From IMG/VR virus record IMGVR_UViG_3300048833_000177, positions 1-58,593 of that record: a stretch of 58,593 bases of DNA; one strand, given 5' to 3'. Shown piece after piece: positions 1 through 58,593 of the stretch. Under the pieces are notes generated by a model. It was not told the origin of the DNA. It saw nothing but the letters and a program-made list of their open reading frames with translations, and ran no database searches. Position 1 is the stretch's first letter. Every line of letters begins with the position of its first letter. This stretch comes from a virus (taxonomy: Duplodnaviria; Caudoviricetes). The position numbers and the translations under genes are program-made.

Positions 1-824
1 CGGGAATGCTCGGCGAGGATGCGCTGCGCGATCTGGTCCGATGGCATCTCCAGGGAGAAGAAGCCGACGACGCCCGGCTTTTCGCCTTCCGCCTGCCGCT
101 CCATCAGCCCGCGCGCCACGGCATAGGAAATGTTGATCGCCAGCGCCGATTTGCCTGAGCCGGTCGCGCCGGCGAGGATGACGAGGTCGGAGCGGTGCAG
201 TCCGCCCAGCGCGTCGTCGAGGCGCTGTAGCCCGGTCGACAGGCCCGCCAGCACCCCGCCGCGGGAATAGGCCCGGGCCGCGATGTCCACAGCCCGGGAC
301 GCCGCGGCGTTGAAGCTTTCAAACCCGCTTTGCGATGACAGCGGCGGTCGGAGATCGTTGATCACCGTCTCGACGCGCTCGAGCCGCTTGGTCGCTGGCA
401 TCGGCCGCCCGGCCAGGATGTCGGCCATCTCCTCTTCGAAGACGAGATAGATCGACCGCGTGATGGCGTCGTTCTTCACGATTTTGGCGTACTCGATCGC
501 GTCCGCGACCTTCTTCGGCGCGGCATTCCACAGCCGCATTAGGTAGTCGAAGCCGGCCATGTCACCGACCTTCATCTCCGCCGCATAGGGCTTCATCGAG
601 ATCGGCGTGGCGACCTGCCCTCCTTCGATCAGGCTGCGGATCATGTCGAAGATGCTGCCGTGAATCGGCTCGTAGAAGTCCGCCGGCGAGAGCGTCTGCC
701 CGATCTTCGACAGCCAGTCGTTCTCGTTGAGCAGAGCGCCGATGACCATCTGCTCGGCGTCGACATTGTGCGGCAGCTTGCGCTGGTCGAGCGGCGTGCC
801 GTCCATCTTCATCACCGCGCCCAT
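1..824 (-). CDS. dnaB: Replicative DNA helicase DnaB-like, N-terminal part (runs off the left edge; missing from the ORF track)
   Basis: Manual translation from ATG at 824 (TGATG overlap with the upstream gene): LPHNVDAEQMVIGALL...DFYEPIH...GLSTGLQRLDDALGGLHRSDLVILAGATGSGKS (Walker A)...GFFSLEM. Confidence 0.95.
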   Translation of the reverse strand, partial: MGAVMKMDGTPLDQRKLPHNVDAEQMVIGALLNENDWLSKIGQTLSPADFYEPIHGSIFDMIRSLIEGGQVATPISMKPYAAEMKVGDMAGFDYLMRLWNAAPKKVADAIEYAKIVKNDAITRSIYLVFEEEMADILAGRPMPATKRLERVETVINDLRPPLSSQSGFESFNAAASRAVDIAARAYSRGGVLAGLSTGLQRLDDALGGLHRSDLVILAGATGSGKSALAINISYAVARGLMERQAEGEKPGVVGFFSLEMPSDQIAQRILAEHS

Positions 825-1813
825 CAGGCTGCCTCACCGGCTGTTGCGGCGCCGATGCGCTGGCGCGCAAGCTCGGCATATTCCGGGTTGAGTTCGATGA
901 GGGTGCTGTCGAGGCCAAGCGCCTCAGCAACGACGGCCACGGTCCCTGAGCCGCCGAACGGGTCGAGCACTCGGCCTGGCACGCGAGGGAAGGCAGAGCA
1001 CAGGCCTCCGCAATCCGTGGCGGCGCCACATGCCCCGCACGTCGTCTTCGGCACTCCGGCTCGGATGCAACGCTCGGCCAGCGCGCGTGGGAACGTCGCG
1101 AAGTGCGCGCCGCGGTAGCCTTCAATATTGAAAGTCCAGACGTTCCGCGGGTTCCGCATCTCCGGCACATAGGTTTCAACCCATGTGCCGGGCCGGTTTT
1201 GCCCCTTCGTGGAGCCTTTGGCCGGCTTGTATTGCCCATCCTTGCGCCGGGCGTGCGCGCCGCCCGTGACTGGTTCCTTGATCGCCTCGACGTCGAAGAA
1301 GTAATCATCCGACTTGGTCAACAGCCAAATCTTCTCATGCACGGCGGCCGGCCGGTCGAAGACGCTCTCTGGCTTCGGGTTGGTCTTGTTCCAGACGATC
1401 TCCGATCGCACCCACCAGCCATCTTCCTGCAGAGCGATTGCCAGCCGGTTCGGCAGCATGCAGAGGTCTTTCGGCTTGAAGACGCCGCCGATGGTCGAAA
1501 ATGGCTTGTCGCGGAATGTGCGGTCATCGTTGATGACATCCTCGGCAGCCCGGCCATTCGGCGTCGTGGCATAACAGTCTCCGTAATTGACCCATGCCGT
1601 GCCCTGGGGCTTCAGCACGCGACGGACATCGCGGAAGACGTCGACCATGACAGCCATGTGCTCGCCGACCGTCGATTCAAGGCCTATCTGTCCAGCGACG
1701 CCATAATCACGCAGGCCCCAATATGGCGGCGACGTAACGACACAATCGAAGTGCGCGTCGGGAATCTTCCGCAGTTGCTCGCGGACGTCGCCGACCAGGA
1801 TGGACACGGTCAT
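824..1813 (-). CDS. Orphan N4-cytosine/N6-adenine DNA methyltransferase (beta class)
   Basis: Catalytic VTSPPYW near the N-terminus, HFATFP, and SAM-binding VLDPFGGSGT at the C-terminus. Confidence 0.93.
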   Translation of the reverse strand: MTVSILVGDVREQLRKIPDAHFDCVVTSPPYWGLRDYGVAGQIGLESTVGEHMAVMVDVFRDVRRVLKPQGTAWVNYGDCYATTPNGRAAEDVINDDRTFRDKPFSTIGGVFKPKDLCMLPNRLAIALQEDGWWVRSEIVWNKTNPKPESVFDRPAAVHEKIWLLTKSDDYFFDVEAIKEPVTGGAHARRKDGQYKPAKGSTKGQNRPGTWVETYVPEMRNPRNVWTFNIEGYRGAHFATFPRALAERCIRAGVPKTTCGACGAATDCGGLCSAFPRVPGRVLDPFGGSGTVAVVAEALGLDSTLIELNPEYAELARQRIGAATAGEAA

Positions 1814-2778
1814 GCCGAAAACACTTCCATCTGCTCATCCGCCAGATCGGCGATGCGTGGGCATGGCTCTGCGTCATCAGCGCGGAGGCCGAAGGGGTAG
1901 GCGAAGCGCCTGGCGAACTGGACGATCTCGAGCGCGCGGAGAGCGGAGAGCAGCGCTGGCGCGTCGATGGGGCTGAGCGCGAGGTCGTCGAGGTCGAGCG
2001 GTACCGGCACGCGATCGTCGAGGCTGGCGAGCCGGAAGGATTGGCGAGCGAGCGCGGCGCCCGCCTTCACTTTAGCGCGCAGCGCGGGCTTGCTGATCTC
2101 GTCGGCGCGGGCGATCAGCGTCTCGAGATCGCCGAACCGGCCGATCAGTTCCGCAGCGCCCTTCTCCCCGATCCCGGGGATACCGCTGATGCCGTCGATC
2201 GAGTCGCCGGACAGCGCCTGGGCATGCGGCACCTGCCATGGGTAGACGCCGAACTTCGCGACGACATCGTCTTCACCGAGCATCTTGCCGAACGTGCGGC
2301 CGTCGTCCTGCTTGGCCATCGGGTTGTAGATCGCGACGCCGGCCCGGATCAGCGCCATCATGTCCTTGTCGACGCTGATGATGCAGGTCGCCATGCCGGC
2401 CTCTTCGGCGAGGCGCGCATAGGTGGCGATCAGGTCGTCGGCCTCATAGCCCCGCAACTGGACCGCGTGCAGGCCGAGCCGCGGCACGATCTCGCGGCAG
2501 AGGCGCAACTGCGGCGGCAAGGCCGGATCATGCGTGCGGCCGCTCTTGTATGTCGGCAGGATTCGGTGCCGCCAGTTCGGGCCCGGCGCGTCGAAGATCA
2601 CCGCCGCATGCGTCGCCATCTGGGGCTTTCCGAAGTTGCCGAGGCAGGACCAAACCAGATCAAGGAACTTGCCAACCGCGCCGACCGGCAGGCCGTCGCT
2701 GCGGATCTGCTGGTTGTCCTTCGTCGAGTGATGGGCCCTGTGGACCAGCCCGTTCCCGTCTATCAGTAGGAGGGACAC
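1810..2778 (-). CDS. Stand-alone 5'-3' exonuclease/flap endonuclease (PolA N-terminal type)
   Basis: LLLIDGNGLVHRA, WRHRILPTYKSGR, GYEADDLIAT, SVDKD, and the H3TH motif ALSGDSIDGISGIPGIGEKGA. Confidence 0.93.
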   Translation of the reverse strand: MSLLLIDGNGLVHRAHHSTKDNQQIRSDGLPVGAVGKFLDLVWSCLGNFGKPQMATHAAVIFDAPGPNWRHRILPTYKSGRTHDPALPPQLRLCREIVPRLGLHAVQLRGYEADDLIATYARLAEEAGMATCIISVDKDMMALIRAGVAIYNPMAKQDDGRTFGKMLGEDDVVAKFGVYPWQVPHAQALSGDSIDGISGIPGIGEKGAAELIGRFGDLETLIARADEISKPALRAKVKAGAALARQSFRLASLDDRVPVPLDLDDLALSPIDAPALLSALRALEIVQFARRFAYPFGLRADDAEPCPRIADLADEQMEVFSA

Positions 2779-2985
2779 CTAGCGCTCCTCTTCCCAATAG
2801 GCCGCCAGCAGGTTCGCGACCGACGACTCTGGGATGACGCGGCCCATGCGGAACGTCGCGACCTTGGCGATGTCGGCGGTGTCGACCTTGGCGGCCCATG
2901 CGGTGACCGCGATCTCGAGCAGCGCCATCGTCTCGTCGTCGGAGAGGCGCAACGGCTCGTCGTTGGCGTGAGGCATCAGGATCAC
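2779..2985 (-). CDS. Hypothetical protein
   Basis: Tightly coupled ORF in the operon. Confidence 0.6.
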   Translation of the reverse strand: MILMPHANDEPLRLSDDETMALLEIAVTAWAAKVDTADIAKVATFRMGRVIPESSVANLLAAYWEEER

Positions 2986-3815
2986 GCGGACGCCTCCGCG
3001 ATCTCGATCCGGCAGCCGACGCCCTTGACCTGGATGAAGGTGACGCCGCGCTGGGCGAGTTCGGCGGTCCAGCGCGGGATGCTCAGCACCAGCGCATCGA
3101 TGCTCATGCCGCCGAGATCAGCGAGCACCTTGTGGCCGAACATCTCGCCGTTTCGCATGCGCTCCATGACGAGGACGACCGGGCGGGTGGTCTGCCAGTC
3201 GCCACCAGGGCAAGCGACGATGAAGTTGACGACGTCGACAGCGACCACCTTGCCCGGCGCTGTGATGACGACGCCGGCGATGCGTCCCGGCCGCGGATCA
3301 TATGGCTTCGATTTGACGACTGGCTTCGTCCGCCCGGCAGGGATGAGGACGGGCCCCTCCCCTGCCGGACGTGACGAATTGCGAGGATCTGCGTTGCTAT
3401 GCTCCGCCGAAGCGGCCCCAGCCGAAGGCGCTGCTGGCACAGCAACCTCTTTTTGCGCTCGCTGATCCTCGCCTTGTTTGCCGACCACTTCGTCCTGTGC
3501 TGTCGGAAAGGCAGCGGGCTGGGGTGTTGGCATGTCCTCCGGCAGGACGCGGGGGCGATCGACCGCCGGAGGACCGGCCGGAGCAGCGCAGGGAGGAGGT
3601 GCGCTGTCCGACGGGGGGATGGGAGATGGCTGCGCCGCGGCGCGGGCGAGCCGGTAATCCTGGAGCGTTGCGATCTCGGCCGGCGCGATGCGCTCAGCGA
3701 GCTTCGCCATCTCGGCTTTGATCGCTTCGAGCCGATGCCAGCGACCGTTGAACGCGCGGCAGTAGATGTCCTCGACCGCATAGGCGGCTTCAAGAATCGC
3801 GTCCTCGCGCTTCAT
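2982..3815 (-). CDS. Hypothetical protein with Pro/Ala-rich linker and possible C-terminal winged-helix-like region
   Basis: Start MKREDAILE at an ATGA overlap; coupled to neighbours. Confidence 0.6.
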   Translation of the reverse strand: MKREDAILEAAYAVEDIYCRAFNGRWHRLEAIKAEMAKLAERIAPAEIATLQDYRLARAAAQPSPIPPSDSAPPPCAAPAGPPAVDRPRVLPEDMPTPQPAAFPTAQDEVVGKQGEDQRAQKEVAVPAAPSAGAASAEHSNADPRNSSRPAGEGPVLIPAGRTKPVVKSKPYDPRPGRIAGVVITAPGKVVAVDVVNFIVACPGGDWQTTRPVVLVMERMRNGEMFGHKVLADLGGMSIDALVLSIPRWTAELAQRGVTFIQVKGVGCRIEIAEASA

Positions 3816-4042
3816 GGCGAAGGCCTCCTGAACTCGGCTGGCGCGTGCTTCGGGCAATACCAATCGCCCTCGATGCCCTTGAGCAGGCTCACGCCCTCGC
3901 CGAAGCAGGCCGGGCGGCCGCACTCGCAGCGCTCTGGAATGGTTGGGCCGGGCGCTGTGCGGCGATCGCCAACTGGCGCGGGCCGCTCGGCAGGCTTCGG
4001 CGCCTGCGGCTGGTAGAAGTCGAAGTCCGCGCCCCTAACCAT
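3812..4042 (-). CDS. Small Cys-containing hypothetical protein
   Basis: CECGRPACFG...WYCPKH; overlaps neighbours. Confidence 0.6.
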   Translation of the reverse strand: MVRGADFDFYQPQAPKPAERPAPVGDRRTAPGPTIPERCECGRPACFGEGVSLLKGIEGDWYCPKHAPAEFRRPSP

Positions 4043-4619
4043 GGCGGAACGCGCCCTGGTCATGCAGGCTCAGTTCGCGCGGGATGGCGCGGCCATGGAC
4101 GCATTCGGCCCACGACCACACGCCGGCCGCATCCGCCATATTGTCGTCTTTGCAGCCCTTCGGCAGGTATCCAAGGGCAATGCCACGGCTGATCGTCTGG
4201 GCCTTCGTCGCCTCGCGGCTGCCGAAGTTGGCGCGGCCGAGATAGTGCTTGCGCCATGTCGCCGGATAGACCTGGACGACAGTGATGCCGTAGCAGGCAG
4301 CGATCCCGCGGACCGCGCCCATAATCAGCGGCGGCGTCAGCATGGACGCAGCGCTGCGCTGAACCTGCCGCTCGCCCTCACGCTCGTCGTTACTGTTGAA
4401 GTTGGGCATCAAGGCCTCGATCGCGATCAGATCGGGCCTCGTGCTCTCGATGAAACAGATATCCCTGACGAAGCGCGCAGCCCCGTCGGCCACCAGCCAT
4501 GTATCCTCGCTCGGTTTCTTCAGCCGATGCTTGTCGACCTTCGGAATGGTGTCCGGCGCGCCCAGCGCGAAGCCGGACACCGTGGCACCGTCAATGGCGA
4601 GGATCATGCTGGCGGCCAT
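4035..4619 (-). CDS. RuvC-like Holliday junction resolvase
   Basis: RNase H-fold acidic residues: ILAIDGA...G, IAIE, WRKHYLG, DDNMADAAGV. Confidence 0.75.
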   Translation of the reverse strand: MAASMILAIDGATVSGFALGAPDTIPKVDKHRLKKPSEDTWLVADGAARFVRDICFIESTRPDLIAIEALMPNFNSNDEREGERQVQRSAASMLTPPLIMGAVRGIAACYGITVVQVYPATWRKHYLGRANFGSREATKAQTISRGIALGYLPKGCKDDNMADAAGVWSWAECVHGRAIPRELSLHDQGAFRHG

Positions 4620-4631
4620 CGGGCGCGGGCC

Positions 4632-5384
4632 TCAGTGGATCGCAGCCGGACCAAGGCCCTTGGTGCCCTGGTCCTCGATGTATTTGTCGGCGGTCTCGCG
4701 CGCCTTTTCCTTGGCAGCCGCCGCGCGCTTCTGAGCAGGCGTCAACTGCTTGTCGGCCGGGGTCTCGAACGCAGCCGCATCTGCCGCCTTCTGTGCCTCG
4801 ATCTTCGCGCGCTTCTCCTCCGGGCTCTCCAGCGGCTTGATGCCGGCCGCCAGGCCCTCGACCCCGACGTTCGGCGTGGTCACCGGCGGCGGTGCGGGCG
4901 GGCCACGGCGCTTGCTGGCGCGACCCGGATCGTCGCCGCGCTCGGCCGCGACCTTGTCGCCCGAGGACGTCTTGTCGAAGACCGAGCCTTCCTCCGGCTC
5001 CGCGCCGCCGGCAGCCACCGTGTCGTTGAACAGATCGAGCTGATCGTCGAGGCCGAGTTGCTTCACCAGGAACATGAACTGGCGGATGACGCGCTGGCGC
5101 CGGCCGTCCGGCAGGCCGCGGACGTCGTTCAGCATCTTCAGCGTCTTCGGCTCGACGCGGTAGAGCTTGGCCTGGCGCTTCTCGTGCTCCTTGATCGCCG
5201 CTCGAGCGCTGGCCATCTCGGCGGCCGCCGTTTCCTTGTCGGCCAGCAGGGTGTCCGGCGTCTCGACGAACTCCTCGCGGAGCTTGTCGACCTCCTTCGG
5301 GAACTGCAGCAGCGCGTCGGCGGCGAGGTTCTGCGCTGCGGCGGCGTCGTCCTTCGGCTTCGTCTTCTTCGATGGTCGGGCCAT
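4632..5384 (-). CDS. Putative GapR/DUF2312-like DNA-binding protein with low-complexity tail
   Basis: Helical core ending AK..VEPKTLKMLNDVRG...KQLGLDDQLDLF resembles GapR-type proteins (weak). Confidence 0.4.
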   Translation of the reverse strand: MARPSKKTKPKDDAAAAQNLAADALLQFPKEVDKLREEFVETPDTLLADKETAAAEMASARAAIKEHEKRQAKLYRVEPKTLKMLNDVRGLPDGRRQRVIRQFMFLVKQLGLDDQLDLFNDTVAAGGAEPEEGSVFDKTSSGDKVAAERGDDPGRASKRRGPPAPPPVTTPNVGVEGLAAGIKPLESPEEKRAKIEAQKAADAAAFETPADKQLTPAQKRAAAAKEKARETADKYIEDQGTKGLGPAAIH

Positions 5385-5398
5385 GATGGCGCTCCGGG

Positions 5399-5875
5399 TT
5401 AGTGGGACAGGCGTTCGACAAGATCCGAGCGTTCGGGGATCAGCCCGCGCCGGATCATCGACTGGTGGATGGCGCGGATGCGCTCGGCGCCGGCGCTCAC
5501 GGTCACCCGCGGGATCGGCGCAAGCCTGATCTGCGGGCGCTGGTCTTCATCGGGCTGGGCGAGCAGCGTGATCTGCGGCAGCGAAACCGGCCGGGCTTCG
5601 GGCTGGACGGCCGCGTACTGCGCGGCGCCGATCTGCTGCTTGAGCCTCGGCTCGATGCGCGGGCGATAAGCGGGCGCCTTGCGCTCACCGCTTTCGCGCT
5701 CGCGCTTGCGAGCGAGCCGGGAACGCTCTCGCTTCTTCTCGCGCTCGCCGTTCAGGTCGAGCGCATAGCGGATTCGATCAACGCTGCAGCCGAAACTGCG
5801 CGCGACTTCCGCCAGCGACACACCCGCATCAAGGCGACGGCGCGCCTCGGCGATCCAGTCAGATTTCTCGGTCAT
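5399..5875 (-). CDS. HTH-domain protein
   Basis: GVSLAEVARSFGCSVDRIRYAL helix-turn-helix. Confidence 0.7.
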   Translation of the reverse strand: MTEKSDWIAEARRRLDAGVSLAEVARSFGCSVDRIRYALDLNGEREKKRERSRLARKRERESGERKAPAYRPRIEPRLKQQIGAAQYAAVQPEARPVSLPQITLLAQPDEDQRPQIRLAPIPRVTVSAGAERIRAIHQSMIRRGLIPERSDLVERLSH

Positions 5876-6036
5876 GGGCGGCCACCACGTTCACCGTGAG
5901 ACAGGAGGCGCGTGGCGCGGTCCGACAGCCATGTTGCGGCGCGGATCACCGGCGCAGCTGGCGCCATCCAGATCGAAGCCAGCGTGGCGAGAACGCTCGA
6001 CAGGGCCAGCATCAGGATTGAGACGAGACCTCGCAT
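5872..6036 (-). CDS. Small hydrophobic protein (54 aa, not in the ORF track)
   Basis: MRGLVSILMLALSSVLATLASIWM...; stop overlaps the next ATG (ATGA). Confidence 0.5.
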   Translation of the reverse strand: MRGLVSILMLALSSVLATLASIWMAPAAPVIRAATWLSDRATRLLSHGERGGRP

Positions 6037-6054
6037 GCAGCGGGCCCTTCTTGT

Positions 6055-6399
6055 TCAGGATTTGAGGGATGCGATTTCAGCGGCAATGCGAGCCTGCTCC
6101 GCCTCGAGCGCGGCCAGGCGCTCGCGGTGATGGGCTTCGTCCAGCCATTTCGGGCAATTCGGATAGACCGCGACCAGAAAGGCCGGGCCGTAGGCCAGGA
6201 TCAGGCGCGAGAACCCCGCCCAGGACGGCTTCGCGACGCCTTCAAGCCAGCGCCGCACAGTCTGCGACGACAGGCCGGTATCGGCGGCGACGCAATCCGC
6301 CGTCTTCGTCGGGTAGAGACGACGCACGAAGGCCACCGCCCGGTCGGGGCAGGCCTCGCCATCGTTCCGCCCAATCTTGAAAACGCTACGCTCAGACAT
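6055..6399 (-). CDS. HTH regulator at the CII position (start uncertain)
   Basis: TADCVAADTGLSSQTVRRWLEG HTH; lies downstream of cro. Confidence 0.65.
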   Translation of the reverse strand: MSERSVFKIGRNDGEACPDRAVAFVRRLYPTKTADCVAADTGLSSQTVRRWLEGVAKPSWAGFSRLILAYGPAFLVAVYPNCPKWLDEAHHRERLAALEAEQARIAAEIASLKS

Positions 6400-6550
6400 G
6401 GCAGGCTCCGTCTGCGACATTGCAGGGGTCGGAGCGGCCTTGGACGAGGCGGGCGAGACAGAGACATTCCGGGAGGAACGGGCGGCAACCCGAGACCCCA
6501 CAGAACGAGACGGAGATGGGCATGAAGACGAAAGCGCGAGACCCACCATG

Positions 6551-6637
6551 TCAGTGGACTCCGATGATGGCGGCGATGGTCATGGCGGCGGTAACCACCA
6601 AGATGATCACCACCATGATGCGCTGGACGAGGCCCAT
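6551..6637 (-). CDS. 28-aa single-pass membrane peptide
   Basis: MGLVQRIMVVIILVVTAAMTIAAIIGVH; TAATG overlap with the cro stop. Confidence 0.4.
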   Translation of the reverse strand: MGLVQRIMVVIILVVTAAMTIAAIIGVH

Positions 6638-6903
6638 TAGGAGGCGTCCGCCAGCGTCGGCGACTTGCCCATGATCTCTTTGGGCGAGGCCGGGTTGCTC
6701 AGCAGGAACTGCTCGAGCTTTCGCATCTTGTCGGTGGTGACGCTCTCGCCATCCAGAACGCGCTTGATGAACAAGCTGTCCTTCAGCGCCACGCGGCCGA
6801 GCGTCGAAGGACCGCACCCATGCTTGTCGCAGTAGGCTCGGCACATCTCTTGGACCTCTTGATAGAGGCGATCGACGGGCGTGGTTTCGGCTGCTTTCGT
6901 CAT
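6637..6903 (-). CDS. Cro-like repressor
   Basis: Small HTH (CGPSTLGRVALKDSLFIKRVLDG) divergent from CI. Confidence 0.8.
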   Translation of the reverse strand: MTKAAETTPVDRLYQEVQEMCRAYCDKHGCGPSTLGRVALKDSLFIKRVLDGESVTTDKMRKLEQFLLSNPASPKEIMGKSPTLADAS

Positions 6904-6915
6904 GCCGTGAGTAAT

Positions 6916-6933
6916 TGCATAATTCCTTATGCA
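6916..6933. promoter_or_regulatory. Operator palindrome (OR) TGCATAA-TTCC-TTATGCA
   Basis: Perfect 7-4-7 inverted repeat between cro and cI; matches the site at 9316. Confidence 0.8.
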
Positions 6934-6946
6934 GACACAAGCCCCC

Positions 6947-6967
6947 TTGACGAAAAATTCTTTCGTC
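6947..6967 (+). promoter_or_regulatory. Candidate -35 (TTGACG) of the cI promoter overlapping the palindrome GACGAAA-N5-TTTCGTC
   Basis: Sequence motif upstream of cI. Confidence 0.5.
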
Positions 6968-7005
6968 TCGGATTCCGCCTAGAGCCTGTGCGATAGTGCG
7001 CTGCA

Positions 7006-7725
7006 ATGAGTACGAGCGAACCCACGGTTCTTCAGAAGAACCTCAAGGCCCTCATGGACGCCCAGGGATTTTCTGGGCGAGGGCTTGGCGCCGCCGCTGG
7101 CACCAGCGAGATGGCCGTGGGTAAGATTCTCACTGGAGAATCAAGGAACCCGCGCTCTGACACGCTGATGAAGCTGGCCCGGGCGCTCGGCGTGTCCGTG
7201 GCCGAGTTGACGGGCGAAAGGGATATCCCGATCGCTGCTTTTGATCGTCAGCAGAAACCGACAGTTGCAAATGATTCTATTCAGCGCTTGCATGTCCGTT
7301 GGGAAGCGGCAGCGGGGGCATGGCTAGAAGTGGACACGCATAGGGACGCCGACGAGTTTGCGGACGCTCCAATCACCAGTGGCGGGACCGCTTTCAAATT
7401 CTTGGCCCGAGTAAAGGGCAATTCGATGGACCTCGAGGGCATGCCGGACGGCAGTCTTGCTGTCTGCCTCGAGTGGGAAGAGGTCGGGCGAGACCCCAAA
7501 GACGGCGATATTCTTCTGGTCCAGCAAACGAGAGACGGCGGCCTCATGGTCGAGACCTCGATCAAGATGGTGAAAGTCTTCCGCGACCGATACGAGCTGC
7601 ACCCTCGATCTTCGCAGCCTGGCTACAAGGTGATCACCATACCCAAGGACGCCGAGCCGAACGACGGCAGAGAGGTCAAGATTCTTGGTCTCGTTCTCGG
7701 TTCCTACAAGGAGTTCGTCAGATGA
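7006..7725 (+). CDS. CI-like repressor (XRE HTH + S24 autopeptidase)
   Basis: N-terminal HTH, Ala-Gly cleavage site (AAAG), catalytic VKGNSM and SIK. Confidence 0.93.
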   Translation: MSTSEPTVLQKNLKALMDAQGFSGRGLGAAAGTSEMAVGKILTGESRNPRSDTLMKLARALGVSVAELTGERDIPIAAFDRQQKPTVANDSIQRLHVRWEAAAGAWLEVDTHRDADEFADAPITSGGTAFKFLARVKGNSMDLEGMPDGSLAVCLEWEEVGRDPKDGDILLVQQTRDGGLMVETSIKMVKVFRDRYELHPRSSQPGYKVITIPKDAEPNDGREVKILGLVLGSYKEFVR

Positions 7726-8114
7726 AGGCCAGCATCGCCGCCGCCATCGCGCTGATCTCGATCGCCAGCGCAGCTTGCACGTCGACCGAGCAGCCGCGCC
7801 AGGCTGCGGTGACCGCGACGCCTTCTCCGCTCTCCGCGAAAGACACCGCTGCGATCAAGGCCGGTGTGACGAAGGTGCTGCGCGATCCCGCCAGCGCTCA
7901 GTTCGGCGAGTTCGCGGCGGTCACCACCTCCGACGGAACCCGCAAGGCCTGCGGCTACGTCAACTCCAAGAACGGATTCGGCGGCTACTCCGGCATGAAC
8001 CTCTTCATCGGCTCATTCTCCGGATCGAACTTCACGCCGACCGACATCGGATCCGACGAGACAGACCTCCGCATCATGCGCGGGTTCTGCGCTCAGGCTG
8101 GCATCAGCATCTGA
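7722..8114 (+). CDS. Lipoprotein co-transcribed with cI
   Basis: Signal peptide with lipobox-like ASAAC; LRDPASAQF...CGYVNSKNGFGGYSG. Confidence 0.75.
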   Translation: MKASIAAAIALISIASAACTSTEQPRQAAVTATPSPLSAKDTAAIKAGVTKVLRDPASAQFGEFAAVTTSDGTRKACGYVNSKNGFGGYSGMNLFIGSFSGSNFTPTDIGSDETDLRIMRGFCAQAGISI

Positions 8115-8798
8115 TCATGCCGCCTGAGGCCTGAAATCTGTTTCGAGCCGATTGCCCTTGCCTTCGTTGCAGTCGGCGCAGAGGATCTGCAGGTTGTTCT
8201 GGTCGAGACGCAGGTGCCAATTGAACCGTAGCGGCTTGATGTGGTCGACGTTCAGGACCGCTCCGGTCTCAGGCGACGCGCCGCAGCAGCCGCAGCGACG
8301 GCCGAGGCGGACTAGCGCGTCGATTCGAGCCCGTTTCCATTCGGGCGACTGGTAGAACGCCTGGCCCTCTTCGACGGTTTTGTCGGGCGCTCGGCGCGCA
8401 GTGACCGCCATCGGACGCCGAACCTTCAGCATGGCCACCAGCCAGCCAAGGATAGCATACTTGTCGCCCGCCATGCCGCCGGGCGGGCCGGAAATGCCTT
8501 CCGCGCGCATGATCTCTTGCATCTGGCCAATCAGATTGATGCCTTCGTCGCTGATGCTGTGCTTGCGCAAATGCGACCTGATGACTCGCATCTCGGCGAG
8601 GTGCTGTTGCTGGTCGCGTTTGGGCTTGCGCTTTGCCGATCGCTGGGGAACGGCTGCCGAGCGCAGCAGCTGACCGCTGGCGAGCGCTTTTTTCCAACCC
8701 TTCGGCGGAGGCCAAGCGACGCCCCAGGCCTCGATCTGCTCGCGCGTCCAGCCGCCGAGCGCAGTCTGCGCTGAATCAATCTCAGACATCGTAACCAT
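8115..8798 (-). CDS. HNH endonuclease with an N-terminal Trp/Pro-rich domain
   Basis: CGCCG...VDHIKP...NLQILCADCNEGK; N-terminal GGWTREQIEAWGVAWPPPKGWK. Confidence 0.88.
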   Translation of the reverse strand: MVTMSEIDSAQTALGGWTREQIEAWGVAWPPPKGWKKALASGQLLRSAAVPQRSAKRKPKRDQQQHLAEMRVIRSHLRKHSISDEGINLIGQMQEIMRAEGISGPPGGMAGDKYAILGWLVAMLKVRRPMAVTARRAPDKTVEEGQAFYQSPEWKRARIDALVRLGRRCGCCGASPETGAVLNVDHIKPLRFNWHLRLDQNNLQILCADCNEGKGNRLETDFRPQAA

Positions 8799-8799
8799 C

Positions 8800-9245
8800 T
8801 GAGCCTTTTCCTTTTTTTGAGCGCCGATCTGTCAATCGGTTCAGCACTGCATCTGCCATAAGACCCCCGACCCCCATGGTCTGAGACCATGGAAGCCAGG
8901 GGCCCTACAGTTCCGACAAGCCTGTCAATTCGGACGAGACACTTGCAGAGCTGCCCCGGCGCCTTGCGGTCGCCGATATCCCTATAGTTTCCCCAGCCGC
9001 ACCTTCAGGATCTCGACCCCGCGCGCGCCGCTTCTGCTGGGAGCGCCCGCGACGGATCGCGAGCCAGCGGCATTGAAAGCCACCGGCTGGAACGGCGAGA
9101 GCGGCAGATATGGGGATTGAACGATCGAGCGACGCAATATCTTGCGTCTGAGGCCTGATTCGCCTATATCGGCTGGGCCTCGCGCTCGGTGCTGTCATCA
9201 CCGAATCTTCCGCCCTCGGGTTTCCAGACCCGGGGGCGGACTCGT
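8800..9245 (-). ncRNA. Candidate structured RNA/leader upstream of the HNH gene
   Basis: No convincing ORF; many hairpins (8824-8839, 8874-8892, 9048-9061, 9131-9148, 9186-9204, 9210-9239); minus-strand TTGACT at 9267-9272. Confidence 0.5.
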
Positions 9246-9311
9246 TTTGGGGCCGATCCTGATCGTAGTCAAGCGATCGAATAATTCTGCATAAAAAGTT
9301 TGTCGCTTCCG

Positions 9312-9340
9312 TTGACGCATAATCTTTTATGCGCTAGCTC
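9312..9340 (+). promoter_or_regulatory. Early promoter (PL-equivalent) with operator CGCATAA-TCTT-TTATGCG at 9316-9333
   Basis: TTGACG -35 and GCTAGCTC alphaproteobacterial-type -10; the palindrome lies between them; half-site TGCATAA at 9288. Confidence 0.8.
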
Positions 9341-9371
9341 TTGCATCATCGCTTCCCGACGCGAGGTGCAA

Positions 9372-9626
9372 ATGCCATCCCCATCCGAGACGACTGCTGC
9401 TGACGCGAGAGCGCTGCTTATGGCTGCGCAGAGCGCGGTCTCCGAGCACATGGATGCGATCGTCGCCCGCTTCAAGCCGGGCGTGAAGATCACCGTTCTG
9501 GTGCGGACGCCGGAGTTCCCGGGCGGCGAGCGCGACTTCCTAATGACCGACGATGATCTCGGCGACGCGATCAAGGCGCTCGAGATTCGCCGCGCTGCCG
9601 GCATGGACGCGGAGGCTCGCGGCTGA
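9372..9626 (+). CDS. Hypothetical protein
   Basis: RBS GAGG; first gene of the operon. Confidence 0.7.
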   Translation: MPSPSETTAADARALLMAAQSAVSEHMDAIVARFKPGVKITVLVRTPEFPGGERDFLMTDDDLGDAIKALEIRRAAGMDAEARG

Positions 9627-9931
9627 TGCCATCCACCAAGCACACGCTGGAAACGACGTGGCCGTATGGCTGCGATGACGTCGAGGTCGAGATCGGCTTC
9701 ACGTTCGAGCCGGGCTATCCCGGCGACCCGATCGGCTATTGCGCCGACACCGCGGAGATCGAGAGCGTCTTCATCGTCTCCGGCGGCCGCCGCCCGGCTT
9801 CGAACGCCATGATCGAGGCGATCAACGCCAGCGCCGAGATTTACCAGCAGATGGTCGATCTCGCGAACAGCGAGCGCGTGCCGGATCCGGATGCCGCGCG
9901 CGACGCTATGGCCGATCTGGTGCTGCCATGA
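9626..9931 (+). CDS. Hypothetical acidic protein
   Basis: TGATG coupling. Confidence 0.7.
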   Translation: MPSTKHTLETTWPYGCDDVEVEIGFTFEPGYPGDPIGYCADTAEIESVFIVSGGRRPASNAMIEAINASAEIYQQMVDLANSERVPDPDAARDAMADLVLP

Positions 9932-10293
9932 GCATCCTCACGATCAAGCACAGCCCGGCGCCGTTCGATGTCCGCGTCGTGGATTGCGTGGCGTACCTGT
10001 CTTCGCCGAATCGTGGCGCCGGCAAGCCGGTGCTGGGCCGGTCCTCGTGGCTGGATTTCTCGCAGGTGGTCGTCAAGTCGCGTGACAGCGACAAGCCTGA
10101 TCCCGAAGGCGTCGCGAACCTGAACCTGTTCCGCGCCGCACCCGCTCTTCTGCAGGTCGCGATCGCCTTCGTGCACGAGCACGCCAAGCGCGGTGGCGTC
10201 TACGACCAGATCCTTCCGATCGACCAGCAGGACAGCATGGTCCGTGCGGCCATGCGCGCCGTCGAGGAAGCTCTCAGCGGAGAACTGCCATGA
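9928..10293 (+). CDS. Hypothetical protein
   Basis: ATGA coupling; ANLNLFRAAPALL motif common in small phage proteins. Confidence 0.7.
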   Translation: MSILTIKHSPAPFDVRVVDCVAYLSSPNRGAGKPVLGRSSWLDFSQVVVKSRDSDKPDPEGVANLNLFRAAPALLQVAIAFVHEHAKRGGVYDQILPIDQQDSMVRAAMRAVEEALSGELP

Positions 10294-10442
10294 CCGGGCT
10301 GATCTCGTTCGTCCTGCTCGTCATGGGCGGCCTCGTCCTCATGAGCGCCGGGATGCTCAAAGAAGAGGGCAGGGATTTGTCCGCGAACTTCTGCCTCGCC
10401 TTCGGCTTCATCCTGCTGCTCTGCGCGTGGTGGCTGGCATGA
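10290..10442 (+). CDS. Small protein with two transmembrane segments
   Basis: MTGLISFVLLVMGGLVLM...FGFILLLCAWWLA; ATGA overlaps at both ends. Confidence 0.6.
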   Translation: MTGLISFVLLVMGGLVLMSAGMLKEEGRDLSANFCLAFGFILLLCAWWLA

Positions 10443-10747
10443 GCCCGCACCAGCACGTCTACGACCGCGTGATCGGCATGATGGCGGACCTTCTCTGCCT
10501 GTCGCCGCAGGTCGATCCTGCTGACGACGCCGAGTGCCGCGCCCGCTGGCGCCAGCAGCGCATCGCCGAGATTGCCATTCAAGAGTTCGGGCCCGACGCC
10601 AAGGCCATCGTCCAGGCGCGGCTCGCACGAGATGCCGGAGACGGCCACCAGATCGAGAGGGGCGGCGGTGCGAATGACCGTTGCAATGAGGCACGCCGCG
10701 ATGGCGCGCCCCTCTCGGTGCCTTCGCGCGCCGAGGAGGCAGCATGA
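10439..10747 (+). CDS. Hypothetical protein
   Basis: Coupled ORF. Confidence 0.5.
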   Translation: MSPHQHVYDRVIGMMADLLCLSPQVDPADDAECRARWRQQRIAEIAIQEFGPDAKAIVQARLARDAGDGHQIERGGGANDRCNEARRDGAPLSVPSRAEEAA

Positions 10748-11013
10748 CCATCCGGCTTCATCAGGCCTGCCTGTTCACCTCGTCGCCGATCAGCGACTGC
10801 GGCCGCGACATGGTCGTCCCTGAGCCCGTGCTCGCCTCGCACTGGCCGCTGGCCTTCATCGGCGCGGTGCTGGTCGGCTGGGTCGGCTGGAACTTCCTCT
10901 GCGCGCTCTACCCGAAGCGCATCGTCTGGCAGCAGCCGGCAGAGCCCGCATGGGACACCGGCGACGAAGAGCGCCCCACCATCGAAATCCGCGCGCGTCG
11001 CGCCGGCGAGTGA
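10744..11013 (+). CDS. Hypothetical membrane protein
   Basis: RBS GAGGAGG; one hydrophobic segment. Confidence 0.6.
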   Translation: MTIRLHQACLFTSSPISDCGRDMVVPEPVLASHWPLAFIGAVLVGWVGWNFLCALYPKRIVWQQPAEPAWDTGDEERPTIEIRARRAGE

Positions 11014-11040
11014 CCACCCACCACCTCGAAAGGAATCCCG

Positions 11041-11316
11041 ATGACCATCTCCGAACTCCTCCGCAACGCCTCCGAGAAGGAAGACGCGGTCGGCGCCGAC
11101 GTGATCGCCGCCATCATGAATGCCGACACCCTGGCCCGGCAGAACCTCTCCGGCCGGCAGGTCGTCACCGGCGCCGACGTCATGCGGCTCGGCAAGGTGC
11201 TGGCGCTCTACGCCGACATGCGCCCGCCTGGCGAAGGCGCCGAGGCGTTCCGGAAGCCATCGAACGTCCGCCCGGCCGCGCCCGGCCCCGCGGCTTCTGA
11301 GCAGGCGGCCGCGTGA
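11041..11316 (+). CDS. Hypothetical protein
   Basis: RBS AAGGA; phage-like codon usage. Confidence 0.7.
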   Translation: MTISELLRNASEKEDAVGADVIAAIMNADTLARQNLSGRQVVTGADVMRLGKVLALYADMRPPGEGAEAFRKPSNVRPAAPGPAASEQAAA

Positions 11317-11528
11317 TGGGTATGATTTCAGGCACCTCCGGCATCGCTGGCGCCTACGGCGTTTCTTCATCCACCACCAGCACGAAGGCGTCACGCCGCC
11401 AGCAGCACCCGTCCGAATGGGTCAGCCGCTGCCAGCGCAACGGCAAGCGCGAGATCGCGCGGCGGCTTCGCCAGATCGCCTCCGGCCACATCACGGAAGC
11501 CAACGGTCTCGTTCGTTCGACGACCTGA
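11313..11528 (+). CDS. Small basic hypothetical protein
   Basis: QRNGKREIARRLRQI; coupled ORF. Confidence 0.55.
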   Translation: MMGMISGTSGIAGAYGVSSSTTSTKASRRQQHPSEWVSRCQRNGKREIARRLRQIASGHITEANGLVRSTT

Positions 11529-11568
11529 CAGCGGCTCAGAGCCGCCATCCTCCGACAAGGACACCACA

Positions 11569-12630
11569 ATGACCGACGCCGCCGACCCGAATGACTGGTC
11601 CGTCTGGACCGCACTGCTGAAGAGCGGCGGCTCGCCGAAGCCCGACAGCGAGGTGAGCACGGGATACTGGCGCCTGCCGAACGGCACAGCCGGCACCGCG
11701 ATCCCGATCGCCAGCTATTTCTATGCGCCCGACGAGGCCAAGCCGGCCAAGGGCGTGTGGATGGCGACCGTCAAGGGCCGCGACATCGACCAGAACGATG
11801 GCGAGGAATGGCTGTCGTTCGTCGCCAACCGCTGGCCGAAGCTGAAGGCCGTCAGCGATTCCGATTACGAGACCGCGCTCAGCACCGGCATGTGGCCGGA
11901 TGGCACGCCGGTCGAGAAGCGCGACGGCATCGGCGGGAACCAGCCTCCTGAGGACATGCCCAGGGAGCAGGTTCTGGCGCAGCGGCTTGCCGATCTGGAG
12001 GCCGAAGTTCTGGCATGGCTGAAGAGCATCGGCTGGAAGCCGGAGACGAAGGGCTGGCGCCCGACGACGAAGGCGGATGCCGACAAGACCGTTGTCTATC
12101 AGGCCCACTTCCAGGAGATCGAGAGCGAGGCGGAGAAGGCTCGCGTCGCCGAGAGCGACCCGCTGCACAAGGCGTGGAAGGCCGCCATTGAGAAGTGGAA
12201 GCCGGTCGTCTCCGGCGCGAAGCTTCTGAAGGATCAGGTCTACGATCTGGGCCAGGCCTATCTCAAGGCGGAGAATGATCGGCTGCGTGAAGAGGCTCGT
12301 ATCGAATCCGAGCGGCGCGCCGAGGATGCCCGCAAGGCTGCGGCTGCGGCCGCGGCGAATGCTGAGCCTGCCGCGCCGCCACCACCTGCGCCGGAGCCCG
12401 TCGTCGTCGAGACAGTCTCGATCGGCGCAACGCGCAAGATGACAGAGCACAAGCTCCCGCCGCAGGTCGAGGTCGGCGATGACGCCGCCTTCGCCGCGTT
12501 CCTTGCCGCCGAGGCGGATCCAGACCTGAAAGCCTGCCTGCTGAAGGTGGCTCGCGCCAAGGTCAGGGCGAACGTCGCGCACCTGCCTGGCGTGCTCGTC
12601 GACGGCAAGCCGCGCGTCGCCGCCTCCTGA
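11569..12630 (+). CDS. Conserved phage coiled-coil protein upstream of the recombinase
   Basis: IGGNQPPED motif, long helical region, C-terminal LPGV. Confidence 0.75.
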   Translation: MTDAADPNDWSVWTALLKSGGSPKPDSEVSTGYWRLPNGTAGTAIPIASYFYAPDEAKPAKGVWMATVKGRDIDQNDGEEWLSFVANRWPKLKAVSDSDYETALSTGMWPDGTPVEKRDGIGGNQPPEDMPREQVLAQRLADLEAEVLAWLKSIGWKPETKGWRPTTKADADKTVVYQAHFQEIESEAEKARVAESDPLHKAWKAAIEKWKPVVSGAKLLKDQVYDLGQAYLKAENDRLREEARIESERRAEDARKAAAAAAANAEPAAPPPPAPEPVVVETVSIGATRKMTEHKLPPQVEVGDDAAFAAFLAAEADPDLKACLLKVARAKVRANVAHLPGVLVDGKPRVAAS

Positions 12631-12661
12631 TCAACCGCTACCGCTGAAGGACATCACGCAC

Positions 12662-14278
12662 ATGAACGCTGTCGCCCAATTCCAGCCACCACGCCTGCCC
12701 TACCATCCCGTTATGCAGGAGCGCTTCGGCGTCGATGCCAGCGGCTGGAAGGCGCTGGTCGAGGCCATATATCCGCTCGCCAAGACGCAGGACTCGGTCG
12801 CCATGGCGCTGTCCTACTGCAAGGCGCGCAAGCTCGACCCGTTCAAGAAGCCTGTTCACATCGTCCCCATGTGGGATGCCAAGGCGGGCCCCGAGGGGAC
12901 CGGGGCTTTCGTCGAAACCGTTTGGCCTGGCATCTCTGAGGTCCGCACCACCGCCTTCCGCACCGGGCAGTATGCCGGCTGCGATGAGACCGAGTTCGGC
13001 CCGGAGATCACGCAGACCTTCACCGCGCTGAAGGACAAGTGGGAGAACCGTCGGAAGGTCGGGACCGAGGAGGTTTCCGTCACGGTCACGTTCCCCGAAT
13101 GGGCGCGCATGACGGTCTACCGCGACCTCGGCGGCCGCACCTGCAAGTTCGTCGGACCGAAGGTCTACTGGCTCGAGAGCTATGCCAGCCAGGGCAAGCT
13201 CGACATCCCCAATTCCATGTGGGCCGACCGCCCGATCGGCCAGATCGAGAAGTGCGCGGAGGCTGCCGCGCTGCGCAAGGCCTTCCCGGAGGAGATCGGT
13301 AACGACCTGACGGCGGAGGAAATGCACGGGCGCCGCGTCGATGCCGACTTCGCGGGGCCGGAGGTCGCTGAGCCCGCGCGCCGCCAGCCGCCGGCGCCGC
13401 CCAAGGTCGAGGATGCCGTCGTCACGGAGGTCAAGCCGGCCGGTCGCGCTCCGAAGCCACCGCATGACCCGGACAACGGCGAGATCGACCAGCCGCAGGC
13501 CGCCGCTCCGGAGCCGGTCAAGGTCACCAGCGGCAGCGCGGCGCCGGCGGAGCAGCAGGACACCACCAAGGCGAGCCGCAAGCCCCGCGGCTGGGCCAAG
13601 CTCTTCGAGCATGCGCGCATCGTCATCGAGGACGGCAAGTTCACGAAGGACGCCGATGGCTTCGCCACGATCGGCGAGTTGGCCTCTGATGGCGACATCG
13701 CCGACGCCGACCTCGTCCTGAAGGACAACGTCATCGTCAAGAACGAGGTGGTGCTGCCGGGCGCCGAGCCTGCGGTCGACCCGGCCGCGGCCATGGCGAA
13801 GTTCGAACGCGACTTCGCGGCGGCCGACAGCCTCGATGCGCTGAATGCCGCCGCCCAAGCGAACGAGGCGGCCTATCTAAAGCTCAAGGCGGCTGGACAG
13901 CACGCGCCGGCGGACAAGCTCTTCCGAGAGGCCGAGGCGCGGATCATGAAGGCCGACGCCGAGGCCGAAATGGCTGCCGGAAAGATCGCCGACCCGGTCT
14001 CCGCCGAGGAGCGCGGCCCGCCGGTCGATGACGACTTCCCCGGCGATCGCCCGTCCGCCAGCGCGGCGCCGGTCAAGCCGGAGAAGATGGAGCCGCCCGA
14101 ACTCGAAAGGTACATGCGCGCCTATATCGCTGAGGCCACCGACATCGAGGCGCTCAAGAAGCGCTGGTACATCGACGAAGACCTCCGCGACAAGCTGGAC
14201 GACAAGACCCGCGCGGAACTGCGGACGCTGTGGAAGGCCAAGACGGAAGAACTCCGCTCGGCCCAGGCTGGCGGCTGA
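12662..14278 (+). CDS. bet: Bet/RecT-family ssDNA-annealing protein with a long C-terminal extension
   Basis: CKARKLDPFKKPVHIVPMW, RTTAFRTGQYAG, W..RP..QIEKCAEAAALRKAFPEE. Confidence 0.88.
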   Translation: MNAVAQFQPPRLPYHPVMQERFGVDASGWKALVEAIYPLAKTQDSVAMALSYCKARKLDPFKKPVHIVPMWDAKAGPEGTGAFVETVWPGISEVRTTAFRTGQYAGCDETEFGPEITQTFTALKDKWENRRKVGTEEVSVTVTFPEWARMTVYRDLGGRTCKFVGPKVYWLESYASQGKLDIPNSMWADRPIGQIEKCAEAAALRKAFPEEIGNDLTAEEMHGRRVDADFAGPEVAEPARRQPPAPPKVEDAVVTEVKPAGRAPKPPHDPDNGEIDQPQAAAPEPVKVTSGSAAPAEQQDTTKASRKPRGWAKLFEHARIVIEDGKFTKDADGFATIGELASDGDIADADLVLKDNVIVKNEVVLPGAEPAVDPAAAMAKFERDFAAADSLDALNAAAQANEAAYLKLKAAGQHAPADKLFREAEARIMKADAEAEMAAGKIADPVSAEERGPPVDDDFPGDRPSASAAPVKPEKMEPPELERYMRAYIAEATDIEALKKRWYIDEDLRDKLDDKTRAELRTLWKAKTEELRSAQAGG

Positions 14279-14281
14279 CCG

Positions 14282-14722
14282 ATGGCCCGCCGCGCCCAGA
14301 ACAAGCCGGTGACGATCCTGCGCGTCGTGCGCGGCGGGTACGAGCCTGTCGCTGCGATCGACGCGGAGTTTCACGCCGGCCTGCCGCTGGGCGCGGAGGT
14401 GACCGCAATCATCGACCGGGACAAGAGCAACCCGCAGCTAAGGCTCTTCTGGGGCTTCCTCGGGTGGGTGGTCGAGAACACCGACGACTATGGCAACTCG
14501 CGCGCTCTCGCCAACGCGCTGCTGGTCGAGCTCGGCTACGCCGACAGCTTCCGCCTGATGGACGGCAGCATGCAGGTCTTCCCGCAGTCGATCGCGGAGA
14601 TGGACGACGCGGAGTTCCAGGCGTTCTGCACCAAGGCGTTCGACCGCGTGTTCGGCGAGTTCGGGCTCGATGTCGACGTCTACAAGGCGGAGATGGCGGC
14701 CAAGGCCGGAGGGCGCCGGTGA
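14282..14722 (+). CDS. DUF1367/NinB-like recombination-associated protein
   Basis: KSNPQLRLFWG...PQSIAEMDDAEFQAF. Confidence 0.6.
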   Translation: MARRAQNKPVTILRVVRGGYEPVAAIDAEFHAGLPLGAEVTAIIDRDKSNPQLRLFWGFLGWVVENTDDYGNSRALANALLVELGYADSFRLMDGSMQVFPQSIAEMDDAEFQAFCTKAFDRVFGEFGLDVDVYKAEMAAKAGGRR

Positions 14723-14973
14723 TGCGCGTCCGCAGCCGCCTTCCCCGCAAGCAGGTCGTGATGAACGGCACCGAGCGCCCCGTCGGTATGTGGCGGATCG
14801 CTGGCGTCGGCCCCTTCAAGTGGATCCTGTCGCATCGGTGGTTCTTCCGCGCCATGGGCGAGGACGGCTTCCGGTCGATCTACACGCCGAAGCCTGCGCG
14901 CCGGCGGCGCAAGGTGATCCCCGGCCTCGACCGGCGCCACGCCTACCTGCTCGACGACGGGATGCCGTTCTGA
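14722..14973 (+). CDS. Basic hypothetical protein
   Basis: TGATG overlaps at both ends. Confidence 0.55.
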   Translation: MRVRSRLPRKQVVMNGTERPVGMWRIAGVGPFKWILSHRWFFRAMGEDGFRSIYTPKPARRRRKVIPGLDRRHAYLLDDGMPF

Positions 14974-15404
14974 TGCGCGCAAAGGATCACAGGAAGCCGA
15001 TCCCGGTCGGCGTGAAACTGAAGAGTTCGCTGCTGGCGGCAGGCTTCAGCGAGGAAGCGATCGAGGGTGGGCATATCCAGTTCGATCATTTCCCGGCGCT
15101 CGGCATCCGCCCGGTCGACGAGCACGGTCAGATCCAGCCGCCGGCGAACGACTATCGCTACATCCGCCCGATGCTGAAGGCGGATCACGACATCAAAACC
15201 CGCGGACGCGGCGCCACCACCGCCGGCAGTGATGTCGGAAACGCCGCGAAGGTGAAGCGCCTCGAGCGCGATCCCCGGGGCGGCGAAGAGTTCCGGCGCC
15301 GGCTGCTCGCAAAGGCAGAAGGCAAGCCACCACCAGAGACGAAGAAGCGGAAGCGGCCATGGCCGTCCCGCCCGTTCCCGAACCAGAGGAAGGACAAGAG
15401 ATGA
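14973..15404 (+). CDS. Degenerate HNH-like protein
   Basis: QFDHFPALG...DHDIKT...DVGNAAKVKR. Confidence 0.55.
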   Translation: MRAKDHRKPIPVGVKLKSSLLAAGFSEEAIEGGHIQFDHFPALGIRPVDEHGQIQPPANDYRYIRPMLKADHDIKTRGRGATTAGSDVGNAAKVKRLERDPRGGEEFRRRLLAKAEGKPPPETKKRKRPWPSRPFPNQRKDKR

Positions 15405-15607
15405 AGGCCTCGATGAAGCTGACGAAGCCCGACGACGTCGAGGCGACGATCACGCTGACGATGACGCTGGCGCAGTGGAAGTTGCTGCGCGTGTCAGTGG
15501 TCGACGACGCGGGCTACCAGCCGGGCGGCAAGCTGCGCGAGGCGATCGACGATCTCGTGCGGCAGGCGACGAAAGCGTTCTACTCAGGCGAGGACGATTT
15601 CGCATGA
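15401..15607 (+). CDS. Hypothetical protein
   Basis: Coupled ORF. Confidence 0.6.
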   Translation: MKASMKLTKPDDVEATITLTMTLAQWKLLRVSVVDDAGYQPGGKLREAIDDLVRQATKAFYSGEDDFA

Positions 15608-15963
15608 CCGCGCTCGCCACCTTCCTCGCCACGGCGAAGCGGATCGAGGGGCTGCTCGACCAAGTCGAGACCGTGCGCAGGCTGCCGGATGCGGCCGCGG
15701 ACGGAGTCCGCGGGGTCCGCATCGAGTCGAGCTACTACGACAGCAGCGGCGCGCTTGCGAAAGCGGCCGGCGAGATCAAGACGCGCCTGACGGCCGAAAA
15801 GCGAGCCGAGGGCGAGGCCGCGCGCGACGCCCGCCTCGCCGAGATCGCCGCCGAGCTCACCGCCCTGCGCGCCGTCCTTCCGCAGCAAGCCGCCGCGGTC
15901 GCCATCGAACTCGGCCATCAGGCCAGGATGCTGCAGCACGAAGCCAATGGAGGGACGGTGTGA
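15604..15963 (+). CDS. Hypothetical coiled-coil protein
   Basis: Coupled ORF. Confidence 0.6.
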   Translation: MTALATFLATAKRIEGLLDQVETVRRLPDAAADGVRGVRIESSYYDSSGALAKAAGEIKTRLTAEKRAEGEAARDARLAEIAAELTALRAVLPQQAAAVAIELGHQARMLQHEANGGTV

Positions 15964-16535
15964 GCGACCTCCTGATCACGCGCGGCGCGAAGATCTCGGC
16001 CTGCGGCACCTTCCGAAGCCAGCTCTGGCGGCGCACAGCGCAGCACGGCGCGATGATCTTCATCATGCTGAATCCGAGCACGGCGGATGCGGAGCGCGAC
16101 GACCCGACGATCCGCCGCTGCATGGCGTTCGCGCGCCGTGAGGGGCTGGGCTCGGTGCATGTCGTGAACCTGTTCACGCACCGCTCGCCGTCGCCGCGCT
16201 CGCTCTGGGAAGGCTCCGACCCGGCTGGGCCCGAGGCGCTTTACGCGATCCGCGACGCCATCACGCTCGCCGATCCGGAGAAGCACACGGTCGAGATGCG
16301 CAAGGCAATCGGCCACGAGATCCCGTTCGACCGAATCGTCTGCGCATGGGGTGCCCTGCCCTCCGGGGCGCCCGACTGGTTCCGCATCATGCACAAGGAC
16401 CATGTCGCCGAGGTCGTCGCCTACGCCCGCGACATGGGCCGCACCCTCTGGTGCCTGGGGCGAACCGCCAGCGGCGCACCGCGCCATCCCCTCTACGTCC
16501 GCAATGATCAACCGCTGGAAAGGTGGCCGTCATGA
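15960..16535 (+). CDS. DUF1643-family protein
   Basis: FIMLNPSTAD...DDPTIRRC...VVNLF...VCAWG...PRHPLY. Confidence 0.85.
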   Translation: MSDLLITRGAKISACGTFRSQLWRRTAQHGAMIFIMLNPSTADAERDDPTIRRCMAFARREGLGSVHVVNLFTHRSPSPRSLWEGSDPAGPEALYAIRDAITLADPEKHTVEMRKAIGHEIPFDRIVCAWGALPSGAPDWFRIMHKDHVAEVVAYARDMGRTLWCLGRTASGAPRHPLYVRNDQPLERWPS

Positions 16536-17074
16536 AGCCCCGCCTCTATCTCGACCTCGACGGCGTGATGGCCGACTTCGACGCGCACTTCCCGGCGGTC
16601 TTCGGCCTCGACCACCGCAGCATGGCGGACGACGCCATGTGGCAGACCATCAACGCGCACCCGAGCTATTTCCGGGACATGCCGCCCTGCCCCGGCGCGA
16701 TCGAGTTCTATCGGGAGATCGCGCACCTCGAGCCTATCGTGCTCACCGCCTGCCCCCGCACCAACTACGCCAACGCCGCGCAGCAGAAGCGCGCCTGGGT
16801 CTACGAGCATCTCGGCTCGCACGTCACCGTGCTCCCCGTCATGGGCGGCCACAACAAGCCGCTCTTCATGCACGCGCCCGGCGACATCCTGATCGACGAC
16901 TTCGAGAAGAACACGCGCGCATGGTCGGCGGCCGGCGGCGTGGCGATCCTGCATCGCGGCTTCGCCAGCACGCGCCACGCCCTGCGCGATCATCTCGGCC
17001 AGCGCGAGACTGAGGCGCGCAAGGCTCTCGACGCCGCCCGCCGCGCGCACGAAGCCGGGTGGGACGCGGCATGA
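16532..17074 (+). CDS. HAD-family 5'(3')-deoxyribonucleotidase-like protein
   Basis: YLDLDGVMADF (DxDGV), VLTA, KRAWV, ILIDD. Confidence 0.85.
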   Translation: MKPRLYLDLDGVMADFDAHFPAVFGLDHRSMADDAMWQTINAHPSYFRDMPPCPGAIEFYREIAHLEPIVLTACPRTNYANAAQQKRAWVYEHLGSHVTVLPVMGGHNKPLFMHAPGDILIDDFEKNTRAWSAAGGVAILHRGFASTRHALRDHLGQRETEARKALDAARRAHEAGWDAA

Positions 17075-17364
17075 GCAGCCAATCTCGCACCGTCGATCTG
17101 CAGCGCGCACAGGAGATCATCCGCAGGGCGCTGCACAAGGTCGCCAAGCTCGACGATGTCCAAAAGGATCCGTTCGTGCTGCTCGTCATCATGGGCGCCA
17201 GCCTGTCGGCGGTTTTCACCGAACTGCACGCTCAGGGCGGCGCCTTGCTTGACGAAGCGCAGATCGAGCGCTCGACGGCTGCGGCAACGAAAATCATGGG
17301 CGACATGATCCGTCAGGACATGACCGGCCTCATGCGGCATCAGCGCGGGGAGACCCTACAATGA
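17071..17364 (+). CDS. Hypothetical protein
   Basis: Coupled ORF. Confidence 0.6.
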   Translation: MSSQSRTVDLQRAQEIIRRALHKVAKLDDVQKDPFVLLVIMGASLSAVFTELHAQGGALLDEAQIERSTAAATKIMGDMIRQDMTGLMRHQRGETLQ

Positions 17365-18230
17365 GCGAGACGAAAATCCAGCCCGTCATCACCGCTTGGG
17401 CCATCGGCAAGTGCATGTCCACGCCGTCGAGCTATCAGGACCAGGCCAACCGCTTCGGCACCGTCAGCAAGAAGCGGACGGCTGCCTATGCGCTGCAGCA
17501 GTTGGCCGAGGCTCGCGCCAAGGACGAGGCGCAGGCGGCGGCGAACCTGATCGCCATGCAGCAGAACGCCGCGATCAAGGCCCGCGTCGAGGCGCTGATG
17601 GCTGAGATCGGTATGCCGGCCAAGGTCACGGAGATTGACGCGAAGAGCCGGTCCCGCTTCCCGAAGCGCGTCACGCGCGACGCCGGATGGGTGCAAGACC
17701 TGCAGCGCGAGTGCCGGACCTATGACGGGTTCGAGCAGGCCACCCGCACCTATCAGCAGTTGAAGGAGCGGTACGACGCCTACGCCGCCGAGGCGGAGAA
17801 CGAGGCTGAGCAGATCGCGGCGGCGCAGGCCGAAGAGGCAGAGCGCCGGCGCCAGGAGAAGCTGGCGAACGTCGAACTCGCCGAGATCGTCCTGCGCTAC
17901 GGGCTCGACCGCGAGGCCGAATGGTCCGACGTGCTCGAGGAGCTTCGTAAGAAGGACCAGCGGCTCGATCTCGCCGTCGCCATGAGCCAGACCCGATTGG
18001 ACTGGTCGGACGGCGCTTATCGCGTCTCCGATGCCTTCGGCCGCTTCACCATCCAAAACGACGAGGACAAGTCGATCGCGAACTGCATCGCCAGCATCCT
18101 CGCCGACTTCGAGGACGGCCGCGAGTTCCGTGACTGCTCCTGGTCCTACAGCCGGCTCTTCGCCGAGGCCGCCGACCAGCAACTCTCAACCGACATCCAG
18201 AAGGCGATGGAGCGCAGCGCCCGTGACTGA
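17361..18230 (+). CDS. Hypothetical helical protein
   Basis: Long ORF with phage codon usage. Confidence 0.75.
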   Translation: MSETKIQPVITAWAIGKCMSTPSSYQDQANRFGTVSKKRTAAYALQQLAEARAKDEAQAAANLIAMQQNAAIKARVEALMAEIGMPAKVTEIDAKSRSRFPKRVTRDAGWVQDLQRECRTYDGFEQATRTYQQLKERYDAYAAEAENEAEQIAAAQAEEAERRRQEKLANVELAEIVLRYGLDREAEWSDVLEELRKKDQRLDLAVAMSQTRLDWSDGAYRVSDAFGRFTIQNDEDKSIANCIASILADFEDGREFRDCSWSYSRLFAEAADQQLSTDIQKAMERSARD

Positions 18231-18426
18231 GACCTTCACCGCCCGCCAGAAGCAGCAGGCCCTTAACCGCGAGCTCGGCTTCCGCCGGCGCGTCTACGCC
18301 CAGCGCGTGGCCGAGCAGCGGATGAAGGAGGCCGACGCCAAGTTCCAGATCGCCATCTTCGAGGAGATGGAAGCCGAATATCGCGCCAAGGCTGATGCCG
18401 AGGACCAGGCCGGGAGGCTGCTGTGA
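18223..18426 (+). CDS. Hypothetical protein
   Basis: GTG start; RELGFRRRVY motif. Confidence 0.65.
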   Translation: MTETFTARQKQQALNRELGFRRRVYAQRVAEQRMKEADAKFQIAIFEEMEAEYRAKADAEDQAGRLL

Positions 18427-19136
18427 CCGATCGCCCTATCCCTTTCAGCGCGCCTATGGTGGCCGCTCTCCGCGCCGGGACGAAGACGCAGACCAGGCGC
18501 ACGATCATCCCGCGCGGGCGCAATTCGCTCTTCGACGGGGGCTGGACCGATGGCTATGTGCTCGACCCGGGCAACGCCGAGTGGCGCCGACGCGAGATCG
18601 GCGTCATCCCGGGCGACCGCTTCTGGGTCCGCGAATCTTACTACCAGCGCGGCCATTGGGCGCCGGTCGACGGCGCGCAGACCAAGGGCGGCCGGCAGAA
18701 ATGGGGCTTCGTCCCGGCCGACGACGTGATCGCCTTCGACCAGCCCGCCGGCGAGGTCCGGCTCGGCCGGCACAATGCCGATCCTGGCACGGTCTGCTGG
18801 CACAAGCGGCTCGGCCGGTTCATGCCGCGCTCGGCGAGCAGGATGACGCTGACCGTCACCGACGTCCGCGTCCAGCGGCTGCAGGACATCAGCGAGGAGG
18901 ATGCGATCGCGGAGGGCGCGACGCGCATCGTTCACGAAGGGCCGCCGGGCTGCGGCAGTCTCGACGCTTATCATCACGGTCAGCCGTCGATGGACGACGC
19001 TGGCTTCATCGATGCGCGCGCCAGCTATCGGGATCTCTGGGATCACATCAACGGCGCCGGCGCATGGGCGGCCAACCCGTGGGTGGTCGCCTACAGCTTC
19101 ACGGTCGAGCGCCGCAACATCGACGCGGAGGGCTGA
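18423..19136 (+). CDS. ASCH/PUA-like conserved phage protein
   Basis: RPIPFSAPMV..GTKTQTRR, GDRFWVRE, FMPRSASR..L.VTDVRVQRLQDISEEDA, W.ANPWV. Confidence 0.8.
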   Translation: MTDRPIPFSAPMVAALRAGTKTQTRRTIIPRGRNSLFDGGWTDGYVLDPGNAEWRRREIGVIPGDRFWVRESYYQRGHWAPVDGAQTKGGRQKWGFVPADDVIAFDQPAGEVRLGRHNADPGTVCWHKRLGRFMPRSASRMTLTVTDVRVQRLQDISEEDAIAEGATRIVHEGPPGCGSLDAYHHGQPSMDDAGFIDARASYRDLWDHINGAGAWAANPWVVAYSFTVERRNIDAEG

Positions 19137-19139
19137 GGG

Positions 19140-19391
19140 ATGGCCGATCGAGACTTCGACTGCGCCATCTGCCTGAGACGAGTCTGCATGCGGTGGACTG
19201 CCGGGCGGCGGTTCGACCCGGTGGCCCCTCTCTGCCGCTGGTGCGAGCAGACATACGGCGGCAATGGGCGCGGCCAGTCCGCAGGCTCATTCCGCGATCG
19301 GCGCGAAGTCATCCGGGGCATCGCTCTGAGCGAAGCGATCCGGAGCGAAGCGGCCCAACAGAACTGGAGGCAGAAGCATGCCCGCGCGTGA
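19140..19391 (+). CDS. Small Zn-finger-like protein
   Basis: CAIC...CRWC. Confidence 0.6.
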   Translation: MADRDFDCAICLRRVCMRWTAGRRFDPVAPLCRWCEQTYGGNGRGQSAGSFRDRREVIRGIALSEAIRSEAAQQNWRQKHARA

Positions 19392-19623
19392 CTATGAATC
19401 GGCGCCAGTGACGAATGAGCTTGGCCTCGACACCGTGATCAAGTCGCTCGTCAACGACTTGGAGCAGCTTCGTAAGGGGGAGATCAGCGTCAACGACGCC
19501 ATCGCCAGGTCGATGCTCGCCAAGCAGATTTTCAACGGCGTCCGCATCTACATGAACGGCACGAAGATGCTCGCCGACAGCGCGAAGGATGTCAGCCCGC
19601 CACTCCCCAAGGCGGAGGGCTGA
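19378..19623 (+). CDS. Hypothetical protein
   Basis: RBS GGAGG. Confidence 0.65.
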   Translation: MPARDYESAPVTNELGLDTVIKSLVNDLEQLRKGEISVNDAIARSMLAKQIFNGVRIYMNGTKMLADSAKDVSPPLPKAEG

Positions 19624-19626
19624 GGG

Positions 19627-19911
19627 ATGATCTGCAGCCGATGCCACTCCCCGACGGTCACATGGCGCGGTCCACTGGCGGCGCTGACGCATACCGAGTG
19701 CTCGCAATGCGGCGGCATCAACTGCCAACTGGTCGTAGACGACTTCGATCATGGCCCTGAGGATGACGACTGCCCGAACTGCGGCGGCGACGGCGTGGTC
19801 TACTCGTGCTTCGACGAGTGCGCGTGCGTCGATCCCGAGAGCGGATGCGACGAATGCGAGCGCGCATGCGACTGGTGCAAGCCGCGCCCCGCGCCCAAGG
19901 CGGAGGCCTGA
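19627..19911 (+). CDS. Cys-rich small protein
   Basis: Multiple CxxC pairs. Confidence 0.6.
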   Translation: MICSRCHSPTVTWRGPLAALTHTECSQCGGINCQLVVDDFDHGPEDDDCPNCGGDGVVYSCFDECACVDPESGCDECERACDWCKPRPAPKAEA

Positions 19912-19912
19912 C

Positions 19913-20113
19913 ATGCGCCGCCCTCGCCGCATCATCCACGCTCGCCACCCCAACGCCAACCGCTATCTCTCGGCGGAGGAGAAGCTCGCGCATGTGATCT
20001 GCGGCGCTGTCCACTCGGCCGGTTGCCACTGCGAGCAAGGCTCCGCAGCGACATGCTCGACCATGATCTGGGCCGCCAAGCGCGTCCTGAAGCATCTCGG
20101 GAAGGAGGCCTGA
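19913..20113 (+). CDS. Hypothetical protein
   Basis: RBS GGAGG; Cys/His cluster. Confidence 0.55.
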   Translation: MRRPRRIIHARHPNANRYLSAEEKLAHVICGAVHSAGCHCEQGSAATCSTMIWAAKRVLKHLGKEA

Positions 20114-20114
20114 G

Positions 20115-20399
20115 ATGCCGCGCGCGCCGATGCTTGCGCCCGACGACGGCGCACGCCGACCATCGCCACCACGGCGCGGTCTGTCGTGCGCTGAATCGGC
20201 AGATTACATCGGCGTGTCCGTCACCAAGTTCCTCGAGATGGTGGATGACGGTCGCATGCCAAAGGCGAAGGAGATCGACCGTCGGCGCGTCTGGGACATC
20301 CGGGCGCTGGACCGGGCATTCGACATGCTGCCAGGCGATGAAGACGCCGGCGCCTTGGATGCAGGGGCCTTGCCGCAGAAGCGGGAGATCGTGCTGTAA
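20115..20399 (+). CDS. xis: Excisionase (AlpA-like HTH)
   Basis: RRGLS..ESADYIGVSVTKF..MV.DGRMP...RRVWD; directly upstream of int. Confidence 0.85.
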   Translation: MPRAPMLAPDDGARRPSPPRRGLSCAESADYIGVSVTKFLEMVDDGRMPKAKEIDRRRVWDIRALDRAFDMLPGDEDAGALDAGALPQKREIVL

Positions 20400-21541
20400 T
20401 GTGCTTCATGGCGAACATCAGACTGAAACACGTCACCATCGACCGCTCGGAAGGGCTGGTCCGCTATTACCTGCGCCTGCCCGGCCAGAAGAAAATCCGT
20501 CTGCCCGGCAAGCTGGGCGACCCCGTTTTCATGAGCGCCTATCAGGCGGCCATCTCAGGCGTGCCCGTGCCGCGCCAGCCGGATGGCGCCGTCGCCAAAG
20601 CGAACAGCCGCGGCACCATGGTATGGTTGGTCGACGAGTATCTGCGCAGCGCTGCCTTCAAGGGGCTGGCGCCGGCGACGCAGGGCGCCCGGCGCAACAT
20701 CCTGAAGGTCATGCTGAAGACAGCCGCCGACGTCCGCGTGGCCGACGTCACCCAAGACGAGATCAGGAAGGCGCGGGATAGGCGCTCGGCTACGCCGGCA
20801 GCCGCCAACACCTTCCTGAAGGCAATGAGCCACCTCTTCACCTTCGCCATCGAATACAAGCACGCCACGAAGAACCCGGTCGAGGGCGTTGCGCGGCTGC
20901 CGTCGAAGACGAACGGGCACCACACCTGGACAGAGGCCGAGATCAATCGCTTTCTCGACCACTACCCGGTCGGCACCATGGCGCATCTCTGTCTGTGCAT
21001 CATGCTCTACACCGGCGTCCGCGTGTCCGATGCGGCCGTCATGGGCCGTCAGCACATCAGTAAGGGCTGGATCAGCTTTCGGGCGCAGAAGAACAGCGTC
21101 GAGGTCGACATGCCGGTCGCGCCGGAACTCCAGCGCGCGATCGACGCGGTGCGTGTCTCGCGCAAGGGCCACATGCACCTGCTGATCAACGAGTGGGACA
21201 AGCCGTTCTCGGTGAAGGGCCTGGGCCAGCGCATGCGGAAGTGGTGCGACAAGATCGGCCTAGAGCATTGCTCAAGCCATGGCGTGCGAAAGGCCGGCGC
21301 GACGATCGCCGCTGACAACGGCGCGACCGAGCACGAGCTCATGGCAACGTTCGGGTGGAACTCGCCGAAGCAGGCCGCGCTCTACACCAGGAAGGCGAAT
21401 CGTCGCCGCCTGGCGGGGTCCGGCGCCGCCAAGATCAGCCTCGGGAAGGGTGAGAACGGGAACGAAATTGTCCCGCCGTCCGAGGGGGTGGAAACCGAGC
21501 GGGACAATCAGCCCGAAAAACGCAAGGAAATCAGTGCATGA
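20399..21541 (+). CDS. int: Tyrosine integrase
   Basis: YTGVRVSD (R), QKN (K), HGVRK (HxxR), TFGW, ALYTR (Y). Confidence 0.95.
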   Translation: MCFMANIRLKHVTIDRSEGLVRYYLRLPGQKKIRLPGKLGDPVFMSAYQAAISGVPVPRQPDGAVAKANSRGTMVWLVDEYLRSAAFKGLAPATQGARRNILKVMLKTAADVRVADVTQDEIRKARDRRSATPAAANTFLKAMSHLFTFAIEYKHATKNPVEGVARLPSKTNGHHTWTEAEINRFLDHYPVGTMAHLCLCIMLYTGVRVSDAAVMGRQHISKGWISFRAQKNSVEVDMPVAPELQRAIDAVRVSRKGHMHLLINEWDKPFSVKGLGQRMRKWCDKIGLEHCSSHGVRKAGATIAADNGATEHELMATFGWNSPKQAALYTRKANRRRLAGSGAAKISLGKGENGNEIVPPSEGVETERDNQPEKRKEISA

Positions 21542-21660
21542 AAAGGTGCTTGGAGGCCTCGCCCGAAACGGAGCATTTGAGGTCTGACAACAACATAGCG
21601 GCAAATTCGGTCCCGACGCACGCCACGGTTTTACGGGGCGAATCGCAGGGATTGTCCCGC
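21467..21660. other. attP: core TGGAGGCCTCGCCCG (21551-21565) with arm-type repeats ATTGTCCCGC at 21467, 21499 (inverted) and 21651
   Basis: The reverse complement of the core, CGGGCGAGGCCTCCA, is a tRNA-like 3' end (resembles alphaproteobacterial tRNA-Cys from memory). Three identical 10-mers flank it. Confidence 0.75.
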
Positions 21661-21731
21661 CCTTCAGGCCCCCTCCCCCCTATGGGCACAGAGAGCGGGG
21701 GACGGTGATGGGCGCGCGCAAGGAGACTGAC

Positions 21732-21989
21732 ATGAGCGAGACGAAGCTGACGGGATGGCAGCCGATTGAGTCGGCGCCGAAGGATGGAACCTACGTCCTT
21801 GTGACAAACGGGGTTGCTCAAGCTTCTTGGGTGGCGAAGTTCGTAGGCGAGCGGGCGTTCATCGAGAACCCGTGGATGAGCATGATGCTCAACCTATGGC
21901 ATTCACCAGTCCGCTATTTTTCGACCATCCCCACCCACTGGATGCCGCTCCCTGCCCCGCCCGCCCTCTCCAACCCGGAGAGCGAGTGA
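21732..21989 (+). CDS. DUF551-like phage protein
   Basis: WQPIESAPKDGT...PTHWMPLPAPP. Confidence 0.8.
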   Translation: MSETKLTGWQPIESAPKDGTYVLVTNGVAQASWVAKFVGERAFIENPWMSMMLNLWHSPVRYFSTIPTHWMPLPAPPALSNPESE

Positions 21990-22246
21990 TGGGCGAGAAG
22001 CTGATCCTATCTCGCCGGGCTCTCATTTTGGGGCTGACCGGGGTGGTCGCGGCCCCCGCCTTGGTTCGGGCGGCGTCTTTGATGCCCATTAGCGCGCCGT
22101 GGGAATTGTTATTTGCACGCGACTATTGGCGCGCGGCGATACCCACCCGGATGACCGTTTACCGGAAGAATGGAGTGATCCGTATCGCTCATGAGCGCCT
22201 GCCTGCCCCCGGCCTTGCCGCCCTCTCCGAGAAGGGGAGGGAGTGA
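21989..22246 (+). CDS. Small protein with a twin-arginine-like N-terminus
   Basis: LSRRALILGLTGVVAAPALVRA. Confidence 0.6.
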   Translation: MGEKLILSRRALILGLTGVVAAPALVRAASLMPISAPWELLFARDYWRAAIPTRMTVYRKNGVIRIAHERLPAPGLAALSEKGRE

Positions 22247-22422
22247 TGGTTGCGCGTAAGCAGCGCATCTTTCGGCTGGAGCCGAATTGGACCTTCCCGT
22301 TTCGAGTGCTGGGGAAGGACTGCATTTTTGTGGCGCAGCCGGTCTGGAATGTCCGGTGGACGCGCCTGCTCGACCGCAAGCAACGCCTCATTCGGGCGCA
22401 GCAGTTTAGGAGCAACTCATGA
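22246..22422 (+). CDS. Small basic hypothetical protein
   Basis: TGATG and ATGA overlaps at its ends. Confidence 0.45.
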   Translation: MVARKQRIFRLEPNWTFPFRVLGKDCIFVAQPVWNVRWTRLLDRKQRLIRAQQFRSNS

Positions 22423-23036
22423 CCACCTCGATCGAAGAAGCCCTCCGATCCGGCGCGGTGCGCGGTGGGTGGGAGTTCTTTCAGGACGAAGGCTATTTCG
22501 GCATGTGGTGCGTGCGGGAGGTCGGCTCTAGCCGGTTTGGCGACGGCTTTCATGTCGCATCGCAGGAAGAAGCCCGCGCTCTTCGCAACCTCCTAGAGGA
22601 GCGGGATCGGTTGAAGGTGGAGCGGGACGAGGCGACAGGCCCCAAAAACGCGCCGGTGGCAGTAGCGTGGCGTTGGCGGTTCGAGCCCGATTTGCCGTGG
22701 CGCATCGTGGCGACGGCGGCCGGGGTTCCGACGACAAAGAGGTGGCCGCGCGCAGAGGTTCAGCCACTGTATCCCGAAGTGCCAGCCCCTATTCGCCTTG
22801 TCGCTCTGACCGAACGCCGCGCCCCCGCCGCCGAAGCCAAGTGCGACGCGGCTTTCGCGTTCATCGCCAAGCTAGTTCACATGCAATCGGGCCAAGGCTG
22901 GACACGCGCTGTCGTTCGCGAAGCGGCCGCCGAGTTCCTGCTGTCACAGGGCGTCACCGTCGAGCACAGCGCGGACACGACGCCAGAGATTATCGCCCGC
23001 GCCCTCACCCAGGAGACGAACGATGTCGGAGAATGA
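22419..23036 (+). CDS. Mosaic hypothetical protein
   Basis: RBS AGGAG; PVAVAWRW...VQPLY module. Confidence 0.65.
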   Translation: MTTSIEEALRSGAVRGGWEFFQDEGYFGMWCVREVGSSRFGDGFHVASQEEARALRNLLEERDRLKVERDEATGPKNAPVAVAWRWRFEPDLPWRIVATAAGVPTTKRWPRAEVQPLYPEVPAPIRLVALTERRAPAAEAKCDAAFAFIAKLVHMQSGQGWTRAVVREAAAEFLLSQGVTVEHSADTTPEIIARALTQETNDVGE

Positions 23037-23292
23037 GAAGCTGGTGGAGCGGTTGCGGGAAGCGGCCGACTGGCCCGAAGTGTGCCCCGTATCCGCGAGC
23101 GAATTGCGCGAAGCCGCCACCGCCCTCACCGCCGCACAGGCGAGGATCAAGATGCTGTCCGAGGCGCTGGCGTTCTACGCGTGCGACGGCGCCAACTGCG
23201 ACTGCTTACCGGGCGAAGAACAGAAAGACCGCCTCTACTGCGGTTTCGTAGCCCGCCAAGCCCTCACTAAGGATCAACCCCATGAAGCCTGA
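23023..23292 (+). CDS. Hypothetical protein
   Basis: LVERLR...REAA..L...EALAFYA...ARQAL pattern. Confidence 0.65.
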   Translation: MSENEKLVERLREAADWPEVCPVSASELREAATALTAAQARIKMLSEALAFYACDGANCDCLPGEEQKDRLYCGFVARQALTKDQPHEA

Positions 23293-23797
23293 GAGCCCCG
23301 CGATGGACGCGCTGCTGGAAGCCGCCCTCAACGAATACCCGCAGGGGCTCCACGCCACGCATCGCGACTGCATGCGGGCGGCTGTCGAAGCTGTGGTTGA
23401 AGCATACGAGGCCGCCAAGCCCGTTGCGGTGGGTGCAGTTGGGTGGGTCAACCCCGCCGATCTCGACCTCTTGCGTGCGGGCCGGGATGACCAGACCTCG
23501 ATTTGGTCAAAGCCTTTCCCAGGTGCAGTGCCGCTCTCCCGTCTCGCCTCTCTGGAAGCCGCCAGGAGCGCGGAGCCGGTGGCGTTTCCTGTCGGTTGGG
23601 CTTTCCGCGAAGGCGACATGGTCGGCAAGAAGAGCGGGTCGTGGTGGGAAGGCAAGATCGTCGGGTGGTATTCGACCCGCGACACGCCCCGAGGCTATGC
23701 TATTCAGGCGCAGGTTTCCGGCGGCAACGGGCCGGTGCAGATCTTCCCCGAGACGGCGATCGTCTCCCACCCCACCCCGGAGGCTTCCGATGTCTGA
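23282..23797 (+). CDS. Multi-module protein with a C-terminal DfrB (R67-type DHFR, SH3-like) domain
   Basis: FREGDMVGKKSGSWWEGKIVGWYSTRDTPRGYAI...VQIFP aligns with R67 [34 protein letters not shown]...VQIYP. Confidence 0.85.
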   Translation: MKPESPAMDALLEAALNEYPQGLHATHRDCMRAAVEAVVEAYEAAKPVAVGAVGWVNPADLDLLRAGRDDQTSIWSKPFPGAVPLSRLASLEAARSAEPVAFPVGWAFREGDMVGKKSGSWWEGKIVGWYSTRDTPRGYAIQAQVSGGNGPVQIFPETAIVSHPTPEASDV

Positions 23798-24086
23798 GAC
23801 GTTCGACCCGATCATCGCGGAGGTCGCCCGCGCAATGCGTAAATTCCCGACGTGGCCGACAGACCCGCTCCATGCGATCGCCGTGCTTGGCGAGGAGTTC
23901 GGCGAGCTGACGAAGGAGGCGCTGCAACTGACCTACGAGCCCCACAAATCGACGCTGGCCGATTTCCGCAAGGAAGCGATCCAGACAGCCGCGATGGCGC
24001 TACGCTTCGTTGCCAGCCTTGACGACTACAAATTCTCGCCGGGGGTCCAGCATAGCCAAGCGCCTGTGGACGCCGCCGATGTCTGA
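23790..24086 (+). CDS. MazG-like all-alpha NTP pyrophosphohydrolase
   Basis: VLGEEFGELTKE...RKEAIQTAAMALRF (EExxE...E). Confidence 0.65.
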   Translation: MSETFDPIIAEVARAMRKFPTWPTDPLHAIAVLGEEFGELTKEALQLTYEPHKSTLADFRKEAIQTAAMALRFVASLDDYKFSPGVQHSQAPVDAADV

Positions 24087-24432
24087 GATCGGGGAGGAGG
24101 AAATCGCGAGGGCGCTGATGTTGGCGCGCGGCGGATGCGCCGTCACTGACTGGCGCGAATCTGAATGGAACCCAAACGTCGCGCAAGCCTTAGCTGAGGC
24201 CCGCGCTGCCCTCGCCCTCCTCCAGCCTGCCCTAGAGCGGGCGAGACGGGAGGAAAGGGAACGGTGCGCGCAGATCGCGGCCGACAAAACGACGGGATAT
24301 TGCGAGTGCGAGGGCTTTGGCTGCGATTGCGGAAACTACGACGATGCGGGGTCAGCAGGCGCGGCGGCATCGGCTCGGCACATCGCCGCCGCCATCCGCT
24401 CCCGGTCGCAGGAGAGCGAGACGGGGGCCTGA
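24079..24432 (+). CDS. Hypothetical protein
   Basis: EERERCAQIA...IAAAIRS module. Confidence 0.65.
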   Translation: MSEIGEEEIARALMLARGGCAVTDWRESEWNPNVAQALAEARAALALLQPALERARREERERCAQIAADKTTGYCECEGFGCDCGNYDDAGSAGAAASARHIAAAIRSRSQESETGA

Positions 24433-24474
24433 AACGAAAAAAGCCGCCGGCCCTCCCGAAGGAAGCCGGCGGCT
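24431..24474 (-). terminator. Intrinsic terminator (late operon end; possibly bidirectional)
   Basis: AGCCGCCGG...CCGGCGGCT stem followed on the minus strand by a T tract. Confidence 0.8.
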
Positions 24475-24604
24475 GAGTGGTATACAGGGGACTTCAAAAA
24501 CGAGCGGAGCGTGTCACCACGAACCACTCGGCATCCGACCGGAGAGAGCCCGGCAGGATCTCGTCAGGGCTCGCGCCCTATTCGTTCATCATGGAGAGCC
24601 GACA

Positions 24605-24793
24605 ATGACCAACGCGCCCGCCCACAAGGACGACATCGCAGACCGCGTCAGGGAGTGCGTGGTCGAACTCAACAACGCCGTCAAAGCAGCCGCCGAGCGC
24701 GGGATCAAGGTCGAGATGCGGCACTACACCATCGTCGAGTTCGGTGCAGGCGAGCGCCCCGTCATAGCCGTCGAACTGTTCGAGCGGCGCTGA
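24605..24793 (+). CDS. Small hypothetical protein
   Basis: RBS GGAG; convergent with the lysis genes. Confidence 0.55.
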   Translation: MTNAPAHKDDIADRVRECVVELNNAVKAAAERGIKVEMRHYTIVEFGAGERPVIAVELFERR

Positions 24794-24802
24794 GCCTAGC
24801 GG

Positions 24803-25282
24803 CTACCGAACCTTGGCGCCGCGAATGTCGAGGGTCGGCAGCGCCCATGGCGAGCCGCAGTCGTATTTCACGGAGGCGTCGATCAGGATGGAATCGGCGT
24901 CCTCCCAGCCCTTGGGCACGGGGGCCTCATAGGGGCCGATGATCAGGCTCTCGCCGGCGTGGGCGATCATTCGGTCTGCGACGGCTGGCGTCCCGTCCAG
25001 CAGCACACCCGGCAGGATGCGACGCTCCTTGCCCCATTGCGCCAGCCATGTGATCTGCGGCGGACAGGAGCGGAGCTTGTCGACATGGACCGACCACGTC
25101 ATGAAGTTGCCCTCGCGCTTGGCGTTCACGATCTCCCAGACGGCGATCGGCGGGGCGAAGCGGAGCTCAACCTGGGGCCCGGCGATCATCGCCGCAGCGA
25201 AGGCCCCGATCATGGCGAAGCCGCCGATCATCACCAGACCGGCGCGCTTCAAGGCATAGCCGATGCAGGCGAGGCGGATCAT
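24803..25282 (-). CDS. Membrane-anchored protein downstream of the holin
   Basis: N-terminal TM segment; ATGA overlap. Confidence 0.65.
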   Translation of the reverse strand: MIRLACIGYALKRAGLVMIGGFAMIGAFAAAMIAGPQVELRFAPPIAVWEIVNAKREGNFMTWSVHVDKLRSCPPQITWLAQWGKERRILPGVLLDGTPAVADRMIAHAGESLIIGPYEAPVPKGWEDADSILIDASVKYDCGSPWALPTLDIRGAKVR

Positions 25283-25617
25283 GGGTTGCTCTCCTTGTCG
25301 CGCTTGACCTGACGGGTCCGCGCCTTCCAGAGATCGATGACGAAGCCCGAGACCGCGATCCCTCCGATGCCGATCAGGAAGCCGGAGAAGCCGGCCCGGC
25401 TCGCTGCATCAATAACGATCTTGCCGATCAATGGTTCGATCGTGGGGATCGCGAGCGGGGCAAGGTAGAGCGCGCAGATGGCGCCGACCGTGATCGAGAT
25501 GATGCCGCTCTTCCAGTCCTCGCGCAGGGACAGCCAGCGGACGATTCCGCCCAGCGCGCCAGCAATGGCGATCTGCCCCTTCTCGCCAAGGAACCAGGCC
25601 CAGAATCCGTCGTGCAT
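25279..25617 (-). CDS. Putative holin
   Basis: 112 aa, 2-3 TM segments, basic C-terminus, in the lysis cassette. Confidence 0.7.
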   Translation of the reverse strand: MHDGFWAWFLGEKGQIAIAGALGGIVRWLSLREDWKSGIISITVGAICALYLAPLAIPTIEPLIGKIVIDAASRAGFSGFLIGIGGIAVSGFVIDLWKARTRQVKRDKESNP

Positions 25618-25628
25618 CGATCTCAGTC

Positions 25629-25877
25629 CTATGGTCGAGCGGCGCGGATCGCGGCGCGCAGGTTGCCGTAGTCGTCGATCATCCGGCCGACGGTCGGGGC
25701 TTGCGGCCTGATGGCGGCAAGTTCGTCTGCGGCCTTGCGCTGCTGCTCCGGGGAGTAGGAGACCAGCGGCGGCAGGGCGAGGCGCGTGGGCTCAGAAGGA
25801 GCCGTCGCGCATGCGGCGGTCAGTGACCCCACTGTCAGGGCCGCGGCCGACCTCTTCAGCCATCCGATCTTTCGCAT
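25629..25877 (-). CDS. o-spanin (Rz1-like lipoprotein)
   Basis: Lipobox LTAAC, Pro-rich, overlaps the 3' end of the i-spanin. Confidence 0.7.
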   Translation of the reverse strand: MRKIGWLKRSAAALTVGSLTAACATAPSEPTRLALPPLVSYSPEQQRKAADELAAIRPQAPTVGRMIDDYGNLRAAIRAARP

Positions 25878-26049
25878 GGGAGACCTCCTTCTCGACCTTC
25901 AGGTCATTGGCGGCGTGTTCGGCGTTGGCGGCGTCCTTGCCGGCGCTGCGGACCTTCAGGAGCAGCATGACAATGCCGAGGGCTGCTGCGGCCCAGCCGG
26001 CGATGCGCTTGCCCCAGCCGGTCGTCAGGAAGGCGATGATCCCCGACAT
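25792..26049 (-). CDS. i-spanin (Rz-like)
   Basis: N-terminal TM plus helical domain immediately after the endolysin. Confidence 0.7.
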   Translation of the reverse strand: MSGIIAFLTTGWGKRIAGWAAAALGIVMLLLKVRSAGKDAANAEHAANDLKVEKEVSHAKDRMAEEVGRGPDSGVTDRRMRDGSF

Positions 26050-26783
26050 CAGACCCGAGCCTCGACCATGGCGCGCATGGCATCGCCGCAGGCCTTGGCG
26101 CCGACCAGCGACGGGTCGAAAGCGAGACGGCTGACGTCCCACTTGTTTCTCTGACGAACCCCGAGGTTCGCCTGGACCTCCGCATGGCTGAGCACCGTCT
26201 TCGGCGTCACCGGGATGTCGTAGCGTCGGCAGAGTTCGGCCAGCACGTCCGCCAGCGTGTGCCACTGGATCGCCGTCATCGGCGCCTTGCCGGGCTTGAA
26301 CGGGCTTTCGATCGCGCCGGCCATGCAGCAGAGCGAGACGCCGATCGAGCCTGTATTCGAGTTGAGCGTGTGACTGGCCCGCAACCCGCTGCCGCCGATG
26401 CCGTTGCCAGAGATCGACGGCACGCCCCGGATGAGCTTGCCGTCGGCCTCGATCAGGATGTGATAGTGCTCGCGATCGGTGCTTGAAGCGCGGTGGTTGC
26501 CGGCCGTCCAGTGGAAGATGATGCGCTCGATCCGCGCCTCAGGCATCCAGTCCGGCGGGACGATGCCATAGACCACCCCCCGCGGCGGAGGCGGCTTGCC
26601 ATCGCCCAAGGCGGCCTGCAGAGCCCTGATCGTCTCAGGCCCGACGATGCCGTCAGGCCCAAGGCCCTTGGCCCGCTGGAAGGCAGTCAGCGCCTTGCGT
26701 GTCTTCGGACCCCACTGGCCGTCGATCGCGCCCGGCGCAAAGCCAAGCTTCGACAGCGCGCTTTGAATCGCGGTCGTGTCCAT
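26049..26783 (-). CDS. Endolysin: peptidoglycan-binding domain + N-acetylmuramoyl-L-alanine amidase
   Basis: IDGQWGPKT..A...FQ...GL..DGIVGPET; RIIFHWTAG, YHILI, SHAEV, KWD. Confidence 0.9.
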   Translation of the reverse strand: MDTTAIQSALSKLGFAPGAIDGQWGPKTRKALTAFQRAKGLGPDGIVGPETIRALQAALGDGKPPPPRGVVYGIVPPDWMPEARIERIIFHWTAGNHRASSTDREHYHILIEADGKLIRGVPSISGNGIGGSGLRASHTLNSNTGSIGVSLCCMAGAIESPFKPGKAPMTAIQWHTLADVLAELCRRYDIPVTPKTVLSHAEVQANLGVRQRNKWDVSRLAFDPSLVGAKACGDAMRAMVEARV

Positions 26784-26806
26784 GGTGTGCTCCGATGTGG
26801 GAAGGG

Positions 26807-27136
26807 TCAGGAGCCTGCAGGCGGCACGTACAGGCAGCGCATCGTCGTCAGCGCGTACGGGAGGATGCAGGCGTGGTAGCCGCCGTCTGGGCTCTCCTTG
26901 GCTTCGGAGAACGGCACGAGGTATTGGACCGGCGCAGGCTCTGCGCTGAGCATCTTGTGGTCTGACGGGCGCAGGGTGACAAGGTAGCCGCGCGGCGTGA
27001 CCTGAACCGCCCGCGTCGGGATCGGCTGACAGTCCTGATCGTTGCAGCAAAATTGCGAGTAGAAGCTATGCGCCTTCACAGCCGGCGCACCGGCCGCGAG
27101 CATCAGCGCGAGGCTCAACCACATGAGCGCGCGCAT
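26807..27136 (-). CDS. Secreted Cys-rich protein
   Basis: Signal peptide; HSFY...CCNDQDC...SPDGGYHAC...RCLYVP. Confidence 0.7.
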   Translation of the reverse strand: MRALMWLSLALMLAAGAPAVKAHSFYSQFCCNDQDCQPIPTRAVQVTPRGYLVTLRPSDHKMLSAEPAPVQYLVPFSEAKESPDGGYHACILPYALTTMRCLYVPPAGS

Positions 27137-27261
27137 CACTGGCACTTCCGGTTCGCATCGCCATCGACGGCGAGGCAGTAGAGGATCGTCCCCGCCGGGC
27201 CGCAGGCCGACAGGACAGAGGCAAGCGCCAGCAGCGCCAGCCCAAGGGCAGCGTGTTTCAT
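27136..27261 (-). CDS. 41-aa lipoprotein (not in the ORF track)
   Basis: MKHAALGLALLALASVLSACGPAGTILYCLAVDGDANRKCQ; lipobox LSAC; TGATG coupling. Confidence 0.6.
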   Translation of the reverse strand: MKHAALGLALLALASVLSACGPAGTILYCLAVDGDANRKCQ

Positions 27262-27279
27262 GGGGATGCTCCGGTGATG

Positions 27280-27369
27280 TTAGAGGTTCGGGAACGGCCT
27301 GCTCATGGCCCACACGAAGGTGATACCGAGCGCGATCAGCGCCAGGACGAGGGCGGCAAGCGATTTCAT
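27280..27369 (-). CDS. 29-aa membrane peptide (not in the ORF track)
   Basis: MKSLAALVLALIALGITFVWAMSRPFPNL; RBS AGGA. Confidence 0.45.
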   Translation of the reverse strand: MKSLAALVLALIALGITFVWAMSRPFPNL

Positions 27370-27409
27370 GGGGATGTCCTGGTGGCGGCGGCTTTCAGGA
27401 AGGCTCGTG

Positions 27410-28504
27410 CTAAGCCGCCCGAATGAAGGCCCCGATATACTGCTCAGAGGTGTTGAGGCCTGAAAATGTCAGCGTACCGCTTGACTGCGAAACGCGCGCA
27501 ACACTGTCCTCAGCAGCGGAACTGTTCATCGAAACTCTCGCGTCGTTGCCGCTGAAAGTTGGGGTTCGAGCAGTATCGAAAAGCTCCCAAGGCCCGCTGG
27601 TCGCCACATTATGAATAAGCGCAAGCTGGGCTCCGTTCGCCCAGCCAGTCGCAAACGTTCCAACCCCAGATCCGTTCGTCGTGAATGTCCCGCACTGGAT
27701 CAGACCTGTTGATGTCGTATCGTGCCCGAATACGTAAGCAATGTGCGCTGCACCGCTGGCATTAACGTAGGAATCGTTCCCGACCGAAAAAACGGAAGAA
27801 GTCGGAGAAGTGTTATTGAAGTAGCCCGAATACGGGCCTGCTGTGTAGCCAGCTGTCGTGTTGAGGTAGAGATACCCTTCGGCACTTAGCGAGCGGTGGT
27901 AGACGAGCCAGTCCGCCAAACCGTCAGAGCGCCTGATGATCATCATCCCCGGCACTGATGCCAGGGCATGGGCCACGGTAAGTGGCGACCCCGTCCCTGT
28001 ATAGGATACGACGCTGAGAACGCCAGGGAGGTTTTTGAAGCGGTACAGGACCGCGTTTCCGGACGATAGGTGCGTGGCGTAGCTTGAAAACGAAGCTTCT
28101 GCAGATTGAGTGTTCGATGCGAGCCGCTTGCTCATTCCTCGCGCGCTATCCCGCCAAACCCAATCGGTTGCGTTCGCGCGGCTTTTCGCGATCAGCAGAT
28201 CCCAGCCGGTCGTACTCAGCGCATCAAGGTCAGAGGCAGTTCCAAGCTGGATATCGACGCCCGCGGCGCTCGCGCCTCCACCGGTGCCCTGGGCTCCCAC
28301 GCCTGGCATCATCTTCGCCATCATTAGCATGGCGAGTTCGTAGTCGCGGATGCCGAGGCGATGCCCGGCGATCTCCGCCTTCTCCGACAAGGCCGGCGGC
28401 AGGATCAACGCGGGGCGCGCAGGCAATGCCAGGGCGGGCGCTGACGCCAGCGTGAGGCCCGTCACGGCAGCGATGCGACGGCGCATCTTGCGGTCGATCA
28501 GCAC
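27410..28504 (-). CDS. Putative virion fibre/receptor-binding protein
   Basis: SYTGTG...HALASVPGMMIIRRSD...WLVYH beta-rich repeats seen in phage fibres. Confidence 0.7.
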   Translation of the reverse strand: MLIDRKMRRRIAAVTGLTLASAPALALPARPALILPPALSEKAEIAGHRLGIRDYELAMLMMAKMMPGVGAQGTGGGASAAGVDIQLGTASDLDALSTTGWDLLIAKSRANATDWVWRDSARGMSKRLASNTQSAEASFSSYATHLSSGNAVLYRFKNLPGVLSVVSYTGTGSPLTVAHALASVPGMMIIRRSDGLADWLVYHRSLSAEGYLYLNTTAGYTAGPYSGYFNNTSPTSSVFSVGNDSYVNASGAAHIAYVFGHDTTSTGLIQCGTFTTNGSGVGTFATGWANGAQLALIHNVATSGPWELFDTARTPTFSGNDARVSMNSSAAEDSVARVSQSSGTLTFSGLNTSEQYIGAFIRAA

Positions 28505-28507
28505 GGC

Positions 28508-29122
28508 TCAGGCCTCCCAGCCGGCATCAATGTCGACGGCGTCGAGCGCGGCGTGCGTGGCGGCTGCCTCTATCGTGTCCTTCAACTCCCAGGAGCGGCC
28601 ATAGATCGCCTTGCCCCATGCGGCCATGGCGAGCAGGGCGGCGAGCCCGTCGTCATAGCTGACGGTGAAAGTCTTGTTGTCGGCAGAGCGGAACTCCGCA
28701 CCCAGCACGGCCCCAGCACCTTGTGCGACGGCCGCAGAATAGGCCGCTTGCGAAGTGAGCCAGTTGACCTTGTCGTCTGCGTCACGGGTTTGCAAAAGGT
28801 GGACGCCTTTGGCGCCGAAGTCGTGCGCGTAGCCGGCAGTGAGCTTGCTATCGCGCAGGTCCGACACCTGCCGAAGCATCTGCGCCTTCCGCTCGGCGAG
28901 CGTTTTGCTTGTGACCGTATAGCGCTCGATCACGCGCGTCGCCTCGACCACATAGGTCGGGCCGGTCAGCGTCTCCTTCGCGGGATCATAAGTCGGCCGA
29001 TCCTCAACCACGATCGGCAGCAGGCGTGGCTTGCCGGCTGCGAGCTTGGTCTGGTCACGGTTCGGTGCTTCGTCCCGGTACTCCAGGATCGCGCCGTCTT
29101 TCACAAGGGCGTGGCGGCTCAT
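28508..29122 (-). CDS. Tail fibre assembly protein (DUF4376-like)
   Basis: Follows the fibre gene; FRSADN...[11 protein letters not shown]...GW. Confidence 0.7.
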
Positions 29123-31470
29123 GCGTCTGTTCCCGCGTCGGTGGTGATGAAGATTTCGATGCACATCACGCGGGCATCGACGGCCAACGTGTCGGAGCCG
29201 TTGGCAACCTCGCGCTGCAGCTCCAGGAAGATCATGTCGCCGACGGCGGGCGAGCCGCCGATCGTGACTGCTGCGCTCTCGGCCGAGACGTGCATGTCGT
29301 TCGCCGTGATGAGGGAGTCGGTGACCGTGATCGCGGTGCCCCATGATCCATCCATGGCGTCGTCGTCAGACGCCGCCCGGCCGCGCAGGCTGAATGCGAC
29401 ACCGCCAGAGCCCGAAGCCGCTGTCCAGAAGACGCGGAAGGTGATCGTCCCCTCGTTCCATTGCTTCGGGAACGGGAAAGCGATCTGGATGGCCTCGGCG
29501 GTCGACGTGTCGAAGTCATAGCCTCGGATCATCACGTCGTTCGTGGCAAGCTCGGTCGAGAACGTCGCCGCGCCGTTTGTCGTGCGCGCTACCCAGGACG
29601 GCGCCGGCAGCGGGATCGCCTGCTTGCCCTTCACCGGAGCGTTGCCGGCGTCATAGGCCTGGACGTCAGTTCCGATGGCGACACCCAGAGTGGTGCGCGC
29701 GGCAGCGGCCGTCGTGTCGTCAAGCAGGCCGCGCATGAACGAGGTGAGCGTCGTGACAGCGGCTGTGCCCGAGCCCGTGAAGTAGGGCAGCGCATCGGCC
29801 GCGCTGGTCAGGCCTGCGAGCGCCGAAAGCTCGGCGTCCTGCGCCTGAACGTTGGTGCCGATGACGAGGCCGAGCAAGGTCCGCATCGTCGCATAGTCTG
29901 CAGCAGTGAGGATCGAGCGGCCATTGGCGCTCGCGTCGCTGATCTCCGAGGCCGTGTGGGTGTGGGAGGCGAGCGCGAAATAGGCATCGGCGCGCGTACC
30001 GGCCGAGCCAATGCCTAGCGTCGTCCGCGCGGCGGCCGCGTCGGCATCATCAAGCAGAGTCCGCATGAAGGACGTCAGCGTGAACAGCGCCGCCGTCCCG
30101 GACCCGGTGAAGTATGGCGCACTATCGGCTGCAGAGGTGAGCCCCGCGAGGGCGGTCAGTTCTGCGTCGGCCGCCTGGACGTTCGTGCCGATCGTCAACC
30201 CGAGGGTGGCGCGCGCCGCAGCAGCGTCAACATCGTCGAGCAGGGTACGGATGAACGTCGTGATGTCGAACAGTTCGACGCTGTCGGTGCCGTTGCCTAC
30301 GATACCCTTGCCCGACACCATCGACAGGGCAGCAATCGCCGTCAGAAGCGCATCCGATGCCTGCGCCCCAAGGCTGGACAGCGTCGGGATCGGACCACCG
30401 TCCTCGATCGTGTCGCCTGTGCCATCGGCGAAGACAGCGATGTTGCCTTCGGTGACGCCGCCCGTGGTCTGCACGTCACCGGAGCCGGCACCCGCTGCGC
30501 CGCGAATATCGACCGCGTCGCCGATCGTCGCCGTCAATCCCGTCGCGCCGACATAAAGCCCCGTTGCCGGCTTGGAGCCCGTGCCTCCGGTCCAGTCGAT
30601 CACCTGCTGCACGCGGCGCGCGCTGTCGGTAACGGTCGCCAGCACCGGCGTCCAGCCGTTGACGCCGTTCGAGCCCGAGGCGCCGGAGACGCGGATCGTC
30701 CAGTCGCTGTAGGAGCCCGAGCCCGCGACCGAGACGACGTTCACCGTAAGGCTGGTGCCGGAATAGGCCGTCACCTGGCCGCGCATCAGGTTGGTCGTCG
30801 GGCTGGCGTCCGAGGTGATGAGCAGATCGGCGCCGACGGCGAACGCCTTGCCTGACTGCGTCGTGAAGCTCTTGGATCCCGTGCCGATCGGGACCGATGT
30901 CGTCGAGGTGCCGCGCAGGTTGGCGGCAGCCGCCGCTGCCTCAACCGCGCTCGCGGCGGCTTCAGCGGCCTTGGTGGTGGCGATCCCGGCTTGCGTGGTC
31001 GCTGTTCCGGCGGAGGTGCTCGCCGAAGTCGCCGCTGAGGACGCAGTTGATGCTGACCCGGAAGCGGCCGTGGCGCTACCGGACGCCGCAGTCGCAGAAC
31101 CGGCTGAGGCAGTCGCGCTCGTGGCGGCCTCGCCTGCCTTGGCCGTTGCGATGCCTGCCTGCGTCGTTGCAGTGGTAGCGCTGCCAGCGGCAGAGGTGGC
31201 ATTGGTCGATGCCTCACCCGCCTTTGTGGTCGCGATGCTGGCCTGCGTTGTCGCAGTGCTCGCCGAAGTCGCAGCCGCAATTGCTGCCGTGCTGGTCGAA
31301 GAGGCGAGATCAGCCACGCCCGCACCGATCGTCGCGACGTCCTGCAGCGCAGGTACGAAGTTGATGCGGTGACCGTCGTTCGCGAGGCCGCCGGGGTTCG
31401 TCGAGGCGTTGTAGTTACCGCCGTTGTAGAGATCCTCGAGCCGGTCGACGGCATCGGTGAAGTCGGACAT
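29119..31470 (-). CDS. Tail fibre protein with Ala/Thr/Ser repeats
   Basis: [15 protein letters not shown] x3; LLDDxDAAAARxTLG repeats. Confidence 0.85.
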
Positions 31471-32339
31471 CAGAGGGCCTCCGTGATTTCGAATGCAGTC
31501 GAGGCGCCGAACGTGTCGCCGATCTGGACGGTGAGAAGCTGGATCGCCGGGAGCTCGGCGAGGTTGCCGAGGAAGGACCGCTTGTTGCGGTTCACCGTGT
31601 CGTCAGGGTCCGAGATGACGAACACCTGCTTGTCGAGGTTACTGATCGACTGGATCCGATAGACGTCGTTCCAGACCTCGGTGTCGGGCAGGTATGGGAA
31701 CGGCAGCAGGATCGAGCGGGCGCTCTTGCGGCGAACGAAGTAGGGCGTCCCCCCCAGCGACTTCATGACCGTCGTGTTCGGGATGAAGCGGAAGTTGTTG
31801 CTCTCGGCGGAGAAGTTGATGCTCGGCTGCCAGCCGAGGCCCATGAAGAGTCGGCCGATCTCGACAAAGCCTTCCGGGTTAGCCTGATCGTCGATCTCGA
31901 AAGTCCAGTTCTTCGCGGTCTCGTCCTCCTCGAACAGGTGAACGACGAAGATGCCGGCATTGTCGGGGTCGTCGATCGGCTGCACGCCGGTCCAAAAGTT
32001 CGGGTCTTCCCACGCCAGATCGAGCGACGGCACGGCTTGGATGCCGATGTCGGTCCATCCGCTATCATAGGTCTCCATGGTGAAGTCGGCGTCGGAATAG
32101 GCCCTGATCCGATAGCGCGCCGAACTGGTGAAGTTCGTCGGGCCGAAGGCGAGCGCCTTGAACGTCCGCACCGTCGGCAGCGCGATCCTGAAGGTGGTGT
32201 TGGCAAGGTCGAGGCTGGTTGAGCGCGCCCTGCGTGTCGGCCGAGGGTCTTGCATGTAGCTGAGCGGCAGCGACCACGAGCCGCCCGAAAGCGTGCCGGC
32301 GTCGGCTGCGTTGTCGTAAAGGATCAGAACCCGCGCCAT
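31470..32339 (-). CDS. Minor tail protein
   Basis: Position; [16 protein letters not shown] motif. Confidence 0.75.
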
Positions 32340-32341
32340 AC

Positions 32342-33868
32342 TCAGCCCGCCAGATAGATGCACGAAACCAGGCGGACCTGATCAGGATGGTCGAAGGTGA
32401 CCGGCTCGCGGACCTTGGCGACGGTGACCGAGCGCACGATGTCGTCGGGCTGGCGCTCGCCCTTGCCGGGCAAGTCGGAGCACCAGATCAGGTCGCCGGC
32501 CTCGAGGTTGCCTCCGCGCCCGCAGACGTTGATCTGACCTTCGCCGAGCGAGTTCACCGTCAGGCGATCGAAGCGGTCGATTAGCGCATCGCCGATCTCG
32601 CCATCGGCTGCCGCAAGGCCGTCCGTCTGTTGGAGCGGATATCGCCCAGCGACCGCGCCGAGAGCTGCCCGCTGCCCTCGGGCGGTCGAGGGCGCAACCT
32701 CGGAAAGGGTGTCGCTGACGCCCTGCCGGGCGAGGATCGCTACGTCGACGACGATGTCGCCGGGTTCGACAAGCGCAAGCTTTGAAATCAGCGCGTCGTG
32801 CGCGCCGGTGAACGGACCATAGGGGCCGTAGAGTGCATAGAAGGCATAGCTCGGCTTGCCGACCTCCCCGCGCCAAAGACCGCTCTGTCCGAAAACCCCG
32901 ACGCCGGCACCCAATACGCTGAGGCCGTAGACGCCAGGTCCAGATCCCGTCTGCTGGAATGACCCTGTAGGTCCCGAGCTATTTGATCCCGCGACAACGG
33001 CTTCACTGAACGATGAGACGACCGTGAGGGCCGTGCCCGAACCCGAGTTGGTAATGCGCGCGCCCGCTGCCGATGAAGTCGCATCGATCCGCAGTACGAT
33101 CTCGTCGCTGACGGTCTGGCCTAGGCGACCGACGATCGAGCCGCCCGAGTTGAATACTTGGATCGCGTTCGTCGATTCGCTGATTTCGACGCGACGCCCG
33201 CTTCCAGCGGTCTGAAATACCCCGCCTTGGATTGTGGTGCCGGTGATAAAGCCAGCATAGACGGAGCCGAGGACTGCCGTGATCGCAGAGAGAGACGATG
33301 CCGATATCTTGTTGGCGCTTAGCGAGGCAATCTTCGCGTCGGTGATGGTCGCGTCGGCGATCTTCGCCGTGGTGATCGCAGCATCCTGTATCTTGGCGCT
33401 GGTGATCGCCGCATTGGCGATCTTCGCATTGTCGATCGCCGCGTTCGCGATCTTGGCGTTCGTGACGGCGAAGTCGGCGATCTTCGGTGCCGTGATCGCG
33501 CTATCGGCCAACTCGACATCGGTGATCGTGCCAGGGCCGGGCTGCGCCGTGCCAGCGGTCGCCGCGACGCCGGCCGTGGCCGACAGCGGAAACCAGTCGC
33601 CATAGAGACCCGACGCATTGCGCGCCCGCACCCAATAGAACCGCGTCTCACCCGGCGGCACGCCGGCATGCGTCAAGCTGCTGAGCGCCTCGCCGACCTT
33701 GGCCGCGCCGGCGCGATCGTTCGCAGCCGCGGCCCAGACCTCGACGGTGCCGAGCGTCAGGTACGGCAAGCCCGCCTGGTTAGGGTCGCTGACGGTCCAT
33801 GCCAGCACGACCTGGCCTACCCCGCTCGTGGCATTGAGCCCCGAGCAGACGATATCGCTGTCTGCCAT
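32342..33868 (-). CDS. Tail spike/host-specificity protein (FN3-like + 10-aa AITxAKIxD repeats)
   Basis: FYWVRARNASG; repeat block at about 33320-33500. Confidence 0.8.
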   Translation of the reverse strand: MADSDIVCSGLNATSGVGQVVLAWTVSDPNQAGLPYLTLGTVEVWAAAANDRAGAAKVGEALSSLTHAGVPPGETRFYWVRARNASGLYGDWFPLSATAGVAATAGTAQPGPGTITDVELADSAITAPKIADFAVTNAKIANAAIDNAKIANAAITSAKIQDAAITTAKIADATITDAKIASLSANKISASSLSAITAVLGSVYAGFITGTTIQGGVFQTAGSGRRVEISESTNAIQVFNSGGSIVGRLGQTVSDEIVLRIDATSSAAGARITNSGSGTALTVVSSFSEAVVAGSNSSGPTGSFQQTGSGPGVYGLSVLGAGVGVFGQSGLWRGEVGKPSYAFYALYGPYGPFTGAHDALISKLALVEPGDIVVDVAILARQGVSDTLSEVAPSTARGQRAALGAVAGRYPLQQTDGLAAADGEIGDALIDRFDRLTVNSLGEGQINVCGRGGNLEAGDLIWCSDLPGKGERQPDDIVRSVTVAKVREPVTFDHPDQVRLVSCIYLAG

Positions 33869-33875
33869 GAGTGCT

Positions 33876-35414
33876 TCAGCCCCAACAATCCAGGGTGACG
33901 GTGTCGACCGCGTACTCGTCGGTGCGGCCGATCACGGTGAAGAGCTTGCCGGCCGAGAGGCCCAGCCGCGGCGTGCGCAGGCTGATGACCGAACCGACGT
34001 CGCAGGCGCTGGCGACGCTAATGTGCGCCGTGAACTGGTAGCGATCCCGCCGGGTGCCATAGAGTGCCTGGACGCGCGCGGCCTCCGCTAGCGCGTCCGC
34101 CTCATAGGCAAGGCAGGTGTCGATCGTGATCTCTGGCGCCTGCAGGTGGCGGACCTTGACCGCGGCGTCCTCAACCTTGGTCTCGCGCCACTGCGACGCG
34201 ACCAGCGTGCGGCGGGCTGTGGTAGCCTGCCCGACGAGATCGTTGTCGCCCTGAACCTGGTAGACCTGCCCCCAGCGGATCGTGGTGCGCCAGGCGGGGA
34301 TGCCCTTGCCCTCGTCGTCGACCGTCAGACGCCGTAGATCGCCGATGAACTCGCGCTCGCCGAACTCGTCGACCGGCGTCCCGCTTGCAAGGCCCAGGCG
34401 CCCCACAGAAAAGACGCCGAGCCGGTCCGGGCTGATCCATGCGCCGATGCTGTTGAGCACGCGGGAGACGGCGTCGATCGCCGTTTCCTCGCTATTGAGA
34501 TAGATCCCGACCTCGGCCGCGTTGAGCGCGTCGAGAGCAGCGAAGCTCGCGGTCGGCATGTCGGCGGAGGCGATGCCGAACGACAGCAGCATCCGGCGCG
34601 CCACCTGCGCCGCCGTCCGATCGGCTGCGGTCGCACCCTCGACGACATCAGCGGTCACGCCCTTGAAGGGCTGGGCGCCGACGCGGAACAGTCCGAGCGC
34701 GAGACAGGTGGCATACTGACCCGGCAGGATCGTCGCCGATCGCAGCGCCGCCACATCGGCATAGTCGCCGCCATTGGTCAGCGGCACGCCGGCATCGAAG
34801 GCGGCGATGCTCGCGACTGCCGAATTTGAAACCTGGTAGATCAGGTCGAAGGCGTTGACGAGCGTCGCGGGGACATTCGAGACGCGGCCCCAGACCCGAG
34901 GCTTGATTTGATCCTTCAGGTCAACGTTGCCTTCCGCCGTCGGCCCGGTCGTGATCGTCGTGCCGGCATAGCGCGTCGTCAGCAGCGGCTTCGCGAGATC
35001 GGCCAGCCGGTCGCGCAGACGCAGCCGGAACTCACTCACCGGGTTGTCTGACACGAGTTGATCGGCCGAGCCCCGGAACAGCGTCACCGCCGACGAGATT
35101 GGAGCGCCCGGCGCGATCCGCTTGATCGTGATCGCCCGGCCGTCGAACCCGTAGCCGAGCCAGGCGTCGAGGTTCGTGCCGTTGCCGGGATCTCCCGACG
35201 CGAAGACGATCTCGCCGGCGCCGACCTGGCTCTGCCCCCGCGTCGTGCCCTGCCCATAGAGGCTGCGCTCGAAGTTGCCCGGATCGATGATCCGGGGCGC
35301 ATAATAGGTGTTCGCCGGCGTATCGGTCGGGCGCGTCGTGAACCCATCGCTGCTCAGATAGAGCCGCGTCACACCAGAGCCGGTATAGGCGTCGATCTCG
35401 ACGAGGTAGATCAT
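33876..35414 (-). CDS. Tail tip/hub protein
   Basis: Position after the tape measure; KPRVWGRVSNVPA. Confidence 0.75.
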   Translation of the reverse strand: MIYLVEIDAYTGSGVTRLYLSSDGFTTRPTDTPANTYYAPRIIDPGNFERSLYGQGTTRGQSQVGAGEIVFASGDPGNGTNLDAWLGYGFDGRAITIKRIAPGAPISSAVTLFRGSADQLVSDNPVSEFRLRLRDRLADLAKPLLTTRYAGTTITTGPTAEGNVDLKDQIKPRVWGRVSNVPATLVNAFDLIYQVSNSAVASIAAFDAGVPLTNGGDYADVAALRSATILPGQYATCLALGLFRVGAQPFKGVTADVVEGATAADRTAAQVARRMLLSFGIASADMPTASFAALDALNAAEVGIYLNSEETAIDAVSRVLNSIGAWISPDRLGVFSVGRLGLASGTPVDEFGEREFIGDLRRLTVDDEGKGIPAWRTTIRWGQVYQVQGDNDLVGQATTARRTLVASQWRETKVEDAAVKVRHLQAPEITIDTCLAYEADALAEAARVQALYGTRRDRYQFTAHISVASACDVGSVISLRTPRLGLSAGKLFTVIGRTDEYAVDTVTLDCWG

Positions 35415-35423
35415 GATGCGCGA

Positions 35424-36023
35424 TCAGCGGCAGAGGGTGACGCGGCCGGTCTTGCCGTCGTAGATCATGACCTTGTCGGCGAGGAAGTCGCGGCCGAGCA
35501 GCACTTGGATGCCCTGCTGAGCAAGCGGCATGGTGATCATCGTAAGGGTCTGAACCGTGTCGATTTGCGGCACAGTGAACTCCGCAAGCAGCTCGCGCGT
35601 CTCAAGCGTGCCAGTAGCCAGCATGGCAGAAGTAGCCTTGCCCTCTCCTTCATCGAATAGGGCGGCAGCCAAAACCGTATCGATTGCTGAGATTGACGCT
35701 CCAGTGTCGATAACCGCCAAGAGAGGGATCGACGCCCGACCACTGGCCGAGTTCTTGATCTGCACGACCACGACAGGGCCATGCTTCTGCATACCAGCGC
35801 CCGCGTCGGCTTCGATTTTCGGGCCAATGTGATGAACAGGCGCCATCTCTTGCGTCCGGGCCAAGGCGGTTAGGATCTGGTAGCCATTGGTGCCACGCGA
35901 GAGGATGCTTGGTCCATGGTCCGACTGGGTCGCTTTCATGCCTAGCCCCAAGCTTGATCGTGATGCCGCCGCGTCGGCGACATCGTGCATTGCGGGTTCG
36001 AAGTTATGCCGATGTCCCATCAC
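35424..36023 (-). CDS. Retropepsin-like aspartic protease (true start probably downstream of 36023)
   Basis: AVIDTGASIS and VLLGRDFL. Confidence 0.8.
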   Translation of the reverse strand: MMGHRHNFEPAMHDVADAAASRSSLGLGMKATQSDHGPSILSRGTNGYQILTALARTQEMAPVHHIGPKIEADAGAGMQKHGPVVVVQIKNSASGRASIPLLAVIDTGASISAIDTVLAAALFDEGEGKATSAMLATGTLETRELLAEFTVPQIDTVQTLTMITMPLAQQGIQVLLGRDFLADKVMIYDGKTGRVTLCR

Positions 36024-39000
36024 GCCGCAGCCGCCTTCCGCCGCTCAGCCCGCGCAGCCGCAGCCGTGTTGCTGGCGACGATGTCGACACCCTCGCGAAC
36101 GTGCATGGCGCCGGTGGCCGCCGCGCTGGCGGTGCGGGTGTGGCCGGTGCTGTTCTCGGACCGCAGCGAGGCCAACTCGGCCTTGACCGCCCGCAGTTCC
36201 GACACGACGGCCCGCATGTCGCCGCCGCCCATCACCGGAACCGGCATCGCGGGCAGCGCGAGGTTGTCGTTCGTCCGCAGAGCCTCGACCGCAGCGACGC
36301 CGCCAAACCGGCTGATGTCGCTCTGGCTCCAGACGATCTCGCCCTTGTGGACGATGCCGGCCGGGTCATACTTGCCGCCGGGGCCGGTGTAGCCGCCGTC
36401 AGCAAAGACGGGCAGGCTCGTCGTTCCAGTGGCGGTTAGGCCCCATGCACGGTTTTGCTGCTGCATCATCGCGTGCATGGCGTAGGCATAATAGCGCATA
36501 TCAGCCAAGACGGTCAGCGACGCTGCCGTGTTTAGGGTGTTCTGTGCGGTGTTGCTGCCAAAATCCTTCATCTGAATGCTGAGATTTCGGATGTCACCAG
36601 ATAGAGCATTGCCGGCCGCAATGTTGTTGTTCGAAGCCGCGGTCGCAGCTTGAATGGCGTTCAGCATCGTGTCCTGCGCGTTCACAGCGCCACGCACCTG
36701 ACCCGTCGCGCTGTTAATCAACTCCAACTTGTCGAGTGAGCCCGAATTATCCTTGTCGAGACGGGTGAACATGTCGCGAAGCTGGCTGTTGCTGGCCATT
36801 CCGCCGAGCGCAGCCTGCATCTCGTTGAAGTCGATCGACGCGCTGGTGTTGCTGTCGATCCGGTTGAAATAGGTCGACAGCGCCGCGGCGATTTCGGACG
36901 CCGAGCCCGACGAGACAGCCGACTGCAGCGTGACCTTCATCGCATCGACTGCGGCCACCGTCTGATCAGCGCCTGCCTCGATCGCGTTGACGATGAACTG
37001 CTCGGCGCTGATCTGCGACGGCAGCGCGCCAAGCTGGCTCTGGATCTGAGCGAAGATCTCCTGGAAGCCGGTCGAAGAGGCGAAGAAGCCCTTGGCGGCG
37101 TCGAGGAGGTCGCTGGCGTAGCTGGTGATGCTGTCGAGCGCGGCGCGGTCGCCGCCCTGCGCCAAGGCAAGCTGGGCGTTATACTGCGACTGAGCCGCCG
37201 CCAGACGGGCCTGCGGCGAGAGCGGGCTGTCGGAGCCAGCGCGCAGGCCGTCCAGATATTCCTGGATCGACCGGGTGAAGCGCGCGACATAGTCCTGCGC
37301 CTGCTGGAGCGACTGCTTGTAGTTGTCGTTCGCCGCCTTGTTGAAGTCGCGGATGATGTTGAAGCGCTCGGCCTGCTGAGCGGCTTCAAGCTCAAGGATA
37401 TACTGCCCGCCGAGCCTGATCTCCTCCTCGCGCTCACGCATCGCCTGCCGGTCATAGGCCGCAAGCTGGCCGGCCAGCGTCGAGGTGTCGTTCGTCGCGT
37501 TGAAGAGCCGATCGATGTAGCCGAGCCGGCGCGACGCATCCTCCAGCGCCTGACCGGCCGCCACGACGTTGCCGGTGAACTCCGGAAACAGCCGCAGGAA
37601 CTCCTCGAAGGCATCGCCCGTGAGGTTGGCCTCGTCGACGAGGTTCTGCGCTGCCGCCTGGAAATAGCGGGTGATGTTGCCGGGGTCCGTGCCGAGCGTG
37701 CGCGAGTCGGTCGCCAGTTGCTGGATTTCCAGCAGCAGCGAGCGGGCATCGTTCAGATAGCCCTTGTCGAGCGCCTCGTTCGTCTTCGCCTGCAGATCGG
37801 TTTCGAACGTGTCGCGCAGGCGCTGGACCGCCATCGCCACGCCAGCGGTGACCGCCTCGCCCGCCTGCTCGCTCGCCACGCCGAGATCGACCAGCACCTT
37901 GACCAGTCCGGCGCCAGTGCCTTGGATTTCCTGCATGCGCTGCTGCACCAGCGTCAGCGACTTGGCACCGTCCAAAACCGACACGGCATAGGCGATCGAC
38001 GCCTGCCGCGCCTGGTCCACCTGAGGCGTGCCCTGCCCGAATGCCGTCTCGGCGTTCTCGATGAAGCCCTGCAGCTCCTTGCCAAAATCAGCCACGGCCG
38101 ACTTGGCCTGCGCGAAGGGCGAGTTCGGGCCGAGACCGGCCTCCATCGACTGGATCATGCCGATGAAGCCGTCGCGATACTCGCTCAGCAGCCGGGCCTC
38201 GTACTTCTTGAAGTCGAGATAGGTTTCCCGCTCCTCGTCGTACTTCTTCGCGAAGAACATGACGTCGGTCAGCTTGCGGGTGGCGGCCTCGGCCTCCGCG
38301 ATCTGGATTTTCAGCGTGTTCTGCGGATCACCGCGAAGCTGGGAGCGCATCGTTGCGATCGCCGGCTGGGCGTTCTTGTAGTTCTCCTGCGCCTCCCGCT
38401 CGCGCTGCTCGCGCGCCTGCTTTCGGGCCTGCTGCTGCCCGTAATAGGCGAGGCCCGCGCCGATCACGAGGCCGATGCCCGGCAGCGCCATGTTCCCGGC
38501 CATGCCGAGGCCCGTCGCCAGCGAAGCGCCCGCCATGGCGCCGGAGATCGCGCCGCCGCCCACGGCCTGGCCAAATGAGCCCGCGGCCGCGCCAGTGCCA
38601 TAGGCGCCCGCGAGGCCAGCGATCGCCGAAAGGCCGCCCGCGAGTTGCTTGCTGTCGATACCGAAGAGGCCCGCAGCGCCGCCGTTCGTGCTCGCTACGT
38701 CAATGCCGGTGACAACACCGACTGCGCTACCCTTCTCCGACCCCTGTTGGACCGCCTTGCCGACTTCTTTGGGTAGGCCAGCAAGCCAGCCGAAGATGCC
38801 GCCCTGGCTCTTGTTATCGTTCGAGGCCATGCCCGTGATGCTGGCCAACGGCCCCTTGCCGCTGATCAGCGCATCGAGCGACGCGGACAGGTAGCCCTTG
38901 CCCAAGCTCTTCAGCGCGCCGTTGATGCCATCGGTTCCGGTGATCAGTTCCTCGACAAAGTTCTTAAAGCCGTCGGCAACAAAGTCCTGCGCCTGCTTGA

Positions 39001-41905
39001 TCCCGTCATAGGCCTTCCGGGTCTGGTCGAGTTGGACGTTCAGTTCGCCTATCCGGCGCGCCTTCTCAATGATCTGCTGGCCTTCCGCGGAATCCGCCCG
39101 GATGCCCTGCTGCACCAACTGCTGCTTGGCCTGCAGGATCTCCAATTCGATCCGACGCGCCGCAGTGCTCTGGCCGATCAGCGCGATCTCGCGCTCAAGC
39201 GCTTGGATGGTCTGGTTCTGGTTTTCCAGAATGCCCAGCGCGGCACGCTGCTGCTCGACCGTCAGGCGTGCACGGACCGCTTCGGCGACCTCACGGTTCG
39301 ACGCCGCGAGCACCTTGTTGTCGTTGACGCCCAGCGCGCGGAGCTTGCGGTTGTTCTCCTCCGTTGCCTGGTTCACCTGCAACTGCTGGTTCGCCTGCGC
39401 CAGCGTGATCCGGCCGGCCGCCACCTCAGCATTGAGCTTGCGCTCGAGGTCGGCGGCCTCCTTCAGCTTCGCGTTGTTCTGGATGCGCTCATTCTGGACG
39501 CGCGCCAGTTCCTCCGCCAGCAACTGCTGCTCACGAATGACCGCGCTGCCGCCTGTCTCGGCGGCTTCCTTCGCCGCGCGCGCCCTGATCTCGGCGGCCT
39601 TGCCGGCCTCGGACCCGTTCTCGCGGATCGCCTTGGTCTGAGCGTTGAGCGAGTCGGTGCCGTACTTCGCCGCGGCCGCCGCCTCGGCCTCAGCGCGCAC
39701 GCCTTCGAGGCGCGCAGCAGTGCGAGCCCGGTCCGCCTCAGCCTGCCGCTGCGCATCCGACAGCGACGATCCGCGCAGCTCGTTCAGCTTCAACTGCGCC
39801 GCGAGTTCGCCTTGCTGGACCGCGGTGAGCTTGCCGGTGAACTGAGCCTGGATGTCGAGGGCCTTGGCCGCCTTGTCCGCTTCGATGCTGCCGGCAACCT
39901 GTGCCGAGCGGAACTCTTCGAGTTGCCGGGTCGCGGTCTGCAGGTTGCGCTCGTACTCGGCCGCGCGCTGCGCCTCCTGCGTGAACTTGTCGGACTGGAT
40001 CGCCTCCGGCCCGGCCTTCACCATCTCGTCGAGCGCCTTGGTGCTGGCCTCGTAGCCGCGGCGGAGATCGGTGACGGACTTCGTCAGGTCGTCGATACGC
40101 TCCTTGTCGGCGTTGTAATCCTTCGACCGGGCTTCGGCGGCGTTCAAAGCATTGGTCGTCTGGACGCGCTCCTGCGCCGCCTTCGCAGCCTGCTGCTGCA
40201 ACTCGATCTGCCGGCGGATGCGCGCCTCTTCGTTGGCCAGCGCGGAATCGTTGGCCTGCAGCCGCCCGATCGTGCCGGACGTCGTCGCGCCAGCATCCGT
40301 CAGCCGCTTGATCCGCTCTTGGATAGAAGCGCGCTGCGAGAGGACCGTGTTCAACTGCTGCTGCTTGGACGGGTCGACCCGGTTTCCGATCGCCTCGCCG
40401 ACGGCGTCGACACCATCCGAAACCGAACGCTTCAGGCTGTCCCATGTGCGGGCCCAGAACGAGGTCGCGTTCGCCGCGCGCTCGGTGCTGCTGACCAGCG
40501 CGTCGACAAGGATCTTCTGCGCCCGATAGGCATCGTTCTGGTTCACCGCGTCGCGGACGGCACGCTGCACCGACGGGCCCAGCGTGCCGAGGCGGGAGTT
40601 GAGCGTCTCCATGCCGCGGATCGGGTCGGCGAACGAGGCCGCCAGATCCTTCGCGGCGTCCGGGACTTCCTGCCCGGTCGTGACCGCATAGTCCTTCGAC
40701 ACACGGATCAGGTCGCGGATGATCGACGGCGCGATCTTGCCGGTCTTGGTGTATTCCGCCGTGATCGAGCGCGCGGTCGACACCGAGACATTGCCGGCAG
40801 CCGCCGACTCCTTCGCCAGCGCGTTCAACTGATCGCCGGTGATCCCCGCGGCGCGACCGACGCCCAGCAGCGAGTTCGCCAGATCCTGCTTCTGCCCCGC
40901 CACGGAGAACGCGGCATAGGCGGCGCCAGCGGCCGCGAGCGCTACCGCCAAGGTGCCCAGCAACGGCGCGTTGGCGAGGAGGCCGGCGCCCAACTGCGCG
41001 AAGAAGCCGCCGATGCTGCCGCGCGAGGCCGCGAACACGTCCGCAATCTGTGTGCCCTGCTGGATCAGCACCGTCAGCGGCGACTGGCCAGAGGCCAGCG
41101 ACACGAACACGTCCTGCGCCTGGCGCGACAGGTTGATCAGTTCATTACGCGCGAGTCCGACGCCGGTGACGTACTTGCCGAGCGGCACCTGTGTCCGTGC
41201 CAACGCCGCGGCCGTGTCCTCATAGCGGCGCGTCACGGCGTCGATCATCGTCAAGCGCTGCTGCTCGCCGATCAGTCCGGCCGCGGCGAACTTGTTGATC
41301 TGCGCTTCCGACTCGGCGCGGCGCTCTTGGGCGATTGATAGCTGGTCATATTCGACGCGCAGCTTCTGGACCGCGTTGGCCTGCCGCTGAAGATCCGCCT
41401 GAAAGACTTGGGCGGAGGCGGCCGCCGCGCCAGGCGTTGATGCCTGGACGCCGAGACGCGCATTGATTTGCGACTGCGCAGCGGCCCGCGCCGCCTGGGC
41501 CTGCGCCTCAGCGGCAGTGCGAGCGGCGGTCGCCAGGCGCCCGTATTTGACCGTCGCCTGATCGACGATGGCGTTCACCTCTTGGAGCGGGCGCCCAAGA
41601 TTGGTGAAGGCCTTATCGGCAATCGACTTGGTCTGCTCCAGTTCCCGTCGCGCCCGCGCGATGGCTGCCGAGGTCGGATCAAGCGCGGCTTGGAGCTTCT
41701 CATAGTCGCGCGCGAGCTTGGAGATGGTCGACGACCCGGAGGTCATGACCATCGTCGTCTTGTCCATCGCAGCCTGGGCTGCGCGGTTCCGGTCGAGGAA
41801 GCGATCAACGGCCCCCTGAGCAACGCGCAGCGCACGGTCGAACTCGGCAGTGCCCTGCTGGGCACCGCGAGCGTCGATCGTGAGTTGCGTGACGATCTCA
41901 GTCAT
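36020..41905 (-). CDS. Tail tape measure protein
   Basis: 1961 aa Ala/Gln helical; LASGQSPLTVLIQQGTQI; FADGGYTGPGGKYDPAGIVHKGE. Confidence 0.95.
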   Translation of the reverse strand: MTEIVTQLTIDARGAQQGTAEFDRALRVAQGAVDRFLDRNRAAQAAMDKTTMVMTSGSSTISKLARDYEKLQAALDPTSAAIARARRELEQTKSIADKAFTNLGRPLQEVNAIVDQATVKYGRLATAARTAAEAQAQAARAAAQSQINARLGVQASTPGAAAASAQVFQADLQRQANAVQKLRVEYDQLSIAQERRAESEAQINKFAAAGLIGEQQRLTMIDAVTRRYEDTAAALARTQVPLGKYVTGVGLARNELINLSRQAQDVFVSLASGQSPLTVLIQQGTQIADVFAASRGSIGGFFAQLGAGLLANAPLLGTLAVALAAAGAAYAAFSVAGQKQDLANSLLGVGRAAGITGDQLNALAKESAAAGNVSVSTARSITAEYTKTGKIAPSIIRDLIRVSKDYAVTTGQEVPDAAKDLAASFADPIRGMETLNSRLGTLGPSVQRAVRDAVNQNDAYRAQKILVDALVSSTERAANATSFWARTWDSLKRSVSDGVDAVGEAIGNRVDPSKQQQLNTVLSQRASIQERIKRLTDAGATTSGTIGRLQANDSALANEEARIRRQIELQQQAAKAAQERVQTTNALNAAEARSKDYNADKERIDDLTKSVTDLRRGYEASTKALDEMVKAGPEAIQSDKFTQEAQRAAEYERNLQTATRQLEEFRSAQVAGSIEADKAAKALDIQAQFTGKLTAVQQGELAAQLKLNELRGSSLSDAQRQAEADRARTAARLEGVRAEAEAAAAAKYGTDSLNAQTKAIRENGSEAGKAAEIRARAAKEAAETGGSAVIREQQLLAEELARVQNERIQNNAKLKEAADLERKLNAEVAAGRITLAQANQQLQVNQATEENNRKLRALGVNDNKVLAASNREVAEAVRARLTVEQQRAALGILENQNQTIQALEREIALIGQSTAARRIELEILQAKQQLVQQGIRADSAEGQQIIEKARRIGELNVQLDQTRKAYDGIKQAQDFVADGFKNFVEELITGTDGINGALKSLGKGYLSASLDALISGKGPLASITGMASNDNKSQGGIFGWLAGLPKEVGKAVQQGSEKGSAVGVVTGIDVASTNGGAAGLFGIDSKQLAGGLSAIAGLAGAYGTGAAAGSFGQAVGGGAISGAMAGASLATGLGMAGNMALPGIGLVIGAGLAYYGQQQARKQAREQREREAQENYKNAQPAIATMRSQLRGDPQNTLKIQIAEAEAATRKLTDVMFFAKKYDEERETYLDFKKYEARLLSEYRDGFIGMIQSMEAGLGPNSPFAQAKSAVADFGKELQGFIENAETAFGQGTPQVDQARQASIAYAVSVLDGAKSLTLVQQRMQEIQGTGAGLVKVLVDLGVASEQAGEAVTAGVAMAVQRLRDTFETDLQAKTNEALDKGYLNDARSLLLEIQQLATDSRTLGTDPGNITRYFQAAAQNLVDEANLTGDAFEEFLRLFPEFTGNVVAAGQALEDASRRLGYIDRLFNATNDTSTLAGQLAAYDRQAMREREEEIRLGGQYILELEAAQQAERFNIIRDFNKAANDNYKQSLQQAQDYVARFTRSIQEYLDGLRAGSDSPLSPQARLAAAQSQYNAQLALAQGGDRAALDSITSYASDLLDAAKGFFASSTGFQEIFAQIQSQLGALPSQISAEQFIVNAIEAGADQTVAAVDAMKVTLQSAVSSGSASEIAAALSTYFNRIDSNTSASIDFNEMQAALGGMASNSQLRDMFTRLDKDNSGSLDKLELINSATGQVRGAVNAQDTMLNAIQAATAASNNNIAAGNALSGDIRNLSIQMKDFGSNTAQNTLNTAASLTVLADMRYYAYAMHAMMQQQNRAWGLTATGTTSLPVFADGGYTGPGGKYDPAGIVHKGEIVWSQSDISRFGGVAAVEALRTNDNLALPAMPVPVMGGGDMRAVVSELRAVKAELASLRSENSTGHTRTASAAATGAMHVREGVDIVASNTAAAARAERRKAAAA

Positions 41906-41911
41906 GCGCGA

Positions 41912-42330
41912 TCACTTCTTCGGCTTGGGTGGCGTAGGAGGTGGGGGCTGCTTGGCGTTGCGCGCCTGCTCCGCGATGAATGCGTCGTCGAGATCCTCGA
42001 TGATCTCGACTTCCCATGGCGCGAGAGGATAGCGCGCGGCCGCGATGAACGCGGCGATGTCCGGCCAGCCGATCGGCTCCGGACCGAACCCGTTCCCGCC
42101 CTTGCGGCGGCGGATCCGGATGAACGCAGCCCAGATGTGGGCGCCGGCGGCGGGGAGGACCGTGGCCGCAAGCTCGGCCCTCAGCTCTTCCCGCCGCTCT
42201 TCCGTGCGCGCCCTGGCGAGCAGACCTTCAAGCGTCTCGCGGTACGAGTTGCCGGCCTTGTCTGTCGCCGAGAGGCGGAAATGCGTCTCCGCGAATGCCT
42301 TCAGTTCGTCGCGGAGCGCTGCATAAAACT
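41912..42330 (-). CDS. Tail assembly chaperone GT extension (-1 frameshift part)
   Basis: Open -1 frame ...HIWAAFIRIRRRKGGNGFGPEPIGWPDI...PWEVEII..LDDAF with no start codon of its own; slippery AGTTTTATG at 42322-42330. Confidence 0.75.
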
Positions 42331-42756
42331 GCGGTCGTCCGTGATGAAATCGACCATCTGCGAAAACGCCCAGCCGAGCTCGGGCTTCACCAGCAGATCG
42401 GTCGCGGCCGAGTCGGAAAAGGTGATCGCGTCGCCCGGCCCGAGCTTGACCGGCGTCCAGTCGACGATGCGGGAGACGATCCAGGAAACGGTCTCGCGCT
42501 TCTGCTCGTCCGGATCCTTGTCGTCGGCCTTAAACTTGCGGCCGTTGACCTGCGCCTGCTCGATCTGCTGCTGCTTGCGCAGGTTCTTGCGGCTCTGCTC
42601 GTTCTGCCAGGCGACCGTCTTGGGGTGAGCCGGGCCGGCGAAGGTGATCTTCCAGCCGGTGCTCTCAATGCCGCCGGGCTTGAGGATCTCCAGAACCGCC
42701 GTCTCGAGCGGGATGAGGGCGGAAAGGTCGACGACGGCGTTCGTATCGGTGGTCAT
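42301..42756 (-). CDS. Tail assembly chaperone G
   Basis: Lies between tail tube and tape measure; ends ..RSFM. Confidence 0.8.
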   Translation of the reverse strand: MTTDTNAVVDLSALIPLETAVLEILKPGGIESTGWKITFAGPAHPKTVAWQNEQSRKNLRKQQQIEQAQVNGRKFKADDKDPDEQKRETVSWIVSRIVDWTPVKLGPGDAITFSDSAATDLLVKPELGWAFSQMVDFITDDRSFMQRSATN

Positions 42757-42869
42757 GATGATTGGTTCCTTGTCGGAGGAGATTGTGGCGGGCGAGGACC
42801 GACACCCTCGCCCGCCTGTCGCGCGACCTCGCCGGGGCGAGATGGGCCGCTGTCGGGCGGATGGAGGTA

Positions 42870-43157
42870 TCAGGGCGCCTTGTCGGAGGCCTTCTCGGTC
42901 GCCTTCTCGACGACCTTGTCAGCGGCCTTCTGAGCGGCCGCCACCGTCTTCGCCGCCACAGCAGGCGGCAGATCGTCGGTCTGGACGGTGAGCGAAACCT
43001 TGGCCTTGCCGGTTTCACTGATCGCGATAGCTGCGAGGCCTTCCGGCCGGCTCGGCCACGCGACGACGAGCCCCGCGGCGCGCGCCTTGACAATGGCGGC
43101 GTCCAGGGCCTCAGCGGCCGAACGAACGGCCGCCTCGACATTGGTCTGCTTGGTCAT
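42870..43157 (-). CDS. Ala/Lys-rich hypothetical protein
   Basis: RBS AGGAG. Confidence 0.6.
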   Translation of the reverse strand: MTKQTNVEAAVRSAAEALDAAIVKARAAGLVVAWPSRPEGLAAIAISETGKAKVSLTVQTDDLPPAVAAKTVAAAQKAADKVVEKATEKASDKAP

Positions 43158-43204
43158 GGATCATTTTCTCCTGGTAGCAACCCCCAGCCGCCGGGATGGG
43201 CCGG

Positions 43205-44398
43205 TTAAGCAGCGCTCGTCTGGTAGACGACGGTGCTGGCTTCGTAGGCGCCGCCGCGCTCGTCCTTGCCGATGAGCAGCGAGATGTCCTGCGTGCGAGG
43301 ACCATCAGAACCGATCTCGGAATCGGTGGCGCTCGCCAGCGTCAGGTTGCCGATGAAGAACGAGCAGAAGTCCTTCGGCTCGCTCTCGTTCTCGGTGAAC
43401 AGGAGATGCAGCGAAAGCTGATCTTCGTCGATGAACTGCTCCATGCGGTTGAAGTCCTGCTTCAGCGCAGTGATGGAGCCTTCGACCATCGCCTGGTTGG
43501 TGAAGACGTCAGGCGTCAGGACCGAACCGACGACCGGCTGGCCGGCAGCGTTCAAGTTGATCGTCAGCGAGAGCGACGACACGTCGAGCACATCGCCGGT
43601 ACCGAGACGAATGACTGCCTCGACCGCCGTCATGCCGAGTGAAGTCGTCGCGGTCGGATCGGTGAAGTAGGGCGAGGACGATCCCGTCATCACCTCGAGA
43701 TCTTGGCCAACGCCGGTGAAGGTCACGATCGCCATGCCGTTCGGCTGCAGATCCAACTGCATCTGGCCCCAGCGGATGCCCTTACCGACCTTGGAGCCAT
43801 CGATGTCGATGTCGCGCTCCTCGAGCGTGAACGAGCGCGCAGTGGTGCCCATGACCAGCTTCTTGGGCCGGGTGATGGTGAACGCCGTGTCGGGGGTGGC
43901 GTTCTCGGTCAGCGTCTCGGCCGTGGTGATGGTGGTCGACGTCAGGCCGGTGATCCGGATGTTCTTGCCGTTGTTGGCCGCCGTCGCGTGGTTCGTAAGC
44001 CGAATGACGTCACCGACGCGCAGACCAGCGGTGATCCACGAGCCGCCACCGGCGACGATGGTGTTGGCGGTGGTGGTGATGCTCGTCAGCGAGGCGGTGG
44101 CCTCGGTGATGACGAGTTCCGATGCGAACGTGCCGCGGAACACGGCCTCGATGAAGTCGTCGTAGCTGCCGAGGGACAGATCGGCGGCATACTGCGCGTT
44201 GACCGTGCGCGAGCCGTGGCGGCCGCGCGTCATCTGGCCATCGCGACGGTTCTCGTTCGACTGGATCGGCTCTTTGGTCAGGTTGAGCGCGCCGCTGTTG
44301 GGGCGGAAAACCTTGCCGCTGGTCGCTCCTGGCAGTGTGCCGAAGGCGCTTTCGACCTTATAGGCGACGAGGGCGTTGCGGCCGGTCTGGTACGTCAT
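43205..44398 (-). CDS. Major tail tube protein with an inserted domain
   Basis: E..FGT.P, IQSNE.R.DG, RSFTLE; central WITAGLRVGDVIRL insert. Confidence 0.85.
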   Translation of the reverse strand: MTYQTGRNALVAYKVESAFGTLPGATSGKVFRPNSGALNLTKEPIQSNENRRDGQMTRGRHGSRTVNAQYAADLSLGSYDDFIEAVFRGTFASELVITEATASLTSITTTANTIVAGGGSWITAGLRVGDVIRLTNHATAANNGKNIRITGLTSTTITTAETLTENATPDTAFTITRPKKLVMGTTARSFTLEERDIDIDGSKVGKGIRWGQMQLDLQPNGMAIVTFTGVGQDLEVMTGSSSPYFTDPTATTSLGMTAVEAVIRLGTGDVLDVSSLSLTINLNAAGQPVVGSVLTPDVFTNQAMVEGSITALKQDFNRMEQFIDEDQLSLHLLFTENESEPKDFCSFFIGNLTLASATDSEIGSDGPRTQDISLLIGKDERGGAYEASTVVYQTSAA

Positions 44399-44406
44399 GA
44401 TGGGCT

Positions 44407-44442
44407 CCTGAAACGAAAGAACCCGCCGGGATGGCGGGCTCT
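44407..44442 (-). terminator. Terminator-like hairpin ahead of the tail tube gene
   Basis: GAGCCCGCC-ATCCC-GGCGGGTTCTTTCGTTT. Confidence 0.6.
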
Positions 44443-44504
44443 CGAGCGCTTGCCCAAGGCGCGGTTGGTCACGGCGGCGCGGGCGTCACGCAGCCGAAGC
44501 GGGA

Positions 44505-44951
44505 TCAGGCGATCGAGATGAACTCGAAGGGGATGGTGACGGTCACGCAGAACCACAGGCCTTCGGGGTTCTCAGAACGAGCCGGCAGCGCGCGCCCGAC
44601 ATGAGGCTTCCATGTCCGCACACAGAACCCGGATGAGCGGTAGAACTCCTTGACGCGGAATATCTCGCCGATCGCCGTCGCGTGCGTCCGGGCTGTCGAA
44701 AGGCCGACACCCGTGGGAACGAAGACCTTGGCGACGATGCTGCCGCGGTCGACGTTGACATGGCTGCCGGGCTTGCCAGCGCCGATGATGTCGCCTTCCT
44801 CGTTCTCGATCTCGAACAACACCCACGGCACCGGGGCGCCATCGACGAAAGCCGCCTGCTCCCCTTCATTCGGGAGGATGATCGGCGACGTCGTCCAGTT
44901 GTCCCGGAGACGCTGCTCGATCGCCTCCATGGCGCCGGCGATGTCTGGCAT
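44505..44951 (-). CDS. Tail terminator/completion protein
   Basis: Synteny; VFVP.G.G and VTIPF motifs. Confidence 0.7.
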   Translation of the reverse strand: MPDIAGAMEAIEQRLRDNWTTSPIILPNEGEQAAFVDGAPVPWVLFEIENEEGDIIGAGKPGSHVNVDRGSIVAKVFVPTGVGLSTARTHATAIGEIFRVKEFYRSSGFCVRTWKPHVGRALPARSENPEGLWFCVTVTIPFEFISIA

Positions 44952-44953
44952 GG

Positions 44954-45556
44954 CTACTTCTCGGTGATCAGGAGCACGGGTTGGCGCGTGTCGCGCTCGA
45001 TACGGTTGGCGCCGCGCCCTCCCCCGCCGCCGACCACTCCGCGGAAGGTGAACCGGATGTTGGCGACAGCGCTGAACTGGCGCTTCACCGACCGCGAAGC
45101 CCGCTCGTAGACGTGGTCAGTGCCTGGCACGCGCATCGTCATGGCGCCGACCTCGATCTTTCGGGCATAGGGCACCGGGTTCGCGATCGACACCTCGTCG
45201 CCAGACTTCCATGCGCTCAGGTTCGACACGGCCACGCCATTGAGGAACAGCGTGTGCGATTCCCGGTACTCGCCGCTGTCGACCGGGCTGAACTCGAAAA
45301 GCTTCTCCATCGCGAACTGCGCGACTGCCTCAAGGCGCGGGTAGAGATAGTCGATCCGGCCGAAGGCGCTGACGTTCTCCTCAACCAGCCCGCGCCGGCC
45401 GTCGACGATCCTGGTGAACGCCATCGGTCGCGGCGGCGTCTTCATCACCTTGGCGTGCTCGCGCTTCGCCGTCTCGACGAGAAGCCGCTTCGTCGCCGCC
45501 GCGGTCTCCTGCCGCGCAATCTCGAACTGCCGGGCGATCGGCTGGTATCGGGCCAT
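44954..45556 (-). CDS. Tail completion (HK97 gp10-like) protein
   Basis: SPVDSGEYRESH, NPVPYARKIE. Confidence 0.7.
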   Translation of the reverse strand: MARYQPIARQFEIARQETAAATKRLLVETAKREHAKVMKTPPRPMAFTRIVDGRRGLVEENVSAFGRIDYLYPRLEAVAQFAMEKLFEFSPVDSGEYRESHTLFLNGVAVSNLSAWKSGDEVSIANPVPYARKIEVGAMTMRVPGTDHVYERASRSVKRQFSAVANIRFTFRGVVGGGGGRGANRIERDTRQPVLLITEK

Positions 45557-45930
45557 CAGCCCAAAACCTTCGCCTCGACCCTGACCGGAGTGTTGCCGGA
45601 CAGGAGCGGTCGGGCAGCCTCAATCTTGCGGTCCCCGCCGATGCTCTGACGGATGAAGTCGCCAACCTTGGGCCAGCGATCGCCACCGGCCGCGCCCGGC
45701 CATGTGCCGGCCGTCGCCGCCGCATTGATCTCCGTCGGCGAGATGATGAAGGTCGATGCCGTCTGGGCAACTCCGGCCACGAGAACCTCGCTGGCATAGC
45801 CCGCGACCTTCGCCTTGCATGTCAACTCGACGAAGGCAGTGGTCGTGCCGATGCGCCGGCGGATGGTGATCGTCTCACCATGCTCCGCCAGTTGGCTGTC
45901 GAGCATTGCGATAGCTTCAGCCGGTGTCAT
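45556..45930 (-). CDS. Head closure protein
   Basis: Synteny; HGETITIRR. Confidence 0.65.
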   Translation of the reverse strand: MTPAEAIAMLDSQLAEHGETITIRRRIGTTTAFVELTCKAKVAGYASEVLVAGVAQTASTFIISPTEINAAATAGTWPGAAGGDRWPKVGDFIRQSIGGDRKIEAARPLLSGNTPVRVEAKVLG

Positions 45931-46553
45931 CGGAAAACGCGCAGCCCGGCGAGAAGGCTGTCTGCGGAAGCGTTGAGCGCCTTCGCGTCGGCCCGGCTGG
46001 TGAAGAACTCGCGGCGGCCGACACCCTCGACCTCTTCAACCTTCAGCAGGCGCTGCTCGGACGCGATCGATGCCATGTTCTGGACCATGTAGCGGATGGC
46101 CTGCTTGACCGCGACGGGGAGAACCCCCGTGCCGCCGCTGACCGGTGCGGTCCCGTTGTAGCCGGCGACGTAGCGGATCCGAAGATTGCCAGGGTAGCCA
46201 ATCGTGTCTGGCCAGTAGCCGCTGCTGAGCCGCAGCGTGCCCGTGAGCTTGTCGAGCACCACCCCGGCCACGTCGACCGTCCGCTCACCATTCGCCGCGT
46301 CGAGATAGGTGATGCTGGTCAGGCTCACCACCGGCGGGCAGGGCAACTCAATCACGCTGCAAGGGAAGCGATCGGTTTGGTATTCGAGCGTCTGCACGCC
46401 GAAGGCCCGGCCAACCCATCCGCCCGGCCCGTCGATCTCGCTCATGGCAGCAGCAATATAGGCCGTGATGGTGGCGTCGCTGCCGGAGTGCGAACCGGGG
46501 ATGTCAGCCGGCGTCATCACCGGCTCCGGCGGGACAACCACAATCGTCGTCAT
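45927..46553 (-). CDS. Head-tail connector (adaptor)
   Basis: IELPCPPVVSLTSITYLD, IRYVAGY, PVAVKQAI. Confidence 0.85.
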   Translation of the reverse strand: MTTIVVVPPEPVMTPADIPGSHSGSDATITAYIAAAMSEIDGPGGWVGRAFGVQTLEYQTDRFPCSVIELPCPPVVSLTSITYLDAANGERTVDVAGVVLDKLTGTLRLSSGYWPDTIGYPGNLRIRYVAGYNGTAPVSGGTGVLPVAVKQAIRYMVQNMASIASEQRLLKVEEVEGVGRREFFTSRADAKALNASADSLLAGLRVFR

Positions 46554-48100
46554 CAGAGCCTCGAGAGCAGCGGGTAGAGGTCGCACTCGACCTCGGACCC
46601 GTCATCCATCTTGAGCTTCAGGACGCCGTCAGCGGTGATGCTCATGCCGGCCGGGCGCGTGCCGCGATCGGCCTTCGTGACGAGACCGGGCCCGCCCCGC
46701 TTACCCTGCTGCGCCATGAGTTGCCAGCCCTCGCCAGGGCACGGGCCGGGCCCATCAGTCTTCGCGATGAAGGAGGCGCCGTTGAGCATGACCACCGACA
46801 GCCGGCGATAGTCGCGCTCGGCATCGAAGGTGCCGCACAGTTCGATCTGGTCGGCGTCAATGCCGTCCCTGCCCTTGGCGGCGATGCAGGTCCAGTCAGC
46901 GTGAGGCGGGGCCCGGCCAGTGTCGACCGATGCCTGATAGGTTGCGCCGTTGTGCGAGCAGACCTCGCCTTCGTAATAGACCCGGTCCTCCCACGCCTTC
47001 ACCACCGGCAAGCGGCCGTCTTTGCCGTCCTGCGGCTTCGGGATTGCGGCAACAGCCTCTTCGACCATGGCGCGGACCTCGGCGGGGTCGATACTGGCGC
47101 CGTCCTCGCCATCCTTCGGCTTGGGCAACGCCTCAACCGCGGCCTTCACGACTTCCTCGACGACGCCGCGGATGGCTTCAGGCGTCGGAGTCTCGCCATC
47201 CTTTGGCGCGGGGATTGCGCTCACCGCCTCCTCGACCATCCGCCGAATCTCAGCCGGGTCGGCGTCTTTGCCAGGCTGAGCCGGAGGCAACGCCGCAACG
47301 GCTTCTGCGATGATGGGGGCCGCGATCTCGCGCAGCCGCTCATCGGACGGCGTTTCGCCATCCTTCGGAACGGGCAGATTGGCGAACTCCTCTTGGATGA
47401 ACTGGCGGACCAGATCCATGTCGGCGTCCTTGCCGGGCGCCGGCGGCGGCAGTGCGGCCACCGCATCGGCCACGGCCTTGTCGACCAGCGGAGCGATCTC
47501 TTCGGCGGTAGGCGTGTGCCCATCCTTGGGCGCCGGCACCTTCGCGACCTCTTCGACGATCAGCGCGCGCACTGCGTCCATGTCGACATCGGCACCGTCA
47601 CGAGGGACCGGGAGCGCAGCCACAGCCTCTCGTGCGGCTGCTGCGAGCGCGTCGCGATCAATGGTGGCAGGCGGGACATTGATCTCCGCAACACGCTGAG
47701 AGACGAGCGCCTCAATCTCCGGCTCAATGGCCGCCCGCAGATGCCGCGCAACCGTTTCCGGATCAGCATCGACACCGTCTTTCGCCGGCGGCAGCGCCGC
47801 AATCTTCTCAGCGATTTCGTCCGAGATGCCAGAGCGCGCGGCCTCAGTCGCGCTGGCCACCGCAGCCCGAACCGTCTCCTCGACCAGCGGCGTCACATCT
47901 GCAACCGTGACGGACGCGCCGTCCTTGACTGTGGCGAGCCGCTCCCCGACAGCGCGCTCGAGCCGGTCGAAGCGAAGCTCCCACTCGGCCGTCTGGCGCT
48001 TCAGATCGGAGAGCGCCGCGTCCAGGCGGAGCGACGTTTCCTTCCCGATCTGCGCGGCAATGGCGCCGAGCTCCGCGCCCAGCACCTCAAGCGGCGACAT
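46553..48100 (-). CDS. Repeat-rich head-associated protein
   Basis: About 8 repeats of (V/I)EEAVAALPxPKDG; C-terminal VYYEGEVC..NG..Y and W.LMAQ.GKRG modules. Confidence 0.75.
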   Translation of the reverse strand: MSPLEVLGAELGAIAAQIGKETSLRLDAALSDLKRQTAEWELRFDRLERAVGERLATVKDGASVTVADVTPLVEETVRAAVASATEAARSGISDEIAEKIAALPPAKDGVDADPETVARHLRAAIEPEIEALVSQRVAEINVPPATIDRDALAAAAREAVAALPVPRDGADVDMDAVRALIVEEVAKVPAPKDGHTPTAEEIAPLVDKAVADAVAALPPPAPGKDADMDLVRQFIQEEFANLPVPKDGETPSDERLREIAAPIIAEAVAALPPAQPGKDADPAEIRRMVEEAVSAIPAPKDGETPTPEAIRGVVEEVVKAAVEALPKPKDGEDGASIDPAEVRAMVEEAVAAIPKPQDGKDGRLPVVKAWEDRVYYEGEVCSHNGATYQASVDTGRAPPHADWTCIAAKGRDGIDADQIELCGTFDAERDYRRLSVVMLNGASFIAKTDGPGPCPGEGWQLMAQQGKRGGPGLVTKADRGTRPAGMSITADGVLKLKMDDGSEVECDLYPLLSRL

Positions 48101-49478
48101 CGCTGCTCTTGCCGAAGGCGCTGCGGAGCGCTGCGACTGCGCGAGCGGTGTCCTCGGGGTCGGGCTCATCGGCATTGACCTCATCCGCAGTCGGTTCGTT
48201 GTTCGGCGCCGCTGCCGGTGCCGTCGGCTGCATCTGCGCGCCGAATGATAGCGGCACGACCTGCTGCTGGACGCGCGGCTGTGCGCCAACGCCGCCCGGC
48301 ACCGAAGGCAGGCCGATCTTGTTGCGCGCCTCGTCGGGGGCGTAGATGCCGCTGATCGTGCCGCGGGCGAGCCCCTCGATCATCTCCTTGAAGTTCGACC
48401 GGAGCAGCGCCTCGGTGTCGAACTCGAGATACTCGTCGGGCTGGCCCTTCAGGCCGAACAGCGCGCCGATCGCTTCCTCGATGTGGTTCAGGCAGAAGCC
48501 CAGACCAGAGGACTTCCACGACGACATCAGCGCTTCGGTCGATGCGAAGGGTGTCGAGCCGACGCCCAGCACCTGAAGCGGCATCCGGAACGCCAGCGCG
48601 ATCGCTTGGTCGGTGATCTTCAGCATGTCGGCGAGGCGCGCATCCGCTGGCGACATCGAGACCGCCTTGGCCTTCAGCCCCCACGACAAGATCGGCGTGC
48701 CGCCGGCGTTCTCGCCTTGCGACATCTCCTCCCAACGCTTGCGCAGATCTTTGGCCTGATCCGAGTTGAGCTTCTCGTCGGTTTCCAGGATGAAGCTCGG
48801 CCGGGCCTGATTGATGTAGAAGGCGACCTGCTGGTTCAGCGCGGCACCGGCCATCGCTCGCTCAAGCACCGTAGCCAGGATCGGGCTTATGCCTTTCAGC
48901 GGGTGCTGCGGCGTGTGCAAGCGCAGATGCAGGACATCGCGGGCCGGGATCGGCAGCGCGAAATCGAAGCGCCGCTCGGCGACCTCGTTCCCGCCGAGCC
49001 AGTAGAAGATCGAGCCGTCATTGCCGATCAGCGGCTGGCCATGACGCATGATGTGCGTCTCAACGATCTCGTTCCGGTTGTTCCGGATCGCCACCGCGAA
49101 GGCCTCGCCGCGCTCGTACATGCGCCGCGTCAGGTTCATCAGGTGGTCGGAGATCGACTCGTAATCGTTCGGCTTCCGCAGCCAGCGCGTCAGCGCAGAG
49201 CCGGTCTGGCGCTTGCGCCCGCCGTTCTCCTCGGTGACCCAATGGTCGCCCGGGCACATGGCGACCGTCTGCGCATAGGCCGAGATACAGGCCTCGACCA
49301 TTGAACTCGCTTCGCCGTAAGGCTGCAGCGAATAACCCATTTGCCACCAGTTCAGGAACTTGCCGGCTTTCGCCGACAGCCACCCATCGGACAGCGCATA
49401 AGGCCCGGGGCGATACGCGCCCTCCGTGGTGGACTTCTTTGCCCACGACGGCAGCACGCGGGCGAGGAGACCAGCCAT
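48087..49478 (-). CDS. Portal protein (HK97 family)
   Basis: VEACIS, KPNDYES, RDVLHLR, GISPI, NAGGTPIL, PDEAR..IGLP. Confidence 0.92.
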   Translation of the reverse strand: MAGLLARVLPSWAKKSTTEGAYRPGPYALSDGWLSAKAGKFLNWWQMGYSLQPYGEASSMVEACISAYAQTVAMCPGDHWVTEENGGRKRQTGSALTRWLRKPNDYESISDHLMNLTRRMYERGEAFAVAIRNNRNEIVETHIMRHGQPLIGNDGSIFYWLGGNEVAERRFDFALPIPARDVLHLRLHTPQHPLKGISPILATVLERAMAGAALNQQVAFYINQARPSFILETDEKLNSDQAKDLRKRWEEMSQGENAGGTPILSWGLKAKAVSMSPADARLADMLKITDQAIALAFRMPLQVLGVGSTPFASTEALMSSWKSSGLGFCLNHIEEAIGALFGLKGQPDEYLEFDTEALLRSNFKEMIEGLARGTISGIYAPDEARNKIGLPSVPGGVGAQPRVQQQVVPLSFGAQMQPTAPAAAPNNEPTADEVNADEPDPEDTARAVAALRSAFGKSSDVAA

Positions 49479-49487
49479 GATCTGGGC

Positions 49488-49811
49488 TTACGCGCTGCGG
49501 GTCTTGTAGCCGCGCTTAGGCTTCTCAGCCGTGATCTCGCGCGTGGTCTTCGCGGGTTCGCCCTCGCCTTCAGGCGCGGCTTCCCTCTCCTTCGCCTTGC
49601 TGGCCTTCTTCTCAGCGGCCAGGCGCTCAGCCTCTTCGCGGGCAGCGGCGCGGGCTGCATCGGGGTCGTCAACGCCGCGCGACCGCGGCACGCCCGCGCG
49701 AATTGCCACCGCAACGCCGCTCGCGTGAACCAGTCGTCCGTCCTCGCTCATGGAAACCTCCGCAGGATCGACGACTTCGTCATCTTCCAGGACATACCAG
49801 GTCTCGCGCAT
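49488..49811 (-). CDS. Small charged protein
   Basis: Ends KRGYKTR; sits between the capsid-associated genes and portal. Confidence 0.65.
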   Translation of the reverse strand: MRETWYVLEDDEVVDPAEVSMSEDGRLVHASGVAVAIRAGVPRSRGVDDPDAARAAAREEAERLAAEKKASKAKEREAAPEGEGEPAKTTREITAEKPKRGYKTRSA

Positions 49812-49867
49812 CGCTCTCACTCCTGTCGGGAAGGGAGCAGGGGCGACCGGAGCCGCCCCCACAGGGG

Positions 49868-50242
49868 TCACTTGCCGTCGTCGACGTAGACGATGATCGT
49901 GCCGGTCTTGACGTTGCCGCCCTGGGCGACGACGACCTTCACGCGGTCACGGGCCAGGGCGATGCGGTCGTTCACCGCGGTGCCTCCGGAGGCGTAGAGC
50001 GACGCGACGCCAGCCGTGGTGTGCGTGCCGGCGCGCGGCCGCAGCTTGGTCGCCGCGTTCTGGTCCGTCAGCGACAGGATGACTTCGCCGGTCGTGTCCG
50101 CAGTGATGGTGAAGTCGACGCCATCGGCGAAATCGGTCTTCACATACTGGATCGAGTCGATGAAGCCGGAGAGATACGGCGAATAGGCCGTCGCGGCGCC
50201 CGACGAGTTGGTCGTCAGGGGGATCGTGAACTTGCGGATCAT
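49868..50242 (-). CDS. Putative head decoration protein, paralog 2
   Basis: Beta-rich; paralog of 50254-50625. Confidence 0.65.
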   Translation of the reverse strand: MIRKFTIPLTTNSSGAATAYSPYLSGFIDSIQYVKTDFADGVDFTITADTTGEVILSLTDQNAATKLRPRAGTHTTAGVASLYASGGTAVNDRIALARDRVKVVVAQGGNVKTGTIIVYVDDGK

Positions 50243-50253
50243 GACAGGACTCC

Positions 50254-50625
50254 TCAGCCGTCGACGGTGATGTGGAAGGTGCCCGCCGTGGCGTTGCCGC
50301 CGCTCGCGACAACGATCTTCACGCGGTCCTGAGACAGCGAGATCTTGCCGTTAACGGCAGTTCCTGCAGCGGCGTACAGCGAAGCCGCACCAGCCGTGGT
50401 GGCCGTGCCAGCGCGCGGGTAGCGGGTCGCGGAGGCGTTGACGTTCTCCTCGGCCCAGATCGTCTCGCCGGTATCCTCGGCGGTGATGGTGAAATCGACG
50501 CCGTTTGCGAAGGTGTCCTTCACATAGCGGATCGAGATCAGGTCGCCCGACAGAACGGGCGAATAGGCCGTGGCGTCACCGCTTGCATCGACGGTGACCG
50601 GCACGACGTGGCGTCGTAGGGCCAT
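50254..50625 (-). CDS. Putative head decoration protein, paralog 1
   Basis: Directly follows the capsid gene. Confidence 0.65.
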   Translation of the reverse strand: MALRRHVVPVTVDASGDATAYSPVLSGDLISIRYVKDTFANGVDFTITAEDTGETIWAEENVNASATRYPRAGTATTAGAASLYAAAGTAVNGKISLSQDRVKIVVASGGNATAGTFHITVDG

Positions 50626-50657
50626 GTGGTTTCTCCCGCAGACTCATCTGCACAAGG

Positions 50658-50686
50658 TGAAACGCGGGGCCGTGATTGGCCCCGCG
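50658..50686 (-). terminator. Hairpin after the major capsid gene
   Basis: CGCGGGGCC-N6-GGCCCCGCG followed by TTT. Confidence 0.55.
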
Positions 50687-50706
50687 CGGGTCAGGCGGTC
50701 AGCGGT

Positions 50707-52599
50707 TTACCAGGAGGTGCCGTCGACCCAGTTCACCATGGACGGGCGGCCCATGACCCAGCTCACATCCATCAGCATGCGAACGCCGATGGTCGCGGTC
50801 TGGTAGAACGAGCGGACCGGGTCAGCGACGGTCGGGCCCGTGCCGGACACGATCTCCAGCGGGTTCGCGTCTTCCATGTGAACGGTCGCCGTCTCGTTGA
50901 TGTCGAACTCGGGCGCATCGCCAGCGGCGGTGTAGAAGTCCGAGTTGCGGATCGCGATCAGGCGGCCAGCGGTGGCATAGGTGGACTCGACGATCGTGAC
51001 GCGCTCACGGATCGGAGCGAACCAGTTGGTCGTGTTGTCCGGGCCGTCCATCATCGCGATCGAGAGACCCTGCGCAGGGTTCATGATCACGGTGATGTTG
51101 TCCGCCGCGTTCGCCGCGATGAACGGCGCCAGGAGAGCCTTGAAGTCCTCCTTGACCGCCGTGTGGTCGCCACCGCCGTAGCCGGAGGCCACAGCCGAGA
51201 CGCCGTTCAGCAGACCAGCCGGGCGAGCCGAGGAAGCGGCGGTGGCGTCCAGCAGCGCCGCATCAAGGACCGATGCGGTGTCTTCCAGGATGGCCTGGCG
51301 AACGATGGCCTCGATCGCCGGGGTCGAGCGACGGGCGAGCTCACGCGAGAACGGGACGATGACGCCCATCTTCTTCGGGGTGAGTTCGGCTGCAGCGGTC
51401 GTGATGCGGCCGACCCGGATGGGCGAGCCCTCCGCGACGAAGCCGCCGCCGGCGCCGCCAGCAGTGCGGCGGGGCAGCTTGATCGTGCCGGTGCCGTCGA
51501 AGCTAAGCCCGACGCCGCGGTTGCGGAGCTCGGGATAGATCGACATGCCGGTCAGCGCCTGCAGGAAGCCGGAGTTGACCGTCTGGAGAAGCTCGGACGC
51601 CCAGCCGGACACGGTGGTCGTGCCGATGGTCTGGTCGGCCTTCGCGACGATCGCGGTCGCCTCGTGGCCCGGGTAGCGCTCCTCGAGCACGCGGTCGAGG
51701 GTCTTGTCGCCGCCGCCGAAGGCGCGCACACCCTGGACTACCATCGCGCGGACCAGCAGGTCGAGCGGCTGCACGTCCTTCTGGGGGAAGCCGAGCGGCC
51801 GACGATTGACCGCCGGGGCAGCGACGCCACCGGCCGGCGCGGCGTTCAGGCCGATCAGCGACTCCGAGCGCTTCATCGCCGTCAGCGTGGCGGTGTCGCG
51901 CTCGATCTGGTCGCTGAGCTCGTTCACGGCGTCCGCGTCGAACTCGGCAGCGCCGTTCAGTTCGGTCAGGCGGTCCTTTTTGGCGACGAGTTCGTTCTCC
52001 GCATCGACGATGCGCTGTGCGAGGGTCTTCATGACGGGTGTGCTCCGATGAGGTGGGGTTTGAGCGGCTTTCTCGCCGGTTGCCGCCAGATCCCGGCGCC
52101 TCTCGTCGGCATGCTCGCCGAAGGCTAGGGACATGGTTTCGGTTGAGAGATTCAGGGACTTCGCCAGTTGCAGGGCAGAAGGATTCGCGGGGACGGAGAC
52201 CAGCGAGGTCTCCAGAAGCTCGGCGCGGATGTAGCGCTGGCCCGCGTAGGGCTTCTCCTTGTCGAGAGGCTCCCACTGCAGCGGACGGAAACCGACGGAG
52301 ACAGCGCGAAGGATGCCCTGCTCGACCAGGCTGATGAGCTCGTCGATCCGAGCGCTGGTGCCGCGGGCCGCCAGATTGAGCTTGGCGACCAGCTTCCCGC
52401 CCTCGACGCGAACATTCGACCACGTCCCGATCGGGAACGACGACGAATGCCCGAACAGCGCGATCGGGTTCGACTTGAAGCGCTTCAGATCCCAGCCGCT
52501 GGGCTCGACCACGTCGCCGTAGCTGTCCTTGGTGGCGTCGGACAATACGAACTCGAAGCCGTCGCCAGCCTTGGCGACAGTCTTGCGGACCATTTGCAT
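50707..52599 (-). CDS. Prohead protease-major capsid protein fusion (HK97 fold)
   Basis: DSYGDVV, NPIALFGH, AVSVGF, LLETSLVSVPANP, then capsid motifs FVAEGSPI, LTPKK, RPAGLLNG. Confidence 0.93.
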   Translation of the reverse strand: MQMVRKTVAKAGDGFEFVLSDATKDSYGDVVEPSGWDLKRFKSNPIALFGHSSSFPIGTWSNVRVEGGKLVAKLNLAARGTSARIDELISLVEQGILRAVSVGFRPLQWEPLDKEKPYAGQRYIRAELLETSLVSVPANPSALQLAKSLNLSTETMSLAFGEHADERRRDLAATGEKAAQTPPHRSTPVMKTLAQRIVDAENELVAKKDRLTELNGAAEFDADAVNELSDQIERDTATLTAMKRSESLIGLNAAPAGGVAAPAVNRRPLGFPQKDVQPLDLLVRAMVVQGVRAFGGGDKTLDRVLEERYPGHEATAIVAKADQTIGTTTVSGWASELLQTVNSGFLQALTGMSIYPELRNRGVGLSFDGTGTIKLPRRTAGGAGGGFVAEGSPIRVGRITTAAAELTPKKMGVIVPFSRELARRSTPAIEAIVRQAILEDTASVLDAALLDATAASSARPAGLLNGVSAVASGYGGGDHTAVKEDFKALLAPFIAANAADNITVIMNPAQGLSIAMMDGPDNTTNWFAPIRERVTIVESTYATAGRLIAIRNSDFYTAAGDAPEFDINETATVHMEDANPLEIVSGTGPTVADPVRSFYQTATIGVRMLMDVSWVMGRPSMVNWVDGTSW

Positions 52600-52613
52600 T
52601 TCAGGATCTCCGA

Positions 52614-54329
52614 TCAGGCGATCATCGCCGCGGCTTCAGCGCGAGCGGCCGCTTCCGGGTTCATCGACATCAGCGTCACCGCGTTGAACATCGCCATGAC
52701 CGGGTCGATCTTCGCGGTGCCGGCGATCTGCTTGGTGACCATCAGGGCGTTGCCCTTCTGCTCGACCTTCGCGTTCCCGACGCACCAGATCATCAGGTCG
52801 GACCCGTCATGGATCATGGTGCCCTGCGCCAACCGGCGCTCGGCGACTTTCACTGCCGTCTGGAGCTTGTAGCCCTGCGGCACCGAGATGATCTCGCCGA
52901 TCTCGCCGTCCTTGCCGACGCTGAAGTTCCGCCGCTCGAGCTCGTCGACGATGTCGCTCACGCCCGCGGGGTCCGCGCCGATCGCGGCCTCCGCCGGCAG
53001 CAGACCGGCATCGCGAACCTGCTCGACGATGTCCGCCAGTTCCTCGACGTCCGCAGAGGACTCGTCCTCGACGATCTCCAGCCATTCCGTCGCGTCGAGG
53101 TCGATAAGCTTCGACGCAATTTCCTTGCGCCGCTCCAGCACGATCCGGTGCGCCCAGGCCTTGCACCAGACCAGCCACCGGCGGGTTTCCTTCTCACGCC
53201 CCAACACGCAGAGGCCGAGCAAGTCGTCCAGGCCGCCGCCGTCGACACCGACCACGGCAACGTCACAGCGCTCGATCAAGGCCTCAATGGTGAGCCCGGG
53301 CTCGGCTCGCTTCGCCCAAAACAGCGCGCCGGCCCAATTATCCGTCCGAAGCCCCTGCCCGATCTCGACGTTCAGGAACTTCGCCAGGAAGACGTTGCGG
53401 GTCTCCGGGCCCTTGCGCTTTTCCTTCTCGAGCCCGTCGGCGATCCACTCGCGGCCCCATTGGGTGCGGCCGACGAAGGGATTCGTGATGTAGAAGTTCT
53501 CGGGCTTCTCATACGACTTGTCGGCGATCATCGCCGCCGGAAACTCGTAGATCACCGGCAGGAACTTCCGGTCCTGAATCGTCCCATCGCGCACGCCGCG
53601 GGCATAGTTCAGCCGGTCCTTGAACACGCCAGTCGGCGGCGCATCCGCCATGGTGCTGATCGAGATGACGAAGCCTTCCGGTCGCCCGACCAACCCGCCT
53701 GTCGCCTCCTTCAGCATCGAGTCCGCCTTGGCGCTCGACCCGAACTCCCAGAGCTCGTCGATCAGCACGAAGCCGGCCTTGTTGCCGACGACGATCGACC
53801 CGTCCGCCGAGAGGATGCGCAGCGTGGCGCCGGTCCGCAGATGCGTGATCGTGCGCAGGTGATCCTGGATCTTCAGGAAGCCCTGCTCGTCAGCGTTCAG
53901 CGTCGGGTCGGCGCGCACCATGTCCGCCGCCGGCTTGAAGGCGTTCTGCGCCGCCTTGATCGTCGGCGCGATGATGATGAGTTCGTTCGACTGCCGCCAG
54001 TTCCTGATCAGCGCCGTCAGCATGATTCCGGCGGAAATCAAACTCTTGCCGTTCTTCTTGGCAACGCAGAGAAAAAACTCGCTGATCTCGCGCCGGCCGG
54101 TGCTGTGGTCGTAAGCCCCGAAGATGGCCTCGACGAAATCAAAGACCCACTGGTCGCCTGCCTCGCCGAAGGTCGGCATGCCAGCCGCCTCGACGATCCG
54201 CAGCGATTTGAACACCGCCATCGCCTGGGCGGCTTCGTCGGGGAAAAGAGCCCCGACTGTGATCAGCGGCTCGCCGGCGACGATGCGGCGCTCCCAATCG
54301 AGGCACGCCGTCGACCAGGTGAGCGTCAC
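52614..54329 (-). CDS. terL: Terminase large subunit
   Basis: VAKKNGKS (Walker A), VLIDELW, GVDGGGLDDL, KIDPVMA. Confidence 0.95.
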   Translation of the reverse strand: MTLTWSTACLDWERRIVAGEPLITVGALFPDEAAQAMAVFKSLRIVEAAGMPTFGEAGDQWVFDFVEAIFGAYDHSTGRREISEFFLCVAKKNGKSLISAGIMLTALIRNWRQSNELIIIAPTIKAAQNAFKPAADMVRADPTLNADEQGFLKIQDHLRTITHLRTGATLRILSADGSIVVGNKAGFVLIDELWEFGSSAKADSMLKEATGGLVGRPEGFVISISTMADAPPTGVFKDRLNYARGVRDGTIQDRKFLPVIYEFPAAMIADKSYEKPENFYITNPFVGRTQWGREWIADGLEKEKRKGPETRNVFLAKFLNVEIGQGLRTDNWAGALFWAKRAEPGLTIEALIERCDVAVVGVDGGGLDDLLGLCVLGREKETRRWLVWCKAWAHRIVLERRKEIASKLIDLDATEWLEIVEDESSADVEELADIVEQVRDAGLLPAEAAIGADPAGVSDIVDELERRNFSVGKDGEIGEIISVPQGYKLQTAVKVAERRLAQGTMIHDGSDLMIWCVGNAKVEQKGNALMVTKQIAGTAKIDPVMAMFNAVTLMSMNPEAAARAEAAAMIA

Positions 54330-54772
54330 GAGTTACTCACGACCAGCCGCGGCGGCTCCGGAACGGCGAATTTTCCCTCAGCGGTGCTCTGCTCGGCGTT
54401 GATCCGGCGCTGCTCGCGCTTCGTCTGCGGCGCCGGCGGCGCGACCGGCCCATCCGCAGCAGGCGCCGGCGGCGTATAGGCTTCAGCAGCCGCGCAGGCC
54501 TTGGCGTTAGCCGGCGTGACGAAGCCCCAGGTCAACAGCAGCGCCGTCGCCTTGATCGCCGCAGCCTCGCTGCCGTGCTCGATGATCTTGTTGAGCCGAT
54601 CGACGCCCTTCAAAGCGCCAGCCTGCGCCTCCGCCATCAGGTCGAGCTTCTCGGCCTCCGACTGGACCGGGCCAGCGACAGCCACCGGCTGAGCGATCTT
54701 CGCAGCGTTCGGCTTCCGGCCAGCGCCAGGACGCTTCCCGCCGCGGCCGATGCCCTTTGATACCTTCGGCAT
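54326..54772 (-). CDS. terS: Terminase small subunit
   Basis: RGGKRPGAGRKP N-terminus; directly upstream of terL. Confidence 0.8.
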   Translation of the reverse strand: MPKVSKGIGRGGKRPGAGRKPNAAKIAQPVAVAGPVQSEAEKLDLMAEAQAGALKGVDRLNKIIEHGSEAAAIKATALLLTWGFVTPANAKACAAAEAYTPPAPAADGPVAPPAPQTKREQRRINAEQSTAEGKFAVPEPPRLVVSNS

Positions 54773-54881
54773 TCAAAGCCCCATCGAAATCGTGGATTCG
54801 CCGCCCCAGAAATTCTGCGCGTGAGCCCAATAGCGGTCCACAAGGGTAAAGGCTGTGGACTTTGAAGGCCCCCGCCCCCCG
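54773..54881. other. Likely cos/packaging region
   Basis: Non-coding gap between HNH and terS with minus-strand GGGGGGCGGGGGCCTTCAAAGT, typical of cos phages. Confidence 0.5.
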
Positions 54882-55778
54882 TCATCGAACGTCAGCGAAC
54901 AGCGGCAGTTGGCCGGCGATGATCGTCCCGCCTTTGGCGAGATTGCATCGCCTGCACGCGCATTGGACGTTGGCCCATGTGTGAGGGCCACCCATTGCCA
55001 TGGGGATGCGGTGATCCATCTCCGGCGCGTTGGGCTCATAGGTTCCCATGAGGCGCTGCGGTGTCTTCACTCCGCAGACCTGACAGCGCCAGCGGTCGCG
55101 CTCGAATAGCTTAAGGCGATTGACCGGCTCATAGGCGACGCCGTGATAGCGGGCGCGCTTTCGGGCCTTGTTGCCGTACACCTTGCGGCTTCGGTTTGAA
55201 GCGCTGCGCTTGCAGGCGGCGGAACAGAAGCCGGCGCTACCATGATGCGGCACGAAAGGCGCTGCGCAGCCCTTGCAGGGACGCGGCTGGTGTATCAGCG
55301 CGGGCTTAGGCGGCGCCTTTGGTCTAGGTTGCCAGCCCGTTCGTTCTTTCCAGCGCTCTCGCTCTGCCCGCTTGGCCTGCTGCGGCGAGCTGTATTTCCG
55401 AATGCCGTTCGCTTGGCATGCGCGGCTACAGTAAAGCCCTTTACTGTTGCGCGTCGGCATGAACAGCGCGGCGCATTGCTGGCATGTGCGCCTGTTGCGT
55501 TCGGCGGAGCGAGCGGATCGGGTCTGATGCGCCTTGGCATTGGCACATGCAGTGCCGCAGCATGTGACGCGGCTGTTGAGCGGCTTGAACCTGATGCCGC
55601 AGACGGCGCAATCCCTATCGGTTAGCAGCGTGCGGGGCGGCCCCTTAGCGGGCCGGCATCCCGTGGCGCAGTAGTGCGGCCTTCGTCCTCGAGTGCCAGG
55701 CGCAACATAGATCAGCGCAGAGCATGCCTTACAGGCTGGCGCATTGCGCCCGTCATCGCATACAAAGGCCGAAGCCAT
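54882..55778 (-). CDS. HNH endonuclease with four CxxC...CxxxC Zn-finger repeats
   Basis: ERDRWRCQVCG...MDHRIP...GGPHTWANVQCACRRCN. Confidence 0.88.
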   Translation of the reverse strand: MASAFVCDDGRNAPACKACSALIYVAPGTRGRRPHYCATGCRPAKGPPRTLLTDRDCAVCGIRFKPLNSRVTCCGTACANAKAHQTRSARSAERNRRTCQQCAALFMPTRNSKGLYCSRACQANGIRKYSSPQQAKRAERERWKERTGWQPRPKAPPKPALIHQPRPCKGCAAPFVPHHGSAGFCSAACKRSASNRSRKVYGNKARKRARYHGVAYEPVNRLKLFERDRWRCQVCGVKTPQRLMGTYEPNAPEMDHRIPMAMGGPHTWANVQCACRRCNLAKGGTIIAGQLPLFADVR

Positions 55779-55846
55779 ATCGAACCCTCAACGTTCGGTG
55801 CGGTCAGGGCTCGCGTCGGTGCTGGTAACACCGCGCGAGTCCGCCC

Positions 55847-56146
55847 TTATGGCGCTAGGCGACGCGCTTTCTCGTCAGCAGTTTTGCGCCCATGGCACGG
55901 TGCGCACAATGCCTTTCCCGGCCCGAACGGGTCGCCGCCATCCTTTATCTCGATGACGTGATCGGCGTAGAGCTTCACGCCTGCGGCGCCGCAGCTCTCG
56001 CATTTCCAGCCGGCCCGCTCTTTCACAGCGTTGGCCCAATCGCGATGCGCGGCCGTCTGATAGTGCGGATCGGGCTGCTTAGGCTGGCGTGGCCAGCGTG
56101 AAGGCGCAGCGCCAAGGCGTGGCGGTAGAGCGCGCAAGCGTCCCAT
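55847..56146 (-). CDS. Packaging HNH endonuclease (HK97 gp74-like)
   Basis: CESCG...DHVIE..DGG...LCAPCHGRKT; near the terminase. Confidence 0.85.
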   Translation of the reverse strand: MGRLRALPPRLGAAPSRWPRQPKQPDPHYQTAAHRDWANAVKERAGWKCESCGAAGVKLYADHVIEIKDGGDPFGPGKALCAPCHGRKTADEKARRLAP

Positions 56147-56155
56147 GTGCGGCGG

Positions 56156-56485
56156 TTAGATGCCGTCGCCGTCTGTCATAGGCTGGCGAGGTTCGGGGCT
56201 GGCGTCGTCGGGCCACTCGCACGAAACCACAATGCGATCATGCAAGCCAATATGGCGCACGGTTCCGTCTGCGAACTCGACATGGCGCTTGATGACCATT
56301 GGCCCGCGATCAAAAGCGACCGATGCTTGGCCCATGGTGAACTCGCCGGGCAAGAGGCCAGGCGAAACGACCTCGCCAACGAGTGATGCCGAGCCGTGCA
56401 CCATGCCGCCTTTGGCAAGCGCTGGCGCTGCGACTGCGGCAACCGGCGCTAGGCCGATCATAGCGAGCAAGCTGCGACGGTTCAT
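56156..56485 (-). CDS. Small protein with a twin-arginine-like signal
   Basis: MNRRSLLAMIGLAPVAAVAAPALA. Confidence 0.55.
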   Translation of the reverse strand: MNRRSLLAMIGLAPVAAVAAPALAKGGMVHGSASLVGEVVSPGLLPGEFTMGQASVAFDRGPMVIKRHVEFADGTVRHIGLHDRIVVSCEWPDDASPEPRQPMTDGDGI

Positions 56486-56586
56486 TGTGGCGACCCCTGT
56501 ATGAGAGCCGGCGGGATGCGGCCGCATTGCCCGCCGGGTGGCCGCTGCGCCGATACGCTGGCGCAGTTGTTCGGCCTTGTGCTGAT

Positions 56587-56720
56587 CCTGAAACGCAAGA
56601 CGCCAGCCGGGTTAGGGCTGGCGTCGCGTTGGCTGGCGTCGCTGGCGCTACCTTGGCGCTGCTATCGACGTTGGCCCTATGGTCGCGAGAGAGAATCCAT
56701 TTTCAACGTAGTGTCAACAA
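56587..56720 (-). promoter_or_regulatory. Late promoter (TTGACA at 56713-56718) and leader terminator (56599-56625)
   Basis: AT-rich region with canonical -35, followed by the GACGCCAGCC/GGCTGGCGTC stem and TTGCGTTT. Confidence 0.6.
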
Positions 56721-56833
56721 TGGCGATTTGATTGTTTCTGATTTTGATCGAATGCGAGGGCGCGAATGTGAGCGTGCGGAATCGCATGCAGCGAGGCTTT
56801 CACACGCGACTTCAAGGGGATGCGGCGCATGAG

Positions 56834-56866
56834 AAAGCCCGCAGGGCGAACCTTGCGGGCTTGTTT
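56834..56866. terminator. Intrinsic terminator, possibly bidirectional
   Basis: AAGCCCGCAGG-GCGAA-CCTTGCGGGCTT with flanking A/T. Confidence 0.75.
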
Positions 56867-56891
56867 GGGTGCGGAGTGATTCGGGCTGGCG

Positions 56892-57350
56892 CTATGGCTT
56901 GCGACTGGACGCGGCTAGACGAACGCCTATCCCTTCGTTTCCATCATCGTCCAGAACCTTGACGCCGCGCGCCTCGATTGTGGCGTTGATTGCGCGCCAT
57001 GCCTTCGCGGTCGGCTTAGGCCCGCCGGGCTTCGGTTCCTCGATGCGAGATACTGTTGCCCGGCTAAGGCCGGCCAGCTCGCCGAATTGCGTCTGCGATA
57101 GGCCCATTAGCGATCTCGCTGCTGCGACTTGGCCAGGCGAGAGGATGCGGGGCGGCGCTTCGGCGCTGGCATGCTCGATCAGGGGCGCGGGTTGAGGATC
57201 GAGCGCTGCCGCGCGCTGCGACTTGGCAATGCGCGCGGCCTTCGCCGGCTTTGCCTTCTGCTTTGGCGCGACCTTCGGCGCTTCCTGCTTTTCCACCGCG
57301 CGAGATGCGAACGGATTGAGCGGCGTGGACGGGTCGGACTTGATCGCCAA
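56892..57350 (-). CDS. XRE-family HTH regulator (start uncertain)
   Basis: QVAAARSLMGLSQTQFGELAGLSRATVSRIE...GIGVRL. Confidence 0.85.
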   Translation of the reverse strand: MAIKSDPSTPLNPFASRAVEKQEAPKVAPKQKAKPAKAARIAKSQRAAALDPQPAPLIEHASAEAPPRILSPGQVAAARSLMGLSQTQFGELAGLSRATVSRIEEPKPGGPKPTAKAWRAINATIEARGVKVLDDDGNEGIGVRLAASSRKP

Positions 57351-57374
57351 AATCGGGCCTCAACATATTCTGAG

Positions 57375-57425
57375 AATTTTGCAGCAAATCACTTGACGCA
57401 TTTTGCAGCTTGCAGCATATTGCAT
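57375..57425 (+). promoter_or_regulatory. Rightward promoter (TTGACG...CATATT) with three TTGCAGC repeats
   Basis: AT-rich divergent intergenic region. Confidence 0.55.
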
Positions 57426-57496
57426 CTTATCGGGGCGAGCAAGACGCAACCCCGGAAACGGCCTCACGGTGAGGCGTCCTAGAGGGACCAGCGATC

Positions 57497-57685
57497 ATGA
57501 CCATCATCAAGCGCAACAGCATCTCGCTTTCCGCCAACGCAAGCGAGAATGGATTCCCCCTGACGGCGCGTCCGTTTCTGACGCCTGGGGCTGGCGACTT
57601 TGCGGGCCGTGTCGAGGGCCGGGATCGCCGCAAGGTTCGGCGTCTCCGCATCAGCGACAAGCGTTCCTTTCTCTCTGGCATGTGA
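57497..57685 (+). CDS. Small basic hypothetical protein
   Basis: RBS GAGGGA. Confidence 0.6.
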   Translation: MTIIKRNSISLSANASENGFPLTARPFLTPGAGDFAGRVEGRDRRKVRRLRISDKRSFLSGM

Positions 57686-57695
57686 GGGCAGGCCA

Positions 57696-57986
57696 ATGAC
57701 CGCGACCGTTCTCGACCTCGATCTCCGCCAGTCTGCGGAGGCGCATTTCTTCCGGGTCTCGCCTTGCCGGATCGAACCGGGATGCGAGCCGGACGATACC
57801 AACGTGGAGCGCTGCGCGCCCGGCGATGCCGAGTGGTTCGGGGTCTACTATGGCCGCACCGATGCGCCCGAATTGGCGCTTGCAGACTTCGACACGGAAG
57901 CTGAGGCGCTGACGTTCGCTCGCCAGACGGCCGGAAGCCGGCCCGTCTATCTCTTTGACCCGGTGAATGGGGAGCGGCTGGCATGA
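57696..57986 (+). CDS. Hypothetical protein
   Basis: RBS GAGGG; WFGVY...ADFDT. Confidence 0.65.
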   Translation: MTATVLDLDLRQSAEAHFFRVSPCRIEPGCEPDDTNVERCAPGDAEWFGVYYGRTDAPELALADFDTEAEALTFARQTAGSRPVYLFDPVNGERLA

Positions 57987-58237
57987 GCGGGGCAGACCTC
58001 ACCTATTCCCCGGCCGGGCCGTTCGTCGCGTTCTTCGCGGAAACGCCCGCTGGCGAGGCCGCATGGCGGGAACTGGCCAGCCATAGCGATGGAACGGCAA
58101 AGTTCCTTCCTGCGCAGTTGCCGGGCGTGCTGTCGCAACTCTGCGCGGCGGGATACCGAGTCGCCAAGGCAAAGCCCCGCGCGCCGCTGTCGGCTGACGA
58201 TCTCGACGCGATGCTGTCGGAACTGACGGCGCCCTAA
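57983..58237 (+). CDS. Hypothetical protein
   Basis: ATGA coupling. Confidence 0.65.
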   Translation: MSGADLTYSPAGPFVAFFAETPAGEAAWRELASHSDGTAKFLPAQLPGVLSQLCAAGYRVAKAKPRAPLSADDLDAMLSELTAP

Positions 58238-58339
58238 CCGCCTATCGCCGGACGCCACGCGCGCCCGGGCCGGATTCCCCACTCCCCTTTCAACCCGACA
58301 CGCGCGGCGATGGCTGGCGCGTGAATGAGGAAGCACGCC

Positions 58340-58593
58340 ATGAGCAAGGTTCAGATTGCGGCGGAATTGGCCGCGCTGCTACTCGACGAAAGCCACTTTT
58401 GCCAGTCGATCCCGGCATTCCGCGAAGCCTATTTCCAGCGGACCGGCGACCGCTACGCCAGCGCCCCGCCCCATGTCGCGGCACGGGATGCGCTCGCATT
58501 GCTCCGGATCGGCGCCAGCGTTTCGCGTTGGGCCGAGCGGGCATGCAACGGGATCGTTCGCTATCAGGGCAACGGCATATCGTGCGGCACTTG
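58340..58593 (+). CDS. Hypothetical protein (runs off the right edge)
   Basis: RBS GAGGA; MSKVQIAAELAALLLD...RWAERACNG, open to the end. Confidence 0.6.
   Translation, partial: MSKVQIAAELAALLLDESHFCQSIPAFREAYFQRTGDRYASAPPHVAARDALALLRIGASVSRWAERACNGIVRYQGNGISCGT

Follow-up and report, generated by a model that had tools for sequence, protein, structure and literature searches.

Does a nuclease gene that lies behind a long structured RNA encode one half of an RNA-associated nuclease, or is the RNA an element in its own right? This question arises from a 58,593-nucleotide stretch of phage DNA (IMG/VR record IMGVR_UViG_3300048833_000177; hereafter, the window). In its immunity region, a minus-strand gene for a 227-amino-acid HNH endonuclease (8115–8798) is preceded by about 450 nucleotides that seemed to be non-coding. 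The initial annotation suggested a ribonucleoprotein nuclease, a toxin with an RNA antitoxin, or an RNA-controlled defence gene. We found that the RNA is genuine, strand-specific, conserved, structured, and independent of the HNH gene, and that it belongs to an uncatalogued family. Our best reading is that it is an autonomous RNA of the immunity region that doubles as a leader for cargo. Specifically, we give about even odds (a probability of roughly 0.5) that the minus strand of 8822–9249, whose ends we infer, is a compact, double-pseudoknotted RNA that marks the immunity region, has its own promoter pointing toward the repressor, and acts in cis as a leader or "gate" with a cargo slot behind it.

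The minus strand of 8799–9249 is non-coding. The periodicity of GC content at third codon positions that is seen in the flanking genes is absent across 8800–9300, and we found no reading frame that is open through the whole core in all 24 family members that were compared, which bears out the claim that 8800–9245 lacks a credible open reading frame. We did consider that a 98-amino-acid reading frame (8905–9201) might be a decayed or translated gene. The window has this frame open, and the closest relative, L125, has a related frame of 110 amino acids. However, the substitutions between the two fall at 12, 6, and 9 sites by codon position, as compared to 16, 9, and 68 for the HNH coding sequence; L125 has a frame-shifting 1-nt indel; and the product has no match in Pfam. 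The decayed or translated gene can practically be dismissed.

The region was also said to be highly structured, and this was confirmed: the minus strand of 8799–9275 is predicted to fold at −232.7 kcal/mol (z = −5.35, with 0 of 100 shuffled sequences as good). Only the minus strand is far more stably folded than its shuffles (z = −2.20 for the plus strand). The RNA is also conserved. The RNA region is 91.5% identical to L125, and the core is 94.0% identical, versus 86.4% for the HNH coding sequence, so the RNA is more conserved than the gene downstream of it. Only on the minus strand do the substitutions in L125 preserve pairing, by way of G-U pairs, and one GNRA loop stays a GNRA loop (GCAA → GTAA).

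The core of the RNA (8835–9071, minus strand, about 235 nt) was found by nhmmer, by a DNA pattern, by blastn, and by a covariance model. From 5' to 3' on the minus strand, it contains helix P1 (9067–9071 with 9027–9031), hairpin P1a (9045–9064), helix P2' (9036–9041 with 8992–8997), helix P2 (9021–9025 with 8998–9002), a T-loop-like element (9005–9020, a label that was given by eye), the pseudoknot PK (9007–9011 with 8978–8983), hairpin P4 (8957–8975), a variable P5 (8909–8956), a long hairpin P6 (8859–8907), and a conserved GAACC tail (8838–8842). P1 crosses P2' and P2 crosses PK, which makes a double pseudoknot. Three of the sequence features that had been noticed at the outset have a place in this fold: the palindrome at 8874–8892 is the tip of P6, the GCAA tetraloop (8964–8967) caps P4, and the G-tract (8864–8875) is the 3' strand of P6.

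On the 5' side, the window has an extension of four or five hairpins (9072–9249, minus strand) that lies outside the family core. This extension is common only to L125, although its first hairpin is also present in L166. As compared to L125, conservation starts at about 9249, with 22 substitutions at 177 aligned positions within the extension; upstream of this point the L125 sequence is unrelated (45 of 78 aligned positions differ). On the 3' side, the leader ends with a tail (8799–8834, minus strand) that comprises a small hairpin (8824–8839), an A-run, and then a purine-rich stretch and the start codon of the HNH gene. The purine-rich stretch (about 8804–8813, minus strand) reads as a putative ribosome-binding site, and near it are the only 2 positions at which this tail differs from that of L125. 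The hexamer TGACAG does recur, as had been claimed, with three copies (minus-strand starts 9197, 8927, and 8834), and just 1 of 2,000 mononucleotide shuffles reaches that number. But two of the three copies are kept in L125 and none are present in the other 22 members that we scanned, so TGACAG is a quirk of this lineage and not a feature of the family.

Besides the window, we found the RNA core in 26 places: 20 contigs from IMG/VR, two metagenome contigs, one of 401 sampled genomes, one weak match to the model, and two Synechococcus phages in GenBank. Searches with nhmmer gave matches directly upstream of N-module genes (see below) in L016/L151 and L166 and another match 1.5 kb upstream of one in L011. 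A DNA pattern derived from these matches then identified the 20 IMG/VR contigs; because the pattern demands them, the motifs GGGTYRR, CCGNRAGG, and GGGGNNNGGGGGTCTT do not vary among those 20 loci. A second pattern (TGAGGAC...CCGNRAGG...GGGGGTCTT) matched 15 loci, all of which were known already. The two GenBank phages, Yong-M2-251 and Ssp-JY39, were found with blastn, and nothing is annotated under the match. (The window's own 8000–9700 has no close relative among the GenBank phages; it was other members that matched.) The first pattern also matched 1 of 401 genomes from one order and none of five named hosts, so the RNA is sporadic and phage-borne. There is a single copy of the RNA per genome. 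With the covariance model (R1), 24 members score 62–117 bits, of which 23 are seeds and the other is L226; L028 scores 24.6 bits. As to known families, the Rfam scan that had been proposed gave no match in the window to any family of Rfam 15 at its gathering score. With a threshold of E up to 10, 8600–9500 had eight sub-threshold matches, the best of which are noise and none of which is HEARO; and the RNAs of nine other member loci had no match at E up to 1.

Covariation, which had been proposed as a check, supports helices P1, P2', P2, P4, and P6 as well as the pairing PK. In an alignment of 23 sequences that was fitted to the model, with 22 pairs, 83.6% of the paired cells can pair, versus 71.7% for shuffled sequences (0 of 500 shuffles were as high). 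The covariation score was 0.354 versus 0.164 for shuffled sequences (again 0 of 500) and 0.08–0.12 if the partners were slid along the sequence, and 14 of the pairs have changes on both sides. Because the sequences are related to each other, these shuffle controls overstate the significance. P2' pairs in just 60.9% of the cells because of register shifts. A plain MAFFT alignment of the 23 sequences with RNAalifold yielded just 25 pairs, owing to register shifts of P1, P1a, and P2' among subgroups. We also used an alignment-free test in which partners were swapped between sequences. The permutations that matched the true partners numbered 1 of 2,000 for P1, 0 for P2', 5 for P2, 0 for PK, and 0 for P4 (each of 2,000). 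For P1, to which column counts are not applicable, the support is from the partner-swap test.

The core combines this pseudoknotted fold with invariant unpaired stretches, it is conserved between Rhizobiales-type prophages and phages that were recorded on Synechococcus, and conservation continues beyond P6 into the GAACC tail. Small ribozymes typically have crossing helices and invariant unpaired nucleotides. We asked if the RNA might be self-cleaving or otherwise catalytic and might process the 5' end of a cargo or antisense transcript. We think that this is highly improbable: no ribozyme family in Rfam matched at E up to 10 in the region from the window or at E up to 1 in the nine other loci, and the order of the helices does not match the classes of ribozyme that we considered.

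The RNA is always at the junction of the repressor (cI) operon and the early-left operon (RecT and integrase), and it is always oriented toward the repressor. In the window, the plus-strand immunity operon (7006–8114) includes a cI-type repressor (7006–7725, with HTH_3 and Peptidase_S24 domains from Pfam) and a lipoprotein-like gene (7731–8114, 127 amino acids, no Pfam family, with a signal peptide that was read by eye). This operon converges on the HNH gene, and the stop codons of the lipoprotein-like gene and the HNH gene abut. In the other loci, the convergent gene downstream of the RNA is often repressor-like: it belongs to the S24/HTH family F0 in 9 of 23 loci and to family F6 in 5 of 23. 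(The F6 member of L210 is an HTH_3 protein, and L214 also has an HTH protein as its convergent gene.) On the other side, about 15 of 21 loci have a divergent reading frame as their nearest upstream neighbor, as judged from a crude call based on GC3. The early-left operon encodes RecT and an integrase in the window and RecT in phage Yong-M2-251. Between the RNA and this operon are operator-like palindromes (GCATAA-N4-TTATGC), with a perfect copy at 9315–9334 and a weaker copy at 9283–9300, and a matching palindrome is found between the cro-like and cI genes (6915–6932). These are putative cI operators.

The promoter of the RNA is less clear. The TTGACT that had been proposed as a minus-strand −35 element is present at 9267–9272, but a sigma-70 scan of 8000–9500 did not call any promoter, and the flank is not conserved in L125 apart from the TTG, so its status is uncertain. 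In other members, a promoter-like sequence (TTGCAW-N14-TGC-GAAnnn) lies directly before P1, in place of the 5' extension. As to terminators, most loci lack an intrinsic terminator downstream of the RNA, which fits with transcription continuing downstream; P6 is followed by only 2–4 U. On the opposite strand, 9209–9250 is scored as an intrinsic terminator (plus strand, with a hairpin at 9209–9240 and a T run), and the same hairpin is the 5'-most hairpin of the RNA on the minus strand. It has a compensatory G:C → C:G change in L125 and L166. The cI-lipoprotein transcript probably stops at this terminator; if so, it would cross the HNH and RNA genes in antisense. There are equivalent opposite-strand terminators upstream of the RNA in L125, L166, and L218. 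One study of wastewater has libraries that are labelled as RNA-Seq (but are probably DNA), and two contigs from these cover 9017–9248 and 9111–9250. Their ends at 9248 and 9250 could be the 3' end of a plus-strand terminator, a 5' end on the minus strand, or simply the homology break, and we conclude nothing from them. A DNA run (X2) also has a homology break, with its joint at 9250.

Small antisense RNAs are known from other temperate phages, which raises the possibility that the mRNA of the convergent repressor operon is bound in its 3' part, through base pairing, by the transcript or by read-through from it, and that expression of the repressor falls as a result. The constant convergence of the RNA and the repressor operon fits this proposal, and so do the operator-like palindromes that adjoin the RNA's upstream flank. 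Furthermore, because the four plus-strand terminators lie beyond the RNA gene, read-through from the repressor operon would be fully complementary to the RNA. However, plain antisense action does not require a conserved pseudoknotted fold, and L219 has an opposite-strand terminator between the convergent gene and the RNA. Overall, we consider an antisense RNA of this kind to be unlikely.

We now turn to the gene behind the RNA. The HNH protein is composed of an N-terminal module (which we will call the N-module; amino acids 1–45, nucleotides 8664–8798), a helical middle (amino acids 60–130), and the HNH domain (about amino acids 140–227). It matches the HNH families of PHROGs, and its only Pfam matches are to HNH and HNH_5 (amino acids 169–223); for HNH (PF01844), the match is at amino acids 169–217 with E = 3.2e-8 and 34 bits, above the cut-off of 21.4. 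The AlphaFold2 model (mean pLDDT of 88.7) is most similar to the HNH protein of phage GVE2 (5h0o; Z = 9.8, rmsd = 3.7, 35% identity over 82 residues), and it also matches the HNH domains of Cap5, McrA, and Cas9. With these matches to PF01844 and to 5h0o, the protein belongs to the HNH endonuclease superfamily, which is marked by a beta-beta-alpha-metal finger with Cys and His motifs. PADLOC's PtuB models matched the HNH core only (E of 1.6e-7 or weaker), and no ATPase-sized reading frame that could encode PtuA, the partner of PtuB in Septu, adjoins the gene, whose neighbors are the lipoprotein-like gene and the RNA.

That this protein joins a GGWT..WPPPKGW domain to an HNH domain was correct, and the N-module is genuine and widespread. 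It is common in Streptomyces and in other phyla in which the RNA was not found, it is abundant as mini-proteins in the absence of either HNH or the RNA, and its C-terminal partner varies (HNH, none, or other). There is no model for the N-module in Pfam, PHROGs, NCBIfam, or PADLOC. Its fold was predicted from a 45-amino-acid protein (L047) with a pLDDT of 88.3. When this structure was compared to the PDB, VIA-align gave no chain with Z ≥ 2 among 48,161 and the best Foldseek hit had E = 6, which does not imply that the fold is new. A search of the ESM Atlas with amino acids 1–135 of the HNH protein gave no usable match. Our literature searches for the "WPPPKGW" motif and for phage "Yong-M2-251" found nothing, and the available part of 10.64898/2026.09.22.753630 mentions neither HNH nor the family RNA.

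What lies directly behind the RNA varies. An HNH gene is in this slot in 4 of 26 loci. The window and L125 have N-module-HNH, while L215 and L222 have HNH alone. The 40-residue N-module alone is there in three loci (L166, L211, and L028) and DUF5131 in two; at least 14 of the 26 loci have no same-strand gene behind the RNA. Thus, 7 of 26 loci have an HNH or N-module gene directly behind the RNA, and two more have one within 1.6 kb. These seven occupy both of the main RNA clades and are interleaved on the RNA tree with loci that lack such genes. Conversely, 19 of 26 loci have neither gene directly behind the RNA (17 if the two cases at about 1.5 kb count as linked), and 17 have neither within about 2.6 kb. 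(At one locus, L217, a DUF3800-VII RNA and a DUF3800 gene adjoin the family RNA.) Nor does the RNA go with the proteins: if we start from HNH or N-module genes, then the RNA is present in just 3 of 200 other loci (L011, L016, and L028), and so the proposed search upstream of the HNH protein's homologs went against the initial proposal.

As the RNA and the HNH or N-module genes mostly occur apart, an obligate RNA-nuclease particle is unlikely. Of the suggested RNA-associated nuclease, what stands is a structured minus-strand RNA directly upstream of the gene; what does not is a dedicated system, given those 19 loci. A looser version is that the RNA binds the N-module and/or the HNH protein and guides, activates, or restrains it, and the N-module with its varying C-terminal partner does resemble a constant binding module with variable effectors. 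The seven adjacent loci (and the two others nearby), spread over both clades, also speak for this version. But it would have to account for the 17 loci with neither gene nearby, for the near-absence of the RNA from the 200 loci, for the phyla that have the N-module and not the RNA, for the lack of a RuvC domain, of the IscB architecture, and of a match to HEARO, and for the lack of repeats or spacer-like variable segments. We consider it very unlikely.

Nevertheless, the seven loci across both clades leave some link between the RNA and the HNH or N-module genes to be explained. This residual link could reflect a leader that regulates these genes, a preferred insertion site, or weak binding. 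One such explanation acts at the level of DNA: N-module-HNH could be a free-standing homing-type endonuclease, or mobile cargo, that inserts beside the highly conserved RNA gene in relatives without it, and that perhaps cuts inside this RNA gene. As with homing endonucleases, HNH or N-module genes are present sporadically (7 of 26 loci) at one fixed site, and this site is beside an unusually conserved sequence. The N-module-only and HNH-only forms would then be decay products. Also, the HNH domain is nearest to a phage nicking enzyme (5h0o, as above), and both L125 and run X2 have a sharp break in homology at about 9249. On the other hand, the loci that we compared do not include a close HNH-free relative that would display a clean insertion, N-module mini-proteins are abundant where neither HNH nor the RNA exists, and unrelated cargo (DUF5131) in the same slot implies that a general hot spot would explain the data without homing. 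We consider a homing-type or mobile nuclease rather unlikely.

We return to our preferred reading of the RNA as an autonomous element that is also a leader. We propose that the family would be a fixed landmark of one type of temperate-phage immunity region, lying between the end of the repressor operon and the early-left operator and promoter (RecT ... integrase). The RNA would be transcribed from its own putative promoter toward the repressor operon. The region behind it would be a cargo slot, which may be filled by N-module-HNH, HNH alone, N-module alone, or DUF5131, or may have no same-strand gene. The folded core would then act with the long hairpin P6 and with the conserved tail to set how much transcription or translation from this promoter passes downstream, into cargo such as HNH if it is present, or else, as antisense, into the repressor operon. 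The HNH gene looks like an accessory gene (a "moron") that could be transcribed only through the RNA, which agrees with part of the suggested RNA-controlled defence gene; the control by the RNA, we infer. A difficulty is that at least 14 of the 26 loci have their next gene on the opposite strand, and a classical cis-regulatory leader would have no target at those loci unless the antisense control is real.

Furthermore, an ornate pseudoknotted fold with invariant unpaired bases exceeds the needs of a simple attenuator; it would be just as suitable for an RNA that binds a ligand or protein, for a ribozyme, or for an RNA that acts in trans. We also considered that this might be a trans-acting RNA gene (an "RNA moron"), that is, a discrete and stable RNA in lysogens or early infection that acts as a protein sponge, decoy, small-molecule binder, or regulator. 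This would explain why so many loci have no same-strand gene downstream and why many members have their own promoter-like sequence directly before P1. The compact fold, the GNRA-capped hairpin, the T-loop-like element, and a core that is kept from Rhizobiales-type to Synechococcus-recorded phages are also what we would expect. However, no terminator marks the 3' end in most loci, conservation extends beyond P6, no partner has been identified, and complementary target sites for one conserved G-rich motif are at chance levels in the window (12, versus 10.1 expected). A trans-acting RNA is a serious possibility, although not one that we would bet on. We think it quite improbable that the RNA is a phage-borne aptamer that responds to a ligand or protein and gates the output of its promoter into defence-type cargo (HNH or DUF5131) and, as antisense, into the repressor operon. 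A riboswitch would be expected to have functionally coherent genes downstream and an expression platform; here, the downstream genes are heterogeneous or on the other strand, and no clear terminator comes after P6.

In a group of temperate phages, the RNA thus holds a fixed and unannotated place at the decision center, at the head of a slot in which nuclease and candidate defence genes gather. If it is a sensor, then its fold would pass a cellular signal straight into the lysis-lysogeny switch. Few structured RNAs combine crossing helices with invariant junctions, and the majority of those that do have proved to be ribozymes, riboswitches, or components of RNA-protein machines. As two members lie in phages that have complete GenBank genomes and a named Synechococcus host, it may be feasible to delete the RNA, probe it, and map its transcripts, provided that the phages can be obtained. 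The 40-residue N-module is also of interest: it is very widespread and confidently folded, yet it belongs to no family and matches no known fold.

Finally, we compare the locus to known systems. As in IscB and its omega RNA (HEARO), the gene for an HNH-domain protein lies beside a large structured RNA. But here this does not signify an IscB-like guided nuclease, as had been recognized: the protein has only 227 amino acids and no RuvC domain, the IscB model (guided_IscB from NCBIfam) fits the HNH part alone (amino acids 157–222; 26.6 bits versus a cut-off of 175), and the RNA does not match HEARO or any other Rfam family. Also, the RNA and protein of IscB and other OMEGA systems are always encoded together, while here they are mostly apart. 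Type III toxin-antitoxin systems (ToxIN-like) are defined by tandem direct repeats of the antitoxin RNA; Tandem Repeats Finder gave no arrays in 8700–9400 with a minimum score of 30, so a type III reading of the suggested toxin with an RNA antitoxin lacks this feature. The free-standing endonuclease of phage GVE2 shares the fold of the HNH domain, but the window's protein, whose activity is predicted only, has the N-module and the helical middle domain in addition, and its gene is not beside terminase.

The immunity regions of temperate phages encode small RNAs such as oop of lambda, sar of P22, c4 of P1 and P7, and the CI RNA of P4. Like these, our RNA gene lies inside the immunity region, opposite to the neighboring regulatory genes, with its own putative promoter; unlike these, the RNA is double-pseudoknotted and is three to four times larger. 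Rfam's c4-a1b1 (from the C4 clan) matched the window at the level of noise (E = 3, 12.8 bits versus a gathering score of 46.7), and complementary target sites of the type used by c4 and the CI RNA, sought for the most conserved motif, are not enriched in the window. The RNAs beside cI in enterobacterial prophages (the STnc100/PasD type) are comparable as GC-rich, structured, unannotated RNAs that adjoin the repressor gene, but they differ in hosts, size, and fold, and STnc100 had no match in 8600–9500 at E up to 10. The put RNAs of HK022 are cis-acting antiterminators that lie beside the early promoters. Our RNA may resemble these as a folded RNA that directly follows a promoter where the immunity region ends and that may act on its own transcript, although the put sites are on the strand of the early operons, while this RNA is on the opposite strand, is much larger, and has one copy per genome. 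Lastly, the DUF3800 RNA motifs of Rfam are also conserved RNAs beside accessory genes of prophages; those motifs follow one gene family, whereas our RNA stays in position as the genes behind it vary.

The initial annotation had described 8800–9245, upstream of the HNH gene (8115–8798, minus strand), as a structured region without a credible open reading frame, and this description held up. We saw no codon-position G+C signal across 8799–9249, and found no tRNAs, no tandem repeats, and no match to any family in Rfam 15. Folded as RNA, the minus strand of 8799–9275 has an energy of −232.7 kcal/mol (z = −5.35), versus z = −2.20 for the plus strand. The closest relative with DNA available is locus L125 (HNH protein 91% identical). 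Between ~9249 and the HNH start codon, the window and L125 show 38 differences over 447 aligned positions (14 over 234 in the core of the RNA, 8835–9071), while in the HNH coding sequence, 93 of 684 positions differ, including 68 at third codon positions. So the "spacer" is more strongly constrained than the gene. Upstream of 9249, the two are unrelated in sequence. Many of the substitutions are compensatory or proceed via G-U pairs, on the minus strand only: for instance, CGGCG/CGCCG becomes CGACG/CGTCG, and the enclosed loop changes from GCAA to GTAA. A long hairpin has six changes and keeps its pairing in all of them. In 8905–9201, which the initial annotation had named as a possible decayed or translated ORF, the substitutions (12, 6, and 9 by codon position) show no codon pattern.

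Using nhmmer with the window's RNA, we found copies upstream of genes containing the N-module (the N-terminal ~40 amino acids of the HNH protein) in L016/L151 and L166; L011 was added with a profile of four sequences, and a pattern of three conserved motifs matched 20 IMG/VR contigs. blastn with two members found copies in Synechococcus phages Yong-M2-251 and Ssp-JY39, with no annotation under the match; these GenBank phages have a named host (OM868082.1, 16157–16393; PP438429.1, 4347–4583). A covariance model (R1) gives 62–117 bits for 24 members (23 seeds and Yong-M2-251) and 24.6 bits for the divergent L028, which the pattern did not pick up because its G-tract motif differs; its P4 loop departs from the motifs as well. 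The invariance of the three motifs in the 20 pattern-found loci is by construction. Of the six members found independently, L016, L166, L011, and L125 have all three motifs exactly. Nine other member loci had no Rfam match on the RNA at E ≤ 1. Among genomes, the pattern matched 1 of 401 sampled from the order to which a Mesorhizobium genome belongs, and none of 5 reached via other loci. Thus, the RNA is sporadic and is carried by phages, rather than being a housekeeping RNA of the host.

From 5' to 3', the strands are ordered P1-5', the P1a hairpin, P2'-5', P1-3', P2-5', a T-loop-like element, P2-3', P2'-3', an A-rich conserved linker, PK-3', P4, a variable P5, a long P6, and a conserved GAACC tail. 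PK-3' pairs with the 3' part of the T-loop-like element. Because P1 crosses P2' and P2 crosses PK, the fold is a double pseudoknot. The T-loop-like element (the likeness is by eye) is conserved and has two discrete versions, in 17 and 6 of 23 sequences. P4 has a GNRA loop closed by an invariant CC/GG, and P6 has a near-invariant G-rich 3' strand opposite a 5' strand that varies between C and U. RNAalifold reported compensatory changes in 11 of 54, 16 of 61, and 12 of 25 predicted pairs for 4, 5, and 23 sequences, respectively. In a model-fitted alignment of the 23 sequences, the 22 pairs of P2', P2, PK, and P4 are paired in 83.6% of cells (71.7% if shuffled), with a covariation score of 0.354 (0.164 if shuffled, and 0.08–0.12 with slid partners); none of 500 shuffles matched either value, and 14 of the 22 pairs vary on both sides. 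This alignment is imperfect and biased towards the model, as P2' has just 60.9% of its cells paired and, in the window, PK is off by one column. As an alignment-free control, we set the duplex energy of two strands taken from one and the same sequence against that of strands exchanged among sequences. Out of 2,000 permutations, the number that equalled the true pairing was 1 for P1, 0 for P2', 5 for P2, 0 for PK, and 0 for P4, in agreement with the alignment-based result. The RNA family is not specific to HNH genes. We put the probability that it is real, conserved, structured, and independent of HNH at about 90%.

We mapped the context of 24 loci with a crude GC3-based ORF call, and of L028 and Yong-M2-251 by hand. 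The RNA is directed at a repressor-type gene on the opposite strand: an S24/HTH protein (family F0) in 9 loci, family F6 in 5 loci (the member in L210 is HTH_3), or an HTH protein in L214. The upstream neighboring operon is divergent from the RNA in about 15 of the 21 loci that reach far enough, and in the window and Yong-M2-251 this early-left operon includes RecT. Directly behind the RNA, on the same strand, are HNH proteins (the window, L125, L215, and L222), N-module-only proteins (L166, L211, and L028), DUF5131 (L207:11117–11875, minus strand, and Yong-M2-251, L226:4286–5032, plus strand), small unknown ORFs (L216 and L218), or, in at least 14 loci, no same-strand gene. The DUF5131 protein matches candidate defense components PDC-M41B and PDC-M30B of PADLOC (E = 3e-106). 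The opposite strand of the slot carries lipoprotein-like genes, DUF3800 with the Rfam DUF3800-VII RNA, DUF6941, and small proteins that, judged by eye, resemble Arc. In L217, the DUF3800-VII RNA (745–834, plus strand, 58.9 bits) and the DUF3800 gene (839–1636, minus strand) immediately adjoin the RNA member. The space behind the RNA is a cargo slot, with the conserved RNA as its boundary.

AlphaFold2 models the HNH protein (mean pLDDT 88.7, pTM 0.48) as an N-module of three helices (amino acids 1–45; 8664–8798, minus strand), a helical middle domain, and the HNH domain. The HNH domain is most similar to the HNH protein of phage GVE2 (5h0o, Z = 9.8, rmsd 3.7, 82 residues), followed by the HNH domains of Cap5, McrA, PtuB, and Cas9 (Z = 5–7). 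The match to PADLOC's PtuB covers the HNH core only, and a PtuA-like partner is absent. The N-module (consensus EIEAAxTxxGGWTxxxLAxWGVPWPPPKGWK, 40 amino acids, loci L005–L204) is extremely conserved and is usually a stand-alone protein of 45–75 amino acids. It is very widespread, in phages, Streptomyces, Acidobacteriota, Elusimicrobiota, Bacteroidota, Patescibacteria, and Alphaproteobacteria. We found no model for it in Pfam, PHROG, NCBIfam, or PADLOC and, despite the confident AlphaFold2 model, no fold match in the PDB. In two Streptomyces genomes, N-module genes lie a few kb from both ends of the linear chromosome (L055/L056 and L058/L059), presumably in the terminal inverted repeats. A metagenome contig has four copies at a spacing of ~1.7 kb (L194:457–5573).

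In 7 of 26 loci, the gene immediately following the RNA is an HNH or N-module gene; the RNA tree places these loci in both of its well-supported clades, intermingled with loci without such genes. The initial annotation had proposed an RNA-associated nuclease system. A structured RNA does precede the HNH gene, but because each partner is mostly found alone, an obligate ribonucleoprotein is unlikely, and we give a dedicated RNA-nuclease particle very little credence. Three readings fit the link, in decreasing order of belief: the RNA is a leader through which any cargo in the slot must be expressed; the gene for the N-module-HNH protein is mobile cargo that perhaps encodes an enzyme of the homing type, with the conserved RNA gene as its landmark; or the N-module binds the RNA.

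The window (58.6 kb, 66% G+C) has a cro-like gene (6637–6903, minus strand), a palindrome (TGCATAA-N4-TTATGCA, 6915–6932), a cI-type repressor with HTH_3 and Peptidase_S24 domains (7006–7725, plus strand), a lipoprotein-like gene (7731–8114, plus strand) convergent with the HNH gene, two related palindromes (9283–9300 and 9315–9334), and, from ~9372, a plus-strand operon that includes RecT (12662–14278) and integrase (20399–21541). On the early-right side (824–2778, minus strand) are an N6/N4 DNA methylase (824–1813) and a 5'-3' exonuclease (1810–2778). The stops of the lipoprotein-like and HNH genes are on adjoining bases (8114/8115), which leaves no space for a terminator between them. Past the HNH and RNA genes, the plus strand has a hairpin and T run that resemble an intrinsic terminator (9209–9250), so read-through from the cI-lipoprotein operon would be antisense to both. 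Opposite-strand terminators beyond the RNA gene are also found in L125, L166, and L218, and most loci have no intrinsic terminator 3' of the RNA. Overlap is therefore expected between transcripts from the RNA unit and those from the repressor operon.

Tentatively, we favor a cis-acting gate: the folded core, with P6 and the tail, would set the distance that transcription or translation from the RNA's putative promoter can cover, be it into cargo genes or, in antisense orientation, into those of the repressor operon. The expected overlap would also suit a pure antisense immunity RNA, which seems unlikely to us. A link at the DNA level is compatible with any function of the RNA, so our estimates for the alternatives overlap; with that proviso, we consider a trans-acting RNA doubtful and a ribozyme the least probable of all.

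The gene order of the window resembles the layout of phage lambda, and the operator-like palindromes (GCATAA-N4-TTATGC) on both sides of the immunity block are placed like OR and OL. Rfam 15 does not list the family, its double-pseudoknotted fold, or its role as the constant boundary of a slot for cargo, and a limited literature search found none of these; RNA genes within phage immunity regions are a kind that is already known.
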